A stretch of DNA of 16,564 nucleotides, from positions 1 to 16,564 of the forward strand of contig JBCCXZ010000072.1 in assembly GCA_039190745.1 (NCBI GenBank), given 5' to 3'. Positions 1 through 16,564 of this stretch are shown here, in pieces. Within the stretch, counting starts at the first letter, position 1, and every line of letters starts with the position of its first letter. The notes below the pieces were generated by a model. It was not told the origin of the DNA and searched no databases. It saw only the letters and a program-made list of their open reading frames with translations. This stretch comes from Planctomycetota bacterium. GTDB taxonomy: Bacteria > Planctomycetota > Planctomycetia > Pirellulales > Lacipirellulaceae. The position numbers and the translations under genes were made by a program.

Positions 1-1545
1 AATGCACGTCGTACAGCCGTAGCCGACCGTCTGGAAGCCGATCGCGTCGAGGTCTTTGTCCAGCCCCGACTTCTCCAGGTACTCGGTCACCACCGTCGAC
101 CCGGGCGCGAGGCTCGTCTTTACGTGCGGCGGCACTTCGAGCCCCGCCTCGACCGCCTTCTTCGCCACCAATCCGGCCGCCACCATCACCGACGGGTTCG
201 ACGTGTTCGTGCAGCTCGTGATCGCCGCGATCACCACCGCCCCGTGCGTGATCGTCGTCGAGTCGCCGTTGTTCTCCACCCGCGCTTCGCTCTTGAGCGC
301 CGTGTCCTCCAACCCAAACCCCTGCGGGCCGACATCGGCCGACAGCGATTCGTTGAAGGACGTCTTCATCCGCGAAAGCGGCACCCGGTCCTGCGGCCGC
401 TTCGGCCCGGCGAGGCTCGGCTCGACCGTCGACAGGTCCAACTCCACCACGCTGGTGAAGCTCGGCGCCGGCGCCGCGTCGGTGCGGAACAGGTGGTTCT
501 CCTTCGTGTACCGCTCGACGAGCTGCACCTCTTCGTCGGTGCGTCCCGTCTGGCGGAGATAGCCGAGCGTGGCGTCATCGATGGGGAAGAAGCCCATCGT
601 CGCCCCGTACTCGGGCGCCATGTTGGCGATCGTTGCCCGGTCGGCGAGCCCCATCCCGGAGACGCCCTCGCCGAAGAACTCGACGAACTTGCCGACGACC
701 TTGGCCTTCCGCAGGATCTCGGTGACGGTGAGCACCAGGTCGGTGGCCGTAGCCCCGGCCGGCAGCTTGCCGGTGAGCTTCATGCCCACCACCTCGGGCA
801 TCAGCATGTAGATCGGCTGGCCGAGCATGACGCCCTCCGCCTCGATGCCGCCCACGCCCCAGCCGACGACGCCCAGGCCGTCGATCATCGTCGTGTGGCT
901 GTCGGTGCCCACCAGCGAGTCGGGCACCGCCACCTTGCCGGCGTGGTCGTCGCGCAAGAAGACGCACTTGGCCAGGTACTCGAGGTTCACCTGGTGGACG
1001 ATTCCCGTCCCCGGCGGCACCACGCGGAAGTTGTCGAACGCGTCCTGCCCCCAGCGGAGGAACTCGTACCGCTCACGGTTCCGCGAGAACTCCAGCTCGA
1101 TGTTCAGGTCCAACGCCGAGTCGCTCGCGAAGTGGTCCACCTGCACCGAGTGGTCGATCACCAGGTCGGCCGGCACCAGCGGGTTGATCTTGTTCGGGTC
1201 GCCACCCAGCCGTTGCATCGCCGACCGCATCGCCGCCAGGTCGACCACCGCCGGCACGCCGGTGAAGTCTTGCAGCACCACCCGCGCCGGCTTGAACGGG
1301 ATTTCCACCGCAGCGGGGCTCGCCGCGTCCCACGCGGCGAGGTTCTTCACGTCTTGCTCCTCGACGACGTACCCGTCGCAGTTCCGCAGGCACGACTCCA
1401 GCAGCACACGGATCGAGTAGGGCAGGGCGGCCAGCTTCGCGAGCCCCGCGTCCTGGAGCTTCGAGAGCCGGTACAGCCCGGCCTCGCCCGAGCCGGTATC
1501 AAACGTGTCGCGGGCGCCAAAGGGGTCGGTCTTCAGTTCGGGCAT
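1..1545 (-). CDS. acnA: Aconitate hydratase A, 5' part (runs off the window start)
   Basis: Manual translation from ATG at 1545 (CAT at 1543-1545): [30 protein letters not shown]...[11 protein letters not shown]...[20 protein letters not shown]...[17 protein letters not shown]...[25 protein letters not shown]...[12 protein letters not shown]...GYGCTTCI at the window edge. These include the Fe-S cluster cysteine motifs. GAGGAG SD at 1557-1562 (minus strand). Confidence 0.97.
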
Positions 1546-1580
1546 GGCCGCAAGAACTCCTCGGTTGGGTTGGGCCAACG

Positions 1581-1589
1581 ATTTTAGCA
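1581..1589 (-). promoter_or_regulatory. Extended -10 promoter element for acnA (TGC-TAAAAT)
   Basis: The minus strand reads TTGCTAAAAT, a TGn plus TAAAAT element about 35 nt upstream of the acnA start. Confidence 0.5.
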
Positions 1590-1652
1590 ACTACGTCCCG
1601 CCCCTGCATTGGTGGAGGCTTATCCCCTGTGGAAATCGACCCAAACGAGGCA

Positions 1653-1854
1653 AAGGAGATTGGGGGCTGGTTGGGGATACGGGGGATGAAAGCGAGGGCA
1701 GGGAACAGGAGACAGCGGGCAGGTGGGCAGAGGGTCCGTCAGCTCACGCCTTTGCATTCTAGAACGGTTAGCCACTGTGCGGCGGTCATCGCCGCTCCTT
1801 CTCCAAACTCCTTCTTTTTCATCCCCCCATTCCCAACTATCCCCTCATCTCCTT
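1653..1854. repeat. Long imperfect inverted repeat (purine-rich left arm, pyrimidine-rich right arm)
   Basis: Left arm 1653-1690 is AAGGAGATTGGGGGCTGGTTGGGGATACGGGGGATGAA. The reverse complement of 1818-1854 is AAGGAGATGAGGGGATAGTTGGGAATGGGGGGATGAA. 31/38 identical by hand with one gap. Confidence 0.8.
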
Positions 1855-1953
1855 CTCTACAATGCGGCCACCTAACCGCCAGACTTGTGCCCCGCAGCGG
1901 TGCGGCTTATACCCTCGGCACTCTTCAATCCTCCTCGCTCAGTCGGCGGCACA

Positions 1954-3324
1954 GTGCCCGAACGCGACCCCTACCAGCTCGACCCGGCCAACATCGCCGA
2001 ACCGCCAGCCACCCTCGGCGGCTGCCTCCGCCACGTCGGCCCGGGGCTGATCCTCTCCGCCTCGGTCGTCGGCTCCGGCGAACTGGTAGCCACTACCATC
2101 CTCGGCGCCCGAACCGGCTTCGCCGCGCTGTGGGTCATCCTGGCAAGCTGCCTGGTGAAGGTCGCGATCCAACTCGAGTTCGGCCGCCACACCATCCAGT
2201 CCGGCCACACCTGCATGGAGGCGATCGACAGCCTCCCCGGCCCCCGCCTCGGCCGGGCCCACTGGACCGTGTGGTTCATCCTGCTCTTGCAGCCGATCAA
2301 GGTCGCCCAGATGGGCGGCATCCTTGGCGGGCTCGCCATCGTGCTCACGATGATCTTCGGCGGCGACCAAACCGCGTGGATCTGGGCCGGCGTCCTCGTG
2401 ACCGCCGTGCTCGTGGCCGTCGGCCGGTACCGCTTCGTCGAGAGCGTCTGCCTCGCGCTACTCGGCGGGTTCACGCTGCTCACACTCGCCTCGGTCGTCT
2501 CACTCACGTGGACGCCTTACGCGTTCACCCTCGCCGACCTCGCCAGCGGCCTCCGCGGCGCGCTGCCCGAGGGCGAGGGCGCTCTGTTCTTCGTCATCGG
2601 CACCTTCGGCCTCACCGGCGTCGGCGGCGACGAGATCATGCACTACGCCTACTGGCTGCTGGAGAAAGGCTACGCCGCGAAGACCGGACCTTACGTGGAA
2701 GGCGACGAGGCGTGGAACCGCCGTGCCCGCGGCTGGATCCGCGTCATGTACGTCGACGCCATCGTCTCGATGCTCGCCTATACGCTCGTCACGTGCGCGT
2801 TCTATGTCCTCGGCGCCGCCGTGCTGCACGCCCGCGGCGAGGTGCCCGAGGGCTACGCCGTGATCGAGATGCTCTCGACCGTCTACACCGAGTCGCTCGG
2901 CACCTGGGGCCGCGGGGCGTTTCTGGCCGGGGCGTTCATCGTGCTCTTCTCCTCCTGCTTCGCCGCGTCCGCCGCCTGGAGCCGCGCCTACACCGACGCC
3001 CTGGGCCGCATCGGCCTGATCGACTTCCGCAAGCTCGCCCAGCGCAACCGCACGATCGTCGCCTTCGCGTGGGCCATCCCCGCGTGCTGGGCGCTCGCCT
3101 ACCTGCGCATCCAGGACGTAGTGAACATGGTCGTCGCCGGCGGCGTCGCCACCGCCGCGATCCTGCTGATCGTCGTCTACGCCGGCCTCGTGTTCCGCTA
3201 CCGCGACACGCTCCCCGCGCTCAAGCCCGGCAGGCTCTACGACACCGCCCTGTGGGCGAGTGCGGCGAGCATCTTTGGTTTAGCGCTCTACACGCTAATG
3301 AGCTCACTTGTGCCGAATGGCTGA
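1954..3324 (+). CDS. Nramp-like (APC/LeuT-fold) divalent metal or solute transporter
   Basis: About 11 hydrophobic segments and the N-terminal GPGLILSASVVGSGELV...GA..GF..LWVIL...LVK..IQ.E.GR pattern of Nramp-related proteins. GTG at 1954 was chosen as start because GC-rich codon bias begins there; the track's TTG at 1885 falls in a promoter-like TTGTGC-N17-TATACC. Confidence 0.8.
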   Translation: MPERDPYQLDPANIAEPPATLGGCLRHVGPGLILSASVVGSGELVATTILGARTGFAALWVILASCLVKVAIQLEFGRHTIQSGHTCMEAIDSLPGPRLGRAHWTVWFILLLQPIKVAQMGGILGGLAIVLTMIFGGDQTAWIWAGVLVTAVLVAVGRYRFVESVCLALLGGFTLLTLASVVSLTWTPYAFTLADLASGLRGALPEGEGALFFVIGTFGLTGVGGDEIMHYAYWLLEKGYAAKTGPYVEGDEAWNRRARGWIRVMYVDAIVSMLAYTLVTCAFYVLGAAVLHARGEVPEGYAVIEMLSTVYTESLGTWGRGAFLAGAFIVLFSSCFAASAAWSRAYTDALGRIGLIDFRKLAQRNRTIVAFAWAIPACWALAYLRIQDVVNMVVAGGVATAAILLIVVYAGLVFRYRDTLPALKPGRLYDTALWASAASIFGLALYTLMSSLVPNG

Positions 3325-3332
3325 GCCTCGGG

Positions 3333-3704
3333 CTATCCCTGCGGAAAAATCTCAACTGCCCCGCCGCGATTCGCCTCAACCCGCAGCCGGCTGCCCTCCA
3401 GTAGTGACATCCCAGCCAATGGAAAGGAATCCGAAAGTGCCGCCTCGACACGCCGCACGTTTCCGAACCACTCTAACTGGATTAGGTAGACATCAAAGAC
3501 AGCCAGACTCCCATCTGCAAGCAGAGCGCGCTCGCTCCCAATGCGATCGGCGCCAAGGCTAACGAGTATTGGTTCCGGCAGTGTCAGCGAACCATTGAAT
3601 CCCGTATCGATGATCGCTTGCGTGACTCGAGTCTCGCCATCGCCATCCAACAGCCGCAACTCAACTATCGGTTGGAGGTCGCTGCTGACCCGCCCTTCGA
3701 TCAT
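3333..3704 (-). CDS. Clan AA (retropepsin-like) aspartic protease, AF_0612-like
   Basis: 123 aa with AIIDTGFNGSLTLP (catalytic DTG), LADGS and a C-terminal LAGMSLL motif. The start overlaps the upstream stop (ATGA at 3701-3704). Confidence 0.85.
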   Translation of the reverse strand: MIEGRVSSDLQPIVELRLLDGDGETRVTQAIIDTGFNGSLTLPEPILVSLGADRIGSERALLADGSLAVFDVYLIQLEWFGNVRRVEAALSDSFPLAGMSLLEGSRLRVEANRGGAVEIFPQG

Positions 3705-3970
3705 GCGGTCCGCCCCGGCGAGCGAGGGCCGAATCGATGCACCGCGGGAGAGCCAACCCTCACGAAAAACGCTTCCGTCCCAGGCAGCTTTTGCCTCAAA
3801 GCGTCCGAAGCCGCAACAACATCGGCCCCCAATGCGTAATCGCCGCTGGCCACATCGATCGCGACAACGAGCCCCTCGTGCTGCTCATCGAGCACAGGAC
3901 GGATCCGCTCCTCGAAGATCGCAGACCCTCGGCTCGCCAGACTCTCTTTATCAGATTGCGTATCAGACAT
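3701..3970 (-). CDS. Small hypothetical protein (DUF5678-like) translationally coupled to the aspartic protease
   Basis: 89 aa with the pattern G.VVAIDV.SGDY.LG.D...A...LR...P......VRVG. GAGGT SD at 3976-3980 (minus) and an ATGA overlap with the next gene. Confidence 0.75.
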   Translation of the reverse strand: MSDTQSDKESLASRGSAIFEERIRPVLDEQHEGLVVAIDVASGDYALGADVVAASDALRQKLPGTEAFFVRVGSPAVHRFGPRSPGRTA

Positions 3971-3986
3971 AATGGACCTCGGGTGA

Positions 3987-4015
3987 ATTTTAGCCCCCCA
4001 GACCCCAAATGGCGA
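3987..4015 (-). promoter_or_regulatory. sigma70-like promoter of the small-protein/protease pair
   Basis: Minus strand TCGCCA (4015-4010), 17 nt spacer, TAAAAT (3992-3987). The same -35 hexamer and spacing occur before serC. Confidence 0.5.
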
Positions 4016-4025
4016 ACTCCGCCGC

Positions 4026-6020
4026 TCAATGCTCAGCCAGCATCTCCTGCCGGTAACGCTTCATCACGTCGCTCCGCAAGAGCAGCCCCACCAGGTGGCG
4101 GTTCGCCCCCACGCCCACCTCCACCGGCAGCGTCTCCACGTCGCGCGTGCCGAAGTCGCGCAGCGCCTCGATCAGGTTCTCCGACGGAGAGACCGAGATC
4201 GGCGACTTCAGCGCAATGTCCTCCGCGTTCACCAGGTGCGGCGAGACGTCGCTGTCCAGCACGCGGTGCAGGTCGCTCGGGCGGATGATGCCGATCAGCT
4301 TTCCGTCGGCGCCCATCACCGGCAGGCTCTCGATCTCCGGGTGCTCCCGCGCCACGCGCACGATCTCCAGCACGTTGGCGTCGAGCCGCACGGTCGGGAA
4401 CCGACGCACCATCACGTCCCGCACCATGATGTGGTCCAGCCGGTGCATGTCGTGCCCGCGGGAGATGCTCTCCCCCCGCCGGCTAAGCTTCTTGTAGTAG
4501 ATGCTCTCGGGCTGGATTGCCCGCGAGACCACGCTTGCCACGCCCGCGGCGGCCATGATCGGCAGGATCACCTGGTAGTTGCTCGTCATCTCGTACACGA
4601 TGATGATCGCGCTGAGCACCCCGTGCGTCGTGCCGGCCACCACGGCGCCCATGCCCACGATGGCGTACACCCCCGGCGCGTTGCTGTACTGGGGAACAAG
4701 GGCGTTCACCACCAGTCCCACGCACGCCCCCAGCGTCGCCCCCAAGAACAACGACGGCGCAAACACGCCCCCCGACCCGCCGCCGGCGAGCGTCAGGCTC
4801 GTCATCAGCGGCTTCAGAAACACCAGCGGCAGCAGCCACCAGAACTCCTGCCACAGCTGCCCGCCAGAAACCATCACCGTCCGCGACTTCTCGCCGTTGC
4901 CGATCAGCTTGCCGAAGAGTTCCTGCGTCGCCTCGGCCAAGTCCTCCGGCGGCTCCGCCTCGGTCGGCGTGTCGAGGTGCAGCGCGTGGTCCACCACGCC
5001 GTAGCCCACGCCCATCAGCGGCGGCAGGTGGTGCTGGTCGGCCGAGGCGTGTTTCTCGATCGTCGACTCCGACTGCACCGGCGGGTGCATCGGGTAGACC
5101 GCGCCCGCAAGCCCAACCAACAGCCCCATCGCCAGAGGCCGCTGCCACCACTTCTTCAGCTTCGCCTCGACCAAGTCTTCCGTCTTGTACAGCAGCTTGA
5201 TGAACCCCGCCGCCGCCAGCCCCGCGAGCAGCCCCAACAACAAGTACGAGGGCAGCTGCTGCCACGCCCCCGCGAAGTTGTAGTACTGCAAATCCAAGAA
5301 CGCCGGCTCGAACTTGTGCTCGCCGATGTGCTGCTGCACTACGTCGGCCAGCACGCTGGCGATCACGATCGGCGTGAGGCTCTCCACCGCGAAGCTGCCC
5401 AGGATGATCTCGCTGGCGAACATCACGCCGGCCAGCGGGGCGTTGAACGTCGCGCTGATCCCCGCCGCACCGCCCGCGGCCACCAGCACCTTGATGTTGC
5501 GGGCCGACAGGTTGAACCACTGCCCGGCCGTGCTGCCCAGAGCCGAGCCGATCTGCACGATCGGCCCCTCGCGCCCGACCGAGCCGCCCGTGCCGATGCA
5601 AAAGCCGCTCGCCAAGATCTTCACGAGGGCCACCTGCGGGCGGATCACTCCGTCGTGCCGGGCCACGGCCGTGATCACCTCCGGCACCCCGTGCCCCTGC
5701 GCTTCAGGGGCAAATCGCCGCGTGAACCACGCCACCCCCAGCAGCCCAGCCGCCGGCACGAGCACCAAAGCGACGTACCACAGCGGGGAACCGTCCAACC
5801 GGCCGACCACGGCACCCACGCTGCCGGCTGAGATCGACTCGATCAGCCAGTTGAAAAGCGCCGCCCCGCACCCGGCCAGCACGCCGATGACGCCGGCCAG
5901 GACGATCGTCAGCGTACCGCCAGACACCGTCCCCCGCCGGGTGTGCTCGGCGATCCAGCGAGCCAGCCGACCCTCGGGGCGGGAGGGCCCCTCGGCGGGG
6001 TCCGTATGGATAGGCGTCAT
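4026..6020 (-). CDS. ClC-family chloride channel / H+/Cl- antiporter with two C-terminal CBS domains
   Basis: Motifs GHGVPE, GGSVGREGP (gating Glu), FNAPLAGVMFASE, GGSGGVFAPSL, YEMT and ESIY, followed by CBS repeats (VRDVM...LPV...GII; V.PSENL.EAL...LPV...LVGLL.RSD). ATG at 6020 (MTPIHTD) is preferred over the track's upstream start. Confidence 0.93.
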   Translation of the reverse strand: MTPIHTDPAEGPSRPEGRLARWIAEHTRRGTVSGGTLTIVLAGVIGVLAGCGAALFNWLIESISAGSVGAVVGRLDGSPLWYVALVLVPAAGLLGVAWFTRRFAPEAQGHGVPEVITAVARHDGVIRPQVALVKILASGFCIGTGGSVGREGPIVQIGSALGSTAGQWFNLSARNIKVLVAAGGAAGISATFNAPLAGVMFASEIILGSFAVESLTPIVIASVLADVVQQHIGEHKFEPAFLDLQYYNFAGAWQQLPSYLLLGLLAGLAAAGFIKLLYKTEDLVEAKLKKWWQRPLAMGLLVGLAGAVYPMHPPVQSESTIEKHASADQHHLPPLMGVGYGVVDHALHLDTPTEAEPPEDLAEATQELFGKLIGNGEKSRTVMVSGGQLWQEFWWLLPLVFLKPLMTSLTLAGGGSGGVFAPSLFLGATLGACVGLVVNALVPQYSNAPGVYAIVGMGAVVAGTTHGVLSAIIIVYEMTSNYQVILPIMAAAGVASVVSRAIQPESIYYKKLSRRGESISRGHDMHRLDHIMVRDVMVRRFPTVRLDANVLEIVRVAREHPEIESLPVMGADGKLIGIIRPSDLHRVLDSDVSPHLVNAEDIALKSPISVSPSENLIEALRDFGTRDVETLPVEVGVGANRHLVGLLLRSDVMKRYRQEMLAEH

Positions 6021-6207
6021 GGTGAGGCTAAATCGAGAGGCGGAGCCGATTTTGGGCACACACACGGCCGACCAGAAACGTTGATCCCTACGGCCAAAGC
6101 CCGGTTGATGGGTACAAACCTGTAGCGTAGTCCGCCGCCTGCGCACCGACCAGAGCCGACCGACAGCTTCCCGCCCACAACGACGGAAAGCCGAGACCGC
6201 GGACCCA

Positions 6208-6236
6208 TCGCCAACCCCAGGCAGCATTACTAGAAT
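6208..6236 (+). promoter_or_regulatory. sigma70-like promoter of serC-serA
   Basis: TCGCCA (6208-6213), 17 nt spacer, TAGAAT (6231-6236). Confidence 0.5.
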
Positions 6237-6319
6237 ACCAGCTTGCTCGCCGCAGCCGGGCCGCTGCAGTCGCAGCTTTCCCGACCGCGTCGAACCCGCC
6301 GCGGCCCCAGGGCGTCCTG

Positions 6320-6384
6320 TTCATCGATCAGCTTCATCGATCAGCGCCGGCTCAAAACACCGCGAGCACAAAACACTGCGACCA
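6320..6384 (+). repeat. Two adjacent tandem duplications in the serC leader
   Basis: TTCATCGATCAGC twice (6320-6345, perfect) and CAAAACACCGCGAGCA / CAAAACACTGCGACCA (6353-6384, 14/16). Confidence 0.8.
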
Positions 6385-6399
6385 CAGTGAGGAACCACG

Positions 6400-7506
6400 G
6401 TGAGCACCACCGCCACAGAGCGAAAATTCAACTTCAGCGCCGGCCCCGCCGTCCTGCCCGAGCCCGTCCTCGAGCAGATCCGCGACGAGATGCTCGCCCT
6501 CCCCGGGGCCTACGCCTCGGTGCTTGAGATCAGCCACCGCAGCAAGCCCTTCAAGGAAATCATCGGCGCCGCCGAGGCCAACCTCCGGAAGCTGCTCTCT
6601 ATCAGCGACGACTACGCCGTGCTCTTCCTGCAGGGCGGCAGCCGGCTGCAGTTCTCGGCGATCGCGATGAACCTCATGACCGAGGCCCAGCAATCGGCCG
6701 ACTACATCCTCACCGGCACCTGGGGCAAGGGAGCCCAAAAAGAGGCCGCCAAGGTCGGCGCCGCCCGCACCGCCTGGGACGGCTCGGCCGACAACTTCAT
6801 CGAGGCGCCCGCAGACGACGCCCTCGACCTCGACCCCAACGCCGCCTACGTCCACTACACCTGCAACGAGACGATCCAGGGCGTCCAGTTCCCGACCGAG
6901 CCAGCGACCGGCGGCGTCCCGCTGATCTGCGACGCATCGAGCGACTTCCTGCACAAGCCGCTGGACGTTTCGAAGTACGGCCTGATCTACGCCTGCGCCC
7001 AAAAGAACGCCGGCCCCGCGGGCGTCACCATGGTCATCGTCCGCAAAGACCTGCTCGAGCGCAGCCAAGACTCGCTGCCCATCTACATCAACTACCGCGA
7101 GCAGGCCGAGGCCGGCTCGCTGCTGAACACGGCCCCCACGTTCGCGATCTACGTCGTCCGGCTGGTCACCGACTGGCTGCTCAACGAGATCGGCGGCCTC
7201 GTGCAGATGCACGAGCAGAACAAGCACAAGGCCGGCCTACTCTACGGCGTGCTCGACGACAGCCCCGGCTTCTACACCGGCCACGCAAGACGCGAGTGCC
7301 GCTCGCTGATGAACGTCACCTTTACGCTCCCCTCCGACGAGCTCACCAAGAAGTTCCTCGCCGAGGCCGACGACGAGGACCTAACCGCCCTGGGCGGCCA
7401 CCGCTCGGTGGGCGGCGTCCGCGCCTCGATCTACAACGCCATGCCACTGGCCGGCGTCGAGTGCCTCCGCGACTTCATGATCAAGTTCCGCGACAACAAC
7501 GGCTAA
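6400..7506 (+). CDS. serC: Phosphoserine aminotransferase
   Basis: NFSAGPAVLP, EISHRS, LFLQGG, NETIQGV, DASSD, YACAQKNAGPAG (PLP lysine), NTAPTF, RSLMNVTF and GHRSVGGVRASIYNA. GTG start with GAGGA SD. Confidence 0.98.
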   Translation: MSTTATERKFNFSAGPAVLPEPVLEQIRDEMLALPGAYASVLEISHRSKPFKEIIGAAEANLRKLLSISDDYAVLFLQGGSRLQFSAIAMNLMTEAQQSADYILTGTWGKGAQKEAAKVGAARTAWDGSADNFIEAPADDALDLDPNAAYVHYTCNETIQGVQFPTEPATGGVPLICDASSDFLHKPLDVSKYGLIYACAQKNAGPAGVTMVIVRKDLLERSQDSLPIYINYREQAEAGSLLNTAPTFAIYVVRLVTDWLLNEIGGLVQMHEQNKHKAGLLYGVLDDSPGFYTGHARRECRSLMNVTFTLPSDELTKKFLAEADDEDLTALGGHRSVGGVRASIYNAMPLAGVECLRDFMIKFRDNNG

Positions 7507-7574
7507 GCCGCTCGCATCTGCTGCCGGCCAGCCTCTCATTCTCCCACTCAATACTCCGACTCCCCATTAGCAAG

Positions 7575-9203
7575 ATGCCCAACGTCATTGTTCTGGACGA
7601 CCTTGCCCAGGAAGGTCTCGACCTGCTGAAGGCCACCGACGGCATCGAGTACGAGGTCCGCACCGGCCTGAAAGGCGACGACCTCCGCGAGGCCCTCAAC
7701 CAGTTCGACGGAGCCATCTGCCGCAGCGGCGTCAAGCTCACCGCCGACATCCTCGAAGGCAACAAACGCCTCAAGGCCGTCGTCCGCGCCGGCGTCGGCA
7801 CCGACAACATCCACAAGCCCACCGCCACACGCGCCGGCATCGTGGTCATGAACACCCCGGCGGGCAACACGCTCAGCACCGCCGAGCACGCCATCGCCCT
7901 GATGCTCTCTCTCTCTCGCAACGTGGCCCCCGCCTACCAAGGCCTGATCGAAGGACGCTGGGACCGCAAGAAATTCATGGGCACGCAGGTCGCCGGAAAG
8001 ACGCTCGGCGTCGTCGGCCTGGGCCGCATCGGCTTGGCTGTCGCCGCCCGAGCCCAGGCCCTCGAGATGCACGTCCTCGGCTACGACCCCTTCATGTCCA
8101 AAGAGCGGGCCAAGTCCCACGGCATCGAGCTCTGCGACAGCGTCGCCGACATCCTTCCCAAGGCCGACTACCTCACCGTCCACACGCCGCTCACCGAGGA
8201 AACCCGCGACACGATCGGCATGCCCGAGCTCGAAGTGATGAAGCCCGGCATGCGGCTGATCAACTGCGCCCGCGGCGGCATCTACAACGAACAGGCGCTC
8301 GTCGCCGGGCTCGAGTCCGGCAAAATCGCCGGCGTCGCGCTCGACGTCTACGCCGAGGAGCCCTGCACCGACAGCCCGCTGTTCGGCATGCCCGGCGTCG
8401 TCTGCACTCCCCACCTCGGCGCGAGCACCGAGGAGGCCCAGACCTCCGTCGCAGTCGAGGCGGTCAGCCTGCTGACCGACTTCCTCAAGACCGGCGCAGT
8501 CCGCCACGCGGTGAACGTCTCGCCCATCGACCCCAAGACGCTCGCCTCGCTCCGGGGCTACCTCGACGTCGCCTACCGCCTCGGCCTGCTGATGGCCGGC
8601 CTCAAAACCGGCGCCGCCTCGTGCTGCAAACTGCTCTACCGCGGCGAACTCGCCTCCAAAGACACCACCCTCCTCAACGCCGCGTTCTCCGCCGGGCTCC
8701 TGCAGCACGCCCTCGACGAAGAACCCAACCTCATCAACGCCGAGATGCTGCTCAAGGAACGCGGCATCGAGCTGGTCGCCGAGTCGCGCAGCGACATGGG
8801 CGCCTTCCGCTCGTCCATGACCGCCGAGATGCAGTGCGACTCCGGCCCCTGCACCGCCACCGGCACCGTGCTCGGCCAGTCGATGCCCCGCCTGGTCGCC
8901 CTGGACGGCTACAAGCTCGAGGCCTACCTCGACGGGTGGCTGCTCGTCTTCAAGCACTCCGACGTGCCCGGCATCATCGGCGGCGTCGGCACCGCCTTCG
9001 GCGAGCACGGCGTGAACATCGGCCAGATGGCCGTGGGCCGCGCCAGCGAGAAGCCCGGCGGCGACGCGGTGGGCATCCTCAACATCGACGGCGAACCGAG
9101 CCCCGAGGCCCTCGAAGCGGTCCGCTCGCTCCCGAACATCTCCACCGCACAGGTCGTCCGACTGCCCGCCGCGGGCGAGCTCCCCTCCTGGATGCAGGGC
9201 TAG
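7575..9203 (+). CDS. serA: D-3-phosphoglycerate dehydrogenase, long form with ASB and ACT domains
   Basis: RAGVGTDNI, NTPAGNTLSTAEH, Rossmann GVVGLGRIG, INCARGG, TPHLGASTEEAQ and a C-terminal ACT-like HSDVPGIIG...VNIGQM. ATG at 7575; follows serC. Confidence 0.97.
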   Translation: MPNVIVLDDLAQEGLDLLKATDGIEYEVRTGLKGDDLREALNQFDGAICRSGVKLTADILEGNKRLKAVVRAGVGTDNIHKPTATRAGIVVMNTPAGNTLSTAEHAIALMLSLSRNVAPAYQGLIEGRWDRKKFMGTQVAGKTLGVVGLGRIGLAVAARAQALEMHVLGYDPFMSKERAKSHGIELCDSVADILPKADYLTVHTPLTEETRDTIGMPELEVMKPGMRLINCARGGIYNEQALVAGLESGKIAGVALDVYAEEPCTDSPLFGMPGVVCTPHLGASTEEAQTSVAVEAVSLLTDFLKTGAVRHAVNVSPIDPKTLASLRGYLDVAYRLGLLMAGLKTGAASCCKLLYRGELASKDTTLLNAAFSAGLLQHALDEEPNLINAEMLLKERGIELVAESRSDMGAFRSSMTAEMQCDSGPCTATGTVLGQSMPRLVALDGYKLEAYLDGWLLVFKHSDVPGIIGGVGTAFGEHGVNIGQMAVGRASEKPGGDAVGILNIDGEPSPEALEAVRSLPNISTAQVVRLPAAGELPSWMQG

Positions 9204-9226
9204 GGACCGCCGCCCTCGAAGCGCAC

Positions 9227-9265
9227 AAAAAAAGACCGCGACCTTTCCGAAACAAGGCCGCGGCC
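9227..9265 (-). terminator. Rho-independent terminator of the PEP-CTERM gene, between convergent genes
   Basis: Minus strand GGCCGCGGCCTT-gtttcgga-AAGGTCGCGGTC-TTTTTTT: a 12-bp stem with two G-U pairs followed by U7. Confidence 0.8.
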
Positions 9266-9299
9266 ACTGCCCGCTTACACGATTACGCTGCTCTCGATT

Positions 9300-10061
9300 T
9301 TAGCGACGACGGAGCGCCGCAAAGCAAGCCACGCAGCCCGCCAAGGCGAACGACCCCGGCTCGGGGATCGCCCGGGGGAACTGCCCCGAGGCCACCAGGT
9401 TGCCGTCGATCGTGATCTGCACCAACGCATCGATCTGCGGGTCGCCCGTCTGCACCGTGACCATGTCCAGCGGAGTGAGGATTTCGACATCGTAAGTCGC
9501 GATCCCGCCCGCAACACCGGCGAGCGTCACCGTTACCGTCGAGTCGTTGATCCCGCCCAGCGTGCGTATCAACGGGTTGGTGTTCAGGTCGACCACAGTG
9601 GGTGAGCCAATACTAGGGGAAACCGTGATCGTCCCCTGGGCGAAGATGATCTCGTGATCGTCCGAGCTGAACATGCCGCTAGTCACCGGCGCCGGCTGGT
9701 TGGCGACGGGCGTCTCGATCCGGCCCTGAATGCCGGCAAGCGACACACTCCCCAAAATCCCAAAGTCGAACGACCCGGCCGAGTGGACGATATCGCCGGG
9801 CTGGCCCAAGAAGTCGAGCGAGTTCACAACCGGGTTCGCGAAGTCGGTAAAGTCGATGTCCAGTTTGGGCTGCAGCTGCCCCTCGTAGGTGATGGTATCA
9901 GTATCCGAGAACCCAAGTGCCGTAACGGTAGTGGTGAAGGTATTGGCGCTGACCGAAGGCGTATCCAGCGGCGCCAGCAGCGAGACCGACTCCGCGAGGG
10001 CCGGCCGGCTAGAGAACAGAAACGCGACCGCCAAAGCCGCGTTAAAACTCATCTTGGTCAT
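9300..10061 (-). CDS. PEP-CTERM sorting domain-containing secreted protein
   Basis: Signal peptide MTKMSFNAALAVAFLFSSRPALA, a Thr/Val/Asp-rich beta-type body, and C-terminal IPEPGSFALAGCVACFAALRRR. GGAG SD upstream of ATG 10061. Confidence 0.92.
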   Translation of the reverse strand: MTKMSFNAALAVAFLFSSRPALAESVSLLAPLDTPSVSANTFTTTVTALGFSDTDTITYEGQLQPKLDIDFTDFANPVVNSLDFLGQPGDIVHSAGSFDFGILGSVSLAGIQGRIETPVANQPAPVTSGMFSSDDHEIIFAQGTITVSPSIGSPTVVDLNTNPLIRTLGGINDSTVTVTLAGVAGGIATYDVEILTPLDMVTVQTGDPQIDALVQITIDGNLVASGQFPRAIPEPGSFALAGCVACFAALRRR

Positions 10062-10373
10062 TGGTTTTCTCCGGGTTTCTTGGTGTCCAACTCTTCGGTG
10101 TCTCGTGGTCGACAACTCCCAGACCAAACGCCCCGGTGCGCAGAGGGCTCCACAAACTGCGGCAGCGTGCGTGCTCAACCGGTCGGTCAGGCAAAGAGAG
10201 AAACGATCAATCCAGATCGTCGCCCGCCAAGGCCAAGCAAGGGGCAGCGGCTAGAAGGAAACGGCGGTGCGGAGGACGGCCCCGGTGCGGGGTCAATCAA
10301 CGTCTCGCAACGGCCGTGTCGGCCACATGAGCGCCCTTAGTAGAAAAAACGTGAGGCAGGCTTACGGAGGTGG

Positions 10374-10402
10374 AGATTAGCCGCCGCGCGGGGCGCGGTC
10401 AA
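10374..10402 (-). promoter_or_regulatory. Putative sigma70 promoter for the PEP-CTERM gene
   Basis: Minus strand TTGACC (10402-10397), 17 nt spacer, TAATCT (10379-10374), preceded by a T-tract. Confidence 0.45.
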
Positions 10403-10428
10403 GAAAAAACCTAAGGAACAAGCCGTTT

Positions 10429-11130
10429 CTAGCACCGTTTCCGACGGCGTGGCGCGCCGTCCGCCCGGCTGGCCAGCGTTTTCTCGATATACGCGGCAGC
10501 GTCCGGAGTTTTGCACCCCGTTTCGCCGTGGTCGACCTCCAGCGGCCCGATCCGGCCGGCCGTCTCCACAGCCGCAACCGCTAGGTCCGGTTTGAACGAC
10601 CCGATCGAAATGAGGGCGTTGTTCATCGCGTGCCGCGCCCGGTTCTGCGAGCCGTGAATCTCAGCCTCGATCGTACCGAGCGCCTCCTTGCACACCGCGT
10701 CTGCTACACCATCGGCGTCGTTGACCAGCAGCGACGCGAGCACCGCATACCCAACCTGTCGCGGGTACTCCCGCTTGCTGCCCGACCATTTCTCGTACCG
10801 GCTGAGCCCCACCGGCGACCGCGCCACCAACCCCGCGAACAAATCCCCCACCATGTAGTAGTCCACCCCGCGCAGCCACCGGTCCGCGGCACTCTTCGTC
10901 AGCTCCGCCGGGTCGGCGACCATCGTCGCCAGGCTCATCGCGTCGGCGTTGCCGGTGGCCCACAGCTCCTCAGCCAGCGCGTGGTCGACGCCGATCTGCT
11001 TCTTGAGCTTCTTCAGTTCCGCGAAGCTCACGCCGAACAGCTCGCCCTGCGCCCCGTGCCGGCGGTAGACTTTCACGTTCTGCGGCGTGCCGGCCTTCTT
11101 GAGCGCAGCGAGCGTCTGCTTGAGGTTCAT
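10429..11130 (-). CDS. DNA alkylation repair protein (AlkD-like HEAT-repeat family)
   Basis: FGVSFAELKKLKKQIGVDHALAEELWATGN.DA..LA, AMNNALISIG and VDHGETGCKTPDA..YI patterns. GGAGG SD (CCTCC 11136-11140) before ATG 11130. Confidence 0.85.
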   Translation of the reverse strand: MNLKQTLAALKKAGTPQNVKVYRRHGAQGELFGVSFAELKKLKKQIGVDHALAEELWATGNADAMSLATMVADPAELTKSAADRWLRGVDYYMVGDLFAGLVARSPVGLSRYEKWSGSKREYPRQVGYAVLASLLVNDADGVADAVCKEALGTIEAEIHGSQNRARHAMNNALISIGSFKPDLAVAAVETAGRIGPLEVDHGETGCKTPDAAAYIEKTLASRADGAPRRRKRC

Positions 11131-11160
11131 CGCAACCTCCTCACTCTCTGAGAACAAACC

Positions 11161-11529
11161 TCACTCGGCGTCCCGGTGCACCGTCTCCGGCGAGAAGGCC
11201 GGCAAACATACCGCCACGTACTCCGCCCCGCCGGCCTCGGGCGTGCTGTAGCGGACCCACTCGCCCGGCGCCGTCACCACCGCCTGCCCGGCCCGCACTT
11301 CGAGGGCCTCACCCCCTTCGTGCTCCACCCGCAGCATGCCGGCGAGCACGACGGTCACCTCCTCAAAGTCCGGCCGCTGCCCCGGCTCAACCCATCCCTG
11401 GGGCGACACCATCCGCGCGACGCTCGCCGCGGTGTGCCCGGAGTTCACCCGCCCGGCGTACTCCTCAATCCGTTTTGGCTTGTTCCCCGCGGCCTCGATG
11501 ACGGCGGGGGATTCGATCAATCTGGGCAT
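11161..11529 (-). CDS. Cupin domain protein
   Basis: MPRLIESPAVIEAAGNKPKRIEEY.GRVNSG...SVARM.SP.GW.EPGQRP.F.E...VL.G.L.VE...GEWVRYSTP...GAEY.AVCLPAFSP.TVHRD, a conserved small cupin type. Confidence 0.88.
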   Translation of the reverse strand: MPRLIESPAVIEAAGNKPKRIEEYAGRVNSGHTAASVARMVSPQGWVEPGQRPDFEEVTVVLAGMLRVEHEGGEALEVRAGQAVVTAPGEWVRYSTPEAGGAEYVAVCLPAFSPETVHRDAE

Positions 11530-11624
11530 ATCGGCTGCTTGGCCTGTGGCGGGTGTGTCTTATCGGAAACCTAGAGATTGCTCGGCGTCGGAACCGCCTG
11601 CTCAGCATAAGGGGGCCCAGCCGG

Positions 11625-11654
11625 TTGCACAATATTAGCAATATGCTAATATTG
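11625..11654 (+). promoter_or_regulatory. higBA promoter overlapped by an 11-bp perfect inverted repeat (probable HigA operator)
   Basis: CAATATTAGCA-ata-TGCTAATATTG (11630-11654). -35 TTGCAC at 11625-11630 and extended -10 TGC-TAATAT at 11644-11652. Confidence 0.8.
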
Positions 11655-11694
11655 CTCTGGGGAAAGGAGCCACGCTTCGGCGAAAGACGGCCCA

Positions 11695-11988
11695 TTGCAC
11701 ATCATCACTCGCAAGGCGCTGAAAGACTTCTGGGAGAAGCACCCGCAGGCCGAAACACCGCTCAGGGAGTGGTTCCGCGTCGTCCGGCAATCCGAGTGGA
11801 AAGGCTTCGCTGAACTGAGGCAGACCTACCCCTCAGCCGACCAAGTCGGGCGGTGCACCGTTTTCAACATCGGCGGCAACAAGTATCGCTTGGTCGTTCG
11901 CATCCAATTCAAATACAGCAAAGTCTACATCCGTCGAGTGCTCACCCACGATCAATACGACCGAGACGATTGGAAAGGGGACTGCTGA
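11695..11988 (+). CDS. higB: Type II TA toxin, HigB family mRNA interferase
   Basis: HIITRKALKDFWEKHPQAETPLREW...W..FAELRQTYPSAD.VG...VFNIGGNKYRLV..I......VYIR.VLTH..YDR..WK. TTG start. Confidence 0.93.
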   Translation: MHIITRKALKDFWEKHPQAETPLREWFRVVRQSEWKGFAELRQTYPSADQVGRCTVFNIGGNKYRLVVRIQFKYSKVYIRRVLTHDQYDRDDWKGDC

Positions 11989-12425
11989 TGCCTTCGTCAA
12001 AACGCACCGACGCCGACGAGTACCTCAAACTCGTCGCCGAGCACCCGCTCCGCCCGATCACCAGCGAGGCGGCCCTGCGGGGGGCGACCCGCATGATGCA
12101 CTCGTTGCTCGACCGGAAGTCGCTGTCGAAGGCCGCCGAAGACTACCTCGACGTCCTCTCTGACTTGGTAGAGAAGTACGAAGAGGCCCGCTACCCGATC
12201 GGCCCCGGAAGCGACGCCGACCTTCTACGCCACCTGATGGACGCCCGGGGCATCACCGCCGCGGAGTTGGCCGAGCACACCGGCATCGTCAGCTCGACGC
12301 TCTCGAATGTGATGACCGGCAAACGGTCGCTCAACCGGGACCACATCGGGGCTTTGATGGGCTTCTTCCACGTCCCCGCTGGTGTTTTTGAGTTCGGCAC
12401 GCGCGTGAACCGTCAGGCCAGTTAG
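11988..12425 (+). CDS. higA: Type II TA antitoxin HigA (C-terminal Xre HTH)
   Basis: TGATG overlap with the toxin stop. PLRPITSE...[17 protein letters not shown] followed by the [40 protein letters not shown]. Confidence 0.92.
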
Positions 12426-12480
12426 CGGCCTGCCTAGCCCAGATGGCAATATCGCATCCAGAAGGCGAAACTAGCGGCCC

Positions 12481-12510
12481 TTGCAAGCCAACCGCAGGCC
12501 GCAATAATAC
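12481..12510 (+). promoter_or_regulatory. Putative rpmE-prfA-prmC promoter
   Basis: TTGCAA (12481-12486) followed 16-18 nt later by the AT-rich AATAATAC (12503-12510). Confidence 0.45.
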
Positions 12511-12589
12511 AAGATTGCTAGAGATTTCCACGCCCAACCAGGACGCGGCCCTACCCGGCCAGCCGACCCCCAAACCAAGGCGTTCCGCC

Positions 12590-12820
12590 ATGCAAGCCGA
12601 CATCCACCCCGAGTACCACGTCACCCAGGTCACCTGCGGCTGCGGCACCTCCTTTACCACGCGCAGCACCCGGCCCGAGCTGAAGGTCGACATCTGCAGC
12701 GACTGCCACCCCTTCTACACCGGCAAGCTGAAGTTCGTCGACACCGCCGGCCGCATCGAGAAGTTCAAGAACAAGTTCAAGGGCGCCGGCTACGCCAGCC
12801 TCAAGAAGGGCAAGAAGTAG
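12590..12820 (+). CDS. rpmE: 50S ribosomal protein L31, zinc-binding type
   Basis: MQADIHPEY...TCGCG..F.TRST...[25 protein letters not shown], with all four Zn cysteines. ATG at 12590. Confidence 0.97.
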
Positions 12821-12822
12821 CC

Positions 12823-12900
12823 AGGTCAGAGCGACGCCGCCGGACGCCGGTCGCTCCAGCGGCCGGACCTCTCCCCTCTGACCTCCCAGCTCTGCCCCCT
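12823..12900. repeat. Short inverted repeat with internal hairpin and pyrimidine-rich repeat tail between rpmE and prfA
   Basis: AGGTCAGAG (12823-12831) and CTCTGACCT (12876-12884) form a perfect 9-bp IR. Internal CCGGTCGC-tcca-GCGGCCGG hairpin; degenerate TCTGACCT/TCTGCCCC units follow. Confidence 0.5.
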
Positions 12901-12902
12901 CC

Positions 12903-13976
<1,074 letters not shown>

Positions 13977-13983
13977 GCAGTTG

Positions 13984-14166
13984 GACAGGATAACAGGATG
14001 AGCAGGATAGACAGGATGTCGATCCCCGCCCGATCTAGCCGCACGGGGAAATCAGACCTTCTACGAGGTCCGGAGCACAGGGGTCAAAACCCCTCTCCCT
14101 TCATCCTGTCGATCCCCTCTATCCTGTTATCCTGTCAATTCTTCGTGTCTTCGTGCCTTAGTGGTT
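13984..14166. repeat. (CAGGAT)x4 inverted-repeat element enclosing three hairpins, plus an orphan outer arm
   Basis: Left 13984-14018 GACAGGATAACAGGATGAGCAGGATAGACAGGATG; right 14102-14136 CATCCTGTCGATCCCCTCTATCCTGTTATCCTGTC (29/35 complementary); then TTCTTCGTGTCTTCGTGCCTTAGTGGTT at 14139-14166. Confidence 0.85.
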
Positions 14167-14179
14167 CAACCAAGCAGCC

Positions 14180-15058
14180 ATGACCGACGAGCCCTGGACC
14201 ATCGGCCGGCTGCTGAACTGGACGACCGAGTTCCTCACCGAAAAGGGCTCGGCAAGTGCCCGGCTCGACGCCGAGGTGCTGCTCGCCCACGCCCGGGGTT
14301 GCCAGCGGATCGAGCTCTACACCGCCTTTGAAGAAACCGCCGGCGACGACCTCCGCGCAAGCTTCCGAGAGCTGGTCCAACAACGGGCCGCCGGCAAGCC
14401 GGTCGCCTACCTCGTCGGCCACCGCGAGTTCTTCTCGCTGAGCTTCCGCGTCACGCCCGACGTGCTGATCCCCCGGCCGGAGACCGAACAGCTCGTCGTT
14501 CGCGCGCTCGACATCGCCAAGGAAGCGGGCAGCACATCGCTCCGCATCGCCGACATTGGCACAGGCAGCGGCGTCCTCGCGGTCTGCCTCGCCAAGCACC
14601 TCCCCGAGGCCGCCGTCACCGCGACCGACATCAGCCCCGCTGCCATCGAGGTCGCACGCCGGAACGCCGCCGATCACGGCGTCGACGACCGCATCGAGTT
14701 TGTGGAAGCCGACCTGTTCGGCCAGCTGCCCGCCGAGCCCGCATTCGATCTGATCGTCAGCAACCCGCCCTACATCACCACGGCCGAGATGGCGGAGCTC
14801 GACCCCGGCGTGCGCGACTACGAACCCCATGCCGCGCTGCACGGGGGAGGGCAGGGCACCGACGTCATCGAGCGACTGCTCCCCGCCGCCGCCGAGCGCC
14901 TCCGCCCCGGCGGCCGCCTGCTGATCGAAGTCAGCCCCGCCACCGCCGGCCCCGCCGCCTCGCTTGCCGAACAAACCCCGGGCCTGACGCACGTGGAGAC
15001 ACACGCCGACCTCGCCGGCCACCCGCGGGTTGTCGAGTACCTTCGCGAAGAAGGTTAA
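14180..15058 (+). CDS. prmC: Release factor glutamine N5-methyltransferase
   Basis: RLDAEVLLAH, PVAYLVG.REF, VLIPRPETE, SAM motif DIGTGSG, VSNPPY and YEP..AL.GG..G. Directly downstream of prfA. Confidence 0.97.
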   Translation: MTDEPWTIGRLLNWTTEFLTEKGSASARLDAEVLLAHARGCQRIELYTAFEETAGDDLRASFRELVQQRAAGKPVAYLVGHREFFSLSFRVTPDVLIPRPETEQLVVRALDIAKEAGSTSLRIADIGTGSGVLAVCLAKHLPEAAVTATDISPAAIEVARRNAADHGVDDRIEFVEADLFGQLPAEPAFDLIVSNPPYITTAEMAELDPGVRDYEPHAALHGGGQGTDVIERLLPAAAERLRPGGRLLIEVSPATAGPAASLAEQTPGLTHVETHADLAGHPRVVEYLREEG

Positions 15059-15629
15059 ACCACGGAGGCACAGAGGACACAGAGGAAGAAGCGACAGGAT
15101 AACGGGATCAGCAGGATTGACTGGATGAATGGAATTCGGTTGACTCGTTAACACTCGAATCAGTAGGTGCCTTTAGAGATGGTAACTGCCGAGCAATTGC
15201 GATTACGTATTGAAGCCGAGATCGGAGGCGATTGGTCATGCACGAACGGCCACGGCTGTGACCTTCGACAGTGTTTATTCGAACCTGAAAAGCAGTTGTT
15301 TGAGGATTCTGATAATCCACTTTGGCTGCTACTTGAAGAGGATCCGGTATCTCGCGACGGATACAAAGTGGTCTACGACGAATCGACCGGCATGTTCGGG
15401 CTTGCCTGCCGATTCATGTCTGGCCGCAACGGTTACCTCGGTCCGTACGGCGACACTTTCCTTGAGGCATTTAAAGCCATGTGATAACCGATCAAACCAA
15501 GCCTTCTCAATCGATGCCAAGTCTCTGAACCTTCCTGGGCAAGACAGCTATACGATCGATCCTGTAGATCCTGCAAATCCTGTTATCCTGTCCTCCCCTC
15601 TTCTCCGATCTCTCCGGGCCTCCGTGGTT
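15058..15629. mobile_element. Putative non-autonomous element: nested double inverted repeats enclosing one cargo gene
   Basis: Outer arms 15058-15089 (AACCACGGAGGCACAGAGGACACAGAGGAAGA) and 15599-15629 (reverse complement AACCACGGAGGCCCGGAGAGATCGGAGAAGA; terminal 12 bp perfect). Inner arms 15093-15127 and 15558-15592 (28/35 complementary). The repeats are directly visible; mobility is inferred. Confidence 0.55.
15179..15484 (+). CDS. Hypothetical acidic protein (101 aa), cargo of the inverted-repeat element
   Basis: ATG 15179 to TGA 15484 fills the space between the repeat arms. Protein-like sequence (LWLLLEEDP...GYKVVYDE..GMFGLA...YLGPYG.TFLEAFKAM) with many A/T-ending codons unlike the flanking genes. 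Confidence 0.75.
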   Translation: MVTAEQLRLRIEAEIGGDWSCTNGHGCDLRQCLFEPEKQLFEDSDNPLWLLLEEDPVSRDGYKVVYDESTGMFGLACRFMSGRNGYLGPYGDTFLEAFKAM

Positions 15630-16564
15630 AATCCCCAACCACCACCACACAAATCGGCGAAGGCACAAACACCGACCCGTGCGTCTGATACGCCAGCTCG
15701 CCCGTCTTGCCGTCGACCGCAAACACCGTCAGCGTGTTGCTATCCCGCCCCGCCGCCAATAACCAACGGCCCGTCGGGTCGAGATTAAAGTTCCGCGGCC
15801 AGCTCCCGCGGATCGGCTCGTTCTCCACGTGGGCGAGCGTGCCGTCCTGCGGGTCGATGCGGAACACGCTCACTGTGTCGTTGCCCCGGTTCGCCGTGTA
15901 GAGGAACCGTCCGCTCGGGTGCATACGCACCTCCGAGGCGCTGTTGAACCCCTCTTTCGCCTTCGCCGATTCGGGCAGCGTCTCGATCGTCTGCACGGTC
16001 GCCATCGTGCCCGCGTCGGCGTCGTACCCGAACACGGTCACCGACAGGATGAGCTCGTTCAGCACGTAAGCGAACCGCCCGTCGGGCGAGAACTTCATGT
16101 GCCGCGGCCCGCCGCCCGGCGGCGTCTCCGCGTAGCCGTGCTCAGAAAGCTTCGCCGCCTCCGTATCGAGCCGATAGATCAGCACCCGGTCGGCGCCCAA
16201 GTCCGGCACGAACACAAACCGGTTGTCCGGTGAGGTGCCCACCCAGTGCGGGTGCGGCGCCTCCTGGCGGCTGGCCAAAACGCCCGAGGCGTGGCTGTGC
16301 TCAGCCAAGTGCGACCGCGGCCCGATCGATCCGTCCTCTCCCAACGGGAAAACGGCGACCGACCCCCCGCCGTACTGCGCGGTCATCAGCACCTTGCCGC
16401 TGCGGTCGGTCGCCAAGTGCGCCGCCCCGCCGTCGCCGACCGGCTGCGACCCCATCGGCTGCAGCCGCGGACGCCCGTCCACCCGCTCCACGCGGAACGC
16501 CGACACCGACGGTTCGCCCCTGACGTTCCCCACCGAGTACAGCACCGCCCCGCCGGGGTGCATG
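15628..16564 (-). CDS. pgl: 6-phosphogluconolactonase-like lactonase (cycloisomerase 2 family beta-propeller), 3' part
   Basis: AQYGGGSVAVF, RQEAPHPH, VPDLGADRV, GGGPRHMKF, YVLNEL, SEVRMHPSGRFLYTANRG and GSWPRNFNLDPTG. The reading frame is open to the window end. Confidence 0.88.
   Translation of the reverse strand, partial: MHPGGAVLYSVGNVRGEPSVSAFRVERVDGRPRLQPMGSQPVGDGGAAHLATDRSGKVLMTAQYGGGSVAVFPLGEDGSIGPRSHLAEHSHASGVLASRQEAPHPHWVGTSPDNRFVFVPDLGADRVLIYRLDTEAAKLSEHGYAETPPGGGPRHMKFSPDGRFAYVLNELILSVTVFGYDADAGTMATVQTIETLPESAKAKEGFNSASEVRMHPSGRFLYTANRGNDTVSVFRIDPQDGTLAHVENEPIRGSWPRNFNLDPTGRWLLAAGRDSNTLTVFAVDGKTGELAYQTHGSVFVPSPICVVVVGD

Follow-up and report, generated by a model that had tools for sequence, protein, structure and literature searches.

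A foreign gene inside nested repeat arms between prmC and pgl of a planctomycete: a possible nuclease-less GxxExxY cassette with a replaced interior

The window analysed here (the whole stretch of DNA, 16,564 nt) belongs to a 3.89-Mb Lacipirellulaceae genome, G000, with 65% GC and 95.5% completeness. Its right end carries two host genes: prmC (14180..15058, plus strand; PrmC_N and MTS domains) and a pgl-like lactonase gene (15628..16563, minus strand; PF10282), which reaches the contig end. A preliminary description saw a symmetric nested unit between the stops of these two genes, and a direct reading of the sequence confirms it. On the left, an outer arm of family A (15056..15088, plus strand), made of three 8–9-nt units and a purine tail, is followed by an inner arm of family B (15093..15126, plus strand). 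Then come a foreign gene (15167..15484, plus strand; 105 aa from the GTG at 15167 or 102 aa from the ATG at 15176), the right inner arm of family B (15559..15592, minus strand) and the right outer arm of family A (15597..15630, minus strand). The stop codons of prmC (15056–15058) and pgl (15628–15630, minus strand) each overlap the end of an outer arm.

The arms are less regular than first described. The outer pair has the perfect 12-nt terminal match claimed for it (15058–15069 and 15618–15629) and the first unit of its right arm is perfect, but units 2 and 3 of that arm are degenerate. The inner arms were described as four CAGGAT units each; all four are exact on the right, but only two of four on the left. 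The strand asymmetry stands: purines make up a fraction of 0.71 of the left arms but 0.31 of the right arms. Aligned to the reverse complement of the right arms, the left arms score 70 (58 of 77 columns), against a mean of 19.9 and a maximum of 38 in 2,000 composition shuffles, and folding pairs the arms around the gene (z of −3.5 as plus-strand RNA, −3.4 as DNA and −4.6 as minus-strand RNA).

A sibling site lies 1 kb upstream, between prfA and prmC (13980..14172): a B pair without a gene (13980–14142) plus a lone right A arm (14139–14172), with a fold z of −7.8. In the sister species G001, which we compared over 2.4 of its ~4.9 Mb, the right half of this site is kept and the left is other DNA. 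Elsewhere in the window, a family D arm pair without a gene (1649–1856) sits between two divergent genes and is also found in G001; a HigB toxin and HTH antitoxin pair (11695–12425) lies upstream of rpmE–prfA–prmC; and two small minus-strand ORFs (123 and 89 aa) without a clear Pfam match occupy 3333–3970, at a junction that differs by 750 nt in G001.

The enclosed gene has a GC of 0.52 and a GC3 of 0.56, against a GC3 of 0.87–0.94 in prfA, prmC and pgl, in keeping with the low GC reported for it. It is not an orphan in the strict sense, as had been supposed: seven database homologues exist at 46–75%, and further ones occur in genomes and metagenomes. These homologues stand singly behind varied housekeeping genes, for example purE and sat/cysC, and none of 44 homologue loci, some with short flanks, carries arms (the count omits L049, L089 and L090, which have short matches; alignment A2 omits L064 and L080). 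The gene is single-copy in G000; a search of 119 further genomes of the bacterial family did not find it, and viral contigs yielded no homologue. Neither the protein nor 30 members of its family match Pfam. Its structure is predicted confidently, with a pLDDT of 92.7; Foldseek against the PDB returned nothing at E 0.001 or better, VIA-align gave a best Z of 5.2 (3d5p: Z 3.6, rmsd 4.8, 87 aligned), and its atlas neighbours are auto-named SMI1/KNR4 (SUKH), though below the naming bar. No toxin neighbour was seen among 56 ORFs flanking the homologues, many of them unassigned, and an immunity role is a lead only.

Both arm types recur throughout the genome, mostly in pairs. Our first catalogue holds about 14 arm unit families (A, the outer one here, B, the inner one here, C, D, E, I, K, M and others), and a profile search found 315 arms in G000, against 4 once that genome was reversed, and 167 in the compared 2.4 Mb of G001. 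Same-family pairs in G000 face inward in 102 cases and outward in 7, and 94 of the 102 enclose at most 250 nt. Of the eight longer pairs, two hold GxxExxY genes and two are the A and B pairs of the foreign gene; the others are a B pair around a 144-aa phosphatase-like gene, a D pair around an 80-aa ORF, a C pair that encloses no ORF and a J pair of 1.5 kb, probably two arms that have nothing to do with each other. B arms are present in 55 of 81 family genomes.

The arms are non-palindromic, purine-rich tandem arrays, not short palindromes of the REP type, and the interiors of their pairs differ from copy to copy, with neither a shared interior nor a fixed length. In all nine families tested in G000, the arms of one pair are as like each other as they are to arms of other sites; the own pairs of A-armed GxxExxY cassettes do score higher (49 against 40), but in a comparison that crosses genomes. 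Conservation to the family motif accords better with arrays of protein-binding sites than with a hairpin under selection, and we infer that the arms are putative arrays of this kind, the stem between them probably being a by-product. Array length can vary: a left A arm in G045 is expanded to ~11 tandem units (L355:76-190), against three at the same junction in G074. In addition, two REP-like palindromic hairpin types are often found in the loops of arm pairs (L095, L098, L102 and L226 in G001, and the matching sites in G000, although G000 has no Y1 transposase match).

Nested arms follow an order. Across 71 distinct adjacent arm junctions in G000 and G001, which are not independent events because left and right arms and shared sites were counted separately, the order is never reversed: A lies outside I 27 times, A outside B 13 times, B outside I 11 times, E outside I 10 times, D outside G four times and E outside B twice, with four single cases. 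The order may not be universal, given a B arm seen by eye outside an M-like cassette in G071. The linkers between nested arms are purine-rich and site-specific in sequence. The order may be a record of time or a targeting rule.

The expectation that a nuclease gene would co-occur with the arms was borne out, for A and B alike, by the GxxExxY family (PF13366). Arms adjoin all PF13366 genes in the two genomes, six in G000 and four in G001; one of them is cut by a contig end. No A- or B-armed gene was found among these 10; the nearest is an M-armed gene of G000 (L033), placed among the A-armed ones in the tree. GxxExxY genes are present in 75 of 81 family genomes, and in a tree of 40 of 43 genes (L270, L037 and L325 omitted) A arms box 13 and B arms box three (L287, L323 and L324), the latter forming one clade with support of 100/99. 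Arm labels change 12 times on this tree, against 24.5 times when shuffled; because kin share labels, and because the three B-armed genes all lie at one host junction and so are not independent, this shows clustering, not co-evolution. In G003, 45 of the 46 B pairs listed are short, one holds a GxxExxY gene and none boxes a foreign gene. The prmC–pgl unit therefore has arm families that box GxxExxY genes elsewhere, yet encloses a gene without a Pfam match: it is a nuclease-less copy, and its interior of 439 nt compares with ~400–450 nt in real B cassettes with GxxExxY.

Of the other enzymes proposed for the arms, two kinds were not found in G000: at its 95.5% completeness there is no match to PF01797, the Y1/HUH transposase family, and a search for reverse transcriptases gave none. 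The genome has 10 matches to PF00589 (tyrosine recombinase), unclassified, and one GIY-YIG match, in a 478-aa frame, with no small GIY-YIG gene found. The relevant entry of PMC3424549 gives PF13366 as of function unknown, and a literature search, mostly of non-subscription journals and of texts without supplements, found no link of GxxExxY to repeats. Seen by eye, GxxExxY cassettes occupy the same host junction in several genomes or genera (L269, L270, L272 and L278; L262, L268 and L277; L032 and L276), which by analogy with RAYTs suggests long vertical retention. Two further observations concern other armed genes. PF05635 four-helix-bundle genes in G001 (L041, L042) have short-unit inverted arms of their own, which belong to families outside the profiled set, and no such genes were found in G000. 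At L321:997-1699 (G000 C44), hybrid C and K arms surround a ~200-aa ORF with a PD-(D/E)XK-like motif, judged by eye; this is absent in G001, which keeps the C arm only.

The sister species carries a differently loaded allele of the prmC–pgl site, one of the possibilities raised at the outset. Next to a prmC that is 91% identical, the left outer arm and the end of the right outer arm are both shared by G001; between them lie ~100 nt of different sequence, in which there is an I-family half arm but neither a gene nor a B arm. Because the outer arms are shared with G001 and the interior is not, the earlier suggestion of two elements, one inserted inside the other, fits. Two species were compared here, so the direction of change at this site is not fixed by them.

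The same kind of exchange is seen at other sites. The two species could be compared at 84 orthologous arm sites: the families agree fully at 28 and partly at 8, they are swapped at 5, and 43 sites are one-sided, some of which may be swaps because the profiles covered the families of the first catalogue. Anchors were lacking for 96 of 174 sites in G000 and for 27 of 91 in G001, and 21 sites fell at edges. One swap can be polarised: a K-armed GxxExxY cassette found in G000 and in another genus (L032, L276) has given way to a gene-less A>I composite in G001. At 16 short empty sites, the filled allele does not preserve the spacer of the empty one, and by eye there is no target duplication; this points to replacement, although the two species are only ~85% identical in aligned DNA. 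Differences of at least 250 nt occur at 21 of 86 arm-bearing junctions and 51 of 688 armless ones, an enrichment confounded by the length that arms themselves add and by their preference for junctions that tolerate insertion; most gene-sized junction differences (51) involve no arms.

Foreign genes are boxed by arms in about 3 of 102 pairs in G000 and in none of 50 in the compared part of G001. A second B-boxed foreign gene, at L319:2640-3181 (G000 C9), is phosphatase-like (PF22785, PF00782) and has an M arm outside it on the right only. When 12 of its 21 homologues were examined, four, at three junctions, proved to be boxed by A- or M-like arms, one of them marginally (32 against a null maximum of 31), compared with 2 of 2,787 host-like ORFs in G000; two others, seemingly at the same junction as a boxed one, are armless. 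Since these homologues are boxed by other families, floating genes repeatedly end up between arms without a fixed arm family. A third candidate, at L322:827-1445 (G000 C81), has a left B arm and a degenerate right B arm around a 162-aa ORF with no Pfam match. No syntenic match to the C9 or C81 regions was found in the compared 2.4 Mb of G001.

Our best reading, to which we give a probability of roughly one half, is that the prmC–pgl unit is a nuclease-less GxxExxY cassette whose interior was replaced, likely after a cut by a nuclease acting in trans. The observations establish what the arms are, that the site has a second allele, that both arm families are linked to GxxExxY genes, and that swapping occurs at many sites. 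On this reading the outer A arms would be older than the divergence of the two species. A nuclease of the GxxExxY type, provided in trans, would bind to the arm arrays, recognise them and cut there; repair of the break could then take up incoming DNA or other arms, replacing the interior. At prmC–pgl, the interior would have been refilled by a second arm pair holding the foreign gene. The arms would act as points of entry that can be used again, and the gene would be a passenger whose insertions elsewhere are armless. A wider version, which we put forward only tentatively, is an undescribed system in which each nuclease clade opens its own arrays, and newer arm families and foreign genes enter older arms in a fixed hierarchy, so that the arms would be dispersed sites of gene capture without an integrase.

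Three alternatives dispense with part of this scheme. In the first, which we consider doubtful, the site is a passive hot spot: arms that spread by themselves accumulate at junctions tolerant of insertion, spacers and small genes are exchanged there by homology-assisted illegitimate recombination, and the foreign gene came to lie between the B arms with no nuclease step. Segment replacement is common in bacterial variation, as the consulted part of PMC2884548 describes it, and the homologues of the foreign gene, single and armless behind varied housekeeping genes, behave as this account expects. So do several sites where arms in one species correspond to an armless, small, low-GC foreign gene in the other. 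A locus in G001 shows what gene-end-anchored uptake would leave behind: at L228:4440-5610 (C4), a 164-nt direct duplication, comprising the last ~119 nt of a uvrA-like gene and a B arm, encloses a hairpin and, by eye, an antitoxin/PIN-toxin-like pair, followed by a 226-aa low-GC membrane ORF, where G000 is armless; the duplication looks like such uptake. The passive account leaves the unreversed nesting order at the 71 junctions unexplained, however, and it sits poorly with the finding, at several independent junctions, of foreign genes in the middle of inward arm pairs when so few host-like ORFs are boxed.

In the second alternative, close to the delivery unit originally proposed, gene and B arms came together at another locus and then entered the older A pair as a single cargo element, with a B-clade GxxExxY nuclease acting in trans. 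The size of the interior, in line with that of real B cassettes, the arrival of both B arms with the gene (both are absent in G001) and the existence of a second B-boxed gene in G000 would all suit such an element. It is nevertheless unlikely: the homologues are armless at all 44 loci, the gene is single-copy and was not found in the other 119 family genomes, homologues of the second cargo bear different arm families, and the arms of one pair are no more alike than those of different sites. Nor did excised circles, which had been suggested as a check, leave a trace: the contigs of X1, the probable source run, contain no excision joint, a weak test since it covers contigs only, and the sole joint there at 92% likeness is explained by the other B arm in the same contig. 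An X3 contig that skips 15084–15610, with 118 other letters, is probably from the G001 organism, and we did not treat it as an independent case.

The third alternative, an RNA-level device in which a stem in read-through transcripts lets the insert be processed out or terminates the convergent genes, with selection keeping the symmetry, is highly improbable: the arms do fold around the gene as originally proposed, 99 of 257 outer arm ends start between −15 and +25 nt of a host stop codon (a count with no control set) and genes of the intervening-sequence ORF family PF05635 in G001 also adjoin repeat arms, but there is no sign of a selected ssDNA or RNA stem, with G–U wobbles numbering 97 in the sense and 126 in the antisense direction, no co-variation within pairs, arms conserved to the family motif and not to the partner, no Rfam match, no terminator-like site and nothing found in a promoter and terminator scan.

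Non-autonomous elements with inverted ends that are mobilised in trans are familiar as MITEs and as cargo-carrying IS derivatives. The arm pairs differ from these in having no shared interior, no fixed length, ends that are unmatched within a copy and no visible target duplication, and in that native spacers appear replaced, not interrupted. The closest known systems are REPIN–RAYT systems, REPtrons and TIRtrons (PMC3337134, PMC3733652, PMC3116915, as described in the excerpts consulted). The portions of these sources describing REPIN–RAYT show several likenesses: intergenic inverted doublets with variable spacers and mostly gene-less copies (PMC3337134, PMC3733652), several families side by side, each with a small nuclease gene of its own that is flanked by the repeat of that family, and some nuclease loci common to several genera. 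The enzyme, by contrast, is here a PD-(D/E)XK protein of the GxxExxY type, and G000 has no Y1 transposase; the arms are built as tandem arrays and not as palindromes; hybrid or nested pairs occur often, whereas the consulted text on SBW25 reports no hybrid REPINs (PMC3337134); and interiors are replaced and can hold foreign genes.

Similar partial matches are found with two other systems. Ssn with its NTS/SRM repeats, as the consulted sections of PMC11893778 present it, resembles the arm system in that a small nuclease gene of a single domain lies between copies of its own repeat, with many copies scattered elsewhere, and a role in DNA uptake and recombination has been proposed for it. Ssn is, however, a GIY-YIG enzyme that cuts ssDNA hairpins (PMC11893778, same sections), whereas the armed nucleases here are PF13366, and the arms, arranged in tandem arrays, lack any complementarity specific to a pair. 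ORF-bearing 23S rRNA intervening sequences (S23p/PF05635), in the part of PMC4990558 consulted, likewise place a small ORF in the loop of a long, imperfect stem; here the site lies between protein genes, the ORF is unrelated, and neither selection for RNA-level pairing nor an Rfam match was detected. By the enzymes that define them, the arm system is neither REPIN–RAYT nor Ssn–SRM, and it differs from both in arm build, hybrids, nesting and replacement. What the prmC–pgl locus adds is the nesting of two arm families around a non-nuclease gene, the alternative allele at the same site, the ordered nesting and evidence that genes are not tied to their arms.

PF13366 is a widespread family of predicted nucleases with no known function, and arm families that track its clades offer a candidate DNA substrate for each enzyme. 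If the arms do take up foreign genes, as the prmC–pgl site and the second gene family suggest, they would constitute a route of acquisition that needs neither a transposase nor an integrase, and bacteria would also possess a range of small nucleases, each with its own short target. Should the passive reading hold instead, the prmC–pgl site would be an ordinary variable spacer decorated by selfish repeats.
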